Shown here one piece after another: positions 1 to 64,000 of a DNA stretch of 64,000 bases; positions within the stretch are counted from its first letter, which is position 1, and each line of letters starts with the position of its first letter. The DNA comes from Candidatus Latescibacterota bacterium (lineage in GTDB: Bacteria; Latescibacterota; UBA2968), in contig OZ241986.1 of assembly GCA_965204375.1 (NCBI GenBank), positions 3,392,001 to 3,456,000 of the forward strand, read 5' to 3'. A model generated the notes under the pieces. That model saw only the letters and a program-made list of their open reading frames with translations. It had not been told where the DNA came from and ran no database searches. Made by a program: the position numbers and the translations under genes.

Positions 1-795
1 TTTCGGGGACCGGAAAACAAAACTGAATTGCAGGTCATATTTGGCCTGCCTTTAGACAATGTGGCCCTGCCTACAGACCCGGACACCACTGTGGTCGTCG
101 AGCGTCGCACCGCGCTTCTCTACCCCCGCGCCCTCGATTTTCAGAACACCAAAAGCGCATTGGCCATCGACATCACTGATGATATTCGGGACCGGGGTTT
201 ACAAGCCCTCAGCAGCGTGCGCCACATCGCCGCCCCCGGCGAGTACGAACTGGCCGTCGAAGCATGGCGTCAAAATACCAAGCGCATTGGCGCCTATCGC
301 CAGGGCGATCTTCGCTTGCCCGCCTATCACGACAAAAGCCATCTGATGATGAGCGACATCCAGGTCGCCTCCCGCATCATCGAAGCGGACCGCGCACCCG
401 ACACATCCTTTGTGCGCGGCGACCTCTACATTCAGCCGCAACCCTCGGCAGCCTTTGTCTCCGGCATGTCCATGTACGTTTACTTTGAAATCTACAACCT
501 CAAACGCGACGAATTTGGACAGACGCGCTACACCATCTCCTACGAAGTACAAAAACGCCAGGAAACCGGTTTCGCGCTCGTCTCCCTCCTCGCCAAATTG
601 GGCAAAAAAAATACCGAGGCCGTTGGCCTCAGCTTTGATCAAGTCGGTACAAACCCCGACGAAAACACCTATCTCGAAATGCCCCTCACCAATCTCGCAC
701 CCGGACGCTACACCCTCAAACTCACAATCACAGACAAAAACACCGACCAGACCACAAAAAAAGATGCTGTCTTTTTTCTTACGGGCACCCGATAA
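1..795 (+). CDS. C-terminal part of a large protein, probably GWxTD-domain family (5'-truncated by window edge)
   Basis: Frame is open from base 1 (FRGPENKTELQ...). 'SDIQVA', 'YVYFEIYNLKRDEFGQTRY' and 'LAPGRYTLKLTITD' match the Ig-like C-terminus typical of GWxTD proteins; the GWxTD motif itself is outside the window. Confidence 0.6.
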   Translation, partial: FRGPENKTELQVIFGLPLDNVALPTDPDTTVVVERRTALLYPRALDFQNTKSALAIDITDDIRDRGLQALSSVRHIAAPGEYELAVEAWRQNTKRIGAYRQGDLRLPAYHDKSHLMMSDIQVASRIIEADRAPDTSFVRGDLYIQPQPSAAFVSGMSMYVYFEIYNLKRDEFGQTRYTISYEVQKRQETGFALVSLLAKLGKKNTEAVGLSFDQVGTNPDENTYLEMPLTNLAPGRYTLKLTITDKNTDQTTKKDAVFFLTGTR

Positions 796-798
796 TCA

Positions 799-1329
799 TC
801 ACCCCGTTCTAATCACATACGTCTCTGCCACGCGGTCGTGAATCCCCTGCCCATCGGGGTGGCGGCGCGCCATGTGAATCAACACCACCCACCCCACTGT
901 ACCAATCACCATCGCAGTCGATGAAGCCACAGCCGATTGCGTCTCCACCTCCACCACCTCAATCCCCTCTCCATCCGAGGGTCGCTGGTACACCTCCTCT
1001 GGTGTCAACAGTGCCATCACAATAAACAGCACAAAAACCGGCGCCCACTTCACCACTGCACGTCGAAACGTCTGCACGTAATTCAACCCACCACCCTGGG
1101 CATCAATCACGCGCAACCCCAACAACATCTTGCCCGGCGTCTGGCCCATACTTCCCACAAATATCGCGGAATATATCACAATAAAAATAAAATCCACCAT
1201 CCACACACCCGCAGGCGATAGCAACATATTGCGCAGAACCACCGTCAGCACCAGGTGCAAAATCACAAAATCCAACACCGTTGCCAACAGACGCCGTCCT
1301 ATCCCGGCGATTTCGCTTTGCATCAACAT
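799..1329 (-). CDS. RDD family membrane protein
   Basis: 'AGIGRRLLATVLD', 'GQTPGKMLLGLRV', 'QGIHDRVAETYV' RDD motifs; hydrophobic helices. Confidence 0.9.
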   Translation of the reverse strand: MLMQSEIAGIGRRLLATVLDFVILHLVLTVVLRNMLLSPAGVWMVDFIFIVIYSAIFVGSMGQTPGKMLLGLRVIDAQGGGLNYVQTFRRAVVKWAPVFVLFIVMALLTPEEVYQRPSDGEGIEVVEVETQSAVASSTAMVIGTVGWVVLIHMARRHPDGQGIHDRVAETYVIRTG

Positions 1330-1346
1330 ATCTTCACCCCATCTCT

Positions 1347-2126
1347 CTAATCACTCCTCGCAATCAACGCTCTCGTCGTCGCAACGACAAGCCGCCTGGG
1401 TAATAAGCGCACAGTAAAAGCCAGCATCTTACTGATCAACCCGTGAATAGCCACGCGCTTACCCTTTTGCATAGCCCTGTATCCATACTTCGCCACGTCA
1501 GCCCCCGTGGGCAACCCGCGCATATCAAACAAACGCGAACCCGTTGCACCTGCAGCGCGTTGAAAACCCGTCTCCGTTGCCCCTGGACACAGCGCAGTCA
1601 CGCTCACACCCGTACCCTTTAACTCATTGGCAATCGCATCTGAAAACGACAACACATACGCCTTAGTCGCAAAATACACGGCCATCCTCGGACCGGGTTG
1701 AAACGCCGCAGTCGAAGCCACATTCAAAATTCTTCCCCGACCTCTATCAATCAAACCCGGCAAAAACAACTTGGTCAAATGCGTCAAAGCGACAATATTC
1801 ACCTGCAACATATCCGCTTCGGCCGTCCAATCTGTCTCAGCGTAAAAACCATAAACCCCAAACCCGGCATTATTCACCAGATAATCCACATCCCATCCCA
1901 ATTCCCTGACCCGGTCATAAACCTTCTCGGCCTCACCCGACACGGACAAATCGGCCACAATCACCTCAGCTCTTACACCGTATTCCTCCCGCACTTCTCC
2001 TGCCAATGCGTGCAACTTATCCTCGGACCGCGCCGACAAAATCACATCAACCCCATCAGCCGCAAACACCCGCGCCAATTCCAGACCAATACCACTCGAC
2101 GCGCCCGTAATCAGTGCTATAGCCAT
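1347..2126 (-). CDS. SDR family oxidoreductase (DltE-like)
   Basis: TGASSGIG, NNAG, YFATK (YxxxK). Confidence 0.95.
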   Translation of the reverse strand: MAIALITGASSGIGLELARVFAADGVDVILSARSEDKLHALAGEVREEYGVRAEVIVADLSVSGEAEKVYDRVRELGWDVDYLVNNAGFGVYGFYAETDWTAEADMLQVNIVALTHLTKLFLPGLIDRGRGRILNVASTAAFQPGPRMAVYFATKAYVLSFSDAIANELKGTGVSVTALCPGATETGFQRAAGATGSRLFDMRGLPTGADVAKYGYRAMQKGKRVAIHGLISKMLAFTVRLLPRRLVVATTRALIARSD

Positions 2127-2261
2127 AAGACCCGCCTCCTTTTACCTCAATATGCAAAAAAAATCGCGCAATCGCGAATGATAAATCTGCTTTACAGGTG
2201 CCCCAATAATAACTATTCTTGTCTCCCATAATCAGATTGTCCCACAAACACCGAGGCAACC

Positions 2262-3311
2262 ATGAAACTATTGCAATTCGCACAACCCGGGCGAGGCTCT
2301 CGCCTGGGGCTTGTCAAAAGCGACGACATCTTTGACCTCACAGCCTGCGCCCCACACCCTGCTTCGCTTCACGACCTCTATTACCGCCACGGGGGCAACA
2401 AAAACAGCATTGAAACCACAGTAGAGTCAATCAATATCCGCAATGCGCCGCGCCTCTCACTCCGCGACCTCCTGGACAACACGGACGACCCCGATCAACC
2501 GCACCTCATCAGCCCGGTAACCGCACCAACAGATGCACCACACAAACTGCGTATCTGGCTGGCGGGAGTCACCCATGAAGACAGCGCGAAATTGCGCGAA
2601 ATCGAAGCCAAACAGGCCACCGGTGATGCCGTCAACGTCTATGATCAAAAATACCGGGAATGCGCACAGGGCGGCACCCCCGAACTCTTTGCCAAAAACG
2701 ACACCGCCGCTCTCGTCGGACACGGCGGATGTATATCGCACCCGCACAACACCCAGCGCCTCGTACCTGAAACAGAACTCGTAACCATCTATGGCCTCAA
2801 TGCCACAGGCCAAATTGAGCGTTTGGGCTACACCGGCGGCAACGATTACACCGACAACGGCATCGAAGCCGAAAACCCACTCAACTTACCCCAGGCCAAA
2901 AACTGGTCCCACGGCTGTGCCAGCCTCGGACCCCTGATGGTCACCAACTCAGCCTATGACGACAGCAGCGTAGCCGTCTCTTGCGAAGTGATACGCAACA
3001 ACACGCGCATTGCCTACAAAGAAGGGCATACCGGACAAAACCATCTCAACATGCCCGACGGACTCTTCCACCTCGAACGATCGCTCTTTTCCCGCTTACC
3101 CCTTGAACCCGACACCCTGCAAATCCTCTACTGGGGCACACCCATCGTCTTTTCTGACGACGACCTCGAAAGCGGCTTGCGCGAAGGCGACCGCGTGTGC
3201 ATGACCTTTGACGGCATTGGACCGCTCGAAAATCCCATCACCGCCTTTCCGCAAACAAATCAACTGCAATGGCTGGAAAAAAGAAGTAAGAAGTTAGAAG
3301 GGAGAAGTTAG
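2262..3311 (+). CDS. Fumarylacetoacetate hydrolase family protein
   Basis: 'PELFAK', 'PETEL', 'GYTGGND', 'ENPLNLPQAK', 'GIGPLENPI'. Confidence 0.75.
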   Translation: MKLLQFAQPGRGSRLGLVKSDDIFDLTACAPHPASLHDLYYRHGGNKNSIETTVESINIRNAPRLSLRDLLDNTDDPDQPHLISPVTAPTDAPHKLRIWLAGVTHEDSAKLREIEAKQATGDAVNVYDQKYRECAQGGTPELFAKNDTAALVGHGGCISHPHNTQRLVPETELVTIYGLNATGQIERLGYTGGNDYTDNGIEAENPLNLPQAKNWSHGCASLGPLMVTNSAYDDSSVAVSCEVIRNNTRIAYKEGHTGQNHLNMPDGLFHLERSLFSRLPLEPDTLQILYWGTPIVFSDDDLESGLREGDRVCMTFDGIGPLENPITAFPQTNQLQWLEKRSKKLEGRS

Positions 3312-3314
3312 AAG
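3283..3314 (+). repeat. Short-period AGAAG(T/G) tandem repeat at the end of the FAH-family gene
   Basis: agaagtaagaagttagaagggagaagttagaag; pyrimidine counterparts (cttcacacttcac) lie at about 3352-3365 and 3433-3448. Confidence 0.5.
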
Positions 3315-3374
3315 GCCACCCAACACCACCCCAGGGCGGGTGCTTCTTCGCTCTTCACACTTCACAGCAATAAC

Positions 3375-3398
3375 GGGCGAGGCATGCCTCGCCCCTAC
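3375..3398 (-). repeat. GTAG-type REP palindrome
   Basis: Reverse complement reads GTAG-GGGCGAGGCATGCCTCGCCC: a GTAG tetranucleotide followed by a perfect palindrome. Confidence 0.75.
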
Positions 3399-3400
3399 AA

Positions 3401-3432
3401 TTATCTGTGTCCATCTGCGTTCATCTGCGGAT
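3401..3432 (-). repeat. ATCCGCAGAT-family intergenic repeat
   Basis: Reverse complement atccgcagatgaacgcagatggacacagataa; 30/32 identical to 59568-59599. Confidence 0.8.
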
Positions 3433-3460
3433 CACACTTCACACTTCCTCAGGAGGCACC

Positions 3461-3853
3461 ATGAACCGCTCGCTACTCATCGCACTCATTCTCACACTCA
3501 GTTCCCTCATCTCTCTCATCGTCACCGCATCTTTCGCCCAAATTCCCGACACCTACACCAACTTAAAAGTCCTGCCCAAAGACATCAAAAAAGCACAACT
3601 CATGCAATACATGAAAGATTTTAGCAAAGCACTGGGCGTGCGCTGTCACGCTTGCCACAAAGGAGAAGAAGGCCAATCCCTATCCACTTACGACTTCGCA
3701 TCAGACGAAAACCCCCGCAAAGACATCGCGCGCCTCATGATCACCCTGACACAAAAAATCAACGGCGAAATCCTCAAAGACTTCAAAGAAGGACAATTCA
3801 CCCAGATCACCTGCCAAACCTGCCATCGGGGACAACAAGTACCGGACGCCTGA
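3461..3853 (+). CDS. Secreted diheme c-type cytochrome (reaction-centre cytochrome c subunit-like family)
   Basis: AGGAGG RBS before ATG 3461; signal peptide; two CxxCH motifs (CHACH, CQTCH); 'NLKVLPKD...ALGVRC'. Confidence 0.85.
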   Translation: MNRSLLIALILTLSSLISLIVTASFAQIPDTYTNLKVLPKDIKKAQLMQYMKDFSKALGVRCHACHKGEEGQSLSTYDFASDENPRKDIARLMITLTQKINGEILKDFKEGQFTQITCQTCHRGQQVPDA

Positions 3854-4010
3854 CATCTCTTCTCCCCCCGGAAGATGCGAGATGTTCTGTTTTTTCGCCA
3901 TACTTTACCAACCAGTCAACTAATCATATCATTTTACTAATTAACAACATCTTATACAAATACATTCCCTTAAAATTTGCCATTCTCTCGCAAAAAAATA
4001 CGCTCTACAT

Positions 4011-4039
4011 TTGACAAAATTCATTATCCCTCGTAAATT
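4011..4039 (+). promoter_or_regulatory. Putative sigma70 promoter of the pdh operon
   Basis: TTGACA-17 nt-TAAATT upstream of aceE. Confidence 0.55.
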
Positions 4040-4117
4040 TCACACATCACAGACATTTGGATACGCGCGTATATTTCAAATACCCGTCATTGCACCACAG
4101 AACAAAGGGGTTTTACC

Positions 4118-6823
4118 ATGGCCGATTCTGTCGCACCAGATATATTTCGCGATACCGATCCCATCGAAACCGAAGAATGGATCGAATCTCTGGCTTATGT
4201 TCTGCAAAACGGCGGTCCTGACCGCGTGCGCTATTTGCTCGACCGCCTCGAACAAGAAGCCCAGAAAAGTCTGGGCGTTGACATACCCTTCGCACCTCAT
4301 ACGCCTTATACCAACACCATCCCACTCGACAAACAACTGCCCTATCCGGGCGACCGTGAAATCGAGCGCCGCATCAAAAGTCTCGTACGCTGGAATGCCA
4401 TGGCCATGGTCACCCGTGCCAATAAAGAAGCCGATGGCATTGGCGGTCACATCTCCACCTTTGCATCGGCTGCCACGCTATATGAAGTGGGTCAAAATCA
4501 CTTCTTCAAAGCGCCCAATGGCGATTTCTCTGGAGATCAGGTCTTTTTCCAGGGTCATGCCTCGCCCGGGATGTATGCCCGCGCCTTCCTCGAAGGTCGG
4601 CTAAGCACCGAACACCTCGAAAACTTCCGCCGAGAACTCCGCAATCCCGGCGGCCTGTCTTCCTATCCCCACCCCTATCTCATGCCCGACTTCTGGCAAT
4701 TCCCCACCGTCTCAATGGGACTTGGCCCCCTCGTGGGCATCTTCCAGGCCCGCTTCAACCGCTACCTCGAAGACCGCGGCCTCAAATCAACTCGCGATTC
4801 CAAAGTCTGGGTCTTCGTTGGCGACGGCGAAACAGACGAACCCGAAACCCTCGGCGCCATCAGCCTGGCAACCCGCGAACAACTCGACAACCTCATCTTT
4901 GTGATCAACTGCAACCTGCAACGCCTCGACGGTCCCGTGCGCGGCAATAGCAAAATCATCCAGGAACTCGAACAAGTCTTTCGCGGCGCTGGCTGGAATG
5001 TCATCAAAGTGATATGGGGAGACGATTGGGACGCACTACTCGAAAAAGACACCCAGGGTCTGCTTCAGGAGCGCATGGAAGAAGTCGTCGATGGCCAATA
5101 CCAGAAATACACCGTCGAATCCGGCGAATACATCCGCCGCGACTTTTTTGGCACCCATCCCGACCTGCTTAAAATGGTCGAACACCTCTCGGACGAACAA
5201 CTCCAAAAATTGCGTCGCGGGGGACACGACCCCGAAAAAGTGTACGCCGCATTCAAAGCTGCTGTGGAGCACAAGGGCGCACCAACTGTTATCCTGGCCA
5301 AAACCATCAAAGGCTATGGCCTGGGCGAAGCTGGCGAAGGCCGCAACATGACCCACCAGCAAAAAAAGCTCGAAGAAGACGAGATGCGAGAATTCAAACG
5401 CCGATTTGACATACCCATCTCTGACAGCGAAGTGGGCAAAGCACCCTTTTATCGTCCCCCCGACGACAGCCCTGAAATGCAGTACTTGCAACAACGCCGA
5501 AACGAACTCGGCGGATATTTGCCCGCCCGAAGCGTTCGGGCCAAACCCATTCAAGCACCCTCGCGCGACGTATTCGACGAAGCCTTCAAAGGTACAGGCG
5601 ACCGCCAGGCCTCTACGACCATGGCTTTTGCGCGTCTGTTTGCCAAACTCGCTCGCGATAAAGACATCGGCAAATTGCTCGTTCCCATCATCCCAGATGA
5701 AGCCCGCACCTTTGGTATGGATTCCCTCTTTCGGCAACTCGGCATCTACTCGCACATGGGACAGATATACGAACCCGTTGACGCGGGCAACATCAGCTAC
5801 TATCGGGAAGCGCAAGACGGCCAAATACTCGAAGAAGGCATCAACGAAGCCGGTGCCATGTCCTCATTCATCTGCGCTGGCACAGCTTATGCCACACACG
5901 GCGTCAACACCATCCCATTCTACATCTACTATTCCATGTTCGGCTTTCAGCGCGTGGGCGACCTCATGTGGCTGGCCGGCGATATCCGTTGCAAGGGCTT
6001 TCTCTTAGGCGGAACAGCTGGGCGCACCACGCTCAACGGCGAAGGTCTCCAGCACGAAGACGGACACAGCCACATTCTCGCCTCATCTGTTCCCAACTGC
6101 ATTGCCTACGACCCCGCCTATGCTTACGAAATTGCCATCATCATCCAGGACGGCATCCGACGCATGTACCAGGAACAGGAAGATGTCTATTACTACATGA
6201 CCCTGGGCAATGAAAACTACGAACACCCCCCCATGCCCAAAGGCGTTGAAGAAGGCATTGTCAAAGGCTTTTATCCGCTCAAGACGCACGAAACACAACA
6301 AGGCCAGCACAAAGTTCAGCTCTTTGGCAGTGCATCCATCCTTCGAGAAACCCTGCGCGCGCAAGAAATCCTCGCCGCCGAATACAATATTTCTGCCGAC
6401 GTGTGGAGCGTCACCTCATACAAAGAATTGCGGCGGGACGCGCTTGAAACCGAGCGGTGGAACATGCTGCACCCAACGCGGCGAAAGAAAAAGCCGTATA
6501 TCGTCAAAATACTCGAAAAAACCGATGGCCCAATCGTCGCTGCCTCCGATTACATGAAAGCCCTGCCCGAAATGATCCGCCCCTGGGTACCCGAAGACAT
6601 GATGGTACTCGGCACAGATGGATTTGGGCGCAGCGACACCCGCCAGGCTCTGCGCCGGCATTTTGAAGTTGACGCCGAATGCATCGCTGTGGGCACGCTT
6701 TACGTCCTGGCAAAACAGGGCAAAATCAAACGCGAACAGGTCGCTACAGCCATCGACGAACTCGGAATAGACCCCGAGAAAATTGATCCCGTATCAGCAG
6801 GCCCGGTCACGACGTATTATTAG
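4118..6823 (+). CDS. aceE: Pyruvate dehydrogenase E1 (homodimeric type)
   Basis: 'GGHISTFAS', 'SSYPHP..MPDFWQFPTVSMGLGP', TPP motif GDGETDEPE...NCNLQRLDGP. Confidence 0.98.
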   Translation: MADSVAPDIFRDTDPIETEEWIESLAYVLQNGGPDRVRYLLDRLEQEAQKSLGVDIPFAPHTPYTNTIPLDKQLPYPGDREIERRIKSLVRWNAMAMVTRANKEADGIGGHISTFASAATLYEVGQNHFFKAPNGDFSGDQVFFQGHASPGMYARAFLEGRLSTEHLENFRRELRNPGGLSSYPHPYLMPDFWQFPTVSMGLGPLVGIFQARFNRYLEDRGLKSTRDSKVWVFVGDGETDEPETLGAISLATREQLDNLIFVINCNLQRLDGPVRGNSKIIQELEQVFRGAGWNVIKVIWGDDWDALLEKDTQGLLQERMEEVVDGQYQKYTVESGEYIRRDFFGTHPDLLKMVEHLSDEQLQKLRRGGHDPEKVYAAFKAAVEHKGAPTVILAKTIKGYGLGEAGEGRNMTHQQKKLEEDEMREFKRRFDIPISDSEVGKAPFYRPPDDSPEMQYLQQRRNELGGYLPARSVRAKPIQAPSRDVFDEAFKGTGDRQASTTMAFARLFAKLARDKDIGKLLVPIIPDEARTFGMDSLFRQLGIYSHMGQIYEPVDAGNISYYREAQDGQILEEGINEAGAMSSFICAGTAYATHGVNTIPFYIYYSMFGFQRVGDLMWLAGDIRCKGFLLGGTAGRTTLNGEGLQHEDGHSHILASSVPNCIAYDPAYAYEIAIIIQDGIRRMYQEQEDVYYYMTLGNENYEHPPMPKGVEEGIVKGFYPLKTHETQQGQHKVQLFGSASILRETLRAQEILAAEYNISADVWSVTSYKELRRDALETERWNMLHPTRRKKKPYIVKILEKTDGPIVAASDYMKALPEMIRPWVPEDMMVLGTDGFGRSDTRQALRRHFEVDAECIAVGTLYVLAKQGKIKREQVATAIDELGIDPEKIDPVSAGPVTTYY

Positions 6824-6825
6824 TT

Positions 6826-6999
6826 TCTGGACATACTTATTCAGATAAGGACAATCCCGAACTTCGACGTCAGCTTCGTATGTTCCGCGACATCGTCCAG
6901 TTCTCAGCAGCATTCACTCAGGGTGTGCAACAAACCCGTGCGCTGGAGGCTCTGGTCATCCGCGACTGGCAACCAGAAACGAATAGGAACCTATTGTGA
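6826..6999 (+). pseudogene. C-terminal remnant of a possible GIY-YIG-like gene
   Basis: Stop-free frame SGHTYSDKDNPELRRQLRMFRDIVQFSAAFTQGVQQTRALEALVIRDWQPETNRNLL*. The 'ALEALVIR..QPETN' tail resembles GIY-YIG C-termini; the stop overlaps the next start (GTGA). Confidence 0.35.
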
Positions 7000-9758
7000 A
7001 CAATAGTGAATTACAATGGAATGGTGCGCGATGGTGGAAATTCGATTTTCACACGCATACACCGGCATCAGACGATTACGGCAAGGGGCCGAATCAGGCG
7101 GCTCTAAAAAAAATATTCCCCAGAGAATGGTTGCTCGAGTTTATGCGTGCCGGCGTTGATTGCATTGCGATCACAGACCACAACACAGGTGCCTGGATTG
7201 ATCGTATCAAGATAGCTCTCAGGGAACTCGAATCCGAGGAAATAGAGGATTTCAAACCGCTTCATATTTTCCCTGGTATGGAAATTTCAGTCGTCGGTGG
7301 TGTACATCTCCTGGCAATCATGGGATGCGATAAGACCACATCGGACCTCGACGCTCTTCGCGGTGCTGTGGGATATCGGGGAAAGCCAGGGCAGAGCGAT
7401 GGCGTTACAACCAAATCATTTGTCGAGGTAGTGAAGGCCATTGTATCGGCTGGTGGAATTGCTATTCCCGCCCATGTGGATGAAGAACAAAACGGGCTTT
7501 TTTTCTTACCGGGAACGACGTTACAGCAGGTATTGGAATGTGACGATATCTTTGCCATGGAACTCCTAGATCTGAATTTCCAAAAACCACAGACCTATAT
7601 TGAGAAGAAGCTAAACTGGACTGAAATTCTTGGCTCAGACGCTCACCATCCTATTGGAAAAACAGGACAACAGTATCCCGGCAGCCACTACACATGGGTC
7701 AAAATGGGATCACCCGACATTGAGGGATTGAGGCTGGCATTATTAGACGGTGTGCTTTCTGTGCGTCGGTCCGACCAGGTGGACCGTGATCCAAACGCGC
7801 ATGTGGATTCAATTATTGAAAAAATTGAGGTCTCTAATACGCGCCATCTGGGACGCGCCTGCCCCTTCACGTTCACGTTCAACCCCTGGCTCAACGCCAT
7901 TATCGGCGGCAGAGGCACTGGCAAGTCAACCGCTGTTGAGTTCCTCCGCATTGCCCTTCGACGGGAGTATGAACTGCCAGATGATTTGCAACCAGAGTTT
8001 GAAAAGTATAGTCAGGTCTATCTGGATAGAGAAGACAGCGGACTGCTTACACACGACGCTGTAATCAGAGTGATTTACCAAAAAAATGGTTCGCGGTTTC
8101 GCATCCAATGGAATCCTGCTGGGAGCCTTGAACCCATTCAAGAAGAGATTGATGGAAAATGGCGTCCTACAACAGGCGACATTCGGCAACGGTTTTCAGC
8201 ACGCATTTACAGCCAGAAACAAATATTTCAACTCGCAAATACACCGCTTGCATTGCTCCGGGTTGTGGATGATGCCCCGGAAGTCAATCACCAAGCCTGG
8301 GGCGGAAAATGGCAGGCGGAGGAAAGCCGCTTTCTTTCTTTACGTGCCAAGATCAGGGAAATAGAGGCCGGTCTTGACGAGGAGTCACATCTTCTGGGAG
8401 AACTTGACGACATCAAACGCAAACTGGCCCTCTTTGAACAGACAGGACATACTGAAATCCTTAAATCCTTCCAAAAGCGAATTCGCCAACAGCGAGATAT
8501 TGAAGAATGGGAAAAAAGCTGGACTCATATGGGAGACCAACTCCGCAAAGTCGCGCCTGAAATCGTACCAGATATTCTGGACGAAATGGCCTTTGATTCG
8601 AATTCAGCATCGGATAATGAACTCCAGGAATATGCCACCAGGGTACTCGCTCGTCTGGATGAAATCCGCAAAGGGATTGAAGCTCTTGCATCGCAAGTGG
8701 ATGCCGTTGTCGTCGCGTGGAAAGAAAACAGGGATAAGTCGCGATGGAAACAGGGCGTTGATAATGCTACACAAGCCTACCAGACATTGAGAGAAACACT
8801 GGCCCAAGAAGGGGCTGGTCATCCAGCCGCTTATGGCGAGCTGGTACAGTACCGGCAAATCATTGAGGAAAAATTAAAGAAATTAGATGAACGCAAAAAA
8901 CAGATCGTTGAATTGAATAATCAGGCCATGGAACAGTTACATCGACTCGTGGAAATCCGCCGGGAACTGACCGGGATCCGAAGGGAATTTCTCCGCAATA
9001 CGCTCGGAGAGAACCCATATATCCAAATACGAGTTCTCCCTTACGGCGCGAGCGAGACTGTGGAAGATGAATTTCGCCAATTACTCCAGAGACCGGACAG
9101 GGGATTTGACAGAGATATTGGAACACCGGATAGCGGCGAAGGATTGCTCGGCAAACTTTATGGAGACAGCAGCGATGCTGAGATCATTGAACAGCATCTT
9201 GCAAATATCAAGAACAAAATCAGGACAATTGATTCGGAAACCGTAGCAGATAAACGTTTCAGAACCCACATTCGCAAACTACCGCCCGAAGTCATTGACC
9301 GTCTTGATCTGTGGTTTCCAGAAGACTCTTTAGACGTTCAATACAGCCCAACCGGCGACGGAAAGCACTTCCGCTCCATCCGAGAGGGCTCGCCTGGACA
9401 GAAAACAGCGGCACTTTTAGCTTTTCTACTTTCTTATGGTGAAGAGCCATTGATTTTAGACCAGCCAGAGGACGATCTGGACAACCACCTGATCTATGAC
9501 TTAATTGTGACCCAATTGCGGCAGGTCAAACGCCATCGACAGGTCATCGTCGTCACGCACAATGCAAATATCGTGGTTAACGGTGATGCCGAATTAGTGG
9601 TTGCCCTTGAGGCGCGTAGTGGGGAAACGCAAAAAGAATGTGAAGGTAGTCTGCAAGAGAGGCGGGTAAGGGAGACCATTTGTGCCATTATGGAGGGTGG
9701 TCGCAAGGCGTTTGAAGATCGCTATCGCCGCATTACACTTGAGGAACACCGTGTTTGA
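6996..9758 (+). CDS. PHP phosphoesterase - coiled-coil ABC ATPase fusion (TrlF family / Ppl-like defence protein)
   Basis: PHP motifs DFHTHT, ITDHN, AHVD, GSDAH; Walker A GGRGTGKS; signature SPGQK; Walker B LILDQPEDDLD; H-loop VTHNAN. Confidence 0.88.
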   Translation: MNNSELQWNGARWWKFDFHTHTPASDDYGKGPNQAALKKIFPREWLLEFMRAGVDCIAITDHNTGAWIDRIKIALRELESEEIEDFKPLHIFPGMEISVVGGVHLLAIMGCDKTTSDLDALRGAVGYRGKPGQSDGVTTKSFVEVVKAIVSAGGIAIPAHVDEEQNGLFFLPGTTLQQVLECDDIFAMELLDLNFQKPQTYIEKKLNWTEILGSDAHHPIGKTGQQYPGSHYTWVKMGSPDIEGLRLALLDGVLSVRRSDQVDRDPNAHVDSIIEKIEVSNTRHLGRACPFTFTFNPWLNAIIGGRGTGKSTAVEFLRIALRREYELPDDLQPEFEKYSQVYLDREDSGLLTHDAVIRVIYQKNGSRFRIQWNPAGSLEPIQEEIDGKWRPTTGDIRQRFSARIYSQKQIFQLANTPLALLRVVDDAPEVNHQAWGGKWQAEESRFLSLRAKIREIEAGLDEESHLLGELDDIKRKLALFEQTGHTEILKSFQKRIRQQRDIEEWEKSWTHMGDQLRKVAPEIVPDILDEMAFDSNSASDNELQEYATRVLARLDEIRKGIEALASQVDAVVVAWKENRDKSRWKQGVDNATQAYQTLRETLAQEGAGHPAAYGELVQYRQIIEEKLKKLDERKKQIVELNNQAMEQLHRLVEIRRELTGIRREFLRNTLGENPYIQIRVLPYGASETVEDEFRQLLQRPDRGFDRDIGTPDSGEGLLGKLYGDSSDAEIIEQHLANIKNKIRTIDSETVADKRFRTHIRKLPPEVIDRLDLWFPEDSLDVQYSPTGDGKHFRSIREGSPGQKTAALLAFLLSYGEEPLILDQPEDDLDNHLIYDLIVTQLRQVKRHRQVIVVTHNANIVVNGDAELVVALEARSGETQKECEGSLQERRVRETICAIMEGGRKAFEDRYRRITLEEHRV

Positions 9759-10989
9759 AAGTCCTGAAGAACTACTGGCAAAGATACGTCTTGGCGAAGA
9801 TACATCATTGGAATTTAAAACCGTTCGATTTAGAGGCGATCAAGTTTCCGATCCCAGGCGTAATGATCTCGCTGACGAGATAGGGGCTATTGCCAATACT
9901 CATGATGGCGTACTCGTTTTAGGCGTGGATGACAAGACGCGAGATATTATCGGGATACCGATAGATCGTCTCGATATTGTCGAACGTTATGTTTATGAAA
10001 TATGTAATGAGAGCATCAGGCCACCTATTCTTTTTCGTTCTTTTCGCATGCAACTCCCAGATAGCAGCGGCGTTCTTCGGCCCGTGCTCAAGGTGGAGGT
10101 TTCACGCAGTCTGTTCGTTCACAGAAGTCCTGGGGGATATTTCTTTCGGCAAGGAAGTTCACGGCGTGAGATGCCTCCTGAATACCTGGCACGGTTGTTC
10201 CAACAGCGAAGCCAGGCCCGGCTGATTCGATTTGAGGAACAACCGGTTCCTCAATCGAGCATGAGCGATTTGTCAGAGAAACTGTGGATTAACTATACGA
10301 CCCGGTCTAATGAACCTGCCCCCACTGTGCTCCTTAAACGCAATCTTTTGTCAAAGGAAGAAAGCGGAGACATACGGGCTTCGGTTGCTGGCATTTTGCT
10401 CTGTTGCGAGACGCCAGAAAGCTTTTTGCCCAATGCCTATATTGAAGCCGTGCGCTATCGTGGAAAAAATCAGGATTCTAATTACCAAATAGACGCGCAA
10501 CAGATTTGCGGTCCGCTGAATCAACAGATTGAGCAAGCAATGACCTTTCTTCGGAGAAACCAGACTGTCTCGGCCGTAAAAACGCCGCATAGAGTCGAAA
10601 TGAAACAATTCAGCGAAAGAGCGATTTTCGAAGCGATTGTCAATGCTGTGGCACATCGTGATTATGCCATATTTGGCTCGAAAATTCGGTTTTTCATGTT
10701 TGATGATCGACTGGAAATCTACTCACCAGGCAGCCTTCCGAACACCGTTACTATTGATAATATAGCTCTGCGCCAAGCGACTCGAAACGAATTGATTACA
10801 AGTCTGCTTGCAGAGACACCTGTGGCAGAAACGGTCGGCGATGTGGGACGCGGTTTTTACATGGAAAGACGAGGCGATGGTGTTCCAATCATTTTTAGCG
10901 AGAGCGAGAAACTTTCTGGTAAGAAGCCAATTTACCAACTTATTGATGAATCCGAACTTTTACTGACCATTTATTCCGCAAATCTGTAA
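9751..10989 (+). CDS. Schlafen/AlbA_2 domain + HATPase_c_4 protein
   Basis: GTG start overlaps the upstream stop; 'GEDTSLEFK', 'AIANTHDGVLVLGVDD', 'EAIVNAVAHRDY', 'DRLEIYSPGSLP', 'MERRGDGV'. Confidence 0.88.
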   Translation: MFESPEELLAKIRLGEDTSLEFKTVRFRGDQVSDPRRNDLADEIGAIANTHDGVLVLGVDDKTRDIIGIPIDRLDIVERYVYEICNESIRPPILFRSFRMQLPDSSGVLRPVLKVEVSRSLFVHRSPGGYFFRQGSSRREMPPEYLARLFQQRSQARLIRFEEQPVPQSSMSDLSEKLWINYTTRSNEPAPTVLLKRNLLSKEESGDIRASVAGILLCCETPESFLPNAYIEAVRYRGKNQDSNYQIDAQQICGPLNQQIEQAMTFLRRNQTVSAVKTPHRVEMKQFSERAIFEAIVNAVAHRDYAIFGSKIRFFMFDDRLEIYSPGSLPNTVTIDNIALRQATRNELITSLLAETPVAETVGDVGRGFYMERRGDGVPIIFSESEKLSGKKPIYQLIDESELLLTIYSANL

Positions 10990-11047
10990 TGTGTAAGCTG
11001 GCCGATGATAGCTGATAATAAGCTTTCAGTTTTAATAAGGAGGTCTC

Positions 11048-12313
11048 GTGGCAACCGAATTTAAACTTCCCGATCTCGGCGAAGGTGTAGAAGCCGGCGA
11101 TGTTGTCAGCGTACTCGTTGCCGAAGGCGACACCGTTGAAATCGATCAGAGCGTAGTCGAGCTCGAAACCGACAAAGCCCTCGTTGAAGTACCCAGCAGT
11201 GTTGCTGGCACCATCACAAAAATACACATCAGTGCCGGAGACCGCGTGCCCGTGGGTAGCTTATTGATCTCCGTTGAAGAAGGCGAACAACAGGTCACAG
11301 CAGACCCTGAGCCGAAAGCCGAAGCACCGGCTCCTGCACCAAAAGAAGAACCCGAACCCACCACCAGAGAGCCTGAACCAACACCTCCCGCAGCCAGACC
11401 ACCTGCACCTACATCCAACGGCGATCCCATTCCAGCAGCCCCATCCACGCGGCGGCTCGCGCGAGAACTCGGCGTAGATCTCACCCAGGTCGCTGGTTCA
11501 GGCCCCGGAGGACGCATCTCACAAGACGATGTCAAAGCCGCTGTGCGCGACCGACAAACGGGAAGTTCTGTGTCTGTCGCACCCGTCGAATTGCCCGACT
11601 TCTCGAGATGGGGCAACATCGAACGCCAACCCCTCAGCAAAGTTCGGCAGATTATCGCAAAAAATATGAGCCAGGCCTGGCAACAGGTGGCTCATGTCAC
11701 GCAATTTGACCGCGCAGACGTCACAGACCTCGAAGCATTTCGGCAGCGCAACAAAGAAAAAACCGAAGCAATGGGAGCCAAACTGACGCCAACTGTCCTC
11801 GCGCTAAAAGCAATCATCACCGCGCTCAAGACCTTTCCGCAATTCAACGCCAGCCTCGATGCCGGAGCCAATGAGATCATACTCAAACACTACTACAACC
11901 TCGGCATTGCCGTTGACACCGAGCGCGGCTTACTCGTTCCCGTCATCAAAGACGTCGATCGCAAAGACATCCTGGAACTGGCTCTCGAACTCGGCGACAT
12001 CAGCAACCGCGCGCGCACCGGCAAAATTGGCCTCGACGAATTGCAAGGCGGCACATTCACCGTCACCAATCTGGGCAGCCTGGGCGTGGGCGAATTTACC
12101 CCCATCGTCAATCACCCCGAAGTTGCAATATTGGGACTTGGACGCGCGAGAGAAGAAGCCACTGTGCGCGAAGGCCGCATTGAACCCCGCCTTATCATGC
12201 CTTTGGCACTCTCTTATGATCACCGCGTTATTGACGGCGCCGACGGTGCGCGATTCATGCGAAAAATCGTCGATGCACTCGAAAACCCAGAACTCATGCT
12301 CATGGGCGGATAA
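11048..12313 (+). CDS. aceF: Dihydrolipoamide acetyltransferase (E2)
   Basis: Single lipoyl domain ETDKA; E3-binding GSGPGGRI; catalytic DHRVIDG. Confidence 0.95.
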   Translation: MATEFKLPDLGEGVEAGDVVSVLVAEGDTVEIDQSVVELETDKALVEVPSSVAGTITKIHISAGDRVPVGSLLISVEEGEQQVTADPEPKAEAPAPAPKEEPEPTTREPEPTPPAARPPAPTSNGDPIPAAPSTRRLARELGVDLTQVAGSGPGGRISQDDVKAAVRDRQTGSSVSVAPVELPDFSRWGNIERQPLSKVRQIIAKNMSQAWQQVAHVTQFDRADVTDLEAFRQRNKEKTEAMGAKLTPTVLALKAIITALKTFPQFNASLDAGANEIILKHYYNLGIAVDTERGLLVPVIKDVDRKDILELALELGDISNRARTGKIGLDELQGGTFTVTNLGSLGVGEFTPIVNHPEVAILGLGRAREEATVREGRIEPRLIMPLALSYDHRVIDGADGARFMRKIVDALENPELMLMGG

Positions 12314-12327
12314 ACTGGAGAAATCAC

Positions 12328-13740
12328 ATGGCCGAAACGCACAAAACCGATCTCCTCGTAATCGGCGGCGGTCCCGGCGGATATACAGCGGCCTTTCGCG
12401 CTGCTGACCTGGGTCTGCATGTCACCCTCGTCAACGCCGACGACAACCTCGGTGGCACCTGTTTATTGCGCGGATGCATTCCATCCAAAGCCCTGCTCCA
12501 CGTTGCAGAACTCATCACCGAAGCCAGTGAAGCCAGAACTTATGGCCTCACCTTTGGCGATCCCAAAATCGATCTGGACGCCCTGCGAGGCTGGAAAGAC
12601 AACATCATCAACCGCCTCTCGACCGGTCTGTCTGGCCTGGTGCGCCAGCGCAAAGTCACACACCTGACGGGCTACGCGCAATTTGAGAATTCGCAAAGCG
12701 CGTCTATCTCAGGCGATGGGGATATAGACCGCGTCGAATTTGAACACGCCATCATCGCCACGGGATCACGCCCTGTCGTCCTCCCAATTTTCGCGCTCGA
12801 CACACCGCGCATTTTGGACTCGACAACAGCGCTCGACCTCGACGAAATACCCAAAAGCCTTCTCGTCGTTGGCGGAGGCATCATCGGCCTCGAACTCGGC
12901 AGTGTTTACGCTGCATTGGGAAGTGCCGTCACAGTCGTCGAAATGACCGACACCCTCTTGCCCGGCACCGACCCCGATCTAATCAAACCCCTCGAAACCC
13001 GATTGCGTCAGGCATTCAGCGCCATACACACCAGCACGCGCGTCACGCATATCGAAGAAGTCAATACCGGTATTGAAGTACACTGGGAAGGCGAAGAATC
13101 AAAAACATCCGAAATATTCGACCGCGTCCTCCTCTGCATTGGCCGACGTCCGAATACAGATAATATCGGCCTTGAAAACACGGACATTGAACCCGATGAC
13201 CACGGATTCATCAAAGTCGATTCGCAGATGCGTACAAACGATCCCCGCCTCTTTGCAATCGGCGATGCCGTTCCGGGTCCCGGCCTTGCTCACAAAGCCG
13301 CGCACGAAGGCAAAATCGCCGCCGAAGTTCTCGCCGGTGAATCCGCGGCATTTGACGCACTCATTCCCTCTGTCGTGTACACCGACCCCGAAATTGCATG
13401 GGTGGGCCTGACCGAAACCGACGCTCTCAAACAAGACCGAAAAGTCGATATCGTGCGCTTCCCCTGGGCCGCCCTGGGCAAAGCGCATGCCATTGGGCGC
13501 ATCGAAGGCCAGACCAAGCTCATCGTCGATTCCTATACCCAACGCGTACTCGGCATGGGCATTGTGGGACCAAATGCGGGCGACCTCATCGCCGAAGGCG
13601 CGCTCGCCATTGAAATGGCTGCCGTCGCCGAAGACATTGCCCACACCATTCATCCCCACCCCTCGCTTGCCGAAACCATCGGCATTGCCTCAGAAATCCA
13701 CCTCGGCTCTGCGACTGATGTGTACATGCCTAAAAAATAG
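12328..13740 (+). CDS. lpdA: Dihydrolipoamide dehydrogenase (E3)
   Basis: GGGPGGY, GGTCLLRGCIPSK, HPHPSLAE. Confidence 0.97.
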   Translation: MAETHKTDLLVIGGGPGGYTAAFRAADLGLHVTLVNADDNLGGTCLLRGCIPSKALLHVAELITEASEARTYGLTFGDPKIDLDALRGWKDNIINRLSTGLSGLVRQRKVTHLTGYAQFENSQSASISGDGDIDRVEFEHAIIATGSRPVVLPIFALDTPRILDSTTALDLDEIPKSLLVVGGGIIGLELGSVYAALGSAVTVVEMTDTLLPGTDPDLIKPLETRLRQAFSAIHTSTRVTHIEEVNTGIEVHWEGEESKTSEIFDRVLLCIGRRPNTDNIGLENTDIEPDDHGFIKVDSQMRTNDPRLFAIGDAVPGPGLAHKAAHEGKIAAEVLAGESAAFDALIPSVVYTDPEIAWVGLTETDALKQDRKVDIVRFPWAALGKAHAIGRIEGQTKLIVDSYTQRVLGMGIVGPNAGDLIAEGALAIEMAAVAEDIAHTIHPHPSLAETIGIASEIHLGSATDVYMPKK

Positions 13741-13750
13741 CTAATCGCCC

Positions 13751-15154
13751 TTACAAATCCCCATACTGCGTCTGCAACCGTCGCAACTCGGCCTTTAACT
13801 CCACCACCAGATCTGCATACGCCACATCTTCGTACACATTTCGCAACTCATTGGGATCCTCTTGCAAATCGAACAACTCCCAGTAATCGCCCTCGGCATA
13901 ATATTCAATCAGCTTGTAGCGATCTGTACGCACGCCGCGATGCGGGCCAATGCGGTGCGGTGTAAAATACTGAAATGACGGTTCTGACATCGCCTCTGCC
14001 CCCTTGCCGTGCAACACCCATGAATCCTCAAAATAGGCGTAATAAACAGACGTACGCCAATCGTCCGGTTCTGTCCCCTGGAGCAACGGCCGCAAACTCT
14101 CGCCCTGCACGCCTTCGGGAATTTCGACACCTGCAAAATCCAGAATCGTCGGCGCAAAATCCACATTCATCACCAGCGCATCGGTCACATTCCCGCTTAT
14201 ACCCCCATTCGGATAACGCACCACCAGCGGAATGCGAATCGAAGGCTCGTACATAAACCGCTTATCGTACCATCCGTAATCGCCCAAAAAATACCCGTGA
14301 TCCGACGTATAAATCACCAGCGTATCGTCAGCCAGATCCGTCTCATCCAGATAATCCAGCACCCGCCCCAGATTCTCATCCACACCGTAAATCGTGCGAT
14401 ATCGATCCTTCATAAAACGCTGATAAATCCAATCCTTCTTTTCCCCTTCACTCAAGCCCTCGGGTATATCGTCATAATCGGGCGCCAGACTAATATCAAA
14501 CTTCATATCCTCAGCCAGAGCCGCAATTTTTCGCGTCGCAAAATCATCGCGATATGTCTCCGGCTGGGGAATCTCAACATCCTCAAAAAGATGCGCGTGC
14601 CGTGGTGCTGGCGTAAATGGCCGATGCGGCGCCTTAAACTGATACACCAGACAAAAAGGCTGTTCCCCATCCAACCCCTTCAAAAATTCAAGCGCCATAT
14701 CCGTCGTTATATCCGTAGCATACCCCTCCTTCTGCACCTCCTTTCCATTGTCGATATACGTCGGATCAAAATACACGCCCTGCCCGGGATGAATACACCA
14801 CGTATCAAACCCGCGAGGATCCTGCCGGATGTGATACTTGCCAAACAACGCGGTCTTATACCCCTCGGCTTGAAGCAATTCGGGAAACGTCGGCACATTT
14901 GGATCCAGATTCTCAATCGCATCGGCCCTCTCAGAATTTCCCCGAATACCGTGAACATGTGAAAAACATCCCGTCAGCACCGTACCCCGCGCAGGCGCGC
15001 ACAGTGCGTTGGTCGAAAAACAATTATTAAACCGCGTACCCTCATTTCCAATGCGATCCAGATTGGGCGTATGCAAAATCGGATTGCCATAACTGCTCAT
15101 CTCGCGCGGCGTGTGGTCATCGGTCATCACAAACAAAATATTCGGTCGCTTCAT
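13751..15154 (-). CDS. Sulfatase (Cys-type)
   Basis: 'RPNILFVMTDD', CAPAR (CxPxR), GKYH, SDHG, 'DKRFMYE'; start placed at MKRPN. Confidence 0.93.
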   Translation of the reverse strand: MKRPNILFVMTDDHTPREMSSYGNPILHTPNLDRIGNEGTRFNNCFSTNALCAPARGTVLTGCFSHVHGIRGNSERADAIENLDPNVPTFPELLQAEGYKTALFGKYHIRQDPRGFDTWCIHPGQGVYFDPTYIDNGKEVQKEGYATDITTDMALEFLKGLDGEQPFCLVYQFKAPHRPFTPAPRHAHLFEDVEIPQPETYRDDFATRKIAALAEDMKFDISLAPDYDDIPEGLSEGEKKDWIYQRFMKDRYRTIYGVDENLGRVLDYLDETDLADDTLVIYTSDHGYFLGDYGWYDKRFMYEPSIRIPLVVRYPNGGISGNVTDALVMNVDFAPTILDFAGVEIPEGVQGESLRPLLQGTEPDDWRTSVYYAYFEDSWVLHGKGAEAMSEPSFQYFTPHRIGPHRGVRTDRYKLIEYYAEGDYWELFDLQEDPNELRNVYEDVAYADLVVELKAELRRLQTQYGDL

Positions 15155-15164
15155 TTCTTCTCCT

Positions 15165-15677
15165 TCACAGATTATCAACAAAAAGCTTCAACGCTCGATA
15201 ATACCGCAATTTCTCAACCCTCGGCATAGGCAGCGCACCGCTCGTTGACGGTGCGAGAAACAGCTTCGCGCCTTCCAGCATCTCATCTTGCAAACCGTAA
15301 TCTCGCCTCTCGCCCATCACTTTGGCATATCCGCTCTTCCCATTAAAACAAATCACCCGGGGTCGATACAACTGCATTTTTTCTCGCAACAGTTCAAAAC
15401 CCGACACATAATCGCCATCCGTCAGATCTCCAATCCCCCGCGTCGCGCGCCCCTTCACAATATCTGTCAGCCCGATATTATAATTCAAAATAGTCGCATC
15501 TTCTCGCGGCTCCAACAATCGATCTGTCAGCCCGGCCTCGTACAAAAACGGCCAAAACTGATTGCCACGCCCCGCGTAATAATGCCCTATTTCCGCAGAC
15601 CTCAAGCTCGGATTAAACCCCACAAACACCAGATTCAGTCCCACGCGCAAATAATCTGGCACCACATAGTCAGCCAT
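15165..15677 (-). CDS. mug: G/U mismatch-specific DNA glycosylase
   Basis: 'FVGFNPS', 'GHYYAGRGNQFW', 'PSTSG'. Confidence 0.9.
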   Translation of the reverse strand: MADYVVPDYLRVGLNLVFVGFNPSLRSAEIGHYYAGRGNQFWPFLYEAGLTDRLLEPREDATILNYNIGLTDIVKGRATRGIGDLTDGDYVSGFELLREKMQLYRPRVICFNGKSGYAKVMGERRDYGLQDEMLEGAKLFLAPSTSGALPMPRVEKLRYYRALKLFVDNL

Positions 15678-15775
15678 ATTCCACACCCTTGTTGACACAT
15701 CTCCCACAATTCGGTTAAATTACAACCCCGGAAAAATAAGACAAACCCAAAGTCTCATCTACGAAAGGAATCCTC

Positions 15776-17482
15776 ATGGCAAAATTAAATAAGTACAGCT
15801 CTCAAATCACCCAAAAAAAATCCCAGGGTGGATCTCAGGCCATGCTCTATGCCACCGGACTGACGCGTGCCGACATGGACAAAGCACAGGTTGGCATTGC
15901 CTCGGTCTGGTACGAAGGCAACCCGTGCAACATGCACCTCAACGACCTCGCCGCCGAAACAAAAAAAGGCGTCACCGAAGCCGGATGCGTAGGCATGCGC
16001 TTCAACACCATTGGCGTATCCGACGGCATATCCATGGGCACAGACGGCATGTCCTTCTCCCTCCAATCCCGCGACCTCATAGCCGACTCCATCGAAACCC
16101 TCATGGGCGCACAGTGGTACGATGGATTAATCGCACTGCCCGGCTGCGACAAAAACATGCCCGGCGTGGTCATGGCAATGGGCCGCCTCAACCGCCCTGC
16201 CCTGATGATCTACGGCGGCACAATAAAGCCCGGTTGCGCCACCATTCAAGGCGAAGAACGCAAACTCGACATCATTTCAGCATTTCAAAGCTACGGCGAA
16301 TTTCTCACAGACTCGCTCAGTGATGCCGAACGCCAGGAAATCGTCGAACACGCCTGCCCAGGTGCCGGTGCCTGCGGCGGCATGTACACCGCCAATACCA
16401 TGGCCAGCGCCATCGAATGCATGGGCCTCTCCCTGCCCTATTCCTCATGTACACCTGCCGAAGACCCCGACAAACACGCCGAATGTATCCACGCTGGTCA
16501 CGCTGTACGCGCCCTGCTCGAAGCCGACCTCAAACCGCGCGACATCGTCACCAAACAATCCTTTCTCAACGCCATCCGCCTCGCCGTTGTCACGGGCGGA
16601 TCCACCAATATCGTACTCCACCTGCTCGCCATTGCCAGAGCTTATGACATAGACCTCGACATCGACGAATTTCAACACATATCCAACGAAACGCCTCTCC
16701 TGTGTGACCTCAAACCCTCTGGTCGTTACGTCATGGAAGAGCTTCACGACATCGGCGGAACACCCGCAATGATGAAACTCCTCCTCGACGCCGACCTCAT
16801 CGATGGCGACCAGATGACCGTAACGGGCAAAACAATAGCCGAAAATCTCGACGATATAAAAACCCTTCTCCCTTATGGCACGGGTGAAGGACAGCAAGAC
16901 ATCGTCAGACCCTTTAATGATCCCCTCAAACCAACGGGGCACTTGCAAATTTTACGAGGGAATTTGGCACCGGAAGGTTCAGTCGGAAAAATCACGGGCA
17001 AAGAAGGCGAGGTATTCAAAGGCACGGCCAATGTCTTCGACTGCGAGGAAGACATGCTCGCCGCCCTCGAACAGGGCAAGATCGAAAAAGGCAATGTCAT
17101 CATCATCCGCTACGAAGGACCCAAAGGCGGACCCGGCATGCCGGAAATGCTCACCCCCACATCCGCACTGGCTGGCGCGGGACTGGTACAGGATGTCGCA
17201 CTAATTACCGATGGGCGCTTTTCGGGCGGATCGCACGGCTTTCTCATCGGCCACGTCGTTCCCGAAGCCATCGAAGGCGGCCCCATCGCCCTCGTCCAAA
17301 CCGGCGACCAGATCACCATCGACAGCCAAAACGGAGAGATCAACATGGACGTCTCTGCCAAAGAACTCGAAAAACGCCGTGCGGCCTGGACCCAACCGCC
17401 GTACAAAGCCAACCGCGGCACCCTTTACAAATACATCAAAAACGTAAAAACAGCTTCTGAGGGGTGTGTCACAGACGAGTAG
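15776..17482 (+). CDS. ilvD: Dihydroxy-acid dehydratase
   Basis: [46 protein letters not shown]. Confidence 0.98.
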
Positions 17483-17502
17483 GGGCGAAAAATTTTTCGC
17501 CC
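17479..17502 (+). repeat. GTAG-type REP palindrome overlapping the ilvD stop
   Basis: GTAG-GGGCGAAAAATTTTTCGCCC, between convergent genes. Confidence 0.75.
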
Positions 17503-17509
17503 TCCGCGC

Positions 17510-18337
17510 TCACACACTTTCTTCCACGAGTTCTCTGAGAGGCACATCTTGCGCTTGCGGAATATAAAAACTGAGCGGATCGGAGACCACACCCAAGAGT
17601 TGTTTCTGAATGGGATTTGCGCGGGCAACGAGTTCATCGGGCATATTGATATAATCCATAGGCTTGACCCAGCGATACGCATAACCCACAAAAATGGTCT
17701 TGCGCGGAAAACCCGACCAATTTTTGCCAATGCCGTGATACGTGCGCTGTTCAAAAATGAATGCCGAACCCGCCTTGACATTCATATTAATCGCCCCTCT
17801 CGGATGCCCCGTCGCCGGATCAATCGCAGGCCTGCCAAATAGCCGATTGCTTCCGGGCACGAGTTGTGTCGCCCCCGATGCGGGATCGGTCTGGTCGCTG
17901 ATGGCGTACGCAATTTTGAGCAAAATGCGCGGATGGGGTTCGGTCATCTCCCTGGAAGACGAACCGCCATCGCGGTGATACCCACCCTTGCGCTTTACCT
18001 CTTCCGGAGGCTCTGGACCAGACGGCAAAACAATGAGATGCGAGGTAATCATCTGGATATTCCAGTTGAGGATCTGCCACGCCAGAGGAGCCGTGGTCGG
18101 CCAGTCGAGCAACTGAAGAAAAGCATCGTGATGCACAATGCAGTTCCGCAAGTTGAGCTTGCCAGTTTTCTCCAGGCGCCCCTCAGCCTTTTCCCGGTCG
18201 TAAATTTCATCTGCAGCCTCATTAAGCTCGGCGACAACATCGGGCGGCAGCGCGTCTTCGATCATGAGATACCCATTATCCTCAAAAAACTGCCGCTGTT
18301 CATCTGTGAGAACAGCCCAATCGGATTGAACGGTCAT
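17510..18337 (-). CDS. Phytanoyl-CoA dioxygenase (PhyH) family 2OG-Fe(II) oxygenase
   Basis: 'FFEDNGYL', HRD, 'LVPGSN', distal His. Confidence 0.9.
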   Translation of the reverse strand: MTVQSDWAVLTDEQRQFFEDNGYLMIEDALPPDVVAELNEAADEIYDREKAEGRLEKTGKLNLRNCIVHHDAFLQLLDWPTTAPLAWQILNWNIQMITSHLIVLPSGPEPPEEVKRKGGYHRDGGSSSREMTEPHPRILLKIAYAISDQTDPASGATQLVPGSNRLFGRPAIDPATGHPRGAINMNVKAGSAFIFEQRTYHGIGKNWSGFPRKTIFVGYAYRWVKPMDYINMPDELVARANPIQKQLLGVVSDPLSFYIPQAQDVPLRELVEESV

Positions 18338-18392
18338 AGTGGTCGTCTCCTTAAAAATTACAGGTCAAAAATCAGCGTCGTAAGATCAAACT

Positions 18393-18421
18393 GCGAATAG
18401 ACGAATCAACGAATCAACGAA
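18393..18421 (+). repeat. 8-bp period tandem repeat (CGAATCAA-like)
   Basis: gcgaatagacgaatcaacgaatcaacgaa. Confidence 0.6.
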
Positions 18422-18507
18422 CCCCACCCAACCGCCCAACGTTGTTACAAATTCCGTCGTCAATTCATAAATTTACGACCAGAAAACACGCGAGGCAAGC
18501 CATATTG

Positions 18508-19146
18508 CTATCTATGGTGTATCATACTGCGTATGCCATTTGCCACAACATCGACAGCTACTTGCACATCCCCTTCAAAAGGCACAATCAAATCCGCGTA
18601 ATCTCTCGTCGGCTCAGTATAGACGCGATAATTAGGTATGACATCCCGGCGATACCATGCTACCGCATCTTTCAGTGACATCCCACTCCCTGTATTCCGC
18701 AACATACGCCTGAGCACCCGCTCGTGTGTATCCACATCCAAAAACAGCTTGATATCCAGCAAAGACCGCAGAGCCTCTTGCGAAAAAATCAAATGTCCCT
18801 CCACAATAACCAGCTTCTCAGGCTCAACCTTTTGAGGATCATTCCCCCGCCGAAAAGCGCGCGTACCGGGCGGTGGTATTTCAATCGCCTGCCCCTCGCG
18901 CAGACATTTCACATCCGCGATCAAATGCTCCCACAGCACAGCCCGCGGATGATTCGCCGTCCGCTTAATCTCGCGCTCGTCTTCTGGCAGTGCTGACCAA
19001 TCGCGGAAATAGCTGTCCTGATTGAGCACGACAGGTCCAAAATCTGCGAGCCTATCAGATAGTATATCCGTAAAAGTCGTCTTGCCCGCGGCAGACCCTC
19101 CCGAAATACCGATTATGATGGGTTTAACCCCGTTTTTCTCATTCAT
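18508..19146 (-). CDS. udk: Uridine kinase family protein
   Basis: Walker A GGSAAGKTT, QDSY, 'NHPRA', VEG, 'EPTRDYADLIV'. Confidence 0.8.
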   Translation of the reverse strand: MNEKNGVKPIIIGISGGSAAGKTTFTDILSDRLADFGPVVLNQDSYFRDWSALPEDEREIKRTANHPRAVLWEHLIADVKCLREGQAIEIPPPGTRAFRRGNDPQKVEPEKLVIVEGHLIFSQEALRSLLDIKLFLDVDTHERVLRRMLRNTGSGMSLKDAVAWYRRDVIPNYRVYTEPTRDYADLIVPFEGDVQVAVDVVANGIRSMIHHR

Positions 19147-19158
19147 TCCATAGCCCTA

Positions 19159-19187
19159 TTGCAAAAAATAGACACATAGCGTATTAT
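19159..19187 (+). promoter_or_regulatory. Putative sigma70 promoter of hsdR
   Basis: TTGCAA-17 nt-TATTAT. Confidence 0.45.
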
Positions 19188-19223
19188 AATTTTACAAAAC
19201 ACATCTGACAAGGAAATCCAATA

Positions 19224-21593
19224 ATGGAAGAACTTCATAACGAAGCCGATACGCGAGCCAAGCTGATTGATCCTGCGCTGCATCAAAGAGGTTGGAGTGA
19301 GGACAAAATTAAGCGGGAAGAGACACCAGGTGCAGTTGACGTCGTAGATGGCAAACCGCGCAAACGCTCTCAGGGACGGATCGATTACACCCTTCGTGTC
19401 CGCGTGAACTCGGACACGCAACCAGTAGCTCTGGCATTGATTGAGGCAAAATCTGAGCAATTCTCTCCGGGACATGGCCTTCAACAAGGGAAAGAATATG
19501 CAGCAGCGACCAAAAGACTCAATGTCCAGTTTGTTTTTTCCACCAATGGACATCAGGTTGTTGAATATGACCGCATAACAGGAGAAACCACAGAGCCTTA
19601 TCCACTCTCTAAATTTCCCACACCCGACGACCTGCGCCAACGCTATGAAAATGCTCAAGGCTTCTCTCTGGACGATGACGAGGCCAAACCCCTGCTCGTA
19701 CCCTATCCCGGCGGTGAAGCCACGCGCCGCTATTATCAAGACGCAGCCATTCGCGCCACGTTTGAAAAACTCGCCCAATGTGAAAAAAGCGGCGAAGCCA
19801 AACGCGTCTTGCTATCTCTCGCAACGGGCGCAGGCAAAACATTTATTGCCGTACACCTGCTCAAACGCATCGCCGATGCTGGGCAACTTCGCAAAGCATT
19901 ATTCGTCTGTGACCGGGACGAACTGCGTACTCAGGCACTCGGCGCATTTCAAAATGTATTCGGCGCAGATGCCGCCGCCGTATCCAGCGGCAATCCGCAG
20001 AAAAACGCCCGCATACTCATCGCCACATATCAAACCCTCGATGTAGATACCGAAACAGCAGAAGCAAACTTCCTCACGGCCAACTACCCCGAAAATTACT
20101 TTTCTCACATCATCATCGACGAATGCCACCGATCTGCCTGGGGCAAATGGTCCATGGTCCTGACGCGCAATCCAGAAGCCACCCAAATCGGTCTGACCGC
20201 CACGCCCAGACAACTTAAAACCCGTGAAAATACCCTTGAAATCCAGGCCGACGAACAAATTTCAGCCGACAATATCCGGCACTTTGGCGAGCCAGTTTAC
20301 GAATACGACATCAGCCAGGGCAATGAAGACGGCTACCTCGCAGCCTGTGAAATCCAGCGCGGACTGGTAGATATCGACTATACCGAACTCACCGCCGATG
20401 AAATCTATGCGCTGGGTCCCAAAGACGCCACAACGGGTCAACCGCTCGGAAGAGATGAACTCCCGGAATCCTTCTCCAAAACCGAGTACGAATACCGAAT
20501 ACTATTGCCAGACCGCGTCCGAGAAATGACTCAAGACTTGTTCAATCACCTCGTCGCAACCGGTGGTCCAGAGCAAAAAACCATTATCTTTTGCGTTCGA
20601 GACACCCATGCCGATGAAGTAGCCAACGCAATGAACAATTTGTATGCCCAATGGTGCAACGAAAACAATCGCGACCGCGTGGATCCCTACGCCTTCAAAT
20701 GCACTGCAGCCAGTGGCGGTAGCGATTATGTCGCCGATCTGCGCGGTGCTTCCCGCCATCATTTCATCGCAACAACTGTAGATTTGCTCTCAACCGGCGT
20801 GGATGTGCCTTCCGTCAAAAATATCGTCTTTTTCAAGTACGTGCGTTCCCCAATCGCATTCTATCAAATGGTTGGCCGAGGCACGCGGCTTGACCCCGTG
20901 ACAAACAAACTGATGTTCCGAATCTACGATTACACAAATGCCACGCGATTATTTGGAGAAGACTTCCAATCTCGAATCAAAAGCAAAAGCACAGGCGATG
21001 GGGACAGAGGCGACACCCCAGCACAACCCACCGTACTCGTCGAAGGCCTGGAAGTCCAGGTCACAGATGCGGGGAAATACATCCTATCCGAAGTAGATGG
21101 CAAATCCATGCCCATTACCGTAGAAGAATACAAACAGCGCCTATCCGCTCGGATCGTAGAAGAAATGCCCAATCTGGACGACTTCCGAACCTGCTGGATC
21201 CATCCCCAGAATCGTAGAGCCTTTATGGAGCGTTTACCAGATCAAGGGCGGTCCGCCCAGGTGGTACAATCTCTGGACGACATGACCGACTACGACCTCT
21301 ACGACATCCTGGCCGAACTCGGCTATGGCCTTGTGCCAAAAACCCGAATAAACCGCGCCGACGCATTCTTCTACAAACACGACCAGTGGCTCAACACACT
21401 GCCCACCCCAACCGCTGACACATTAAAAGCACTCACCATGCAATTTGCACGCACAGGCACAGACGGACTGGAAAACCCCCGTGTCTTCGCCACGCCAGAA
21501 GTCACCCAGGCCGGCGGCATCAATGCCCTGGCCCAGATCGGACAGCCTGCGGACTTGCTGATAAAAATAAAGGAAAGGATATTTGCTTTGTGA
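19224..21593 (+). CDS. hsdR: Type I restriction enzyme R subunit (EcoAI/EcoEI-like)
   Basis: 'NEADTRAKLIDP', nuclease D..IEAK, Walker A ATGAGKT, DECHR, TATP, QMVGRGTR. Confidence 0.95.
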   Translation: MEELHNEADTRAKLIDPALHQRGWSEDKIKREETPGAVDVVDGKPRKRSQGRIDYTLRVRVNSDTQPVALALIEAKSEQFSPGHGLQQGKEYAAATKRLNVQFVFSTNGHQVVEYDRITGETTEPYPLSKFPTPDDLRQRYENAQGFSLDDDEAKPLLVPYPGGEATRRYYQDAAIRATFEKLAQCEKSGEAKRVLLSLATGAGKTFIAVHLLKRIADAGQLRKALFVCDRDELRTQALGAFQNVFGADAAAVSSGNPQKNARILIATYQTLDVDTETAEANFLTANYPENYFSHIIIDECHRSAWGKWSMVLTRNPEATQIGLTATPRQLKTRENTLEIQADEQISADNIRHFGEPVYEYDISQGNEDGYLAACEIQRGLVDIDYTELTADEIYALGPKDATTGQPLGRDELPESFSKTEYEYRILLPDRVREMTQDLFNHLVATGGPEQKTIIFCVRDTHADEVANAMNNLYAQWCNENNRDRVDPYAFKCTAASGGSDYVADLRGASRHHFIATTVDLLSTGVDVPSVKNIVFFKYVRSPIAFYQMVGRGTRLDPVTNKLMFRIYDYTNATRLFGEDFQSRIKSKSTGDGDRGDTPAQPTVLVEGLEVQVTDAGKYILSEVDGKSMPITVEEYKQRLSARIVEEMPNLDDFRTCWIHPQNRRAFMERLPDQGRSAQVVQSLDDMTDYDLYDILAELGYGLVPKTRINRADAFFYKHDQWLNTLPTPTADTLKALTMQFARTGTDGLENPRVFATPEVTQAGGINALAQIGQPADLLIKIKERIFAL

Positions 21594-21646
21594 GGAGGGA
21601 AAATGCGGTTAATTAAAACCTTAAAGGCTTCTGTGCTACTTCTTAC

Positions 21647-21820
21647 TCAAGTAAGTGCCTTGAGAATATGTTTTGCTGTTGATTCTTTAATTTCTCTGTG
21701 ACGAGGGACAGGCATACGCTTATTTGTATTGGTGTTTTCATAAATATCATGCCTTCTCCCATGACGGACGAACAAGCAACCCGCGTCCGTTAATTTTCGT
21801 ATTAAGTCCCGTCTTTTCAT
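21647..21820 (-). CDS. hicA: HicA family toxin (57 aa; below the ORF-track cutoff)
   Basis: Translated by hand: MKRRDLIRKLTDAGCLFVRHGRRHDIYENTNTNKRMPVPRHREIKESTAKHILKALT. Confidence 0.9.
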   Translation of the reverse strand: MKRRDLIRKLTDAGCLFVRHGRRHDIYENTNTNKRMPVPRHREIKESTAKHILKALT

Positions 21821-21823
21821 ATT

Positions 21824-22162
21824 CTACATTTCGATCAACAGCTCATCAGTTTTGTGATTTTCAGGAACATCGTCAAGCGAAAGTTCATTATGAACACTGC
21901 CACTGGGGAACGCTTCAGGATCATTAACCTGGTTGTAAATATCAGTCAAGTTTTCTTTTAACTCTTCCAATGTTGCTCCCTGTGTCCAATAATCTGAATA
22001 GTCTGCAAGGAACCCAATAAACCAAGAATCATCAACCCAATAGACATATCGGAAGGATATTACGTTTTTGGAGGCTTGTCCAGATTTCAAGCCTAAAAAG
22101 AATCGTTTAATAAAACTTTGCTTACCTACTGGTGCTGAAGATTTATGATCTGTAATAGGCAT
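21824..22162 (-). CDS. hicB: HicB-like antitoxin with N-terminal extension
   Basis: 'YVYW..DSWFIGFLADYSDYWTQGATLEELKENL' partial RNase H-like HicB fold; directly upstream of hicA. Confidence 0.8.
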   Translation of the reverse strand: MPITDHKSSAPVGKQSFIKRFFLGLKSGQASKNVISFRYVYWVDDSWFIGFLADYSDYWTQGATLEELKENLTDIYNQVNDPEAFPSGSVHNELSLDDVPENHKTDELLIEM

Positions 22163-22799
22163 GGTTTCTCCTCAAGTAGGGGATGACAATTCCATTTTCT
22201 CCTGCCGTGATAAGACCTTCAAATTTTGCCTGGAATTCAAGATCTTTCTTTATTTCTGCCAAATCCTCACCTTCCCAACCAACAGCCTGAAGAAGAACCT
22301 TCCAATCGGTGTCTCCGTGTGGCGTTTCTGAATGGTGTGATTCGGGCAAAGTGAGAAAATAAGCATCCAATTGTTTATCGGTCTTATATCCAAATTGATC
22401 AAAGATATTCTCGACCAACTCAATCTCAGCACGAGATAGGTCTGCTGTTCCTGGATTTAGTTCAGTTGGTATGGTATAATGTCCCTCATTGGACCTGCAA
22501 AAATAATGATACCAGTAGCTAAGTCCGGGCCTAAACATACTAAGGGCATTTCTTTTCTTCTTCGGAGGGTCGATAAGATCATACGTATGGGCAGGCATGA
22601 GGCCCTCATAAGGGAAATTTTTTGGCGTATCATAGGTTACCGGGAACCCCCATAGCTCCAGTGCTTTTCTGTCAACAAGATAGATCAACTTAAGCAGTTT
22701 GCGTGTACTGAAACTTTTATCACCATTGCACCGTATGAATAAGCGTGTAACTTGAGCAGCTTTCCGTTCTTTAAATTTTGGCATCTTTATGGATGACAT
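22143..22799 (-). CDS. Panacea (SocA/DUF4065) domain protein
   Basis: 'FKERKAAQ', 'KLLKLIYLVDRKAL...GFPVTYD', 'LSRAEIELVENIFDQFG', 'LPE'. Confidence 0.8.
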   Translation of the reverse strand: MSSIKMPKFKERKAAQVTRLFIRCNGDKSFSTRKLLKLIYLVDRKALELWGFPVTYDTPKNFPYEGLMPAHTYDLIDPPKKKRNALSMFRPGLSYWYHYFCRSNEGHYTIPTELNPGTADLSRAEIELVENIFDQFGYKTDKQLDAYFLTLPESHHSETPHGDTDWKVLLQAVGWEGEDLAEIKKDLEFQAKFEGLITAGENGIVIPYLRRNHAYYRS

Positions 22800-22948
22800 A
22801 TAGACCTCCTCTCGCTTGTCTAAAAAATATAAAGCTGTTTTTTAAAATCACAAAACAAAAATAGGAAGTCAATGGCCTGTTGAAAAACGTCCCCGGGAAG
22901 CACTTCCGAAAAGTGCTTTGAAAATTGGGGCTTTGATACTTCTTTTGG

Positions 22949-22976
22949 TTGACATAAATCCGAAATTGTCTATCGT
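22949..22976 (+). promoter_or_regulatory. Putative promoter of the DUF2442 gene, preceded by inverted repeat AAGCACTT-n5-AAGTGCTT (22898-22918)
   Basis: TTGACA-16 nt-TATCGT; the palindrome lies in the divergent intergenic region. Confidence 0.4.
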
Positions 22977-22987
22977 AAGAAAAGGGT

Positions 22988-23311
22988 ATGAGCACTTTGG
23001 CATCTAAATCACCGACCTCTGTCGTCAATGTTGAAACAGATGAGACACATTTGACCGTCTTTCTGAAGGACGGTCGCCGCATCTCTGTTCCTCTTGAATG
23101 GTATCCCCGGTTGTATTATGGGACAGACAAAGAAAGAAAGGATTGGCGTCTCTTTGGATTTAAAAACCGTGCAATCGCCTGGGATAACCTCGACGAACAT
23201 ATTTCTGTTGAAGGATTGTTAGACGGGCGTCCAAGTAGCGACAGTCCGAAATCAATTCAACGGTGGCTTTCGACAAGGGGTCAAAAGCATGAGAATGAGT
23301 TGACCGTGTGA
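22988..23311 (+). CDS. DUF2442 domain protein (orphan antitoxin-like)
   Basis: 'LKDGRRISVPLEWYPRL', 'WDNLDEHISVEGLL'. Confidence 0.9.
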   Translation: MSTLASKSPTSVVNVETDETHLTVFLKDGRRISVPLEWYPRLYYGTDKERKDWRLFGFKNRAIAWDNLDEHISVEGLLDGRPSSDSPKSIQRWLSTRGQKHENELTV

Positions 23312-23347
23312 CAAGAGGTTGATATTTGTGGTTTGCTTTCTGAGAAT

Positions 23348-23368
23348 AAGTGCCGGAGGCCTCTTAAA
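23348..23368 (+). repeat. Left copy of a 21-bp imperfect direct repeat
   Basis: aagtgccggaggcctcttaaa; 18/21 identical to 26305-26325. Confidence 0.6.
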
Positions 23369-23432
23369 TGTCAGAAATTACAATTACTTATATTTACTCT
23401 GTGGATAGCGCAATTCAACAAAAGGAGTAAAT

Positions 23433-25700
23433 TTGATGGAAACAATCATGCTTTCGATTGATGAATTCAACAATCAAGTTGAATCTAAAAAAGAGCAGGA
23501 CGGAACGGTGAAGCCTCAAGTTTCTGCCGAGGCAATCACAAAACTCGTTCTCGAAAAGAAATACAATGTCAAAGCTGTTATGAATCCCAGTGATCCGCCT
23601 GATTTGATATTTGAGAAGGATGGAAAGCGTATTGGCGTGGAAGTGACCTGTTTGTATGATCAAATAAAAATTGGCAATGACAAGATTTCAGAAAAGGGGT
23701 TAAAAAAAGAAGTTGAAAGAGATATTGTAAATCGAGTTCATGCCCGTCTTAAACAGGATGATTCTGTTGTTTATCCTGACAAAAAGCGATTCAGAATAAA
23801 TCCCGACATTCATGAGATCAAATTTGGCGAAATTGATTGTCACAAGGATTTCAAAGGGATGAAAGATGAAATCGTTTCTTTATTATATGAGAAGGTGAAA
23901 GAATACTTTGCGGTAAAGGGTTATCTGTCTAATCCTTATGGGTGGTCTTTTCGATTAGTAGCCCGAAAAGGACTTGTAATTCCCTTTGAAATTTATGCTT
24001 CTCCAGGTAAAGAATGTAGCAAGGAAGATATTTTTATCGAATATACCGAGTTCGATTCCGGCGGCGGAACGGGACAATTGATAAGTGACGGCACGTTAGA
24101 ATTTAAGGGACCTATTAAGGAAAAAGCCGAAAAAATAAATGTCAAAAAAGCTGAAGCTGAAACGTGGCCCTATGACGAATTATGGCTTTATATCCAGGAT
24201 AGAAAAGATGAAACAAGAGATAGGTCGGCAGGCTTGTTCTCATTTTTTCTTTCTAAGCCCCGTAATAAAAGAAAAGAACGAGAAAATAGTCTTCGCTGGC
24301 AAAAAGGGTTATCTCAAGAAGAATTGAATCATCCGTTTTCAAAGGTCGTCGTATTCAATAATCTTCCGTCTTCCAATGGTAACGATAAGAGAACAGGCAT
24401 TACAGTGAACGAACTCACTGTTTACAACAAAGAAGTTGACATATTTGATCCGAAAGATTTTTGGAGTGAGGAAAAGTTGCTTGAAATATCTTTCGATGAG
24501 TTGAGAGATATTTTCTCTAAAGAAGAATACAGGGGTGTAAAAGTCCAGGATCATCTTGAAATTATTGGTGATAAGCTCCTATATTTTCTGAAAGGCGACA
24601 AGGCGATAGACACTTATTCTCTAAAAAAAATAAATAAAATCGCAAAGTATATGTTGGCGAGATTAGAAAACCTGGATGATGAAAGCTTCTTTACTAACGA
24701 GAACACAACATTTTGTAATCCTTTTGTTGTGCCATTCTTCGAAACGCCAAATGTTCGCAGGGATACTTGTAGTTTTTTAGTCCACAGCGCAAGTCGTTGG
24801 CAAGAGTTAGAAAAAAATACATCGTCGGGAATTTCAAAGACCGAATATCTGTCTCTATTTTCAGAAGCGATCAAGTCGGGGTCGAAAAATAAGAAAACAG
24901 CTTTGTCCTATTTTTTAGAGAATTTTGGTTTTATACATCATTTTGATGAAACGTGGGCAAAAAAAAACCTGGTGGAATACTTTGGCAAGAAGAATGCACT
25001 ACACGAATTTGCGTGGACTTGCTATCTCGGCGGACGTATGGACGGGAAGTATGTGCCTGAATTTTTGCATGAGAAATTTTTAGACGTAGCGAAGAATCTG
25101 AATGAATACGAAGTGCATTTTCAAGCCAGGTTTCTTCGTTCATTTGTTTTCAATCTTTGCCTTAATTCTAATGTTGATGATCCCGAATTTTGGCTCTCTA
25201 ATCTCTTCCAGCACCAGGATAGTGCAAAAATAAGAAAAGAATTTTGTCAAGAGGTTGAGATATTATTGTTACAAATAAGGAAAGAGGACCAAAAAGATAT
25301 ATTGGAAGATTGTTGGAAGGGCTGGATCAAAAAATACTGGCAAGATAGATTGGCTTCAGGAGATATTGATGATGGTGAGGGAAAAGAGATATTCAACTGG
25401 GTTTTTGCTGTCAAGAACGCCAAAGCGATTTCTTTGGCTTTGCAAATGAAGCCTTATGCGCCAAAGGATATCCTGAGATGGAATCAGTTTGATGACAAAT
25501 TCATTGCCAAGTATCCAAAAGACGTGACGGATTTGTTTTTGAAGGTATGTGAGTCGAACTTTATTCACGAAATGCGTCGTGATTTAGCTTACAACTGGAT
25601 TATCAATGAAGCCCAAGAAATCATTGATCGTCTCCTGACCTACAATCAAGAAAGGGAACAAGAGCTTGGCAAGGTTCGAAAAGAACTCTCAAAAGTCTGA
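23433..25700 (+). CDS. Hypothetical defence protein: N-terminal PD-(D/E)xK-like nuclease, C-terminal DUF4020-like helical domain
   Basis: 'SDPPDLIF...IGVEVT' and 'YDELWLYI' are restriction-fold-like; the C-terminal 'DETWAKKNL', 'AWTCYL', 'WKGWIKKYWQDRL' resemble the DUF4020 tail of SIR2/Dsr1-type proteins; very AT-rich. Confidence 0.55.
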   Translation: MMETIMLSIDEFNNQVESKKEQDGTVKPQVSAEAITKLVLEKKYNVKAVMNPSDPPDLIFEKDGKRIGVEVTCLYDQIKIGNDKISEKGLKKEVERDIVNRVHARLKQDDSVVYPDKKRFRINPDIHEIKFGEIDCHKDFKGMKDEIVSLLYEKVKEYFAVKGYLSNPYGWSFRLVARKGLVIPFEIYASPGKECSKEDIFIEYTEFDSGGGTGQLISDGTLEFKGPIKEKAEKINVKKAEAETWPYDELWLYIQDRKDETRDRSAGLFSFFLSKPRNKRKERENSLRWQKGLSQEELNHPFSKVVVFNNLPSSNGNDKRTGITVNELTVYNKEVDIFDPKDFWSEEKLLEISFDELRDIFSKEEYRGVKVQDHLEIIGDKLLYFLKGDKAIDTYSLKKINKIAKYMLARLENLDDESFFTNENTTFCNPFVVPFFETPNVRRDTCSFLVHSASRWQELEKNTSSGISKTEYLSLFSEAIKSGSKNKKTALSYFLENFGFIHHFDETWAKKNLVEYFGKKNALHEFAWTCYLGGRMDGKYVPEFLHEKFLDVAKNLNEYEVHFQARFLRSFVFNLCLNSNVDDPEFWLSNLFQHQDSAKIRKEFCQEVEILLLQIRKEDQKDILEDCWKGWIKKYWQDRLASGDIDDGEGKEIFNWVFAVKNAKAISLALQMKPYAPKDILRWNQFDDKFIAKYPKDVTDLFLKVCESNFIHEMRRDLAYNWIINEAQEIIDRLLTYNQEREQELGKVRKELSKV

Positions 25701-26265
25701 TTCTGAAATAATAGACGACTCAGAGGCTTTGTATTACAGAGCGGGAGCTTCTTTCGAGCTTTTTCTTCACGGAATCAAAGCCGCTGTTCCTCATCGGGAA
25801 AAACAACAACAAAAATATATCGGTTTGTTGGATATTACTCATCATCTGATGGGGACTTGTATCGAGCAACATATAAAATCGCTTCTTACTCTCCAGAGAA
25901 TAGACTATCAATACTCCCATGTGTATCAGGACTTATACAAGGAATTGCCTGATGACGTAAAGGCGAAAGTTGAAACGGCTTATCGTGAAACCATAGAAAA
26001 TTACCCATTGGAGAGAGAGACGATAAGCCGAGAGAACTTTAATGAAAGTTTTTCTATCATTGCTGAGGAGCATGATAGGATGTCTCACTTCGAGGACTTA
26101 TTGGAATTTTTGAGTACGGATATTCGCATAGAAACAAAACGATTCTCGCCTTATGATGATGAAAATTATATCAAGGGGGAGTTTTTTCATATCTTTTTTC
26201 CCTATCTCGATCTAATCGTCAAGACGGAAATAGGGGATTTTAAGCAGTTGGTTTTAGAGCCTTAG
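25666..26265 (+). CDS. HEPN-like domain protein (start uncertain)
   Basis: 'LMGTCIEQHIKSLL...YSHVYQDLYKELP' matches the HEPN E-x-x-L-K...H-x-L pattern; overlaps the upstream gene. Confidence 0.6.
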   Translation: MARFEKNSQKSDSEIIDDSEALYYRAGASFELFLHGIKAAVPHREKQQQKYIGLLDITHHLMGTCIEQHIKSLLTLQRIDYQYSHVYQDLYKELPDDVKAKVETAYRETIENYPLERETISRENFNESFSIIAEEHDRMSHFEDLLEFLSTDIRIETKRFSPYDDENYIKGEFFHIFFPYLDLIVKTEIGDFKQLVLEP

Positions 26266-26304
26266 CACGGCTACAAAAGCGTCCAGCATAGCACACAGAC
26301 AGGC

Positions 26305-26325
26305 AAGTGCCGAGAGCCTCTTAAA
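26305..26325 (+). repeat. Right copy of the 21-bp imperfect direct repeat
   Basis: aagtgccgagagcctcttaaa. Confidence 0.6.
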
Positions 26326-26382
26326 AAAACACAGGCTTTCGGCATTATTGTATATAATCCCCAAGGAAAGGATATTTGCAGC

Positions 26383-27642
26383 GTGAAAAGTTCGTTGACA
26401 GATTTGAAGGAAGTTTTCGAGAGCAAAGAGACAAAGGAATGGCGTTGTCCCCAATTGAAGGAAATTGCAGGGATCAACCCTCGTCGCCCCAGAGACCTTA
26501 AGCGGTCAGATGAAACACTGACGACCTTTGTCCCAATGCCTTCTGTCGATGAAACTTCGGGAACCATTGCAAATCCATTGGAAAAGTCTTTTGGAGAGGT
26601 CAAAAAAGGATACACCTATTTTGAAGAAAATGATGTTCTATTTGCCAAAATTACACCCTGCATGCAGAACGGAAAACACGTTATAGCGAGAAATTTGATT
26701 GACGGGATCGGTTTTGGCACGACCGAATTTCATGTCATCAGACCAGGGGACGAAGTCATACCTGAATGGATACATCTCTATATCCGCCAACCGGCGATTC
26801 TCAATGAAGCAGCCACACACTTCACAGGATCAGTGGGTCAACAAAGGGTCCCGTCATACTTTCTTGAAGACCTTGCGATGCCCCTCCCCCCTCTCTCCGA
26901 ACAAAAACGCATCACCGACATTCTCAATGACCACATGGCCGACATCGCACGCGCCCGTGCTGCTGCTGAGGCACAATTGGAAGCTGCTGAGGCTTTATCG
27001 GCTGCGTATTTGCGAGAAATTTTTGAGAGTAAAGAGGCAAAGCAATGGCCCAAAGTACGTTTGGGAGATCACGCAAGTAAGATTGGAAGTGGTGTCACGC
27101 CTCGAGGTGGGCAATCGGCGTATAAACCTGAAGGGATCCCACTGATTCGTAGCCAAAATATCTATTTGAATAGATTTGTTCCTAATGGGCTTGTTTTCAT
27201 AGACCAAGAACAAGATCAAAAAATGTGCAATAGCCGTGTAGAGAAGGGAGATGTGTTATTAAATATCACGGGAGCCTCCATTGGCAGAGTATGTGTGGTT
27301 CCAGATCAAATTTGTCCTGCCAATGTAAATCAGCATGTAAGTATTATTCGCATTGATATCCTAAATCCTTATTATTTATCGTTTTATATATCAAATCCTG
27401 TTTTTCAAAGCTTTATAATGGACTCTCAATCAGGTGCGACTCGACAAGCTCTGACAAAAAACATGATCGAGAATTTTTTGATTCCTTGCCCTCCGACAAA
27501 AATCCAATTAAAAATAGTTAAGGATATATTACATAGAATCAAAATATCAGAAAAAATCATAACTGATCTGAGAATGCAGATGCAGACTATTGATGCTATT
27601 CCATCGGCTGTATTAAATAAAGCCTTCAACGGCGAACTTTGA
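26383..27642 (+). CDS. hsdS: Type I R-M specificity subunit
   Basis: Two TRDs ('DVLFAKITPCMQNGK', 'GDVLLNITGASIGR'), conserved PLPPLSEQKRI, C-terminal 'AFNGEL'. Confidence 0.95.
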   Translation: MKSSLTDLKEVFESKETKEWRCPQLKEIAGINPRRPRDLKRSDETLTTFVPMPSVDETSGTIANPLEKSFGEVKKGYTYFEENDVLFAKITPCMQNGKHVIARNLIDGIGFGTTEFHVIRPGDEVIPEWIHLYIRQPAILNEAATHFTGSVGQQRVPSYFLEDLAMPLPPLSEQKRITDILNDHMADIARARAAAEAQLEAAEALSAAYLREIFESKEAKQWPKVRLGDHASKIGSGVTPRGGQSAYKPEGIPLIRSQNIYLNRFVPNGLVFIDQEQDQKMCNSRVEKGDVLLNITGASIGRVCVVPDQICPANVNQHVSIIRIDILNPYYLSFYISNPVFQSFIMDSQSGATRQALTKNMIENFLIPCPPTKIQLKIVKDILHRIKISEKIITDLRMQMQTIDAIPSAVLNKAFNGEL

Positions 27643-27660
27643 CATTACAATGAGGTATTC

Positions 27661-29352
27661 ATGACAAAAGCAGGACTATCCACAGCGCAATCCGTCGATA
27701 GCGCGATCAAAAGCATCTGCGACATCATGCGGCGATCCAACTGCGCGGGCGCAATGCAGTATGTACCAGAACTGACATGGATTTTATTCCTCCGCATCCT
27801 GGACGAGCGCGAAGGACAAGAAGAAATGATGGCGGAAGCTGTCGGACAACACTATATCCCATCATTAGAAGCACCGTATCGCTGGCGCGATTGGGCTGCA
27901 CCAGATGGCGCAAAACGCACAGAACTTCAAGAAGGCACACTGGGTTCATTCTTTACCTTCGTGAACGAAGACCTCCTGTCCCACTTGAAAGAACTGCGGG
28001 ACAAACCCAACGCCACCGCACGGCAAAAAATCATCAGCGAAGTCATGTCTGGCGTTGAAAGGGTTCGCATTGACACCGAGCGCAATATGCTCGATGTGCT
28101 AGACCGCGTCCACGAAATCAAAGACGAATCCATTGACCCAACCCATGTCTTTCCCCTATCGCAAGTCTATGAAGGTCTCTTACTCCGCATGGGCGAAAAA
28201 GGCAACGATGGCGGTCAATTCTTCACACCTCGAGAAGTCGTCCGCGCTTTGATTCGCACAGTCGATCCCAAAATCGGTGAAACCGTGTACGACCCGGCGT
28301 GCGGCACCGGAGGTTTTCTGGCTCAGGCTTATGAGCACATGCATCACAACCTCGGCGCCGACGCCACTCCCGATCAACTCGACATCCTCAAAACACAAAC
28401 GTTCTACGGACGCGAAAAAGAAAATTTGATCTATCCCATCGCCCTTGCCAATCTGGTGCTTCACGACATTGACCAGCCTCACATCTGGCATGGCAACACG
28501 CTCACGGGCAATGAAGAATATGGCGGGCTTTTTCTCCATGCACCACCGCTATTTGACGTAGTGCTGATGAATCCGCCCTTTGGTGGCAAAGAAGGCAAAG
28601 ACGCTCAAACGCAATTTGCTTACAAAACAGGAGCCACACAGGTTCTCTTTTTACAACACATCATAGACAGCCTCACACCAGGCGGACGCTGCGGCATTGT
28701 GCTGGACGAAGGCATTTTATTTCGAACAAACGAAAAAGCCTTTGTACAGACCAAACGTAAACTCGTCGAAGAGTGCAACCTGTGGTGCATTGTGAGCCTG
28801 CCCCCTGGCGTCTTCACATCGGCAGGGGCTGGTGTGAAAACCAATCTGCTCTTCTTCTCAAAAGGTGAACCTACAACAGAAATCTGGTATTACGATCTGT
28901 CAGACGTAAAAGTAACAAAAACGCAACCTCTAACGTCGAAACACTTCGAAGACTTTTTCAAACGGATGCCCAAACGCGAAGAAAGCGAAAAAAGCTGGAC
29001 AGTAGATCTCCCCCAACGCAAAAAAGACGCCCTCAAAGAATCTGCGCCCCTCTATAAACAAGCCGATTCCAAAAGCCGAAAAGCCGATGAAATCAAAGTT
29101 CAATTGATGGCTATGACAAAGGGAATGGATGACGACAAAGTGCTGGAAACGCAGGAAGGAGAACTGCGGCGAGATGCGCGAGAATTGAAGAACCGAGCAC
29201 AGGCAATTGACGACGCAGTTTATGACCTCAAAGCCGTCAACCCCAACAGCATCGTCGAAGAAGACACCCGAACTCCCGAAGACCTGCTCAATATCATCGA
29301 GCAAAAAGGAAGAGAAGTCGCCGAAGCCCTATCGGCACTGCGGGGGCTGTAG
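27661..29352 (+). CDS. hsdM: Type I R-M N6-adenine methyltransferase
   Basis: GQFFTPR, DPACGTGGFL, NPPF. Confidence 0.96.
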   Translation: MTKAGLSTAQSVDSAIKSICDIMRRSNCAGAMQYVPELTWILFLRILDEREGQEEMMAEAVGQHYIPSLEAPYRWRDWAAPDGAKRTELQEGTLGSFFTFVNEDLLSHLKELRDKPNATARQKIISEVMSGVERVRIDTERNMLDVLDRVHEIKDESIDPTHVFPLSQVYEGLLLRMGEKGNDGGQFFTPREVVRALIRTVDPKIGETVYDPACGTGGFLAQAYEHMHHNLGADATPDQLDILKTQTFYGREKENLIYPIALANLVLHDIDQPHIWHGNTLTGNEEYGGLFLHAPPLFDVVLMNPPFGGKEGKDAQTQFAYKTGATQVLFLQHIIDSLTPGGRCGIVLDEGILFRTNEKAFVQTKRKLVEECNLWCIVSLPPGVFTSAGAGVKTNLLFFSKGEPTTEIWYYDLSDVKVTKTQPLTSKHFEDFFKRMPKREESEKSWTVDLPQRKKDALKESAPLYKQADSKSRKADEIKVQLMAMTKGMDDDKVLETQEGELRRDARELKNRAQAIDDAVYDLKAVNPNSIVEEDTRTPEDLLNIIEQKGREVAEALSALRGL

Positions 29353-29354
29353 GC
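29323..29354 (+). repeat. 3' end of hsdM, duplicated at 30766-30796
   Basis: gaagccctatcggcactgcgggggctgtaggc versus gaagccctatcggcgctgcgggactgtaggc. Confidence 0.8.
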
Positions 29355-29366
29355 AAAAACATGTCT

Positions 29367-29423
29367 ATCCGCAGAAAAAACGCGAGTAATTTGAGCGTTT
29401 TACGCAGATAAAAGCAGATGAAC
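29367..29423 (+). repeat. Degenerate ATCCGCAGA-family repeat
   Basis: atccgcaga...acgcagataaaagcagatgaac. Confidence 0.5.
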
Positions 29424-29505
29424 GTTGATTGACTTTCTGTGGTGAGTCTTTTACATTTTCTTGTTAGTTAGAAGAAGTGAAAAAAACATCAACCAGGAGA
29501 TTGTT

Positions 29506-29766
29506 GTGTCATTCATCACAGTAACTCTTGATACTGATCTGGCAGTTCTATTACAGGAACTTAATCAGCCTATTCAAGAAACGGCTCGTGAAATGATTGT
29601 TCTGGAGCTATATCGCCGAGGCAGCATATCCAGTGGCAAAGCGGCTCAATTATTGGACATGTTACGCTGGGAATTTATTCAGCATGCATCTCAATTGGGC
29701 ATTGCTTTCTTTGATCTCAATGCGGAGGAATGGAAACACGAACGACTTCAGGCTGGTGAGCAGTGA
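29506..29766 (+). CDS. UPF0175 family (antitoxin-like) protein
   Basis: 'LELYRRGSISSGKAAQLLDM.RWEFI...LGI'; AGGAG RBS before GTG 29506. Confidence 0.85.
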   Translation: MSFITVTLDTDLAVLLQELNQPIQETAREMIVLELYRRGSISSGKAAQLLDMLRWEFIQHASQLGIAFFDLNAEEWKHERLQAGEQ

Positions 29767-30767
29767 ATAACACGATCAAACCACCGAGATTAAAACCCGG
29801 TGATACTGTGGGAATCGCCTCGCCCGCTGCCTCATTTTTCTCTTTTACTAACAATTGGCTTTCCCGTGCCCAGGCAGCCATTGAAGATCTCGGTTTGAAA
29901 GTTCAAATAGCGAATAATGCACGCCATCAACGCGAACATTTGAATCCAGCCCCCCAATTGCGCGTCAATGATCTTCACGATCTATTTGCTGACCCGGACA
30001 TCAAAGCGTTTTTTTGTCTCTCAGGAGGATCTGGTACCAATGCCCTCCTTCCCCTGCTCGACTGGAATTTGATTGCGCGATCCCCCAAAATCTTGATGGG
30101 ATACAGCGCGAATACAGCCCTGTTACTTGGCATCTACGCACGTCTCAATATGGTCACTTTCCACGGACCAACCCTACTCAACGGTCTCAGCGAATTTCCG
30201 AAACCCTTGAGTTATACACTCGAAAGTATAAAAGAGGTCCTGTTTACACCAACCGCCCCGGGACCATTGGAAGCACCGGAGACCTGGACAGATGATGCGC
30301 CCAGTGAAAACAGCCCGCGCAAAATGAAGAAAAATACTGGTTGGCACTGGCTCAAGGAGGGTAAAGCTCAAGGACCTCTTATAGGTGGCAATCTCCATAC
30401 CCTGCCGATACTGGTTGGCACGCCATTTTGGCCTTCATTTCACGGTAAAATTCTTTATCTGGAAGAAGTCAATATGGGAAACACCGTTCTCATGTATGCC
30501 GAGGAAGCCCTTGCACAATGCCAGCAGATTGGTCTTTTTGAGGAAATTTCTGGTTTGATCGTGGGAAAAATGAACAACCTATCTCAAGACCAGGAAGAGT
30601 TACTTCAATCATTGATTGGTCATTATACATCGGCATTTGATTTTCCCATCCTCACACAAGTAGATATCGGTCATACGAGTCCTCAAATGGTTCTTCCAAA
30701 TGGTATCAAAGCGACGCTTGACTCTGAACAAAATCTCTTTTCCATAGATGAAGCAGCGGTCGTCTGA
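29763..30767 (+). CDS. Peptidase S66 / LD-carboxypeptidase (MccF-like)
   Basis: 'LKPGDTVGIASPA', GYS, 'TFHGP', 'GGNL', LEE, DIGH (Ser-Glu-His triad). Confidence 0.9.
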   Translation: MNNTIKPPRLKPGDTVGIASPAASFFSFTNNWLSRAQAAIEDLGLKVQIANNARHQREHLNPAPQLRVNDLHDLFADPDIKAFFCLSGGSGTNALLPLLDWNLIARSPKILMGYSANTALLLGIYARLNMVTFHGPTLLNGLSEFPKPLSYTLESIKEVLFTPTAPGPLEAPETWTDDAPSENSPRKMKKNTGWHWLKEGKAQGPLIGGNLHTLPILVGTPFWPSFHGKILYLEEVNMGNTVLMYAEEALAQCQQIGLFEEISGLIVGKMNNLSQDQEELLQSLIGHYTSAFDFPILTQVDIGHTSPQMVLPNGIKATLDSEQNLFSIDEAAVV

Positions 30768-30796
30768 AGCCCTATCGGCGCTGCGGGACTGTAGGC
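30766..30796 (+). repeat. Second copy of the hsdM 3'-end repeat
   Basis: See 29323-29354. Confidence 0.8.
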
Positions 30797-30947
30797 TTAA
30801 AAATGGATAAACAATATTGACAAACGAGTTAAAATTTGGGAATTATATGAAGGGTGTGCATAAATCAGTCCCATACGGCAAGTGTGAAATGGCTCGTATA
30901 GACAACCTCTGGCGTCTATCGTAACCATATAGGAAAGGGGGGATCAA

Positions 30948-31454
30948 GTGTACCCATCAATCGCAATTGCAAACTACTTTCTTGATCTTGCGGAAGCTGA
31001 AGACCACTACCTAACACCGCTAAAGCTTCAGAAGCTCGTTTTTATTGCCCACGGATGGCATCTGGCACTCTATGAGGAGCCGCTTATATCGGAGCGTGTA
31101 GAGGCTTGGCGATGGGGTCCGGTCATTAGCCCGGTATATCATGAGTTCAAGTATTATGGGAACACCCCAATCACGGGTCGAGGGGCAATGATTCGCAGGA
31201 TGAGCCAGAATCCTCGCGATATTGTTGAAGATATCCCCGAGGTGGATGCTGATGATATAAAAACCAGAGAATTCCTTGATAAAGTGTGGGAAGTTTACGG
31301 AGGATATACTGGCATACAACTTGCGAACCTGACACATACTAAAAAATCGCCATGGCACCAGGTTTGGTATAAAAAAAATAAAGGTGCTCGGGACAAAGCA
31401 GTAATAGATGACTCCATAATTCAACATTACTATACGAATTCTCCAAACGAGTAA
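30948..31454 (+). CDS. Panacea (SocA/GepA/DUF4065) antitoxin-domain protein
   Basis: 'IANYFL', 'TPLKLQKLVFIAHGW', 'EAWRWGPV', 'LTH..SPW'. Confidence 0.92.
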   Translation: MYPSIAIANYFLDLAEAEDHYLTPLKLQKLVFIAHGWHLALYEEPLISERVEAWRWGPVISPVYHEFKYYGNTPITGRGAMIRRMSQNPRDIVEDIPEVDADDIKTREFLDKVWEVYGGYTGIQLANLTHTKKSPWHQVWYKKNKGARDKAVIDDSIIQHYYTNSPNE

Positions 31455-31457
31455 TAG

Positions 31458-31868
31458 ATGGACGATACTAATGATTCTGCCTTGAGAGTAAACATTAAAC
31501 CGCCATTGCAAGTACCGGCAAAAAATCCCGATCCAGAGACTTCTAAAGCAAACGAAGCTTTAAAAAGAGCATATAACGAATTAGTCAATCGCCAGTTAGA
31601 ACAAGACATTACTGAGCGAAAGAAGTACGCTAATAGAAGTTTCTGGCTCGTCGTCGGATGGATCTTGGCTATCTTGGCCGTAGTTGGACTGCAAGGATTC
31701 TCGGACAAGACAGGATTCAGTATCTCAGACAACGTTCTGATGACATTGATCGGTGGCACGACTATCAATATCCTCGGCATCTTCATCGTTGTCGCGAATT
31801 ACTTGTTTCCCAAGACAAATGTCGCACCACGCGCCTCGGTATTAAATGGAGGAAAGCAGCAGGGTTGA
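31458..31868 (+). CDS. Two-TM membrane protein, putative Panacea partner toxin
   Basis: 3 bp downstream of the Panacea gene; 'QDITERKKYA' followed by two TM helices ending 'YLFP'. Confidence 0.65.
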   Translation: MDDTNDSALRVNIKPPLQVPAKNPDPETSKANEALKRAYNELVNRQLEQDITERKKYANRSFWLVVGWILAILAVVGLQGFSDKTGFSISDNVLMTLIGGTTINILGIFIVVANYLFPKTNVAPRASVLNGGKQQG

Positions 31869-31895
31869 TCCGACACATTTACAAAATCAAAAAAC

Positions 31896-31931
31896 AAAAG
31901 GTCGTGAGGAATAAGTCCTCACGACCTTTTT
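31896..31931. terminator. Bidirectional intrinsic terminator
   Basis: aaaaggtcgtgagga-ataag-tcctcacgaccttttt, between the convergent 2TM gene and tRNA-Glu. Confidence 0.85.
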
Positions 31932-31956
31932 CATATTAAAAAAACAATATATTTTT

Positions 31957-32032
31957 TGGTGACCCCGAGGGGAGTCGAACCCCCGTCTCCAGAGTGAGAG
32001 TCTGGTGTCCTAGGCCACTGAACGACGGGGTC
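31957..32032 (-). tRNA. tRNA-Glu (CTC)
   Basis: Reverse complement GACCCCG...CCAGA-CT-CTC-AC-TCTGG...GGTTCGACTCC...CGGGGTCACCA. Upstream promoter TTGACA-17-TAGGTT at 32081-32053. Confidence 0.96.
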
Positions 32033-32087
32033 ACTCACAACATGATGGCGACAACCTAATAAAGTTCGATACTTTTGTCAAGCCTCC

Positions 32088-33353
32088 CTACTCCATCAGC
32101 GCCTTGTAAACCAGAGGCTGGAAAGGCCGTGTAATATTGCCCGACCCGCGCAACTGGGTCCACACCATAGAAATCATCTCATTTTGTGGATCAATCCAGA
32201 AATGCGTCTTGGCAATACCCGACCAGTAATACGTCCCATTCCTATCCTCCCACGCCGTCTCCGTCTCATCCACAATCACAGAAAAACCGTAGCCAAAACC
32301 ATCGCTCTTGCGCCGGCGATGCCGGTAACGTGCCGTCTCCGGCAGATGATTAGCCGTCATAAGCTGGATCGTCTCCGGCTTCAAAATGCGCGTACCGTAC
32401 AACTCACCCCCATTGAGCAACATCTGGGAAAAACGGAGATAATCCCGGGCCGTACTCACCAACCCGCCACCGCCGGACTCCCGTGCATCGCGCCGCATAT
32501 TGCCCTGACGGTTGCGCGCCCTGAAATTGCCCTCCTCGTCCTTTCCATACAGCGTAGCCATGCGGTCGCGCTTCTCCTCTGGCACGTAAAAACTCGTATC
32601 GACCATCTCTAAAGGCACAAAAATGCGCTCTGAGAAAAACGCGCCCAAAGACATACCAGAAGCCACCTCGACCACGCGACCAAGGATATCAGTCGCCACA
32701 CTGTAGAGCCATCGGGTGCCAGGCTGAAAACGCAAAGGCAATTGAGCCACCTTCTGGGCATATTTGGCATTTGATGTAATCGAATACAGATCCGCAATCC
32801 GATAAAGCGTATCGACCGATGTCTGCCCAAAAATACCATACGTCAAACCAGACGTATGAGACAGCAAATTCGCAATCGTTATCTCGCGCTCGAGCGGTAC
32901 CAGAACAGGATTCTCGGTCCCGCCACCCGTATAGACCTTTGTATCGGCAAATTCGGGAATAAACTTAGACACCGGATCATCCATCTTCAGCTTACCCGCT
33001 TCGTAGAGCATCATAATAGCAACACTGGTAACCGGTTTGGTCATAGAATAAATGCGAAAAAGCGTATCCTCAGTCATCGGCTTATTCGATTCCCTATCGC
33101 GCAAACCCGCAGTCTCGAAATGCACAATCTTGCCCTTTCGGGCGATCAGCGTCAAAACACCTGCAAACTTCCCGGAATCCACGAGCGCTTGCATTGCGGG
33201 TTGGATCTTCGCAAGACGCTCCGCAGAAAACCCCAACTCTGCGGGATCTCCCTGGGGAATTTCAGCAGCAAAAATCGGGTGGAGAGACAGAAAAGCCGTA
33301 AGCAGAGCAAACAAGCTATGTTTTAGAAAACGCGTCATATAAATACGCTCCAT
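32088..33353 (-). CDS. Serine hydrolase, beta-lactamase/class C family, with signal peptide
   Basis: SMTK (SxxK), 'LLSHTSGL', 'PGTRWLYS', 'GGGLVSTARDY'. Confidence 0.93.
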   Translation of the reverse strand: MERIYMTRFLKHSLFALLTAFLSLHPIFAAEIPQGDPAELGFSAERLAKIQPAMQALVDSGKFAGVLTLIARKGKIVHFETAGLRDRESNKPMTEDTLFRIYSMTKPVTSVAIMMLYEAGKLKMDDPVSKFIPEFADTKVYTGGGTENPVLVPLEREITIANLLSHTSGLTYGIFGQTSVDTLYRIADLYSITSNAKYAQKVAQLPLRFQPGTRWLYSVATDILGRVVEVASGMSLGAFFSERIFVPLEMVDTSFYVPEEKRDRMATLYGKDEEGNFRARNRQGNMRRDARESGGGGLVSTARDYLRFSQMLLNGGELYGTRILKPETIQLMTANHLPETARYRHRRRKSDGFGYGFSVIVDETETAWEDRNGTYYWSGIAKTHFWIDPQNEMISMVWTQLRGSGNITRPFQPLVYKALME

Positions 33354-33364
33354 TTTGTATATAA

Positions 33365-33398
33365 AAAAGGGTTACACCGTTGCGATGCAACCCTTTCT
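33365..33398 (-). terminator. Putative terminator after tRNA-Arg
   Basis: aaaagggttacacc...gatgcaaccctt hairpin with a U-tract on the minus strand. Confidence 0.55.
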
Positions 33399-33405
33399 CT
33401 CGATC

Positions 33406-33482
33406 TGGTGCGGACGCCAGGATTCGAACCCGGAACCGTCTGATCCGTAGTCAGGTGCTCTATCCAGTTGAGCTACGTCCGC
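33406..33482 (-). tRNA. tRNA-Arg (ACG)
   Basis: Reverse complement GCGGACGTAGCTCAACTGGATAGAGC...CTGA-CT-ACG-GA-TCAG...GGTTCGAATCC...CGTCCGCACCA. Confidence 0.96.
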
Positions 33483-33685
33483 TAAAATCAGGTACTTAGT
33501 ATATTTGCAATACATCATAACGCCGTAAGGCAGAAAAAGGTATCAAAACTGCCAAATACTGTCAAGCGGAAACGGGCTATTATACCGGATAGCATAAGGC
33601 AATACTATTTTGGGTTGCCCCCAGCGCCAGAATGTATAATCATAGAGCAAAGAGCGAATTAAAAATTAAAACTGAGGAACCACTC

Positions 33686-34843
33686 ATGAACCTTGAAACA
33701 CAATTAATCCACGCAGGAGAAGAAGAAAAAAAATACGAAGGCGCGGTCGCGTTACCCGTATTTCAGAGCGCCACATTTGCATACAGCAGTGAAGACAGTT
33801 ACCACGACATAAAATACCTTCGCCTGAACAACACCCCCAACCACACCGTAGTCCATGAAAAATTGGCACAAATTGCATGTGGAGAAGCCGCAGTAGTCAC
33901 CGCATCGGGCATGGCGGCAATAACCACCGCCCTATTGACCGTACTAAAAAAAGGCGACCACCTCCTCGCACAAAATTGTCTCTACGGCGGAACGCGCGCT
34001 TTTTTGTCTCACGACATCGCCGACTTTGGGATCGACGTCGATTTCGTATCGGGAAACGCCCCAGAAGAATGGAAAAAACTCGTCCGCCCCGAAACACGCG
34101 CCATCTATGTCGAAACCATGAGCAATCCCCTCCTGGAAGTCGCCGACCTCCCATCCGTCGTCGCCTTTGCCCAATCCCATAACCTCATCTCCATGATCGA
34201 CAACACCTTTGCCTCGCCTGTGAACTTTCGCCCCTTAGACATAGGCTTTGACCTCTCCTTACACAGTTGCACAAAATACCTGAACGGACACTCGGACATC
34301 GTAGCCGGCTGCGCGATTGGATCACGCGAACTAATCACCCGCATAACGCACCGTCTGAATGTCATGGGTGGCTGCCTGGACCCACACGCCTGTTTCCTCT
34401 TACTACGCGGTATAAAAACACTCGCCCTGCGCATGGAAAAACAAAACGAAAACGCACACGCACTGGCCTCCTTCCTGGAAAACCACCCATCCGTAATACA
34501 CGTAAATTACCCGGGCTTATCTACCCACCCACAACACAACTGTGCAAAAACACTATTTAAAGGATGCGGCGGCGTATTGAGCTTTGAAATAGTGGGCGAC
34601 AGCCGCGTAGCCGACGCGGTAATCTCGAAACTAAAATTGCCAATCTCCGCGCCCAGCCTGGGCGGCATCGAAACACTCATCACCCGCCCCGTACAAACAT
34701 CGCACTCGGGACTAACCGACGAAGAGCGACGCGACGCGGGAATCTCCGAACGATTGATTCGCGTAGCAGTCGGCATCGAAGCCGCAGAGGACTTATGCGC
34801 GGATTTTGAGCAAGCTCTGAGAGGCGTAGAAGAGGAGAAATAA
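33686..34843 (+). CDS. Cys/Met metabolism PLP enzyme (cystathionine gamma-synthase/lyase family)
   Basis: SGMAAI, DNTFASP, HSCTKYLNGHSD, SLGGIE, 'RVAVGIE'. Confidence 0.93.
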   Translation: MNLETQLIHAGEEEKKYEGAVALPVFQSATFAYSSEDSYHDIKYLRLNNTPNHTVVHEKLAQIACGEAAVVTASGMAAITTALLTVLKKGDHLLAQNCLYGGTRAFLSHDIADFGIDVDFVSGNAPEEWKKLVRPETRAIYVETMSNPLLEVADLPSVVAFAQSHNLISMIDNTFASPVNFRPLDIGFDLSLHSCTKYLNGHSDIVAGCAIGSRELITRITHRLNVMGGCLDPHACFLLLRGIKTLALRMEKQNENAHALASFLENHPSVIHVNYPGLSTHPQHNCAKTLFKGCGGVLSFEIVGDSRVADAVISKLKLPISAPSLGGIETLITRPVQTSHSGLTDEERRDAGISERLIRVAVGIEAAEDLCADFEQALRGVEEEK

Positions 34844-34844
34844 C

Positions 34845-35660
34845 ATGCAAATTAAAATCGGCATGCTAAAAGCCATGCCAAAAAAGTGGGATGTCGAGGA
34901 AAATTGGGCAGTATTTAAAAAACAATTTGCCACACATGGAAAAGATACAGACGTATTCATAACCCCGGAATGTTTCCTGGATGGATACGCTGTAACAGAA
35001 AAAAATTGGACCGCAGAGCGCTTTGCCGAAGTCGCACAGGACGTCGAGCAAAGCGCGTACATCCAACAGACATGCGAAATGGCACGCGCATCGCGCACCC
35101 ATATCGTTTTTGGATACACTGAAAAACGCGCGGGATATTTTTACAATGCCGCTATATTAGTAAACCGCGCGGGAAAAATTGTCGGCACATATTACAAAAC
35201 GCATTTGCAAACGCACGACCACCGCTTTGTACGCGGCGATGACCTGCCCGTATTCGACCTCGACATTGGCACAGTGGGCATGGTAATCTGTGCGGACCGC
35301 CGATGGCCCGAATCGATTCGCACATTGCGGCTCAAAGGCGCGAAAATCTGTCTCATGCCGACCTATGGCATGTGGCATGAAGAAAATGAATGGTGGATGC
35401 GCACGCGATCCTATGAAAATCAGATGTTCGTGTGCTTCGCGCATCCCAACGTAGCCCTGATCACAGACCCGGTCGGCAAGATCGCGGCAAAATTGCAATC
35501 CAACGTACCAGACGTACTAATCCACAAAATCGATCTCAAAGACGCATCGGATGAAAACCATCTGAGCGACCGGCGTCCCGAACTCTACGGCATCATGGGA
35601 AAAACTGACCACTGGTCGCAACAGCCCGAATTTTCATCGCCCACTTACGAAGAGGAATAA
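34845..35660 (+). CDS. Carbon-nitrogen hydrolase (nitrilase family)
   Basis: Triad motifs TPE, YYKTHL, ICAD; C-terminal DRRPELY. Confidence 0.92.
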   Translation: MQIKIGMLKAMPKKWDVEENWAVFKKQFATHGKDTDVFITPECFLDGYAVTEKNWTAERFAEVAQDVEQSAYIQQTCEMARASRTHIVFGYTEKRAGYFYNAAILVNRAGKIVGTYYKTHLQTHDHRFVRGDDLPVFDLDIGTVGMVICADRRWPESIRTLRLKGAKICLMPTYGMWHEENEWWMRTRSYENQMFVCFAHPNVALITDPVGKIAAKLQSNVPDVLIHKIDLKDASDENHLSDRRPELYGIMGKTDHWSQQPEFSSPTYEEE

Positions 35661-35663
35661 ACC

Positions 35664-36713
35664 ATGTATCGCATTGGACTAATTGGCAATCGGGCGCACC
35701 AGAATACCTACGGCCCGATCTGGCATGAACGAGAAGATTGCAAAATCGTCGCAGCAGCCGAACACCACGCGGGTAAAGGCGAGGCACTATCTCAACTATA
35801 CGGCCTTGAGGTCGCGCGAGACTACGACGCGGTCCTGGAAGATCCGAACGTGGATATCGTCTCCATCTGCACGGACTTTTATCTCAAACGCACGTTAATC
35901 TCAAAAGCACTCGCCTGTGGCAAACACGTACTCGTCGATAAAGCCATCGCGCGCACCGTTGTCGAAGCCAGAGAAATAGCCGATACTGTCGCTGGCGCAT
36001 CGAACAAAGTACTGCTGACGTATCCTACGCGGTTTTCACCCACAATGATAAGACTCAAAGAAGCCCTCGACCGGGGCGAATACGGACGTATCTCCGCTTA
36101 TGCTCACAACAGCGTGAAGCAATTCTTTGGCGACCTTATGGCTTATGTAAGCTATCCGACGCCAGCCGTGCAAAATGGTGGAGGTGAATTGATGAATTTG
36201 GGCAGCCATACCGTAGATGCTCTGCTCTGGTTTTTTGGCATGCCCAACAGGGTGAGTTGTCAGATGCAAAATCTCTACTTTGAGGAATACGCGCAATTTG
36301 GCACAGAAGACATCGCCACGCTCTGGTGTGAGTATCCCAATTTCACTGCAACACTCACCGTGGGGCGATCAAAAGCGCGAAGTGAAGACGCCACATTCGA
36401 TTGCGTCAACATCACGGGCGAAGGCGCGTGGGTTCAGGTAGATCGCCTGGGATATTCCGTCAACGGAAAGCTCGTCGATACGCCACCGCCCAGAGCAGCG
36501 GGAATGGCGGCCTGTGTGGCGCATCTCATCGACTGCATCGAACAAGACGCGACACCTGTCACCAGTGCAGAAGAAGGACTATCCATAGCCCTGCTCACAA
36601 CAGCCGCCTATCAAGCCGCACATATAGGCGAACCAGTCACCTTACCCTTGCAAAATGATCAACATCCTTTGATTGAAGCAGAAGATCACGTCGTTAACCG
36701 TTTACTGGATTGA
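35664..36713 (+). CDS. Gfo/Idh/MocA oxidoreductase
   Basis: 'GKHVLVDK', 'GGGELMNLGSH'. Confidence 0.88.
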   Translation: MYRIGLIGNRAHQNTYGPIWHEREDCKIVAAAEHHAGKGEALSQLYGLEVARDYDAVLEDPNVDIVSICTDFYLKRTLISKALACGKHVLVDKAIARTVVEAREIADTVAGASNKVLLTYPTRFSPTMIRLKEALDRGEYGRISAYAHNSVKQFFGDLMAYVSYPTPAVQNGGGELMNLGSHTVDALLWFFGMPNRVSCQMQNLYFEEYAQFGTEDIATLWCEYPNFTATLTVGRSKARSEDATFDCVNITGEGAWVQVDRLGYSVNGKLVDTPPPRAAGMAACVAHLIDCIEQDATPVTSAEEGLSIALLTTAAYQAAHIGEPVTLPLQNDQHPLIEAEDHVVNRLLD

Positions 36714-36726
36714 ATACAGTCTGATA

Positions 36727-37095
36727 TTAAACCTGCACGGCCAGGGGAACAACTTTTGAACGGCGTATAGTGTGATCGCGTGTGAGCAATGGAATATCAT
36801 GCACAACGCTGGTGGCGGCAATGAGTTCGTCCGCAGGATCGCTCTGAAAGTCGAGTTGCGTTGAAGCACGCGCAACGGCAAGATCAATCGGCCACACATG
36901 CAGACGACTCAAGGTGCGAACCACATCCCGATCATCAAGATCCATATCAATACGACCGAGTTGAACGAGCTTAGCCAATTCCCAGAACACAATGGCTGAA
37001 ACAGACCACCTGTTCTGCGACAACAAGGCCTGCTCCGCTGGTCGAAGATTGCCACTGACCGCGAAGATAAGAATATGCGTGTCAAGATTGAGCAT
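36727..37095 (-). CDS. VapC PIN-domain toxin
   Basis: 'LDTHILI', 'SAIVFWEL', 'DPADELIAAT', 'LLTRD'. Confidence 0.92.
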   Translation of the reverse strand: MLNLDTHILIFAVSGNLRPAEQALLSQNRWSVSAIVFWELAKLVQLGRIDMDLDDRDVVRTLSRLHVWPIDLAVARASTQLDFQSDPADELIAATSVVHDIPLLTRDHTIRRSKVVPLAVQV

Positions 37096-37306
37096 CTGCT
37101 TCCCATTGGACGTCGGTCGTAAAGATGTCGCCACGAATTTTGACCTTGTGACGCAAACTGCCGATCAGGTCAGCGCACTGTTGGTCATAAGGTATGACGC
37201 ACGCGACCGGCTTGCCGCGTTTGGTAACGACCAAACCTTCGGCATCCAATTGATCCAACAAGGCCAGACACTGCTCCTTGAACTTTGAGGCTCCAATTGT
37301 TTTCAT
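37082..37306 (-). CDS. Phd/YefM antitoxin
   Basis: 'ASKFKEQCLALLD', 'VTKRGKPVA'; overlaps vapC. Confidence 0.92.
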   Translation of the reverse strand: MKTIGASKFKEQCLALLDQLDAEGLVVTKRGKPVACVIPYDQQCADLIGSLRHKVKIRGDIFTTDVQWEADAQS

Positions 37307-37408
37307 ATCGTGTGCTCCGTTTGAATATAGCATAATATATAACTGGTCATTCTATTTGTCCATTTGAATGTAAACAAATCGTTTTTTATTTTCAATAGGA
37401 GGGACAAG

Positions 37409-38449
37409 ATGAACACCTATCGCGCTGTAATCGTAGGCTTGACGGGCATTGGTGCCAGCCGACCGCATGAAACGAGAGGACCTGTCTTCGGCGCCATGCC
37501 CCCGTCGCACGCATCGGCATATCACAAACACGCCCAAACAGAAGTCGTAGGCATATGCGACCTGCGCCAGGAAGTACTGGACGACTTCTGCGAGCGCTGG
37601 GGCGACGTCTGGCCCGATGTGAACACGTACACAGACTTCAAGGAAATGCTGGACAAAGAGCAGCCCGACCTCGTCAGTGTCGTGACATCTGATCACGCAC
37701 ACGCCGACATCACAGTAGCCGCAGCCGAAGGATCGGCACAGGCAATCCTGTGCGAAAAACCCATTGCAACAACCATGGACGACGCCGACCGCATGATCGC
37801 AGCCGCAGAAGCAAATAACGTCCTGCTCTCGATAGAACACACGCGCCGCTGGTATCCGAGTTATCTACAAGCGCGAGAAATGATCCGATCCGGCGAAATG
37901 GGCCGCTTGCGAACCATCGTCTGCGACCAATTCGGAACGCGCGCCATGATGTTCCGCAACGGCACGCACATGATCGACATGATGTGCTTCTTTGCCGAAG
38001 CAAATCCCGAATGGCTGGTCGGCGAACTGGAACCCGGATTTGAACACTTTACCGAATACAAAGGCGATGGCGGGCACGACCCGGCAACCGACCCTTATGC
38101 CTCTGCGTACATCCATTTTGACAATGGCGTACGCGCATTTTACAACTGCCACAAAATGGCGTTTAACGGATCGAAATTTTCTCTGACATGTGAAAATGGA
38201 AGAATTGAAATCTCAGATCAAAAATTCGAGGTTATTACCCCACAAGAACCGCGCTGGTGGTCGCATGCAACAGTCCCCGTGGATCCCTATATGGAAATCC
38301 GACAAATTGGCGCAGTCTCGGAACTCATCCACGTCCTGGAAAACGGCGGCACACTCGTCTCGCCCGCACGCGAAGCCAGAAAAACACTTCAAATCATGCT
38401 CGGCATATTAGACTCCCACCACGCGGGCAATGTGCGAGTCAATCTTTAA
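37409..38449 (+). CDS. Gfo/Idh/MocA oxidoreductase
   Basis: 'CEKPIA', 'GTHMID'; AGGAGG RBS. Confidence 0.9.
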   Translation: MNTYRAVIVGLTGIGASRPHETRGPVFGAMPPSHASAYHKHAQTEVVGICDLRQEVLDDFCERWGDVWPDVNTYTDFKEMLDKEQPDLVSVVTSDHAHADITVAAAEGSAQAILCEKPIATTMDDADRMIAAAEANNVLLSIEHTRRWYPSYLQAREMIRSGEMGRLRTIVCDQFGTRAMMFRNGTHMIDMMCFFAEANPEWLVGELEPGFEHFTEYKGDGGHDPATDPYASAYIHFDNGVRAFYNCHKMAFNGSKFSLTCENGRIEISDQKFEVITPQEPRWWSHATVPVDPYMEIRQIGAVSELIHVLENGGTLVSPAREARKTLQIMLGILDSHHAGNVRVNL

Positions 38450-38462
38450 AAAAGGAGACCCC

Positions 38463-39524
38463 ATGACAGATAAGCATCGCATCGAATGTCTCTTCCTCTC
38501 GCAAGAAGACCTCCTGCAAGCCGGATGCCTGGACATACGGCTTGCCATGAGCGCGGCAGAAAACGCCATGCTCGCCTTTCAAAAAAATGACATTCTCTTT
38601 CCAGAAAAAGTAGTTCAGATCTTCAATGAAGACACCCAGGACCGCATTAACTGCCTGCCGGCTACCCTCTTACCCGAAAAGATATGCGGAGCCAAATGGG
38701 TATCCGTATTCCCGTTCAATCCCGAGAAATACGGCCAACAGAACCTCTCTGCGGTATTCATCCTATCCGAGATCGAGAAAGGCTACCCCATTGCCTTTAT
38801 GGATGGCACCCTGTGTTCGAATATGCGCGTGGGCGCAATGGGTGGCATTGCCGCCAGGCATTTCGCAAGACCGGATTCCAGGAGCATCGCTTTCATTGGC
38901 GCAGGAGAACAGGCCAAGATGCACTTAATCGCCATGAAGACAGTGTTTCCAGGCCTTGAGGAATGCCGGGTTTCAGCCAAATATGACCACGAAGAACAGC
39001 AGTTCATCGACGAAATGGCTTCCCTCTTTCAAGATATGCGTTTCTCCGCCGCCCATACAAATGCACAGCGGGCCATAGAGGGCGCCGATATTCTCGTCAC
39101 AGCCACGAGCGCGCAAGCCCCGCTTCTCAAAGCGGCCTGGATAAAACCCGGAACTTTCTACAGTCATATCGGCGGCTGGGAGGACGAGTACGACGTGGCG
39201 AGACAATCCGATAAAATTGTGTGCGACGATTGGGAAACCGTAAAGCACAGAACGCAAACGCTCAGTCGTATGTACAAGGACGGACAACTCTCAGACGAGG
39301 ACATTTACGCGAACCTCGTCGAAGTCGTCTCCGGAGAAAAAGGAGGAAGGGAGACCCCCGAAGAACGGGCCTACTTCAACGCAGTTGGCCTGGCTTATGT
39401 CGATGTGGCTATTGCATACGCGATGTACCAACGAGCCAGAGAAGCCGGAAAGGGACGGATGTCGAGCATCCAGGAGACCATGATCTTCCAGCACGAGAAC
39501 CTATCGGATTTGATCCGGCTGTAG
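38463..39524 (+). CDS. Ornithine cyclodeaminase / mu-crystallin family protein
   Basis: 'GAKWVS', 'SNMRVGA', IGAGEQA, 'GLAYVDVA'. Confidence 0.9.
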   Translation: MTDKHRIECLFLSQEDLLQAGCLDIRLAMSAAENAMLAFQKNDILFPEKVVQIFNEDTQDRINCLPATLLPEKICGAKWVSVFPFNPEKYGQQNLSAVFILSEIEKGYPIAFMDGTLCSNMRVGAMGGIAARHFARPDSRSIAFIGAGEQAKMHLIAMKTVFPGLEECRVSAKYDHEEQQFIDEMASLFQDMRFSAAHTNAQRAIEGADILVTATSAQAPLLKAAWIKPGTFYSHIGGWEDEYDVARQSDKIVCDDWETVKHRTQTLSRMYKDGQLSDEDIYANLVEVVSGEKGGRETPEERAYFNAVGLAYVDVAIAYAMYQRAREAGKGRMSSIQETMIFQHENLSDLIRL

Positions 39525-39554
39525 GATCTATTTGAAGCGGGCAAGGAGTAAATC

Positions 39555-41102
39555 ATGACCAGACGCAGACTACCCATCGGCATTCAGACCTTCCGCGAGA
39601 TGCGAGAAGAGAACTACTACTACGTCGATAAGACACCCTATATTCGGCGGATGATAGACGAAGGTAAGCACTACTTCCTGTCGCGCCCACGTCGCTTTGG
39701 CAAGAGCCTGTTTCTGGACACGCTGAAGGAACTGTTCGAAGGCAATGAACCATTGTTCGATGGGCTTCATATCCACGACCGCTGGGACTGGTCAATTCGC
39801 CATCCGGTGATTCGTCTGAGTTTTGGTCGAGGCAACTTCAAAGAGCCGGGATATCTACAGACGAACTTGATGGCACAACTGGACGCAGTTGAACGTCGAG
39901 AGGGCATAAAGTCCGACTACACCACCGCGCCCGAGCGTTTCGCCTATCTAATTGAAACACTACATGATCGTGCTGGACAGCCGGTGGCCGTTCTGGTAGA
40001 TGAATACGACAAGCCGATTCTGGACGCGCTTGAAGTGCCAGAGGTCGCACGCGCTAACCGCGATTTTTTGCGCGGCCTGTACGCAACCATCAAGGACAGC
40101 GATGCCCACATCAAGTTCACTTTCCTCACTGGCGTCAGCAAATTCTCCAAAGTCAGCCTCTTCTCCGGACTCAACAACCTCACTGACATCACCATCGACC
40201 CGCATTACTCTGCCTTATGCGGCTACACCGAAGAGGACCTCGACACGGTATTCGCGCCAGAACTGCCCGGCCTGGACCGAGACCAAATCCGCGAGTGGTA
40301 TAACGGCTATTCCTGGCGAGGGGAGGAGAAAGTGTACAACCCCTTCGACATCCTCCTCTTGTTCCGCAACCGCGAGTTTCGCGCCTACTGGTTCGAGACC
40401 GGAACACCGACGTTTCTGGTCAACACGTTAGTAGATCGCAGAGTGAGTTCCATAGATCTGGACGATATGCTGGGCAGCGACGAACTGTTATCTACATTTG
40501 ACGTTGACGATATCGCCACACAAGCACTGCTATTTCAGACTGGCTATCTGACCATACACCATACCGAACCGCGTGGCGGGGAGATGTACTATCGGCTATC
40601 CTATCCAAACCAAGAAGTGCGCCAGAGCTTGAACAGAAGCCTGCTAAACCACCTGACTGGCGACCCATCGCAGCGTGCGGAGTACCGTGTCCGACTGTAC
40701 GACCTGTTGCTGGTCAATGACTTCGCTGGCCTGGAAAATCTGTTCAAGGCGTTCTTCGCCAGCATTCCCTACCAGTGGCATACGAAAAACGACATAGCGA
40801 ATTACGAAGGCTATTACGCCAGCGTATTCTACTCCTACTTCGCGTCAGTGGGATTGGACATCGTTGTGGAGGACAGCAGCAGCCATGGGCGCCTGGACAT
40901 GGCGGTTCGCTTCAACGACAATGTGTATCTGTTCGAGTTCAAAGTGGTCGAATTAGCACCCGAAGGCACCGCAATGGCGCAACTGAAACAGAAACGCTAC
41001 GCCGACAAGTACCGTGACCGCGGCGAGCCGATACATCTCATCGCCGTAGAGTTCAGCCGGGAAACCCGCAACCTGGTGGGGTTCGAGACAGCCCGCGCTT
41101 GA
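39555..41102 (+). CDS. AAA-ATPase-like + PD-(D/E)xK (PDDEXK_9) nuclease protein
   Basis: 'LPIGIQTF', 'SRPRRFGKS', 'DEYDKP', 'GRLDM...FEFK'. Confidence 0.92.
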   Translation: MTRRRLPIGIQTFREMREENYYYVDKTPYIRRMIDEGKHYFLSRPRRFGKSLFLDTLKELFEGNEPLFDGLHIHDRWDWSIRHPVIRLSFGRGNFKEPGYLQTNLMAQLDAVERREGIKSDYTTAPERFAYLIETLHDRAGQPVAVLVDEYDKPILDALEVPEVARANRDFLRGLYATIKDSDAHIKFTFLTGVSKFSKVSLFSGLNNLTDITIDPHYSALCGYTEEDLDTVFAPELPGLDRDQIREWYNGYSWRGEEKVYNPFDILLLFRNREFRAYWFETGTPTFLVNTLVDRRVSSIDLDDMLGSDELLSTFDVDDIATQALLFQTGYLTIHHTEPRGGEMYYRLSYPNQEVRQSLNRSLLNHLTGDPSQRAEYRVRLYDLLLVNDFAGLENLFKAFFASIPYQWHTKNDIANYEGYYASVFYSYFASVGLDIVVEDSSSHGRLDMAVRFNDNVYLFEFKVVELAPEGTAMAQLKQKRYADKYRDRGEPIHLIAVEFSRETRNLVGFETARA

Positions 41103-41114
41103 GGCATAACCGAA

Positions 41115-41381
41115 GTGATTGAAATGAATTTGACTGTTGAATTAACAACCGACCAGGTCATTGATTTTGTCCAGCAAATGCCACCGGAAGAGAAGCGAGT
41201 AGTACTGCTCGCGCTTGCAGAACAGGCAGAAACCAGTCGGGCGGAACGCATGGAATATGCTGAAGCGCAGTTTCGAAAGTTATGTGCGTCTCGGGGATTG
41301 AATTGGGACACGATGACCGAAGCGGAACGCGAGAATTTTGTCGATGACCTCATCCATGAGGACCGCGGATGCAACCCATAG
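41115..41381 (+). CDS. Small putative antitoxin
   Basis: 88 aa; overlaps the downstream PIN gene; 'WDTMTEAERENFVDDLIHE'. Confidence 0.6.
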   Translation: MIEMNLTVELTTDQVIDFVQQMPPEEKRVVLLALAEQAETSRAERMEYAEAQFRKLCASRGLNWDTMTEAERENFVDDLIHEDRGCNP

Positions 41382-41587
41382 CCGTTTATGATACAAACAT
41401 TCTGTTGTCCGGTATCGGCTGGGGAGGTAATCCGTCTCGCTGTCTTGAACTGGCACGACAGGGCAAAATTGAAGGATTAACCTGTCCAGAAATACTGGAT
41501 GAATTGGCAGAGAAACTCACTACCAAACTCAATAGGAAGACAAATAGATGGAGATGGAATTTTCACAGGGACAAATTGTGGTCTTGA
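41369..41587 (+). pseudogene. Truncated PIN-domain toxin (PIN_3-like)
   Basis: 'VYDTNILLS...ILDELAEKL' is followed by loss of similarity at about 41533; only about 55 of the usual roughly 135 residues are present. Confidence 0.75.
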
Positions 41588-44500
41588 AGTCCGATTCTTC
41601 TGTGAAGGGAGCAGTTGTTGAAGTATTGCCGGGTGGAGATGAGGATCGAGTCAGAGTTTTTACAGAAGGAAGTATTCACACGTATTACGCTTCTCAGTTG
41701 AAAACTGAAGAGCAACTCGATGACGACTTTCAATCCCTTTCGCGTGAACAATTTCACGCCTATCTGACCGCCCTGCAAATACGGCATCCGAGCCTGTCGA
41801 AATTGTATTCACTCAATGCGGCTCGCGTTGACTTTATACCCTACCAGTTTCGTCCAGTGATGAGATTCATTCGATCAGATCGCCCGAGACTTCTAATTGC
41901 GGACGGCGTGGGTGTAGGCAAGACCATTGAGGCGGGATTAATTCTCCGGGAGTTGCAGGCCAGACGTGACATCAAATCTGTCCTTATTATATGTCCGCGC
42001 CCATTAGTGACCGAGCGCAAATGGGAGAGTGAGATGAAACGATTTGACGAGCGTTTCACTCATCTCGACGGACCCACCTTGAGATACTGTATTAAGGAAA
42101 TGGACCTGGAAGGCGTATGGCCTCAACAACACCAGCGAACAATTCTTCCTTACTCGTTATTTGACGAAGTGCTCCTTTACGGTTCAAAGAGAAGGGGCAG
42201 AGGAAAAAGCAGAAAAGGTCTGCTGGATTTGGACCCACCTCCACGATTCGATCTTGTGATTGTCGATGAAGCCCACCATATTCGCAATCAGAGTACTTAC
42301 TCGCATCAAGCCGTGCGGTTTTTCTGCGACCACGCCGAAGCCGCGATATTTCTGACTGCTACGCCTATCCAGCTTGGTAGCCATGACCTATTTGTTCTGC
42401 TAAATACGCTCCGTCCTGACCTCATCCTGGATCATGAGAGCTTTGAGCACATGGCAGAGCCGAACCCACTCATCAACCAAGCCGTGGACTATGTACGCTT
42501 GCAAGGACCGGATTGGACAACGAGGACTATAGAAGCTCTTGACCAGGCAGCCGCAACGTCTTGGGGACGAGCGATTCTCCGCAACAACCCTGAATTTAAG
42601 AGGGCCCAGGAACGACTTGCTGGAGGTCGTATTGCCGCCGATGAAAGAGTGCAACTCATCACGAATATTGAATCATTGCATACGTTCTCGGGAATTATCA
42701 ATAGGACTCGACGGCGCGATATCGGCACGTTTACCATTAGAAAACCGGAAACCGTCAACGTGCCATTTACCTTTTCACAGCAACAACTTCACGACGAGTT
42801 GCTCCAGGTACAAGCAGAGATATTCCGCAGACTCCATGGGGATATAAACGTCAAGTTCATGATGACCACTATCCGGCGGCAAGCCGCGAGTTGTTTGTAT
42901 GGACTAGCTCCTTTTCTTGAGGATATTTTGAGCCGTCATCTCGACGAATTAGAATGGGACGAAGCCGACGATATGGGATCCGTCCCATCAAGCGATGACA
43001 TTGGTTCCATCCAATCGCAAATCCAAGTGATTCTCGAGAAGGCACGATCTCTTGATCCCTATGATCCGAAGTTGGAGGCCCTTCGCAAAGTCATCCGGGA
43101 AAAACAAAGCTTACCCAACAACAAAATCATGCTATTTAGTAGCTTTCGACACACACTTGGCTATCTTTATAAACATCTCAAAGCAGATAGCATCCGCGTC
43201 GGCATGGTTCACGGCGGGACGCCCGACGAAGAGCGAATTGCTCTTCGAAGTCGTTTTGAGAAGCCACGAGAAGATAACGACACTCTCGATGTCTTATTAT
43301 TTTCGGAAATCGGTTGCGAAGGATTAGACTACCAGTTTTGCGATTGTATTGTGAATTATGATCTGCCGTGGAATCCAATGCGCGTTGAACAGCGGATTGG
43401 TCGCATTGACCGCAACGGCCAGCAGAGTGAGACCGTCGCTATTGTCAATTTGATCACTCCTGGAACAGTTGACGCAGACATTTATGAGCGTTGTCTTGTT
43501 CGCATAGGCGTGTTCAATAGTGCTCTTGGCAGCAGCGAAGAAATACTCGGGGAGATCACCAGACAGATCAAAAATATCGCGGAAAATTATTCTTTGACCG
43601 AAGAGGATCGAAGGGCCAAGTTGCAGCAGTTGGCAGATAACAAGATTCGATTGATACAAGAACAAGACCAACTGGAACAGAACCAGATGGACCTTTTCGG
43701 TATTCGTCTTCCTGAGGACCAGATGAAGAAGGAAATTGAAGACGCCTCGAGCTTTTGGTTGTCGCCGACTTCCCTGCAAAGACTCGTCACGCTCTATCTA
43801 CAGCGAAAATGCGGGAAAGATCCTGCCTTTATTCTTGGAGAGAGGCCCTTAAAAACGCTTCGTCTCTCACAAGAGGCACGCCATATTCTATTGCGTGACT
43901 TTCGGCAACTTCCCCGACAGAATACGACGGCCTATCGCGATTGGGAGAATTGGCTGAAAGGCGGAGACCCTCACTTGTCCATAACCTTTGAATCGGACTG
44001 CGCCACGCAACATCCCGAGGCCGCTTTTGTCATGCCGCTCCACCCTTTGGTAAAACAAGCAGCGAAGTCATTCGATGCGGAGGAACGAGTCACAGTGAGC
44101 CTGAAGGCACAATCCAATGAAGTACCTGCCGGTCATTATGAATTTGCCATTTACCAGTGGCGGTTTCAGGGCATACGGGAGGATTTGATGCTCAAGCCAA
44201 TTGCCTCATCAGAGGCCGTAACGCCACATTTGAGCTATCTTCTTGAGAAAGCCGTAGATTCAGATAATCAGAACGAAAGCAACGCTACCGTATGGGATGA
44301 ATTAGACAGTCATCATTACAAGTTGTGGTCAGAGGAACGCACAGATCATCAGCAACGAAATCAGGAGTTAGCGAAGTACCGCAAAGAGAGCCTGTCAACG
44401 AGCCACCAAGCACGCATGGCACTTCTTAGAGAACAGCTTGAACAGGCAAGTGACGAAAAAATACAAAGGATGCGCCAATCACAGATCAAGAGAGCAGTCG

Positions 44501-44604
44501 CCGACTACAATAGACGCATCCAAGAGATTGACATTGCTCTGGAGAAAGCGGATATTATCGCTGAGCCAGTGGCGTATGGCACCTTAACCATAGAGGATAC
44601 ATAA
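41548..44604 (+). CDS. SNF2-family helicase (RapA/DrmD-like)
   Basis: 'PYQFRPV', ADGVGVGKT, DEAHH, LTATP, 'EGLDYQ', 'YDLPWNPMRVEQRIGRIDR'; C-terminal coiled coil. Confidence 0.93.
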   Translation: MEMEFSQGQIVVLKSDSSVKGAVVEVLPGGDEDRVRVFTEGSIHTYYASQLKTEEQLDDDFQSLSREQFHAYLTALQIRHPSLSKLYSLNAARVDFIPYQFRPVMRFIRSDRPRLLIADGVGVGKTIEAGLILRELQARRDIKSVLIICPRPLVTERKWESEMKRFDERFTHLDGPTLRYCIKEMDLEGVWPQQHQRTILPYSLFDEVLLYGSKRRGRGKSRKGLLDLDPPPRFDLVIVDEAHHIRNQSTYSHQAVRFFCDHAEAAIFLTATPIQLGSHDLFVLLNTLRPDLILDHESFEHMAEPNPLINQAVDYVRLQGPDWTTRTIEALDQAAATSWGRAILRNNPEFKRAQERLAGGRIAADERVQLITNIESLHTFSGIINRTRRRDIGTFTIRKPETVNVPFTFSQQQLHDELLQVQAEIFRRLHGDINVKFMMTTIRRQAASCLYGLAPFLEDILSRHLDELEWDEADDMGSVPSSDDIGSIQSQIQVILEKARSLDPYDPKLEALRKVIREKQSLPNNKIMLFSSFRHTLGYLYKHLKADSIRVGMVHGGTPDEERIALRSRFEKPREDNDTLDVLLFSEIGCEGLDYQFCDCIVNYDLPWNPMRVEQRIGRIDRNGQQSETVAIVNLITPGTVDADIYERCLVRIGVFNSALGSSEEILGEITRQIKNIAENYSLTEEDRRAKLQQLADNKIRLIQEQDQLEQNQMDLFGIRLPEDQMKKEIEDASSFWLSPTSLQRLVTLYLQRKCGKDPAFILGERPLKTLRLSQEARHILLRDFRQLPRQNTTAYRDWENWLKGGDPHLSITFESDCATQHPEAAFVMPLHPLVKQAAKSFDAEERVTVSLKAQSNEVPAGHYEFAIYQWRFQGIREDLMLKPIASSEAVTPHLSYLLEKAVDSDNQNESNATVWDELDSHHYKLWSEERTDHQQRNQELAKYRKESLSTSHQARMALLREQLEQASDEKIQRMRQSQIKRAVADYNRRIQEIDIALEKADIIAEPVAYGTLTIEDT

Positions 44605-44605
44605 G

Positions 44606-45214
44606 ATGGATAATTACGATCCTTTCCAAACAGTCCATCAGTTAAGAGCTTGGGTTGAAGAATCGCTTTCATCTCCAGATACAGTGGCGACAGCAACGAC
44701 TAGATACCGCGAAATCATAAAGGTAATTGACCAGTTAAAAAAACTGGACATACCCATATCACCAGACATAAAATCAGAAAAAAAATCTCTTGAAGAATTT
44801 ATTAGTGCTTCGGAAAAAATAAAAAAACTGACTGATTTGGCGAATGAACTTTCAACCTTATCAAGAGACATCAACCGCCATCTAAGAAAACTCAAGGGCG
44901 GAAAAACATCTTCCCAAAAACTACGGGTTATATTTTCCGATGGAATGGTTATTTTTGAAAACAAGGCAGTAGATACGTTTATCAAGTCTTTCCAATATAT
45001 TGGCTTAGAGCATGTTTCGGAATTGAAATCGATCAGAAGCCATGGTGGCCATCCGATTGTATCGCGTGAAGAAAATGAGTCAGCAGGACAGGTGCGAGAA
45101 ATAGATGGATACTTTATTGAAACGCATTCTAGCACAGAACAGAAGGCAAGATATATTCAAGATGTTGCCAAAGCACTTCATCTTGAAATTTCAGTTGAGC
45201 TTATAGATTCGTAG
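44606..45214 (+). CDS. Hypothetical protein: coiled coil + SeqA-C-like DNA-binding domain
   Basis: C-terminal 'GYFIETHSSTEQKARYIQDVAKAL' resembles the SeqA C-terminal 'YWVITNTNT.RK' segment. Confidence 0.5.
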   Translation: MDNYDPFQTVHQLRAWVEESLSSPDTVATATTRYREIIKVIDQLKKLDIPISPDIKSEKKSLEEFISASEKIKKLTDLANELSTLSRDINRHLRKLKGGKTSSQKLRVIFSDGMVIFENKAVDTFIKSFQYIGLEHVSELKSIRSHGGHPIVSREENESAGQVREIDGYFIETHSSTEQKARYIQDVAKALHLEISVELIDS

Positions 45215-45257
45215 GTACTCGGTGAGATTAGGAATAATTTCAAAATAAGGAGGTATC

Positions 45258-48200
45258 ATGCCGAGTGATTATAAAAAAATACGAGATGACAATATACGTC
45301 GGCGTGGCGAAGAATTTGACGATATTGGACAACTCATCTCGGAACAGTTATACAGCGATAGATCTCATTTCGTATATGAGTTACTACAAAACGCCGAAGA
45401 TGCTTTAGAGAGACGCTTTGGACAATATCCTAACGACCATTCCCCCTGTGCAGTTCAGTTTCGACTTTTCTGTGACAGACTTGAGTTTAGACATTTCGGC
45501 GTACCGTTTAACGAAGAAGATGTTAGAGGAATATCTGATGTCTTAAAAGGAACCAAGAAAGAAGATTTTATTCAAATTGGCAAGTTTGGTATCGGATTCA
45601 AGTCAGTTTATGCGTTTACAGCTTCCCCAGAAATCCATTCTGGCGATGAACATTTTGTTATCAAACGATATATCAGACCTGAAGCGAAAGAGCCAACACA
45701 CAGCCTTTCAATAGCATCCGGTGAGACTGTCTTCGTTTTTCCATTCGATCATAAAAATTTATCCGCCAAACAAGCTTTTAATCTCATTTTAAATAAATTG
45801 CGAGATCTTGGACCGAGAGTATTGCTATTCTTGAGACGAATTGACGAAATCAAATGGAGCGTCGAGCCGGATGGAGAAAAGGGACAGTACCTGAAGGAAA
45901 GAAAAAAAGATAATATTTGTAAAACCGCGCACCGTGTTACTGTAATTGGCGAGAAAAATGATCAGGATGAGGAGGAAAATTGGCTGCTCTTTGAGCGTAG
46001 TGTGATGGCTCCCGATAATAGTAACTATGTCCATATTGAGGTAGGATTCAAACTTGAAGTCAACCAAGAAGATAATACTGAGTTTATAAAAAAAATTAAC
46101 GACTCGCCATTGGTTGTCTATTTCCCGACAAAAAAAGATACAAGAATGGGCTTCTTGATTCAGGGGCCATATCGCACAACGCCAGCACGCAACGATATTC
46201 TAGAAAATGATGATTGGAATAAAAAGCTAATTGAAGAAACTGCTGAGCTGGTTGTTGAAGCACTGAGACAGTTAAAGAAGATGGGTTTGCTGTCAGTCTC
46301 TCTTTTGGAAGCCTTACCAATTAGGTGTTCAGATAGTCAGTATTACTATAGCAATGGTGGTTACTACGGAGATTTTTACCTCATCTTCACAAAAGTGCGC
46401 AAAGCACTTATGAAAAAGGAACTACTCCCGGCTAATGACGGCACGTTTATCGCTGCCCGGAACGCTAAACTCGTCCGTGGTGCTGCACTTATGAAGATTT
46501 TGAATCAAGAACAACTTAGTGCATTGTTTCAATCGGATAATGAGATCAAGTGGCTGTCGGATGAAATCACCCAAGACCGCACACCCGATCTGCGGTCTTA
46601 TTTGATGCAAGAACTCGAGGTCGAAGAAGTTGACCCGGAAGTGTTCGCACGCAATCTATTTAAACAATTTCTTGCCACCCAAGACGACGAATGGTTCATT
46701 AGGTTCTATGAATTCTTGTCTGGACAAAACGCATTGTGGCAACACTCGTGGAGTGTTCTCCGAAACAAACCCATTCTGCGTCTTCAAGATGGGTCTCACG
46801 TCAATCCATTCCAGTATGACGGCTCGCCAAACGCATCCTTAGCCATTGGAACGGATACCGAAACTTTGTTGCCAATCGTAAAAATAACTCTCTCGTCGGA
46901 TGAAAAAGTCCAAAAATTCCTACAAGAGTTGGGCGTTCCGAAGTTGGATATTGTCGAAGAGGTAATCAGGGAAATACTACCGAAATATGCGGACGATTCA
47001 GTAAGGATTGACCCTGACGAGAACAAACACGATCTCAGAAAAATTGAGCGGGCATACAAAACGGATTCCCAAGGGAAGAAAGAGCGGCTTCAGGAACAAT
47101 TGCGGGCAACACCATTCATTCTTGCAGAGTGTCCCAGTTTGGGAAAAACAATCTATCGCAAGCCAGATCAAGTCTATTTTGGAAGCGATGATTTGTGTAT
47201 GTATTTCTCCAGCAATGATTCTTTTGCCTGTGTCAACCCAGACCATCCCCAATCTACATTGTTACAAGACTTGGAAGTTAGCAAAACCGTAAGGATACAC
47301 CGGAGAGAGAAGAATGGGGAAGGAAACGTCAACATCGAAAGTCGTCACGGTCATCACAAAAGAGGACTCAATGGATTTGATCCTGGTATGCGTATTGACG
47401 GTTTGGAATGTGCAATGGCTAATCCAAATCCAAAAAAAAGTACATTTATCTGGAATGAAATAGCTATCCGCAATTCTGATTGCATTCGCGGAATTGTGGA
47501 AATATCAACAAGGCAATCTTATGAGCGTAGTGACAGAAACCCGCAAATATCCGAATTTGGCAAGTTATTGACTGCAAATGAATGGCTGCCGGACTCTAAT
47601 GGAAATATGCATACACCGAGCGAACTTACCCTTGATGATCTGCCTGAATCATTCGTCCGCGATGAGAAATTAGCGGATCAACTTGGTATGAAGAAGAATG
47701 TCGTTGCAAAACTTGCGGAAGAAGTTGGCATTTCAACTGAGGATATTGAACTATTAACAAAAGACCCCGAAGGATTCAGACAGTGGAAAGCTGAAAGAGA
47801 ATTAAAAGAAAAAAAACCAGAATTTCCTGAAAGAGTTTCTGCTAACCCTGAACGCCGAAAGAAGCAACTTAGGAATCAAGTGAAAGACGACTCAGAGAAG
47901 GATTACGAGAGAAAAAAAAGAAGCGTTCGAACAACCAGAAAAACTATTGATCCTCCCTTATATCTCAAAGAGAATTACACTAATAATGCAGATCAATTGA
48001 TATGCCAGATGTGCAAAGAGGAGATGCCCTTCAAGAAGCGCGATGGTGAGTATTACTTTGAGGCAGTGGAGGCACTTTCTGGAGACTATTTTCGTAAGGA
48101 ACACGAGGCACAGTTTCTGGCTTTATGTCCAGAGTGTGCAGCGAGGTACAAAGAATTTGTGAAGCATGATGAAAGTGCCCTGAGCAAGTTGCATCATGCC

Positions 48201-48419
48201 CTGAAGGATTCGAACCGGCCAGCAGTATCGCTGAAATTGGGAGAGTTGGGAACAAGTCTCCGATTTGTGGAGATCCACTGGCAAGATATGAAAACGATTT
48301 TACAGGTACAGCCCGTGGACAAGAGTGACACCTGGAGTGAACAAGACAAAAAAGACTTAACCACAGCCTCCTTAAAGTACGCGGCGACACTTTATCCAGA
48401 GGAGGAGGATCTTGTTTAA
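45258..48419 (+). CDS. Sacsin-like GHKL ATPase with C-terminal HNH-like Zn module and antitoxin-like tail
   Basis: 'YELLQNAED', 'IGKFGIGFKSVY', 'GFLIQGPYRTTPAR'; CQMC...FEAVE...LALCPEC; tail 'PVDKSDTWSEQDKKDLTTASLKYAATLYPEEEDLV'. Confidence 0.85.
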   Translation: MPSDYKKIRDDNIRRRGEEFDDIGQLISEQLYSDRSHFVYELLQNAEDALERRFGQYPNDHSPCAVQFRLFCDRLEFRHFGVPFNEEDVRGISDVLKGTKKEDFIQIGKFGIGFKSVYAFTASPEIHSGDEHFVIKRYIRPEAKEPTHSLSIASGETVFVFPFDHKNLSAKQAFNLILNKLRDLGPRVLLFLRRIDEIKWSVEPDGEKGQYLKERKKDNICKTAHRVTVIGEKNDQDEEENWLLFERSVMAPDNSNYVHIEVGFKLEVNQEDNTEFIKKINDSPLVVYFPTKKDTRMGFLIQGPYRTTPARNDILENDDWNKKLIEETAELVVEALRQLKKMGLLSVSLLEALPIRCSDSQYYYSNGGYYGDFYLIFTKVRKALMKKELLPANDGTFIAARNAKLVRGAALMKILNQEQLSALFQSDNEIKWLSDEITQDRTPDLRSYLMQELEVEEVDPEVFARNLFKQFLATQDDEWFIRFYEFLSGQNALWQHSWSVLRNKPILRLQDGSHVNPFQYDGSPNASLAIGTDTETLLPIVKITLSSDEKVQKFLQELGVPKLDIVEEVIREILPKYADDSVRIDPDENKHDLRKIERAYKTDSQGKKERLQEQLRATPFILAECPSLGKTIYRKPDQVYFGSDDLCMYFSSNDSFACVNPDHPQSTLLQDLEVSKTVRIHRREKNGEGNVNIESRHGHHKRGLNGFDPGMRIDGLECAMANPNPKKSTFIWNEIAIRNSDCIRGIVEISTRQSYERSDRNPQISEFGKLLTANEWLPDSNGNMHTPSELTLDDLPESFVRDEKLADQLGMKKNVVAKLAEEVGISTEDIELLTKDPEGFRQWKAERELKEKKPEFPERVSANPERRKKQLRNQVKDDSEKDYERKKRSVRTTRKTIDPPLYLKENYTNNADQLICQMCKEEMPFKKRDGEYYFEAVEALSGDYFRKEHEAQFLALCPECAARYKEFVKHDESALSKLHHALKDSNRPAVSLKLGELGTSLRFVEIHWQDMKTILQVQPVDKSDTWSEQDKKDLTTASLKYAATLYPEEEDLV

Positions 48420-48753
48420 GCCGGGAGACGTAGTGGTACTTGACTTTCCTGGCGTGACGGGTACCAAACGCCGACCATCCGTAGTTGTTTCCTCTCCAGT
48501 TTATCATGCCTCGCGGCCTGATGTGATTGTTGGCCTGATTACAAGTCAAACTGCGGAATTTGGTCCTACGGACTATGTATTGCAAGATTGGTCGCAGGCT
48601 GGCTTGAGGATTCCCTCTGTTTTTCGCAGTTTTTTCGCTACTATACCTTCCGCTACCCATCCTACGGTTGTCGGCCATCTATCTAACCGCGATTGGCAGG
48701 GCGTATGTGCGTGTGTAAGAATTGCTCTGGAGCCATTGTCTTCCTCAGAGTGA
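48412..48753 (+). CDS. PemK/MazF family toxin
   Basis: 'KPGDVVVLDFP...KRRPSVVVS', 'DVIVGLITS', 'AGLRIPS'; GGAGG RBS lies inside the upstream gene. Confidence 0.9.
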   Translation: MFKPGDVVVLDFPGVTGTKRRPSVVVSSPVYHASRPDVIVGLITSQTAEFGPTDYVLQDWSQAGLRIPSVFRSFFATIPSATHPTVVGHLSNRDWQGVCACVRIALEPLSSSE

Positions 48754-48847
48754 TCGGATATCCCACCAACAACAGAGACACATAATGGCGCGGAAAGCAA
48801 TGAGAGAGTCAAAACCATTGTCCTCGATCTCCTTTAAGAGAACGGCC

Positions 48848-49114
48848 ATGCCCTATACTGATTATACGTCCCAGGAAGTCGCATCACGCGGTGAAGCAAT
48901 ATATGTGCATATCCGGGACAAAGTGGATCCCAAGCACAAAGGCAAGTTTTTGGTCATAGACATTGAAACAGGGGAATACGAAATCAACGCTGACGATTTA
49001 GTCGCTACAAAACAGCTACTTGCCAAACATCCCAATGCAGTCATTTACGGTTTGCGAATTGGATTCCCAACCGCCTACCGCATCGGGAGTAGTTTTATTG
49101 AACCGGATATCTGA
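48848..49114 (+). CDS. Small conserved hypothetical protein (DUF5678-like)
   Basis: 'EVASRGEAIY...GKFLVIDIETGEYE...YGLRIG'. Confidence 0.65.
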   Translation: MPYTDYTSQEVASRGEAIYVHIRDKVDPKHKGKFLVIDIETGEYEINADDLVATKQLLAKHPNAVIYGLRIGFPTAYRIGSSFIEPDI

Positions 49115-49116
49115 CT

Positions 49117-49833
49117 TCACTCAAAGAACCCCTCATCGTGGGGTCGCAAATCGATCTCGAAACCCCAGGCACCTTTGTCCTGTTGCACCAGGCTCCAATA
49201 GGCATCAGCCACGGCGTCGATATTCATGAGAGGTTCGCTCTCCTCGACATCTCCTCTCTCGTGCAATAGAGGAGTATCCAGCACCCCATCTATGATAACG
49301 TGGGCCACGTGAATGCCTTCGGGCCACAGCTCGCGGGCCAACGCCCAGGCTAAACCGCGCACTGCAAACTTGGCACTACTGAAAGCAAGGGCACCTGCCC
49401 GGCCCCGAATGGACGAGGTGGCTCCGGTGAAAAGGATAGCGCCACTGCCCGCAGATAGCATATCGCCAGCCGCTTCCCTGGCGCATAGAAAGGAGCCGTA
49501 GGCACACACGCGCCAGGATTGCTCAAACTCATCCGGAGTCAGTTCGTGGAACCCTTTCCAGGCAGCATTGCCGGCGTGGTTGATCAGGACATCAACCGGA
49601 CCCAGTTCCTCGCGCACCCGGGCAAAACTCCGGGTCACCTGCTGGGGATCGGTGATATCCGTGGGTACAGCTAAAGCTCTCACACCTTCTTGCAGCAGTT
49701 CTTCAGCCAGTCTCTGGATATAATCAGGGGACCGGGCCAGCAATCCCACCTGATAGCCTTCGCTTGCAAACTTCCTCACCAACGCGGCACCTAAACCAGA
49801 GCCGACCCCTGAAATAACAGCCGTTTTGGACAT
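49117..49833 (-). CDS. SDR family oxidoreductase
   Basis: GVGSGLG, 'FTGATSSIRG', FSSAK, 'HVAHVIIDG'. Confidence 0.92.
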   Translation of the reverse strand: MSKTAVISGVGSGLGAALVRKFASEGYQVGLLARSPDYIQRLAEELLQEGVRALAVPTDITDPQQVTRSFARVREELGPVDVLINHAGNAAWKGFHELTPDEFEQSWRVCAYGSFLCAREAAGDMLSAGSGAILFTGATSSIRGRAGALAFSSAKFAVRGLAWALARELWPEGIHVAHVIIDGVLDTPLLHERGDVEESEPLMNIDAVADAYWSLVQQDKGAWGFEIDLRPHDEGFFE

Positions 49834-49849
49834 AGTAATCTCCTTTTTT

Positions 49850-50878
49850 TTACAGATCTTGCGCCCCCATCGGATGCGGACCATGGGTCATCACGCCCTG
49901 TCGCGCGTGGGCATAAACCGCATCTTGAATCTCGAGAATACGCACCGCATCAACAATCGTCGGCTCAAACGCATTGCCCTCACGGCTCGCATCTAACGCC
50001 GTACCCATCACGCGCTGCATGCGCTCGCCGTGCGAAATATCCTCGCTAAACTGGACGCCCTCAGTCGTGTGAACCTCAATCAAAGGCTCGCCATTGCGGC
50101 CGTACTGCTCAAAAACCGAAGCCTTTGTACCGATAAATCTAAAAAAATGATCGCCACTGCGCGTACCCGCCGGATAAGAATAACCAGACTCAACAATCCC
50201 GGTAATACCGTCATCCGTCCGCAACACGCCGACACCGCTATCCTCCACACCCCGGCTATACATCGCATTGGACATCACCGCACCAACAACGGAAATATGC
50301 CGATCACCAACAAATTGCAAAAACGTATCAATCCCATGCGCCGCCTCAACTGCCCAGCAGCCACCACCGGAAATACCCGGATCATTGTGCCACGCTGACG
50401 GCGTCGGATCATAGCGGGACGGAGGCCCGTTATTCAACCTGCTGTTATACAGCACCAAATCGCCCAAACTACCATCTGCCACCATATCTTCCACCACGCG
50501 GACAATTCGGCTCGCGCGATTGGGCAGCACCAGCGCACTGAACACACCGTACTTCTCCGACGCCTCCGCAGCGGGACGCAAGCGATCAGCACAATCGGCA
50601 AACGGCTTATCCAGAAGATAGGGAACGCGCCGATCGACACACGCCTGCACATGAGACGGCATCTCAACGTGTTTCCCCGCGACAAGCGCCGCATCTGGCT
50701 GGCACGCATCGAGACACGCACCTGCCGACTCAAACCCACGGCATTGAAACTCATCCGCCAACTGTTGCCGAGGACCTGCATCACCATCCATAACACCGAC
50801 AATATCGTGACCGAGACCGTGCGCTGTACGCGCCATACCGCGACCGTGGTGACTATAGGAAAGAACGACCAGTTTCAT
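49850..50878 (-). CDS. Gfo/Idh/MocA oxidoreductase
   Basis: 'LDKPFA', 'SGGGCWAVEAAHGID'. Confidence 0.85.
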   Translation of the reverse strand: MKLVVLSYSHHGRGMARTAHGLGHDIVGVMDGDAGPRQQLADEFQCRGFESAGACLDACQPDAALVAGKHVEMPSHVQACVDRRVPYLLDKPFADCADRLRPAAEASEKYGVFSALVLPNRASRIVRVVEDMVADGSLGDLVLYNSRLNNGPPSRYDPTPSAWHNDPGISGGGCWAVEAAHGIDTFLQFVGDRHISVVGAVMSNAMYSRGVEDSGVGVLRTDDGITGIVESGYSYPAGTRSGDHFFRFIGTKASVFEQYGRNGEPLIEVHTTEGVQFSEDISHGERMQRVMGTALDASREGNAFEPTIVDAVRILEIQDAVYAHARQGVMTHGPHPMGAQDL

Positions 50879-50893
50879 GCATTTTCTCCCTTC

Positions 50894-51670
50894 TCAATCC
50901 AACGCCACAATAGACCGGCACAGTTCTTTACCGCGCTCTGACAGAGAATTGTAAATCGCGCGGGGCATATCGCCATCTCGTCCGGGTCGGCGAAACCAGG
51001 GCGCGTAATAGCCCACACTCGTCATAATACGCACATCCCGAGACATATTGGCCGTACCCCCGTGCCAGCAGCGCACATCTCGAAAAATCGCCGACTTGCT
51101 CGGCGCGCAAGCCACGGAATGCTTCATCCAATCGGGTTCATCCTCCGGACTGGGAATCGGCTGGCGCGAGCGATGGGTGCCGCGGATAAATCGCGTAGCC
51201 CCATTCTCCACACTAAAATCAATCATCGGAAAATTAACCACAATAAACGGCACCGGAACATCCATAATCGTCACCCGCTGCTCGGGATCATTGATCACAT
51301 CGGACATATCGCGATGAAGTTGCTGAATTTTTGCACCCGGCAGCGAATAATCGCCGCCAGCACCACTGCACACAAACTGATTACTATTGAAAATAGCTTC
51401 AATAATAGGTAGAATAGTAGGCAGATCAACCAGCATCGCCCATTCGGGATGATGGATCTGCGAACCAAATGAATAACGCGCAAACCCCCTGTTCGCCTTC
51501 TCCAGTGGAATCGCGCTCGTCTGCTCCGCAACAACGCGATGCGCGCCATCCTTCAAAAAAGCGAACTGTTCATCGGTCAGCGCATCCGTCACAACAGCAA
51601 GCCCATCGCGGTGAAAAACAGAGGCTGCGCGGTCAACTTCTGACGGTTCAATAAATTCGAGATCGAGCAT
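50894..51670 (-). CDS. PhyH family dioxygenase
   Basis: HRD, 'NGATRFIRGTH', WHGG; GGAG RBS. Confidence 0.9.
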   Translation of the reverse strand: MLDLEFIEPSEVDRAASVFHRDGLAVVTDALTDEQFAFLKDGAHRVVAEQTSAIPLEKANRGFARYSFGSQIHHPEWAMLVDLPTILPIIEAIFNSNQFVCSGAGGDYSLPGAKIQQLHRDMSDVINDPEQRVTIMDVPVPFIVVNFPMIDFSVENGATRFIRGTHRSRQPIPSPEDEPDWMKHSVACAPSKSAIFRDVRCWHGGTANMSRDVRIMTSVGYYAPWFRRPGRDGDMPRAIYNSLSERGKELCRSIVALD

Positions 51671-51692
51671 AACATCTCCAAAGGAGGTTGTT

Positions 51693-52553
51693 GTGGATGA
51701 AAAAACAGATAACCTGCAAGACACGTACGAGCCTGGCGAATACGACCCCGCGCTCTACAACTACGCCCACATCGCCGAATGCGTTGACGGCTTTGAAAAC
51801 GTGAGCGACGAACACATCGCACAATTTCACGCACAGGGCTTTTTGCCAATACAGGGCGCGTATGCCAGCGCACAGGTCAACGACGCCATGGCCGCAGTAA
51901 AAGAATTAATCGCAGGACAAAATCGCGAATTCCGGGGCGTACAATTCGAGCGCGGACGCGCCAAACAGGTCAAACGCTCAACGGGTCACGCGCGCGAACT
52001 ACTCGTGCGAAAACTCACCCGATTTGTCGGATATGATCCGCGCCTGGACGCACTTGGCGAAGACCCCCAACTGATAGATATCTTAACCCGCATCATGGGT
52101 GAACCCCCCAAATTATTTGCCGACCAGGCCATGTTAAAACCGCCCGGCATTGGACGCGAAAAACCCTGGCACCAGGATCACGCCTACTTCAATCTGCCCA
52201 TGCACACCTGCATCGTCAGCGCGTGGGTTGCCCTCGACCCCGCGGATCCAGAAAACGGCTGCATGCACGTCATCCCCCAAAGCCATCGAGCAGGACCCGT
52301 CATACATTTCAAAAGACGCGACTGGCAAATCTGCGACACCGATGTCGCCCGCAACCACATCACCGCAGTCGCCCTGCAACCCGGCGGCGTATTGCTCTGG
52401 CACGGGCGATTGCACCACGGCTCCCCGCCCAACCGATCAGACCGTCGCCGCCGCGCCCTGCAACTGCACTACATACCCGGGTCCATAGAGACGATCACCT
52501 CAGAAGAACGCCTCGCCGTCTATGGCAGCGAAGGCAAGAACGTGACGTGTTAG
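51693..52553 (+). CDS. PhyH family dioxygenase
   Basis: 'KPWHQD', 'NGCMHVIPQSH', HHGS. Confidence 0.92.
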   Translation: MDEKTDNLQDTYEPGEYDPALYNYAHIAECVDGFENVSDEHIAQFHAQGFLPIQGAYASAQVNDAMAAVKELIAGQNREFRGVQFERGRAKQVKRSTGHARELLVRKLTRFVGYDPRLDALGEDPQLIDILTRIMGEPPKLFADQAMLKPPGIGREKPWHQDHAYFNLPMHTCIVSAWVALDPADPENGCMHVIPQSHRAGPVIHFKRRDWQICDTDVARNHITAVALQPGGVLLWHGRLHHGSPPNRSDRRRRALQLHYIPGSIETITSEERLAVYGSEGKNVTC

Positions 52554-52560
52554 ACGTATG

Positions 52561-53640
52561 TCACACCTTTTTCGCGTCTTCCCTATCACATACTGCCTCG
52601 CCTCCTGCAATGGCGACGCGCATCGCATTGAGACCGTCTTCGTGCGTAACGCTAAACGGCGCATCATTGATACACTGCGTAATAAAATAATCGAGTTCAT
52701 TCTTATACGACTCGCCAAAACGGGTAATAAACACGGGCACATCGGGACCGTAATCCCGCAAAGAGATGGATTCTTTGTAAATTACACCATCGCGACCGTA
52801 CGCCTCCACCTCAACCCTGTGCGGATCCTCCTGAAAATGACCCACGTGAATCACCCCGCCATCGCCGTAAATCCAGGTCGCATTGCGATATCCCGCAACG
52901 TGATTGCGGCTGACAATGACCTGACCAATTAAGCGACCGGGAAACCACATCTGCAAAAAGGCATCATCGTAATCCTCTTTGACAGTCGTGATAGTACAAT
53001 TGTAAAGATTGGACCCAAACGCAGCGACATATTCGGGCAGGGAACCGCCGAGCAACCAGAGAATCTCATCGCAATTGTGAACAGCCATATCGCTGAGCAA
53101 ACCCGCGCTATTATAGCCAACGGGCGGTGGAATAGGGTCTTCCAAAACCGAGACAATTTTGAACACATTGCCGATAGCCTTTTGTTCCAACAATGCTTTT
53201 GCCTTCAACAACGGAGCGTCAAACCGGCGCATAAAAGCCAGCATCAGCGCGTTTTTCCTTCTGGGATCTCGATTCAAATCGGCAACAAAAGCCTCGGCAG
53301 ACGCGATCGAATGGGTCAGCGGCTTCTCCAAAAGCACGCGACAACCCGCGTCAATAAGCGTACGCGCATCGCGCTCGTGGTCTTCTGTGCGTGACGCAAC
53401 AAGCGCGGCATCGATTGCATTCGACGCAGCGAGATCAGACACATCGTTAAACGCGTGAATCTCCGTCGCCTGATCTGCCTGAAGCTCTGCTGCAACGCGA
53501 CTGGCCGTATCGCCATAAGTATCGGACACAGCGACGAGATCACACACACCCGTTTCCCGGGCGAGTTCCTGAACATGCCGGGCGTGAAAAACGCCAATGC
53601 GCCCAACACCGACCACGGCCATGCGGATGGGTTTATTCAT
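52561..53640 (-). CDS. Gfo/Idh/MocA oxidoreductase (inositol 2-dehydrogenase-like)
   Basis: GVGRIG, EKP, 'FMRRFD', 'DMAVH'. Confidence 0.9.
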   Translation of the reverse strand: MNKPIRMAVVGVGRIGVFHARHVQELARETGVCDLVAVSDTYGDTASRVAAELQADQATEIHAFNDVSDLAASNAIDAALVASRTEDHERDARTLIDAGCRVLLEKPLTHSIASAEAFVADLNRDPRRKNALMLAFMRRFDAPLLKAKALLEQKAIGNVFKIVSVLEDPIPPPVGYNSAGLLSDMAVHNCDEILWLLGGSLPEYVAAFGSNLYNCTITTVKEDYDDAFLQMWFPGRLIGQVIVSRNHVAGYRNATWIYGDGGVIHVGHFQEDPHRVEVEAYGRDGVIYKESISLRDYGPDVPVFITRFGESYKNELDYFITQCINDAPFSVTHEDGLNAMRVAIAGGEAVCDREDAKKV

Positions 53641-53731
53641 AGAGAATTCCTCTAATACAGATTATGATGGTCTATTGAATGTGAATGAATAGCGATCCAC
53701 AACCTCTGTCAACCCCATTCTGGAGGTAAAA

Positions 53732-54751
53732 ATGAAAGCAGCTGCAATATTTGGTGAACGCAAAGGCGGCGTAATTGACGTCCCAGATCCAAAGCCAAAA
53801 GACAACTGGGTACTGGTAAAAATTCACGCCGCGCCAATGTGTACAGAATACAAAGGATTTACAGGCGGCAGAAAAACCACCTCACTGGGACACGAAGCAG
53901 CCGGCGAAGTCGTTGAAATCGCCCAACCCGGGCGCGTATCAGTCGGCGACCGCGTCGCCGTAATGCCCCAATATCCGTGTGGCATCTGTCCACTATGTAT
54001 CAGCGGCGATTATATCCACTGCCAGCAAAGCATCAACTTCGCTGAATTCACAGGCGGAAACGAAGGCCGAGCCACCATGGCACAGTACCTGTTAAAACCC
54101 GACTGGCTACTGCCAAAAATTCCAGACGACGTCTCTTACGAACACGGCGGAATGGCCTGTTGCGGTCTGGGACCCACATTTGGCGCCATACAGCGCATGC
54201 AAGTAAACGCCTATGACACATTCATGGTCACCGGTCTCGGTCCCGTAGGACTTGGGGGCGTCATCAACGGCAAACACCTCGGCGCGCGCGTAATCGCCGT
54301 CGATATCAACCCCTATCGGCGCGAAAAAGCCCTCGAACTGGGTGCAGACGAAACAATCGATCCCCTCGAAGAAAACGCCCTGCAACAAATCATGGACCTC
54401 ACCAACGGCGTTGGCGTGGATGCTGCCGTAGATTGCTCGGGCGCAGTATCTGCACACCGCCTGTGCATCGACGCCGCACGACGGCGCGGACAAGTCGCAT
54501 TCGTCGGCGAATGCGGAGAAGAAACCCCCTTGCGAATCAGCCAGGACATGATCCGAAAAGGAATCACACTCGTCGGATCATGGCATTACAACTTAAAAGA
54601 CGTACCAAAACTCATGCAAGTCGTCCGCGCAAACACAGACAAATTGGATCGCCTGATCTCACATACATTTTCACTGGACGAAGTGCAAAAAGCTTGGGAA
54701 TTGCAAACCACAGGCGCGTGTGCAAAAGTCGTATTAAAACCGTGGGAGTGA
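53732..54751 (+). CDS. Zinc-dependent alcohol dehydrogenase
   Basis: GHE, CGICPLC...C structural Zn site, GLGPVG. Confidence 0.93.
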   Translation: MKAAAIFGERKGGVIDVPDPKPKDNWVLVKIHAAPMCTEYKGFTGGRKTTSLGHEAAGEVVEIAQPGRVSVGDRVAVMPQYPCGICPLCISGDYIHCQQSINFAEFTGGNEGRATMAQYLLKPDWLLPKIPDDVSYEHGGMACCGLGPTFGAIQRMQVNAYDTFMVTGLGPVGLGGVINGKHLGARVIAVDINPYRREKALELGADETIDPLEENALQQIMDLTNGVGVDAAVDCSGAVSAHRLCIDAARRRGQVAFVGECGEETPLRISQDMIRKGITLVGSWHYNLKDVPKLMQVVRANTDKLDRLISHTFSLDEVQKAWELQTTGACAKVVLKPWE

Positions 54752-54908
54752 ATCCGCAGATGACGCAGATGAACGCAGATAAAGATGAATGCAGATAAAG
54801 ATGAATGCAGATAAAGATGAATGCAGATAAAGATGAATGCAGATAAAGATGAATGCAGATAAAAAAGAAGGGCTGGTTGGGTGGTCGTCTCACGTCTTGC
54901 GTCTCACC
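54752..54908 (+). repeat. ATCCGCAGAT-family element containing a 16-bp tandem array
   Basis: atccgcagatgacgcagatgaac, then 5 perfect copies plus 9 nt of GCAGATAAAGATGAAT (54775-54863), then aagggctgg and acgtcttgcgtctcacc. Confidence 0.9.
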
Positions 54909-54928
54909 GATTTTGGAGGAAGAACCCA

Positions 54929-55951
54929 ATGCTGAAATGTGCAATAATCGGCGTAAGTGGCGGGCGAGCGCGGGGATTGGCGGAAGCGTATCAACACGTA
55001 ACGCACGGCAAACTCGCCGCAATCTCTACGCGAACAGAAGAAAGTCTGCACGCATTTGGCGATACATTTGACGTCAATACGCGATATTTGGACTATCGGG
55101 AAATGTTTGAAAAAGAACAGCCAGATCTGGTACACGTAAATACCCCGCCCAGTGTGCGACTGGAAGTATTCGAAGCCGCGGAAAACGCCGGTGTACCCGC
55201 TGTCCTCGTGGAAAAACCCATAGCAATTCAGGGAGAAGACTGGCGCGCCATCAAAGACTTTGCAACAACCGCAAAAACCAAAATCGCGATAAATCACCAG
55301 CTACACTTTCACCCGCGCAGGCAGCATTTGCAAAACATCGTACAGGAAGGAAAAATCGGCGACATCCGATTTATCGAAGCGAGCTGCGGCATGAACCTGG
55401 CGTATCAGGGCACCCATGCACTACAAGCCATCGCCGCCTTTCATCCAGACGGCCTCCCCATAAAAGTAATGGGACAAACCTCTGGCACGGACGGCCTGGA
55501 AGACACGCCAAAAAAGCATTTCGCGCCCGACCAGTGCATCGGCGCAATAGAATATGCCGATGGCCTGCGCGCCCAACTCATCTCGGGACCCTTTGCCCCC
55601 CGCGTAACAAATGAAGACCGCACCAATGTCCACAAGCGAATTGCCGCCTATGGCACGCGGGGATATGTACACTGGACCATGTGGTCGTGGGAGGTAGGTA
55701 TCGATGGCCGCATTGAGCGGGGCACCCACGAATACCCGGACGAAGACATACTCGGACAAGCGGCCATGACAGACGCCATGCTACAATGGATTGAAAACGA
55801 TACAAAGGTCCATCCACTAAACCTCAACCTCGCCTTGCGCGACTTCAACATCATCCTGGGAATCTACACAAGCGCGCTGGAACATCGGCCCGTAGAACTA
55901 CCCTGCGAACCAGCAGATAATCTGATCCATGCCTTGCGAACGCGCCTTTAG
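54929..55951 (+). CDS. Gfo/Idh/MocA oxidoreductase
   Basis: 'VEKPIA', 'QGTH'; GGAGG RBS. Confidence 0.88.
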   Translation: MLKCAIIGVSGGRARGLAEAYQHVTHGKLAAISTRTEESLHAFGDTFDVNTRYLDYREMFEKEQPDLVHVNTPPSVRLEVFEAAENAGVPAVLVEKPIAIQGEDWRAIKDFATTAKTKIAINHQLHFHPRRQHLQNIVQEGKIGDIRFIEASCGMNLAYQGTHALQAIAAFHPDGLPIKVMGQTSGTDGLEDTPKKHFAPDQCIGAIEYADGLRAQLISGPFAPRVTNEDRTNVHKRIAAYGTRGYVHWTMWSWEVGIDGRIERGTHEYPDEDILGQAAMTDAMLQWIENDTKVHPLNLNLALRDFNIILGIYTSALEHRPVELPCEPADNLIHALRTRL

Positions 55952-55955
55952 GGTT

Positions 55956-56082
55956 TATCCACGAAGAACACCGAACGGGGTACAACTGGCCGTCTCTCAG
56001 GCCAGTTCACAACACGAAGGAGGCAGCATTCTCTTAAACATTATTCATATTCTTCGTGTCCCTTCGTGTCCCTTAGTGGATA
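55956..56082. repeat. MITE/REP-like element with inverted ends
   Basis: tatccacgaagaacac ... cttcgtgtcccttcgtgtcccttagtggata, between convergent genes. Confidence 0.6.
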
Positions 56083-56096
56083 TCTTTTCGCCTTTC

Positions 56097-57104
56097 TCAA
56101 TCCCAAATATAATCCGTCGCACCTTCTTCACAAACAAAAGCCGACTCGATCATCGCATTCAAATCGCCTTGCGGACGATAATCAATCAGACTCTTAGCTT
56201 TGCCAATCGCATGATCATACATGTACTGTAGCGGAACCCTGACCTCGAGCGGATCAACCCCTCTTTTTTCTGCAATCAACCGCGCCCCTTCGGTAAAAGG
56301 AAATGGCTCTGGCGCACCCGCATTAAACGACTCGCCCAGCGCCGCGCCAGAATTCAGCGCACAAACCAGACAATGGGCAATATCGCGGGCATCCTGCGGT
56401 TGATAAAGCCACGGGCGCCCGTCTTCATCCGTAATACTACACGGTTGCTGCGGAGACGCCGCCTTCGCTTCAATATCGTGCCAGAGTTCCGTACCATCTG
56501 CCATATAGAGTTCGGTACCGGGCCTTTCCTGGCTTTTCTTCAACAAATTGACCACGCGAGCAACACTGAACTGATTCAAAATTTTAGTCCCGGACAAAAC
56601 GTGACTCGGGCGCACAATCGAATAGCGCAAACCCGTCTCTCGATTAGCGCGCTCTGCCATCACCTCGCCGAAATACTTGGACATAGAATACTCGCCATCC
56701 GGGCGTTTGGGATGCAATTCATCCACCGGATGATACGCACACGGGACATTTTCGCCATTATTGGGAAACACACCCGAAGAACTGGTATAAACATAGCGTT
56801 CGAGGCGGTCGGCAACGCCCTCACACGCGCGTGTAACCTGGAGATTGATCTGATTATTAAGCTCAAAATGCGGACCAACGAGATTGGCCGTGTGAATCAC
56901 CGCATCCACGCCCTCGACGGCATCTTTAACATAAGATAAATCCGTCAAATCCCCCTCGCGCAACTCGATATCGACGCCATCGAGGCGGCTGCGCGCGGGA
57001 TCGTCGGGAAGAATGGTCCCCCGAACTTCGCAATTCTGGTCGAGCAACTGGCGCACCAATCGGCAACCCACCTGTCCAGCAGCGCCTGTAACGAGAACTT
57101 TCAT
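56097..57104 (-). CDS. NAD-dependent epimerase/dehydratase
   Basis: TGAAGQVG, SS, YSMSK. Confidence 0.9.
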   Translation of the reverse strand: MKVLVTGAAGQVGCRLVRQLLDQNCEVRGTILPDDPARSRLDGVDIELREGDLTDLSYVKDAVEGVDAVIHTANLVGPHFELNNQINLQVTRACEGVADRLERYVYTSSSGVFPNNGENVPCAYHPVDELHPKRPDGEYSMSKYFGEVMAERANRETGLRYSIVRPSHVLSGTKILNQFSVARVVNLLKKSQERPGTELYMADGTELWHDIEAKAASPQQPCSITDEDGRPWLYQPQDARDIAHCLVCALNSGAALGESFNAGAPEPFPFTEGARLIAEKRGVDPLEVRVPLQYMYDHAIGKAKSLIDYRPQGDLNAMIESAFVCEEGATDYIWD

Positions 57105-57124
57105 AAAAACTCCTTTTTGATTTA

Positions 57125-57928
57125 CTACATAGAACCCCTTGTTTGATAAGCATCTGCCCTTACTTGCCGCGCCGTCTGTTTGTTCTTTTGCCAGTACGCG
57201 TCAATGGGTTTATCGCGATTCTGGGGTGGCGTCCTGAACGTAAGCGTATAAGCTCTACGCGGAACATCTGTGCGATTTGGCTCTGCGTAATGCAGCATAT
57301 AACACGCGTGAAGCGAAGCCCCGCCAGCCGCAACAGGACAGGGAACCGCCCGTTTGGCATACGCTTCGGGATTATCAACCTCAAGACCGTGAATGCGCGG
57401 ATCCCGGTTAATACTGTGATGCGGCAAAACATCGAGCTTATGGCTACCCGGAATAAACTGCAAACAGCCCGAATCGACCGTCGCATCGTCCAGCGGCATC
57501 CAAAAATTTACGCCTTTGTACGCCAACTCAGGATTGTGATACGCCTGATCCTGATGCCATGGCGTTGCCGCACCAATACGCGGAGGTTTGTAAATCATAT
57601 GCTCGCCATTCCTATCGAGCATATCAGAACCCAGCAATTGCCGCGCAATCGCCCGCGCATTGGCCAAATAGAGCGTATCCTTCAACTCCAGAGCAAAACG
57701 ACTGGGACCGAGCAATTGCGGAAGACGCGGTTGATCATCCTCATCGGTACCCGCCAGATCAAACTGACTCCCCTGATCCCACCCCGTGCGATCCGAAAAA
57801 AGTCGATCGTAAATTTCCCGAAGCTGTTCCACCTCCTCCTCCGTCGTAATCGCATTGAGAACGAGAAACCCATCTTCGTGAAATGAATGGACTTGTTCCT
57901 GTGAAAGAGAAATTGTTGGCTCTGGCAT
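57125..57928 (-). CDS. PhyH family dioxygenase
   Basis: 'TPWHQD', 'GCLQFIPGSH', distal His. Confidence 0.92.
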   Translation of the reverse strand: MPEPTISLSQEQVHSFHEDGFLVLNAITTEEEVEQLREIYDRLFSDRTGWDQGSQFDLAGTDEDDQPRLPQLLGPSRFALELKDTLYLANARAIARQLLGSDMLDRNGEHMIYKPPRIGAATPWHQDQAYHNPELAYKGVNFWMPLDDATVDSGCLQFIPGSHKLDVLPHHSINRDPRIHGLEVDNPEAYAKRAVPCPVAAGGASLHACYMLHYAEPNRTDVPRRAYTLTFRTPPQNRDKPIDAYWQKNKQTARQVRADAYQTRGSM

Positions 57929-58090
57929 CTGCGGCCTCCTCGCTATAATCACAACTATTTGTGCGATGCAGAATAATGTCAACAGGCCAATTCGTCAAGA
58001 GGTTCTGATTATCAGCGCGGAACACTTGCTAAGAAACGAATTTAAAAGTAAATTATCACTTGAACGAACAAAAATAGGAAAGGAACATCT

Positions 58091-59563
58091 ATGCGCATTC
58101 TGTACCTCGACCTCGACGCCTTAAACCCCACACACCTGGGCTGTTACGGATATCACCGCAACACATCGCCAACAATTGACAAAATAGCAGCCGAAGGCAT
58201 TCGGTTCAACCAGGTCTATACAACAGACGCGCCCTGCTTGCCATCGCGCACGGCATTTTACTCCGGGCAATTTGGCATTCATTCGGGCGTCGTAGGGCAC
58301 GGCGGCACCGCGTCAGAACGGCGGATAAATGGACCAAACCGCGGTTTTCGAGATCGACTCGCAAACGAGGGACTGGCTGGCTTCTTGCAGCGTCAGGGCT
58401 TTAAAACATCCATGATCAGCCCCTTTGGACAGCGGCATGCCGCGTGGCATTTTTACGCAGGCTTCAACGAAATACACAACACCGGCAAAGGCGGCATGGA
58501 ATCAGCCGAAGAAGTAACACCCGTAGTCGAAAAATGGCTAAATGACAATGCCGCGGACGACAACTGGTTTTTGCACATCAACTACTGGGACGTACACACG
58601 CCCTATCGCGCGCCAGCGGAATACGGCGAGCCCTTTGCCAATGATCCCCTGCCGGACTGGTTAACACCTGAATTACTGGAAGAACACAAAAAACTCGTCG
58701 GTCCCCACACCGCACAGGACATTATGATGTGGAACGACCGCCCCAATCCGCGCTTTCCCCGGCACCCCGGCCGGTTGGACAACATGGACGACCTGCGGCG
58801 AATGATCGATGGATACGACACCGCGATCCGGTACGTTGATGATCAAATTGCCATCATTGTGGAAATATTGGAAAACAGAGGCGTACTGGACGACACCGCG
58901 ATCATCATCAGCGCAGATCACGGCGAAAACATGGGCGAACTCGGCATATACGGCGAACACGGAACAGCCGATCAGGCGACCTGCCATATACCGATGATCG
59001 TAAAATGGCCCGGCGGGCAATCTGGAATCACAGACGAGGGCCTGCATTACAATATTGATTTAGCACCCACATTAGCCGATCTTTTAGGCGGACAAAAACA
59101 GGCGTTGTGGGACGGCGAAAGTTATGCCTCTGTCATTACCGAAGGCTCAGATGCTGGACGCAACGAACTGATCTTGAGCCAGTGCGCGCATGTATGTCAG
59201 CGGGCTGTCCGCTTTGACGACTGGATTTACATCCGCACCTATCACGATGGATATCGACTTTACCCACGCGAACTGTTATTCAATTTATCAGACGACCCCT
59301 GGGAAATGCGCGACATAGCGGCTGAAAACCCCGATATATGCCGAGAAGCTGCGTATCGTCTCATGAACTGGCACGACCACATGATGGAAACCATGCCGAG
59401 GCCCTACGACAACGACCCGCTATGGACAGTCATGCAAGAAGGCGGACCAATGCACACCTGGGGGGCTTTCGAAGACTATTGCGACCGCCTTGCAGAAACC
59501 GACCGTGCAGAAGGCGCGGTCTTACTGCGCGAAAAATTTGGGAACAAATACCGCCATCCATAA
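58091..59563 (+). CDS. Sulfatase (Cys-type)
   Basis: CLPSR, 'DVHTPY', ADHGE. Confidence 0.92.
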   Translation: MRILYLDLDALNPTHLGCYGYHRNTSPTIDKIAAEGIRFNQVYTTDAPCLPSRTAFYSGQFGIHSGVVGHGGTASERRINGPNRGFRDRLANEGLAGFLQRQGFKTSMISPFGQRHAAWHFYAGFNEIHNTGKGGMESAEEVTPVVEKWLNDNAADDNWFLHINYWDVHTPYRAPAEYGEPFANDPLPDWLTPELLEEHKKLVGPHTAQDIMMWNDRPNPRFPRHPGRLDNMDDLRRMIDGYDTAIRYVDDQIAIIVEILENRGVLDDTAIIISADHGENMGELGIYGEHGTADQATCHIPMIVKWPGGQSGITDEGLHYNIDLAPTLADLLGGQKQALWDGESYASVITEGSDAGRNELILSQCAHVCQRAVRFDDWIYIRTYHDGYRLYPRELLFNLSDDPWEMRDIAAENPDICREAAYRLMNWHDHMMETMPRPYDNDPLWTVMQEGGPMHTWGAFEDYCDRLAETDRAEGAVLLREKFGNKYRHP

Positions 59564-59567
59564 AAGC

Positions 59568-59657
59568 ATCCGCAGATAGACGCAGATGGACACAGATAAA
59601 GGGCTGGAGACTGGGACCAAGGGGTGCCCTCTAACCTTTTACATCTTGCGTCTCACC
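59568..59657 (+). repeat. ATCCGCAGAT-family element (short form)
   Basis: atccgcagatagacgcagatggacacagataa-agggctgg...acatcttgcgtctcacc; same three blocks as 54752-54908. Confidence 0.8.
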
Positions 59658-59677
59658 ATTAGATAAGGAGTGAACAC

Positions 59678-60544
59678 ATGCTCACCCAGGAACAAATCGC
59701 GTTTTATCACGAACACGGATATCTCGGTGTGGAGAACGTGCTCAGTGAAAACGAAGTCAACGACCTGCGGCGGATAACCGATGAATATGTGGAAAAATCG
59801 CGGGAAGCTACAGAACACACCGAAGTATTCGACCTCGAACCCGGGCACACGTCCGAAAATCCAAAATTGAGACGCCTGAAAAGTCCGATTTTGCTACATG
59901 AAGTATATCGCAAAACCCTGCATCACGAGAAAATTTTGGGAATCGTATCGCAATTGATCGGATACGGCCTGCGGTGCAATGGCAATAAGCTCAACATGAA
60001 ACAACCCGGCTACGGCAGCCCGGTCGAGTGGCATCAGGATTGGGCATTTTATCCGCACACCAACGACGATTTGCTCGCCGTGGGTATAGTGCTCGACGAC
60101 ATGACAGAAGAAAATGGCCCCTTGCTCGTCATCCCCGGCTCGCACAAAGGGCCAGTGTACGACCATCACCTCGACGGCCATTTCTGCGGCGCCGTAACCG
60201 ACTCCACCTTTAGCGACAAAGGCGCCGTACCCGTAATGGTAAAAGCAGGCGGCATCACAATCCATCATGTGCGCATGCTACACGGGTCAGTATCCAATAC
60301 ATCTGACACACCCCGCCGACTGCTCCTATTTCAATATTGCGCGATTGATGCGTATCCTCTATCGGGCCTGAACAACTGGGATTTGTTCAATGAAACAATC
60401 GTGCGCGGCGAGCCGACCAACATCCCGCGCGTGGAACCCGTCCCCGTGCGAATGCCCTGGCCTGGCGCACTCCGAAGCGGATCCATTTACGAATCGCAAA
60501 CCGTGTTGAAAGAAACGAAATTTACCAAAACACAATACAAATAA
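59678..60544 (+). CDS. PhyH family dioxygenase
   Basis: 'VEWHQDW', 'NGPLLVIPGSH', LHGS. Confidence 0.93.
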   Translation: MLTQEQIAFYHEHGYLGVENVLSENEVNDLRRITDEYVEKSREATEHTEVFDLEPGHTSENPKLRRLKSPILLHEVYRKTLHHEKILGIVSQLIGYGLRCNGNKLNMKQPGYGSPVEWHQDWAFYPHTNDDLLAVGIVLDDMTEENGPLLVIPGSHKGPVYDHHLDGHFCGAVTDSTFSDKGAVPVMVKAGGITIHHVRMLHGSVSNTSDTPRRLLLFQYCAIDAYPLSGLNNWDLFNETIVRGEPTNIPRVEPVPVRMPWPGALRSGSIYESQTVLKETKFTKTQYK

Positions 60545-60552
60545 CGAACGTC

Positions 60553-60873
60553 TCAATCCCGATAAGTAACAGCCGTGCCACTGGCACTGACCATAAGCAT
60601 ACTACCCTCGCCAACGGTATCGTAGTCGAGGTCCACGCCAATGACGGCATTGGCACCCATACCGCGTGCCTGTTCGACCATTTCCTCAATGGCGAGATCT
60701 TTGGCTCTGCGGAGTTCTGACTCATACGCGGCTGAACGCCCGCCGACAATATCGCGGAGACTCGCAAAGATATCTTTGAAAAAATTGGCACCCAAAATGG
60801 CTTCGCCAGTCACAATGCCCTGATAGCTATCAATAGTTTTCCCTTCAATATTGGGGGTTGTCAACACGAGCAT
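60553..60873 (-). CDS. YbjQ/UPF0145 heavy-metal-binding domain protein
   Basis: '[30 protein letters not shown]', '[12 protein letters not shown]', 'SGTAV'. Confidence 0.95.
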
Positions 60874-60986
60874 AAAAGCCTCCTTTTATATTGTTTTCCG
60901 TTGGTTTCATCGAAAAAATATCTCATTGTACACCATCAGGCAAGAGCTAAGGTCTAACCAACCACGTAAAAGCACGAGGAATCGCC

Positions 60987-61457
60987 ATGGCACAAACGAG
61001 CGAAACGTCCATCGCAATTGGGGACAGCGTGATTCACAGCGACAAAGAAATCATGGGTGGCACGCCCGTTTTCAAAGGAACCCGCGTGCCTGTGAAGAAC
61101 TTGTTCGATTTGCTAATCTACGGGTACGATCTGAAAGATTTTCATTTCGAATTTCCCTCAGTACACCCCAAGAAGGCAGTAGCGGCTCTTGAAAGAGGAA
61201 AAAAAATAATGGTCGAAGAGGCCTGCCGGAAACCGGATGGACTTTTTCACAGCGATCCCAAGGAAATGGGGGGCGAACCTGTATTCGTCGGTACGCGGCA
61301 CCAACTTAAGAGCCTTTTTGACTGCTTGATACAAGTCCAAAGCCTGAAAGATTTTCATTTTGAATTTCCTTCAATGTACCGCGAACAAACTCTAGCGGCT
61401 CTCAATATGGCCCGTCAACTTTTGGAACAAGAGGCCTATGCGACTGCTGCTCGATGA
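60987..61457 (+). CDS. Tandem DUF433 antitoxin
   Basis: Two copies of HSD..MGG.PVF.GTR...LFD.L...LKDFHFEFPS. Confidence 0.9.
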   Translation: MAQTSETSIAIGDSVIHSDKEIMGGTPVFKGTRVPVKNLFDLLIYGYDLKDFHFEFPSVHPKKAVAALERGKKIMVEEACRKPDGLFHSDPKEMGGEPVFVGTRHQLKSLFDCLIQVQSLKDFHFEFPSMYREQTLAALNMARQLLEQEAYATAAR

Positions 61458-61782
61458 AAACATTACTTGGAGATTCAGGGATACCCTGATTGAACACCAC
61501 GACGTATGGACGACTGGGTATCTTGATTGGAACAGCATACGAAACGGCCGGCTTTTGGCATTGGCCAGAGACAAGTTTGATGTTCTCATCACCGCTGACC
61601 AGAGCATCCCATACCAGCAAAACATCACGGAAGCAGATGTCGCGGTAGTTGTTCTCGTTGCGAGAACAAATGACATCAATGACTTGAAACCGCTGGTTCC
61701 CGAATTGCTAAATCGTCTGAATGACCTGAAACGCGGAGAAATCATCCGCATTGAAGCCGGACAAAACGAGGAGTCGTCCTGA
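61438..61782 (+). CDS. DUF5615 PIN-like toxin
   Basis: 'MRLLLDEN', 'NGRLL', 'FDVLITADQSIPYQQN'. Confidence 0.9.
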   Translation: MRLLLDENITWRFRDTLIEHHDVWTTGYLDWNSIRNGRLLALARDKFDVLITADQSIPYQQNITEADVAVVVLVARTNDINDLKPLVPELLNRLNDLKRGEIIRIEAGQNEESS

Positions 61783-61814
61783 CAAAAACGAAGTAAAAAA
61801 ACAGGAGCTATAAC

Positions 61815-62633
61815 ATGAACCACTTGAGCAAATCCATGCGGCAACAGTGGCAGGAACAGGGGTATTTACACCTCAAAAATGTAATCCCCAAAGACGAAGC
61901 AGCGGGATATCTCGACGCTGCCAATGAAGTCATCGCCGAGTACGAAGCCAAATATCCCGAAGTACTCGAAAAAGGCGTCTATACCATCATTCAAACGCTC
62001 TTTCGAACGAGTCGGATCGACGGATTGATGGACCACCCCAACTTATTTGGCACTATCCTCGACCTGATGGGACCTTATATCCAGATCATGGGATCGCAAA
62101 TTTACGTGCGTTATCCAAATGATAAATCCGATAACTTGATCGGCTGGCACACCGATGCTGGACGCTCACTGGCACAAATTCGGGTCACGCCAGACAGTTT
62201 GCCATTAAACTTCAAAATACAGTTCTTCCTCACCGATATTCCACACGAAAATTGTGCAAACTTCTGTCTGGTGCCCGGCAGCCATCGCCGCCCAATGCCC
62301 AAAGGATCCCGCAATGAAACACCCCCAGGCGCGATACAACTCATTGCCGAAGCGGGAGATTGCGCGATCTTTCCCAATACCATGTGGCACGCGGTCGCGC
62401 CAAATCACACAGACGTCGTACGGCGCAGCATCACCTTCCGGTATGGACAAATGTGGTGCAGACCCTACGATTACGAAAAGTGTCCCGAAGAAGTTCTATC
62501 CCGCATGACGCCTCGCCGCCGCCGGTTAATGGGTGACCTGGGCGAAAACTATACGGCGACAGACTATTTCAAGCCATCCGACCAGATAAAAGTCATCATG
62601 GATGGCCTGGACTTTAAGTGTCCCAATGCTTAA
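61815..62633 (+). CDS. PhyH family dioxygenase
   Basis: WHTD, 'LVPGSH', WHAV. Confidence 0.9.
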   Translation: MNHLSKSMRQQWQEQGYLHLKNVIPKDEAAGYLDAANEVIAEYEAKYPEVLEKGVYTIIQTLFRTSRIDGLMDHPNLFGTILDLMGPYIQIMGSQIYVRYPNDKSDNLIGWHTDAGRSLAQIRVTPDSLPLNFKIQFFLTDIPHENCANFCLVPGSHRRPMPKGSRNETPPGAIQLIAEAGDCAIFPNTMWHAVAPNHTDVVRRSITFRYGQMWCRPYDYEKCPEEVLSRMTPRRRRLMGDLGENYTATDYFKPSDQIKVIMDGLDFKCPNA

Positions 62634-62647
62634 CAGACCAAAAAATT

Positions 62648-62679
62648 AAAAAGCCTCGGAACAATCCGGGGCTTTTTTT
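62648..62679 (+). terminator. Intrinsic terminator
   Basis: aaaaagcctcgga-acaa-tccggggcttttttt. Confidence 0.85.
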
Positions 62680-62686
62680 ATATCCA

Positions 62687-62714
62687 TGCGACACTTTCGG
62701 GATGCAGCCTCGTC
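62687..62714 (+). promoter_or_regulatory. Candidate autoregulatory ECF promoter
   Basis: TGCGACA-17 nt-CGTC, between the terminator and the ECF gene; CGTC is a common ECF -10 core. Confidence 0.4.
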
Positions 62715-62756
62715 TTTTATTAAAACACGCGTGGATTGATTTCTTGTGGAGTATTC

Positions 62757-64000
62757 GTGGAACAAATTGAAGACAGCGCGCTCATCGCCCGGATTTTAGA
62801 CGGCGACCGCAAGGCATTCACAGTTCTGGTGCATCGCTATTCGCGATACGTGTATGCCCAAATTGCCCGATCTGTGCGACTGGTCGATGACGTGGAAGAC
62901 CTGGCTCAAATCGTATTTATCAAAGCGTACGAAAATCTGCATCAGCTACGCAAACCCAACCGATTTAGATCCTGGTTACACAGCATCGTACGCAACGCCG
63001 TCAACTCCCATCATCGCCGTCGAGCCGTGCAATTGCGACTGGAAGAAACATTTTATCCAGAACCTGCAACACACGAGGAAGAAGAAATCAAACATGTCGT
63101 ACGAACCGCGCTTCACATCCTATCGGCTGAACATCGCCAGGTAATTGCCCATCACTATTTCAAAGGGTATTCCTACGCGGAAACAGCCGACCTCCTGAAC
63201 CTCACGGTAGAAACCGTGCGCGGGCGTCTGAGGCGTGCGCGTCTCAAATTGAAAGGAGAGTTGCACAAAATGTCGGATATTCAAACACAAACTATGGAAC
63301 TGGACCGCGCGGACATGGACGCGCTCAAAAAAGTAATCGGTTTTGTAAGCGACGATGAAAAACGCCCAATCTTACAGGGCGTATGTCTCGACACAGGCGG
63401 TCGCGCGACTGCAACCAATGGGCATATCATGATCATTCGCACCTTAAAAAGCCTCTCGGAACTCGCCGCACCCATTATCATCGGACCCTGGTCAGACATT
63501 CAACTCCCCGAACAGGCCACATTGAAAATTGCGGAAACAACCGCAGAAATCCAGAGCAACGGCACAACCCTTCAGGTATCCTTAATCGAAGGTCCTTATG
63601 TCAAATACGAGCAGGTCATCCCCCAAGAAGATCCCGCAATGCGAATTTCCATCTCCTCGACTCTTCTCGCACACGCACTGAACTTACTACAAGATTTCAT
63701 GGAAGCGCGGCACCCAGAATCAGATACCTGGCAATACCGCCCCCGGATAGATCTGCACCTCTCGCCGTTGACCCAGACCATAACCTTTCTCACATCCCGA
63801 GATACAGGATATGCCCGAGAAGACAATGGCAAATACCAATATCTCCTCGACGTGAAAGATGACGCCTCGCCAGGAGGCGTTGCAGATTGGATATTTCAGG
63901 TCCCACTCAATGCCAAATTTGAAACACCATCAGAAGACACACTCAGGTTGAACGGGTCTGAAGAACGACCCGTTGTACACCGCTTTGCCGTGAACTTCGC
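62757..64000 (+). CDS. ECF sigma factor fused to a beta-clamp (DnaN)-like C-terminal domain (3'-truncated by window edge; absent from the ORF track)
   Basis: Hand translation from GTG 62757 (GGAG RBS), no stop to 64000. Sigma2: 'GDRKAF..LVHRY...EDLAQIVFIKAY..L..LR...FRSWL..IVRN'. Sigma4: 'GYSYAETADLL...ETVRGRLRRAR'. Then 'FVSDDEKRPILQGV...ATNGH' and 'LIEGPYVKYEQVIP'. Confidence 0.88.
   Translation, partial: MEQIEDSALIARILDGDRKAFTVLVHRYSRYVYAQIARSVRLVDDVEDLAQIVFIKAYENLHQLRKPNRFRSWLHSIVRNAVNSHHRRRAVQLRLEETFYPEPATHEEEEIKHVVRTALHILSAEHRQVIAHHYFKGYSYAETADLLNLTVETVRGRLRRARLKLKGELHKMSDIQTQTMELDRADMDALKKVIGFVSDDEKRPILQGVCLDTGGRATATNGHIMIIRTLKSLSELAAPIIIGPWSDIQLPEQATLKIAETTAEIQSNGTTLQVSLIEGPYVKYEQVIPQEDPAMRISISSTLLAHALNLLQDFMEARHPESDTWQYRPRIDLHLSPLTQTITFLTSRDTGYAREDNGKYQYLLDVKDDASPGGVADWIFQVPLNAKFETPSEDTLRLNGSEERPVVHRFAVNF

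Follow-up and report, generated by a model that had tools for sequence, protein, structure and literature searches.

What is a piece of the replicative sliding clamp doing at the end of an ECF sigma factor, and is the protein that joins the two a genuine one? The question is raised by the last gene in a 64,000-nt stretch of a Candidatus Latescibacterota genome (hereafter the window). Much of bacterial signalling passes through ECF sigma factors, a minority of which are controlled by a fused C-terminal domain, not by a separate anti-sigma factor. The preliminary description of the window had proposed an uninterrupted in-frame fusion of an ECF sigma factor and a DnaN-like domain with no stop inside the window; this was borne out, and all the peptides that it quoted are present. 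The frame (62757..64000), located on the plus strand like all stranded features given below, is open from a GTG at 62757 to the window end and continues beyond it. Extending the contig to the full ORF, as had been advised, placed the ends of the last codon and of the stop 154 and 157 nt, respectively, beyond the window, yielding a protein of 466 aa (P0002; positions 1258-2658 of locus L001). A Shine-Dalgarno sequence, GGAG (62748..62751), lies 5 nt ahead of the GTG and is retained in most close relatives. The alternative start is a TTG at 62736; relatives instead begin at the GTG position, with M/V-E-Q-I-E-D.

Residues 1-170 of the fusion are an ECF (group 4) sigma factor. Sigma region 2 (residues 24-90; 62826..63026) was matched by PF04542 (Sigma70_r2) with 49.1 bits against a cut-off of 24, and sigma region 4.2 (residues 115-165; 63099..63251) by PF08281 (Sigma70_r4_2) with 48 bits against 25.7. 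PF04545 (43.7 bits; cut-off 24.1) and TIGR02937 (sigma70-ECF, 90.3 bits; cut-off 42.9) also scored above threshold, in agreement with the approximately 171 aa of sigma2 and sigma4 first read from the letters. The Pfam matches listed for the fusion at E up to 1 include neither Sigma70_r3 nor r1, and its sigma core is compact, in keeping with the approximately 170-200 aa of ECF factors, which lack regions 1.1 and 3. All NCBIfam equivalog or subfamily models among the best 25 of 112 matches fell below their cut-offs, the top one being NF004113 with 85.4 bits against 208.

The family alignment revealed a family-specific motif at the sigma2-sigma4 linker, HRRRAVQLRLEETF (residues 86-99; 63012..63053), which follows the pattern RR.VQ-h-x-Phi, where h and Phi are hydrophobic. 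Both Q92 and R87 are conserved in 94% of the aligned family members, and the fusion is the only one of the 14 ECF-like ORFs of the genome to carry the motif, which the AlphaFold2 model puts where a long helix (residues 67-99) ends. The QLRLE within this linker was also considered as a clamp-binding motif; it contains the Q-h-x-Phi but not the fifth, hydrophobic residue, and we do not claim this partial fit to Q-L-x-L-F.

The remainder of the protein (residues 176-463) is, according to its AlphaFold2 model, predicted to fold like domains II and III of the beta clamp. The full-length model, with a mean pLDDT of 88.6, was matched to beta clamps by Foldseek (E 2e-14) and by VIA-align (Z 20-23.7; rmsd 2.2-2.6 A over ~230 aligned residues, model 176-463 on E. 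coli beta 124-366), the structure search returning the clamp fold that had been anticipated. The aligned part of E. coli beta corresponds to domains II and III, consistent with the earlier proposal of a DnaN-derived module from which domain I is absent. The domain II-like half (residues 176-295; 63282..63641), delimited by VIA-align and by profile alignment to PDB clamps, contains FVSDDEKRPILQGV, ATNGH and GPYVKYEQVIP; VIA-align superposes the model from residue 176 on E. coli beta from residue 124, and the profile alignment covers clamp residues about 126-290. The domain III-like half (residues 296-466; 63642..64000, continuing outside the window) displays family-specific insertions and ends in LLMPIRL, with the model aligned up to residue 462-463 on E. 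coli beta 366. At the sequence level, the family profile matched PDB beta clamps with E down to 8e-17, and the fusion matched phrog_947, "DNA polymerase processivity factor", with E 1.3e-18. The Pfam comparison that had been recommended gave a divided outcome: the two sigma families exceeded their cut-offs, but DNA_pol3_beta_2 (15.9 bits) and DNA_pol3_beta_3 (14.8 bits) remained below theirs of 27 each, and no Pfam match was found in the fusion for the N-terminal clamp domain (DNA_pol3_beta).

Beyond the fold of these two domains, the fusion shares with the genome's own DnaN 27% identity (residues 186-424; E 5e-12) and, with DnaN in general, the motifs R-P-x-L-x-G-V, A-T-D/N-G-H, Y-x-x-V-I-P and L-L-M-P-x-R-L. 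It differs from DnaN in the lack of domain I, in its sub-threshold Pfam scores, in being joined to a sigma factor and in lying outside the dnaN-recF locus; the true dnaN (a 425-aa frame with all three Pfam domains by family search) adjoins recF, ~1.2 Mb from the fusion. Further differences are ~45 extra residues in the domain III-like half, the distance from the VIP motif to the C-terminus being 129-178 aa in the family versus 112-143 aa in DnaN representatives, and the loss of one channel helix in the model. There, the domain II-like half has one long helix (184-194), while the expected second one (243-253) is a confident loop (pLDDT 93-94), so that the module has three long helices versus the four expected for two clamp domains. 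These three helices contain 3, 0 and 1 Lys+Arg, and the module as a whole is net acidic (29 K+R vs 43 D+E). Seven residues, H319, P320, Y327, P329, G351, Y352 and W378, are kept in 91-100% of members and lie outside the DnaN motifs. Considering the absent domain I and the missing channel helix, the latter seen in the AlphaFold2 model only, the module is likely not a canonical ring-forming clamp. A 12-aa deletion in domain II was also considered and rejected, as the ATDG-YxxY spacing of the family (58-68 aa) overlaps that of DnaN representatives (58-87 aa).

The peptide-binding groove of the clamp lies between domains II and III. In E. coli, the clamp residues reported to touch a groove-bound inhibitor are V247, P242, R152, R246, M362 and T172 (PMC3335792). 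At the sequence level, the groove-lining motifs (ATDGH-like, [FY][PV]xY..V.P and LLMPxRL) are kept family-wide. By motif correspondence, four of the six contact residues would be identical in the fusion (V287, R203, M458 and T220) and two would differ (P242 to V and R246 to Q).

The fusion proved to be single-copy in 65 of the 168 genomes of the phylum, all belonging to one class of Latescibacterota, with open frames of 370-510 aa; the survey of homologues that had been suggested thus disclosed a conserved fusion. Among 5.8 billion proteins, the family comprises about 37 clusters at 90% identity and was found only in uncultured, partly sponge-associated Latescibacterota. Sigma Pfam domains were present in 27 of 30 word-search matches, in 30 of the 37 family matches of the profile search and in 25 of 42 scanned cluster representatives, the other 17 consisting of 3 true three-domain DnaN and 14 short forms. 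Database members with the same architecture include OGG47072.1 / UniRef100_A0A1F6CDS8 (Candidatus Handelsmanbacteria) and NKB72738.1 (Candidatus Latescibacteria), and both P0040 (472 aa) and P0044 (452 aa) combine sigma Pfam domains with a clamp-like module. The only names given to these uncharacterised relatives are "hypothetical protein", "RNA polymerase sigma factor" and "sigma-70 family RNA polymerase sigma factor", and their clamp-like part carries no annotation. In a tree of 100 tips and 127 columns, the 33 fused members and two divergent three-domain clamps fell into one clade (support 0.77). Both halves of the fusion are under purifying selection, with dN/dS values of 0.12-0.33 in all 11 pairs compared.

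Apparent standalone modules (representatives of 261-306 aa) were treated as truncated gene calls, because P0039 and P0042 cluster at 90% with P0188 (466 aa) and P0190 (362 aa), in which sigma region 4 is in frame, and because most others lie on contigs of 1-3 kb. A search for P0042 in genome and metagenome contigs found nothing. P0035 differs in having a non-sigma N-terminus.

Upstream of the gene lies a putative ECF-type promoter (62689..62716), consisting of a -35-like element, CGACACTTT (62689-62697), a 13-nt spacer and a -10-like CGTCTT (62711-62716), and ending 40 nt ahead of the fusion start codon; as ECF-type we considered a -35 with AC, about 16 nt, and a -10 CGT. The motif [GA][CG][GA]A[CT]ACTTT-N13-C[GA]TC occurs 30-118 nt upstream of the fusion gene in all 22 loci read (one with GATC), and is kept even in clades that are 35-45% identical in protein and in which the remaining intergenic DNA differs. 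From this conservation, the motif is presumably the promoter of the fusion gene. A palindrome, CACGCGTG (62728..62735, unstranded), follows 11-12 nt downstream of the -10-like element; reading by eye, ACGCG[TC] (CGCG in L028 and L033) was seen at the same distance in both near and distant clades, and could be an operator or a transcript start. A genome-wide search with the strict promoter motif returned a single match, its own site, versus 0 in reversed-sequence controls, and with up to 2 mismatches, 10 matches versus 6 in controls. Five genomes of genus g10 gave 1-3 matches each, with no recurrent target except a site inside a DegT gene. With no second promoter of its type in the genome, the fusion appears as a sigma factor without a visible regulon. 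Rfam had no match in L001, L002 or L004.

The neighbourhood of the fusion gene differs between clades. The 17 neighbours scanned with Pfam in three representative loci (L013, L025 and L028), a scan that small or novel anti-sigmas would escape, included no anti-sigma domain; the families encountered were PhyH, YbjQ, sulfatase, DHDPS, UMPH-1 nucleotidase, HU, transglutaminase-like, aminotransferase, ClpP and a second ECF sigma factor.

The known proteins that most closely resemble this arrangement are ECF41 and ECF56 (SnoaL-like), ECF42 (TPR) and ECF238 (Cys-rich), described as having the same minimal sigma2-sigma4 core and a fused C-terminal domain of >50 aa; the fusion carries about 290 aa after residue 175 in one frame, against this >50 aa criterion. 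As far as these groups are described, they and the fusion are alike in having an extension-specific linker motif and, ahead of the gene itself, a conserved promoter, which for the fusion is putative; no anti-sigma domain was seen among the Pfam-scanned neighbours of the fusion. By analogy, they most likely represent the class that the fusion works like. The difference lies in the extension itself, which is a predicted clamp fold from DnaN domains II and III; Pfam found no SnoaL-like, TPR or Cys-rich domain in the fusion. The ECF extensions described in the main texts of the overview papers are SnoaL-like, TPR, Cys-rich, DUF1835 and transmembrane, with no clamp named (PMC7826278, PMC8999054 and a further ECF overview). 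The words clamp, DnaN and DNA polymerase do not occur in these main texts. The earlier description, which cited MerR-DnaN fusions as known but named no ECF group with a DnaN extension, agrees with these texts and with our literature searches, in which no such description was found. On the best reading, the pairing of an ECF sigma factor with a clamp remnant is conserved but undescribed in the ECF literature searched, and constitutes a new extension type. A clamp-derived extension would add a structurally unexpected member to the ECF regulatory extensions, and the fusion would be a rare reuse of the DnaN fold outside replication.

The explanation that we favour, giving it about an even chance, is that of an autoregulated ECF sigma factor with a built-in C-terminal pseudo-clamp regulator, made of diverged DnaN domains II and III. 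From its likeness to the fused-extension ECFs, the clamp remnant is probably the sigma factor's built-in regulator. The pseudo-clamp, joined to sigma4 through a tether of about 8 residues (pLDDT 70 for residues 171-180), most likely would not encircle DNA and would work as a protein- or peptide-binding domain, replacing a separate anti-sigma factor as the fused extensions of ECF41, ECF42 and ECF238 do. It would hold the sigma core inactive, or active, until a ligand binds, probably by way of the linker motif, and the ligand may bind in the groove retained between the clamp domains or at the new His/Tyr/Trp patch that is conserved in the domain III-like half. In this explanation, autoregulation, control in cis, the lack of a ring and the binding of peptides are inferred. 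In ECF41, the C-terminal extension is described as contacting the linker motif to control RNAP binding (PMC8999054). ECFs sharing an extension type are reported to group together, pointing to a contact with the core that is type-specific (PMC7826278). The full-length model has a pTM of 0.63 at a pLDDT of 88.6, about what one rigid 290-residue body of 466 would give, indicating that AlphaFold2 probably positioned the sigma domains relative to the module with little confidence.

It is possible, if rather doubtful, that the clamp remnant still reads clamp-binding motifs and so wires initiation to the replisome or to its attackers. Such a remnant could bind replisome proteins or a loaded clamp, as a hard-wired form of the coupling known from T4 and Mu, or could act as a decoy for phage proteins or antibiotics aimed at the clamp. 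If it were true that the groove still binds clamp-binding motifs, the replication machinery would be linked to transcription initiation in a cellular organism, a link through the clamp that, to our knowledge, has so far been shown only for phages T4 and Mu.

That the module would still serve in DNA or replisome tethering, initiation being tied to replication, nicks or DNA ends, seems to us unlikely. The module might oligomerise, or dock on the replisome or on the real beta clamp, and the fusion would then correspond, as a covalent version in a cell, to T4 gp55/gp33 with gp45, or to Mu MuC with the beta clamp. Three two-domain protomers do make up the six-domain ring of PCNA and T4 gp45; the fusion, however, lacks domain I, which contributes half of the ring interface in DnaN, has in the model a loop in place of one channel helix, and carries few Lys and Arg on the helices that are left. 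Precedent for clamp-activated transcription exists in T4, where gp45 encircles DNA and tethers RNAP (PMC7892883). As described, the T4 and Mu systems resemble the fusion in physically joining a promoter-specificity or activator protein to a sliding-clamp fold, but there short clamp-binding motifs make a non-covalent connection to a complete, DNA-loaded ring; the fusion has a truncated clamp fold within the sigma polypeptide, in a cellular genome. The short tether would keep the module near sigma4, which sits at upstream promoter DNA, as tethering would have it. Behind the first helix of the domain III-like half, where the DnaN dimer interface lies, come residues conserved in the family only (R318/H319/P320 and others), so that a new interface may have formed there. 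In the distant clades, 8 of the 9 loci running past the fusion (L025, L026, L028, L029 and L031-L034, L027 being the exception) have a pyrimidine 5'-nucleotidase gene nearby, and 6 of them an HU gene, which might speak for tethering, but both genes are in convergent orientation and absent from the near clade.

A decoy sensor, the reading first suggested in the preliminary description, we likewise judge improbable. Its groove would bind the clamp-binding motifs of replisome proteins, or else clamp-targeting natural products, phage proteins or toxin proteins, and the ligand would switch on the sigma factor, thereby reporting an attack on, or stress at, the replisome. Such a sensor would account for the family-wide retention of the groove motifs (contact residues as reported for E. 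coli, PMC3335792), but two of the six such residues would differ in the fusion. Clamps are targeted in nature, to judge from solved complexes: the top VIA-align match, 7evp, is a clamp with a phage inhibitor, and griselimycin-type clamp complexes have also been solved. Against a role in defence, PADLOC assigned 0 families to P0002 and, among the neighbours, gave only two weak matches, on one downstream ORF; no conserved defence or repair genes adjoin the fusion.

The frame might also yield two products, the fusion and, from an internal start at Met172, a free 295-aa pseudo-clamp whose action, on the fusion or other partners, would be in trans, as with an anti-sigma factor or antagonist encoded alongside. 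At the junction (63255..63272), GGAG (63255-63258) precedes the ATG of Met172 (63270-63272), a residue kept in 82% of aligned members and chosen as start by gene callers for fragments on truncated contigs. In all 22 loci read, GGAG lies 9-11 nt ahead of this ATG, through differing codons (KGE, KEE, REE and RKE). However, GAG and AAG may just be preferred codons, a spacing of 11 nt, as in this genome, is longer than expected of a ribosome-binding site, and the GGAG shows ordinary synonymous diversity in the near clade (rank 0.5-0.8) and no more than a somewhat low one in the second clade (0.08-0.17). As naturally split forms, with the halves separated by a stop codon, were not found either, we think an internal start has a small chance of being used, and the built-in regulator remains our preferred reading.

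As for the integrity of the gene, against which the preliminary description had said that a stop or frameshift between the domains would count, the same single frame is read in 23 of 23 loci from other assemblies, of which 22 are full length by tblastn (L027 among them, with a frame break) and one, L030, is cut by a contig end. In two RNA libraries, contigs of relatives span the junction and show no indel; such libraries may contain DNA, and the contigs covering the fusion gene give neither level nor ends. Although 6 of 21 genomes of the same genus lack the fusion, three genomes (G085, G107 and G130) hold only remnants and the gene is called in fragments on long contigs of some close relatives (P0012, P0192, P0193 and P0195), a misassembly, or a recent, accidental, functionless and decaying fusion, is extremely improbable and for practical purposes refuted by the one frame across 65 genomes and four families, the purifying selection on both halves, the conserved promoter motif, and the independent assemblies and RNA-library contigs that bridge the junction.

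Near the window end, the clamp-like part of the fusion contains a hairpin repeat of ~36 nt (63950..63986), an in-frame insert encoding RLNGSEERPVVH (residues 397-408), in a loop of low confidence (pLDDT 58 for residues 391-400). The insert is missing from most orthologues, and an RNA-library contig (run X18) skips the 37 nt of the hairpin and has one other letter instead. The hairpin core, GAACNGGTC-N8-GACCNGTTGTA, is present in 17 copies in the genome versus 0 in the control, and its variable stem position is always paired.

The preliminary description had read a single frame joining an ECF sigma factor to a clamp-like domain and open at the window end. When the window was placed in its genome (G000:C1:3392001-3456000; one contig of 6.34 Mb), this frame was found to run on the plus strand from a GTG codon at 62757, preceded by GGAG (62748-62751, plus strand), to a stop 157 nt beyond the window end, giving a protein of 466 aa (P0002). 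The ECF sigma factor occupies residues 1-170, and its proposed sigma2 plus sigma4 composition was borne out by the Pfam domains Sigma70_r2 (residues 24-90; 49.1 bits, cut-off 24) and Sigma70_r4_2 (residues 115-165; 48 bits, cut-off 25.7), while P0002 gave no Pfam match to sigma region 3. The NCBIfam model TIGR02937 scored 90.3 bits (cut-off 42.9), none of the 25 best NCBIfam matches listed was an equivalog at its cut-off, and RpoE-type sigma chains in the PDB matched the protein with an E value of 8e-16.

The C-terminal part of the fusion (residues 176-466) is a clamp remnant. On this module, the scores of the Pfam clamp models stayed below their cut-off of 27 (beta_2, 15.9 bits; beta_3, 14.8 bits); the module is 27% identical to the DnaN of its own genome across DnaN residues 186-424 (E 5e-12), it matches PHROG 947 'DNA polymerase processivity factor' (E 1.3e-18), and the family profile matched 55 distinct clamp sequences in the PDB (best E 8e-17). 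For the AlphaFold2 model of the fusion, computed from 46 family sequences (mean pLDDT 88.6, pTM 0.63), beta clamps were the top Foldseek matches (E 2e-14), and VIA-align placed residues 176-463 onto residues 124-366 (domains II and III) of E. coli beta, with Z scores of 20-23.7 and an rmsd of 2.2-2.6 Å over ~230 residues against beta clamps. DnaN domain I has no counterpart in the fusion. The true dnaN, a 425-aa frame with its C-terminal Pfam domain above cut-off, adjoins recF some 1.2 Mb from the fusion gene. Thus, sequence matches, fold alignment and a dnaN located elsewhere confirm both the fusion and the absence of domain I, as first described.

The module nevertheless differs from DnaN. 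Its domain III-like half is longer, with 129-178 aa between the VIP motif and the C-terminus in the fusion family, as against 112-143 aa in DnaN representatives. Among residues outside the DnaN motifs, conservation within the family is highest at H319, P320, Y327, P329, G351, Y352 and W378 (91-100% of members for each), which sit in the extra segments of that half. Where two clamp domains would be expected to carry four long helices, the model predicts three (184-194, 301-312 and 414-423), with a confident loop at 243-253, where the first domain should have its second helix. The module is net acidic, and its three long helices contain 3, 0 and 1 Lys+Arg, respectively. In E. coli beta, as described in passages of PMC3335792, a hydrophobic groove lies between domains II and III, and a groove-bound inhibitor contacts V247, P242, R152, R246, M362 and T172. 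The groove-side motifs A-T-D/N-G-H, [FY]-[PV]-x-Y-x-x-V-x-P and L-L-M-P-x-R-L are retained family-wide in the fusion. Judging from motif correspondence, the VIA-align ranges and what we take to be the E. coli numbering, four of the six inhibitor-contact residues are presumably identical in the module (V287, R203, M458 and T220).

We regard the fusion as an ECF sigma factor whose fused regulatory extension is of a new type, derived from the clamp. In sections of PMC7826278, fused C-terminal extensions are given as the second commonest mode of ECF regulation (19 groups) and as correlating with a missing anti-sigma factor, and the clustering of sigmas sharing an extension type as suggesting a type-specific core contact; a passage of PMC8999054 has the ECF41 extension touching a linker motif, by which RNAP binding is controlled. 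By analogy, such sigmas would be the closest working model: they often lack an anti-sigma factor, and no anti-sigma domain was found among the Pfam-scanned neighbours of the fusion gene; ECF41 has an extension-contacted linker motif, and the fusion carries a family-specific motif at the sigma2-sigma4 junction (RR.VQ-h-x-Phi; Q92 kept in 94% of members), which among 14 ECF-like ORFs of the genome is present in the fusion alone. On the strength of these precedents and this motif, we see an even chance that the pseudo-clamp regulates its sigma factor in cis: either the retained groove or the new conserved patch would bind a peptide or protein signal, which would then be relayed to the sigma core. 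The pTM suggests that the modelled docking of the sigma domains on the module is not confident. A tethering or ring-forming module coupling transcription to replication, for which T4 gp45 with gp55/gp33 and Mu MuC with the beta clamp would be the parallels, is improbable, as domain I is missing, one helix is missing in the model and basic residues are few. Likewise, a decoy sensor of clamp-binding proteins or clamp-targeting agents is unlikely, a defence context having been looked for with the PADLOC models and none found.

No description of a sigma-clamp fusion was found in a literature search lying outside the group-listing supplements, where a brief earlier listing is possible. Nothing relevant was found on Latescibacteria ECF sigmas, the words clamp, DnaN and DNA polymerase do not occur in the main texts of the ECF overviews, and the clamp part is absent from the database names of family members.

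Upstream of the gene, a bipartite motif consisting of a -35-like CGACACTTT (62689-62697, plus strand) and, 13 nt after it, a -10-like CGTCTT (62711-62716, plus strand) follows the terminator-like hairpin of the preceding PhyH gene. The pattern [GA][CG][GA]A[CT]ACTTT-N13-C[GA]TC (GATC in one locus) occurs 30-118 nt before the start in 22/22 loci, and is common to clades that are 35-45% identical in protein and otherwise unlike in their intergenic DNA. ECF promoters are laid out as AC, about 16 nt, and CGT; since this layout precedes the sigma's own gene, autoregulation is the likely reading of the sequence. The palindrome CACGCGTG (62728-62735), 11-12 nt past the -10-like element and represented in distant clades by ACGCG[TC] (CGCG in two loci) at the same distance, may be an operator or the transcript start. 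No regulon was found: the single strict match to the motif in the genome is the fusion gene's own promoter, the relaxed motif was not above controls, and five related genomes showed no recurrent target. Three of five genomes of genus g10 hold a second exact match upstream of the fusion gene, at a distance of 3.4-4.2 kb (2516-2541 of locus L028, minus strand; G052 and G056 have it at the same site), antisense within a DegT-family aminotransferase gene, which may be a chance match kept by coding conservation. A second product starting in the same frame at Met172 appears doubtful; GGAG lies 9-11 nt upstream in 22/22 loci, Met172 is kept in 82% of members, and synonymous sites at the junction give an ambiguous signal of constraint.

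The fusion represents a conserved family rather than a chance event. Searching a word index with residues 176-466 returned 30 proteins, 27 with sigma Pfam domains, and an exhaustive HMMER search 189 (E <= 0.001), of which the top ~45 form the family and those ranked below are true DnaN, aligned on DnaN residues ~125-270. In a profile search, the family made up 37 clusters with E values of 5e-22 or better, sigma domains being present in 30 of them; after a gap came DnaN proteins, from E 3e-16. A pattern scan of GTDB representative genomes located 23 fusion loci, mostly in Latescibacterota MAGs; two are labelled Gemmatimonadota or Gemmatimonas, both mapping to genomes in the same phylum set, and one uncultured bacterium. 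In a survey of homologues across the phylum, 65 of 168 genomes each yielded a single strong match that was nearly full-length (E 1e-56 or better), its open frame spanning 370-510 aa; all 65 belong to four families of one class, and they include 15 of the 21 genomes of the window's genus. Three genomes held remnants only. A Handelsmanbacteria MAG member is named merely 'RNA polymerase sigma factor'. The dN/dS of each half was 0.12-0.33 in 11/11 pairs. Contigs of relatives from two RNA libraries span the sigma-module junction with no indel, which is not proof of transcription, and a near-identical DNA contig, possibly the source, spans the whole stretch. An artefact is excluded to near certainty by the independent assemblies, the 65 genomes, the RNA-library contigs over the junction and the purifying selection on both halves.

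Among 42 representatives scanned with Pfam, 25 had sigma domains, 3 were three-domain DnaN and 14 were short forms. The latter, considered as free-standing modules, mostly begin right at the junction Met and were read as truncated gene calls, two of them (P0039 and P0042) clustering with longer proteins whose frame includes sigma region 4. A few other domain arrangements occur: P0058 has a two-domain clamp-like module, with the family RHP/GY/W motifs, behind a CxxC...CxxC zinc ribbon, and P0076 has a SEC-C motif after a related module.

An in-frame hairpin repeat of ~36 nt (63950-63986; core GAACNGGTC-N8-GACCNGTTGTA) adds 12 residues to a loop of the fusion. Its core has 17 copies in the genome (this one and 16 elsewhere) vs 0 in the control, and the variable base of the stem is paired in every copy (G with C, or T with A). 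The insert is absent from most relatives and skipped by one RNA-library contig, and depth in sequencing run X19 was 478 over the repeat vs ~11 alongside. Six other copies inspected have nearby stop codons in all frames, and one of the six lies directly after the stop codon of a different ECF sigma gene (locus L003). A further ECF-like ORF on the minus strand of the genome (o5682), open for 403 aa and thus roughly double the normal size, may be a sigma with an extension or merely a long stop-to-stop frame.

Gene neighbours differ between clades: PhyH upstream and a convergent DHDPS-family gene downstream in the near clade, and, convergent downstream in distant clades, genes for pyrimidine 5'-nucleotidase (8/9 loci) and HU (6/9). 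Here the DHDPS-family gene, just past the window end (2658-3108 of L001, the region around the fusion gene; minus strand), is broken, with residues 1-99 and 239-295 in different frames and 100-238 gone (295 aa in relatives).
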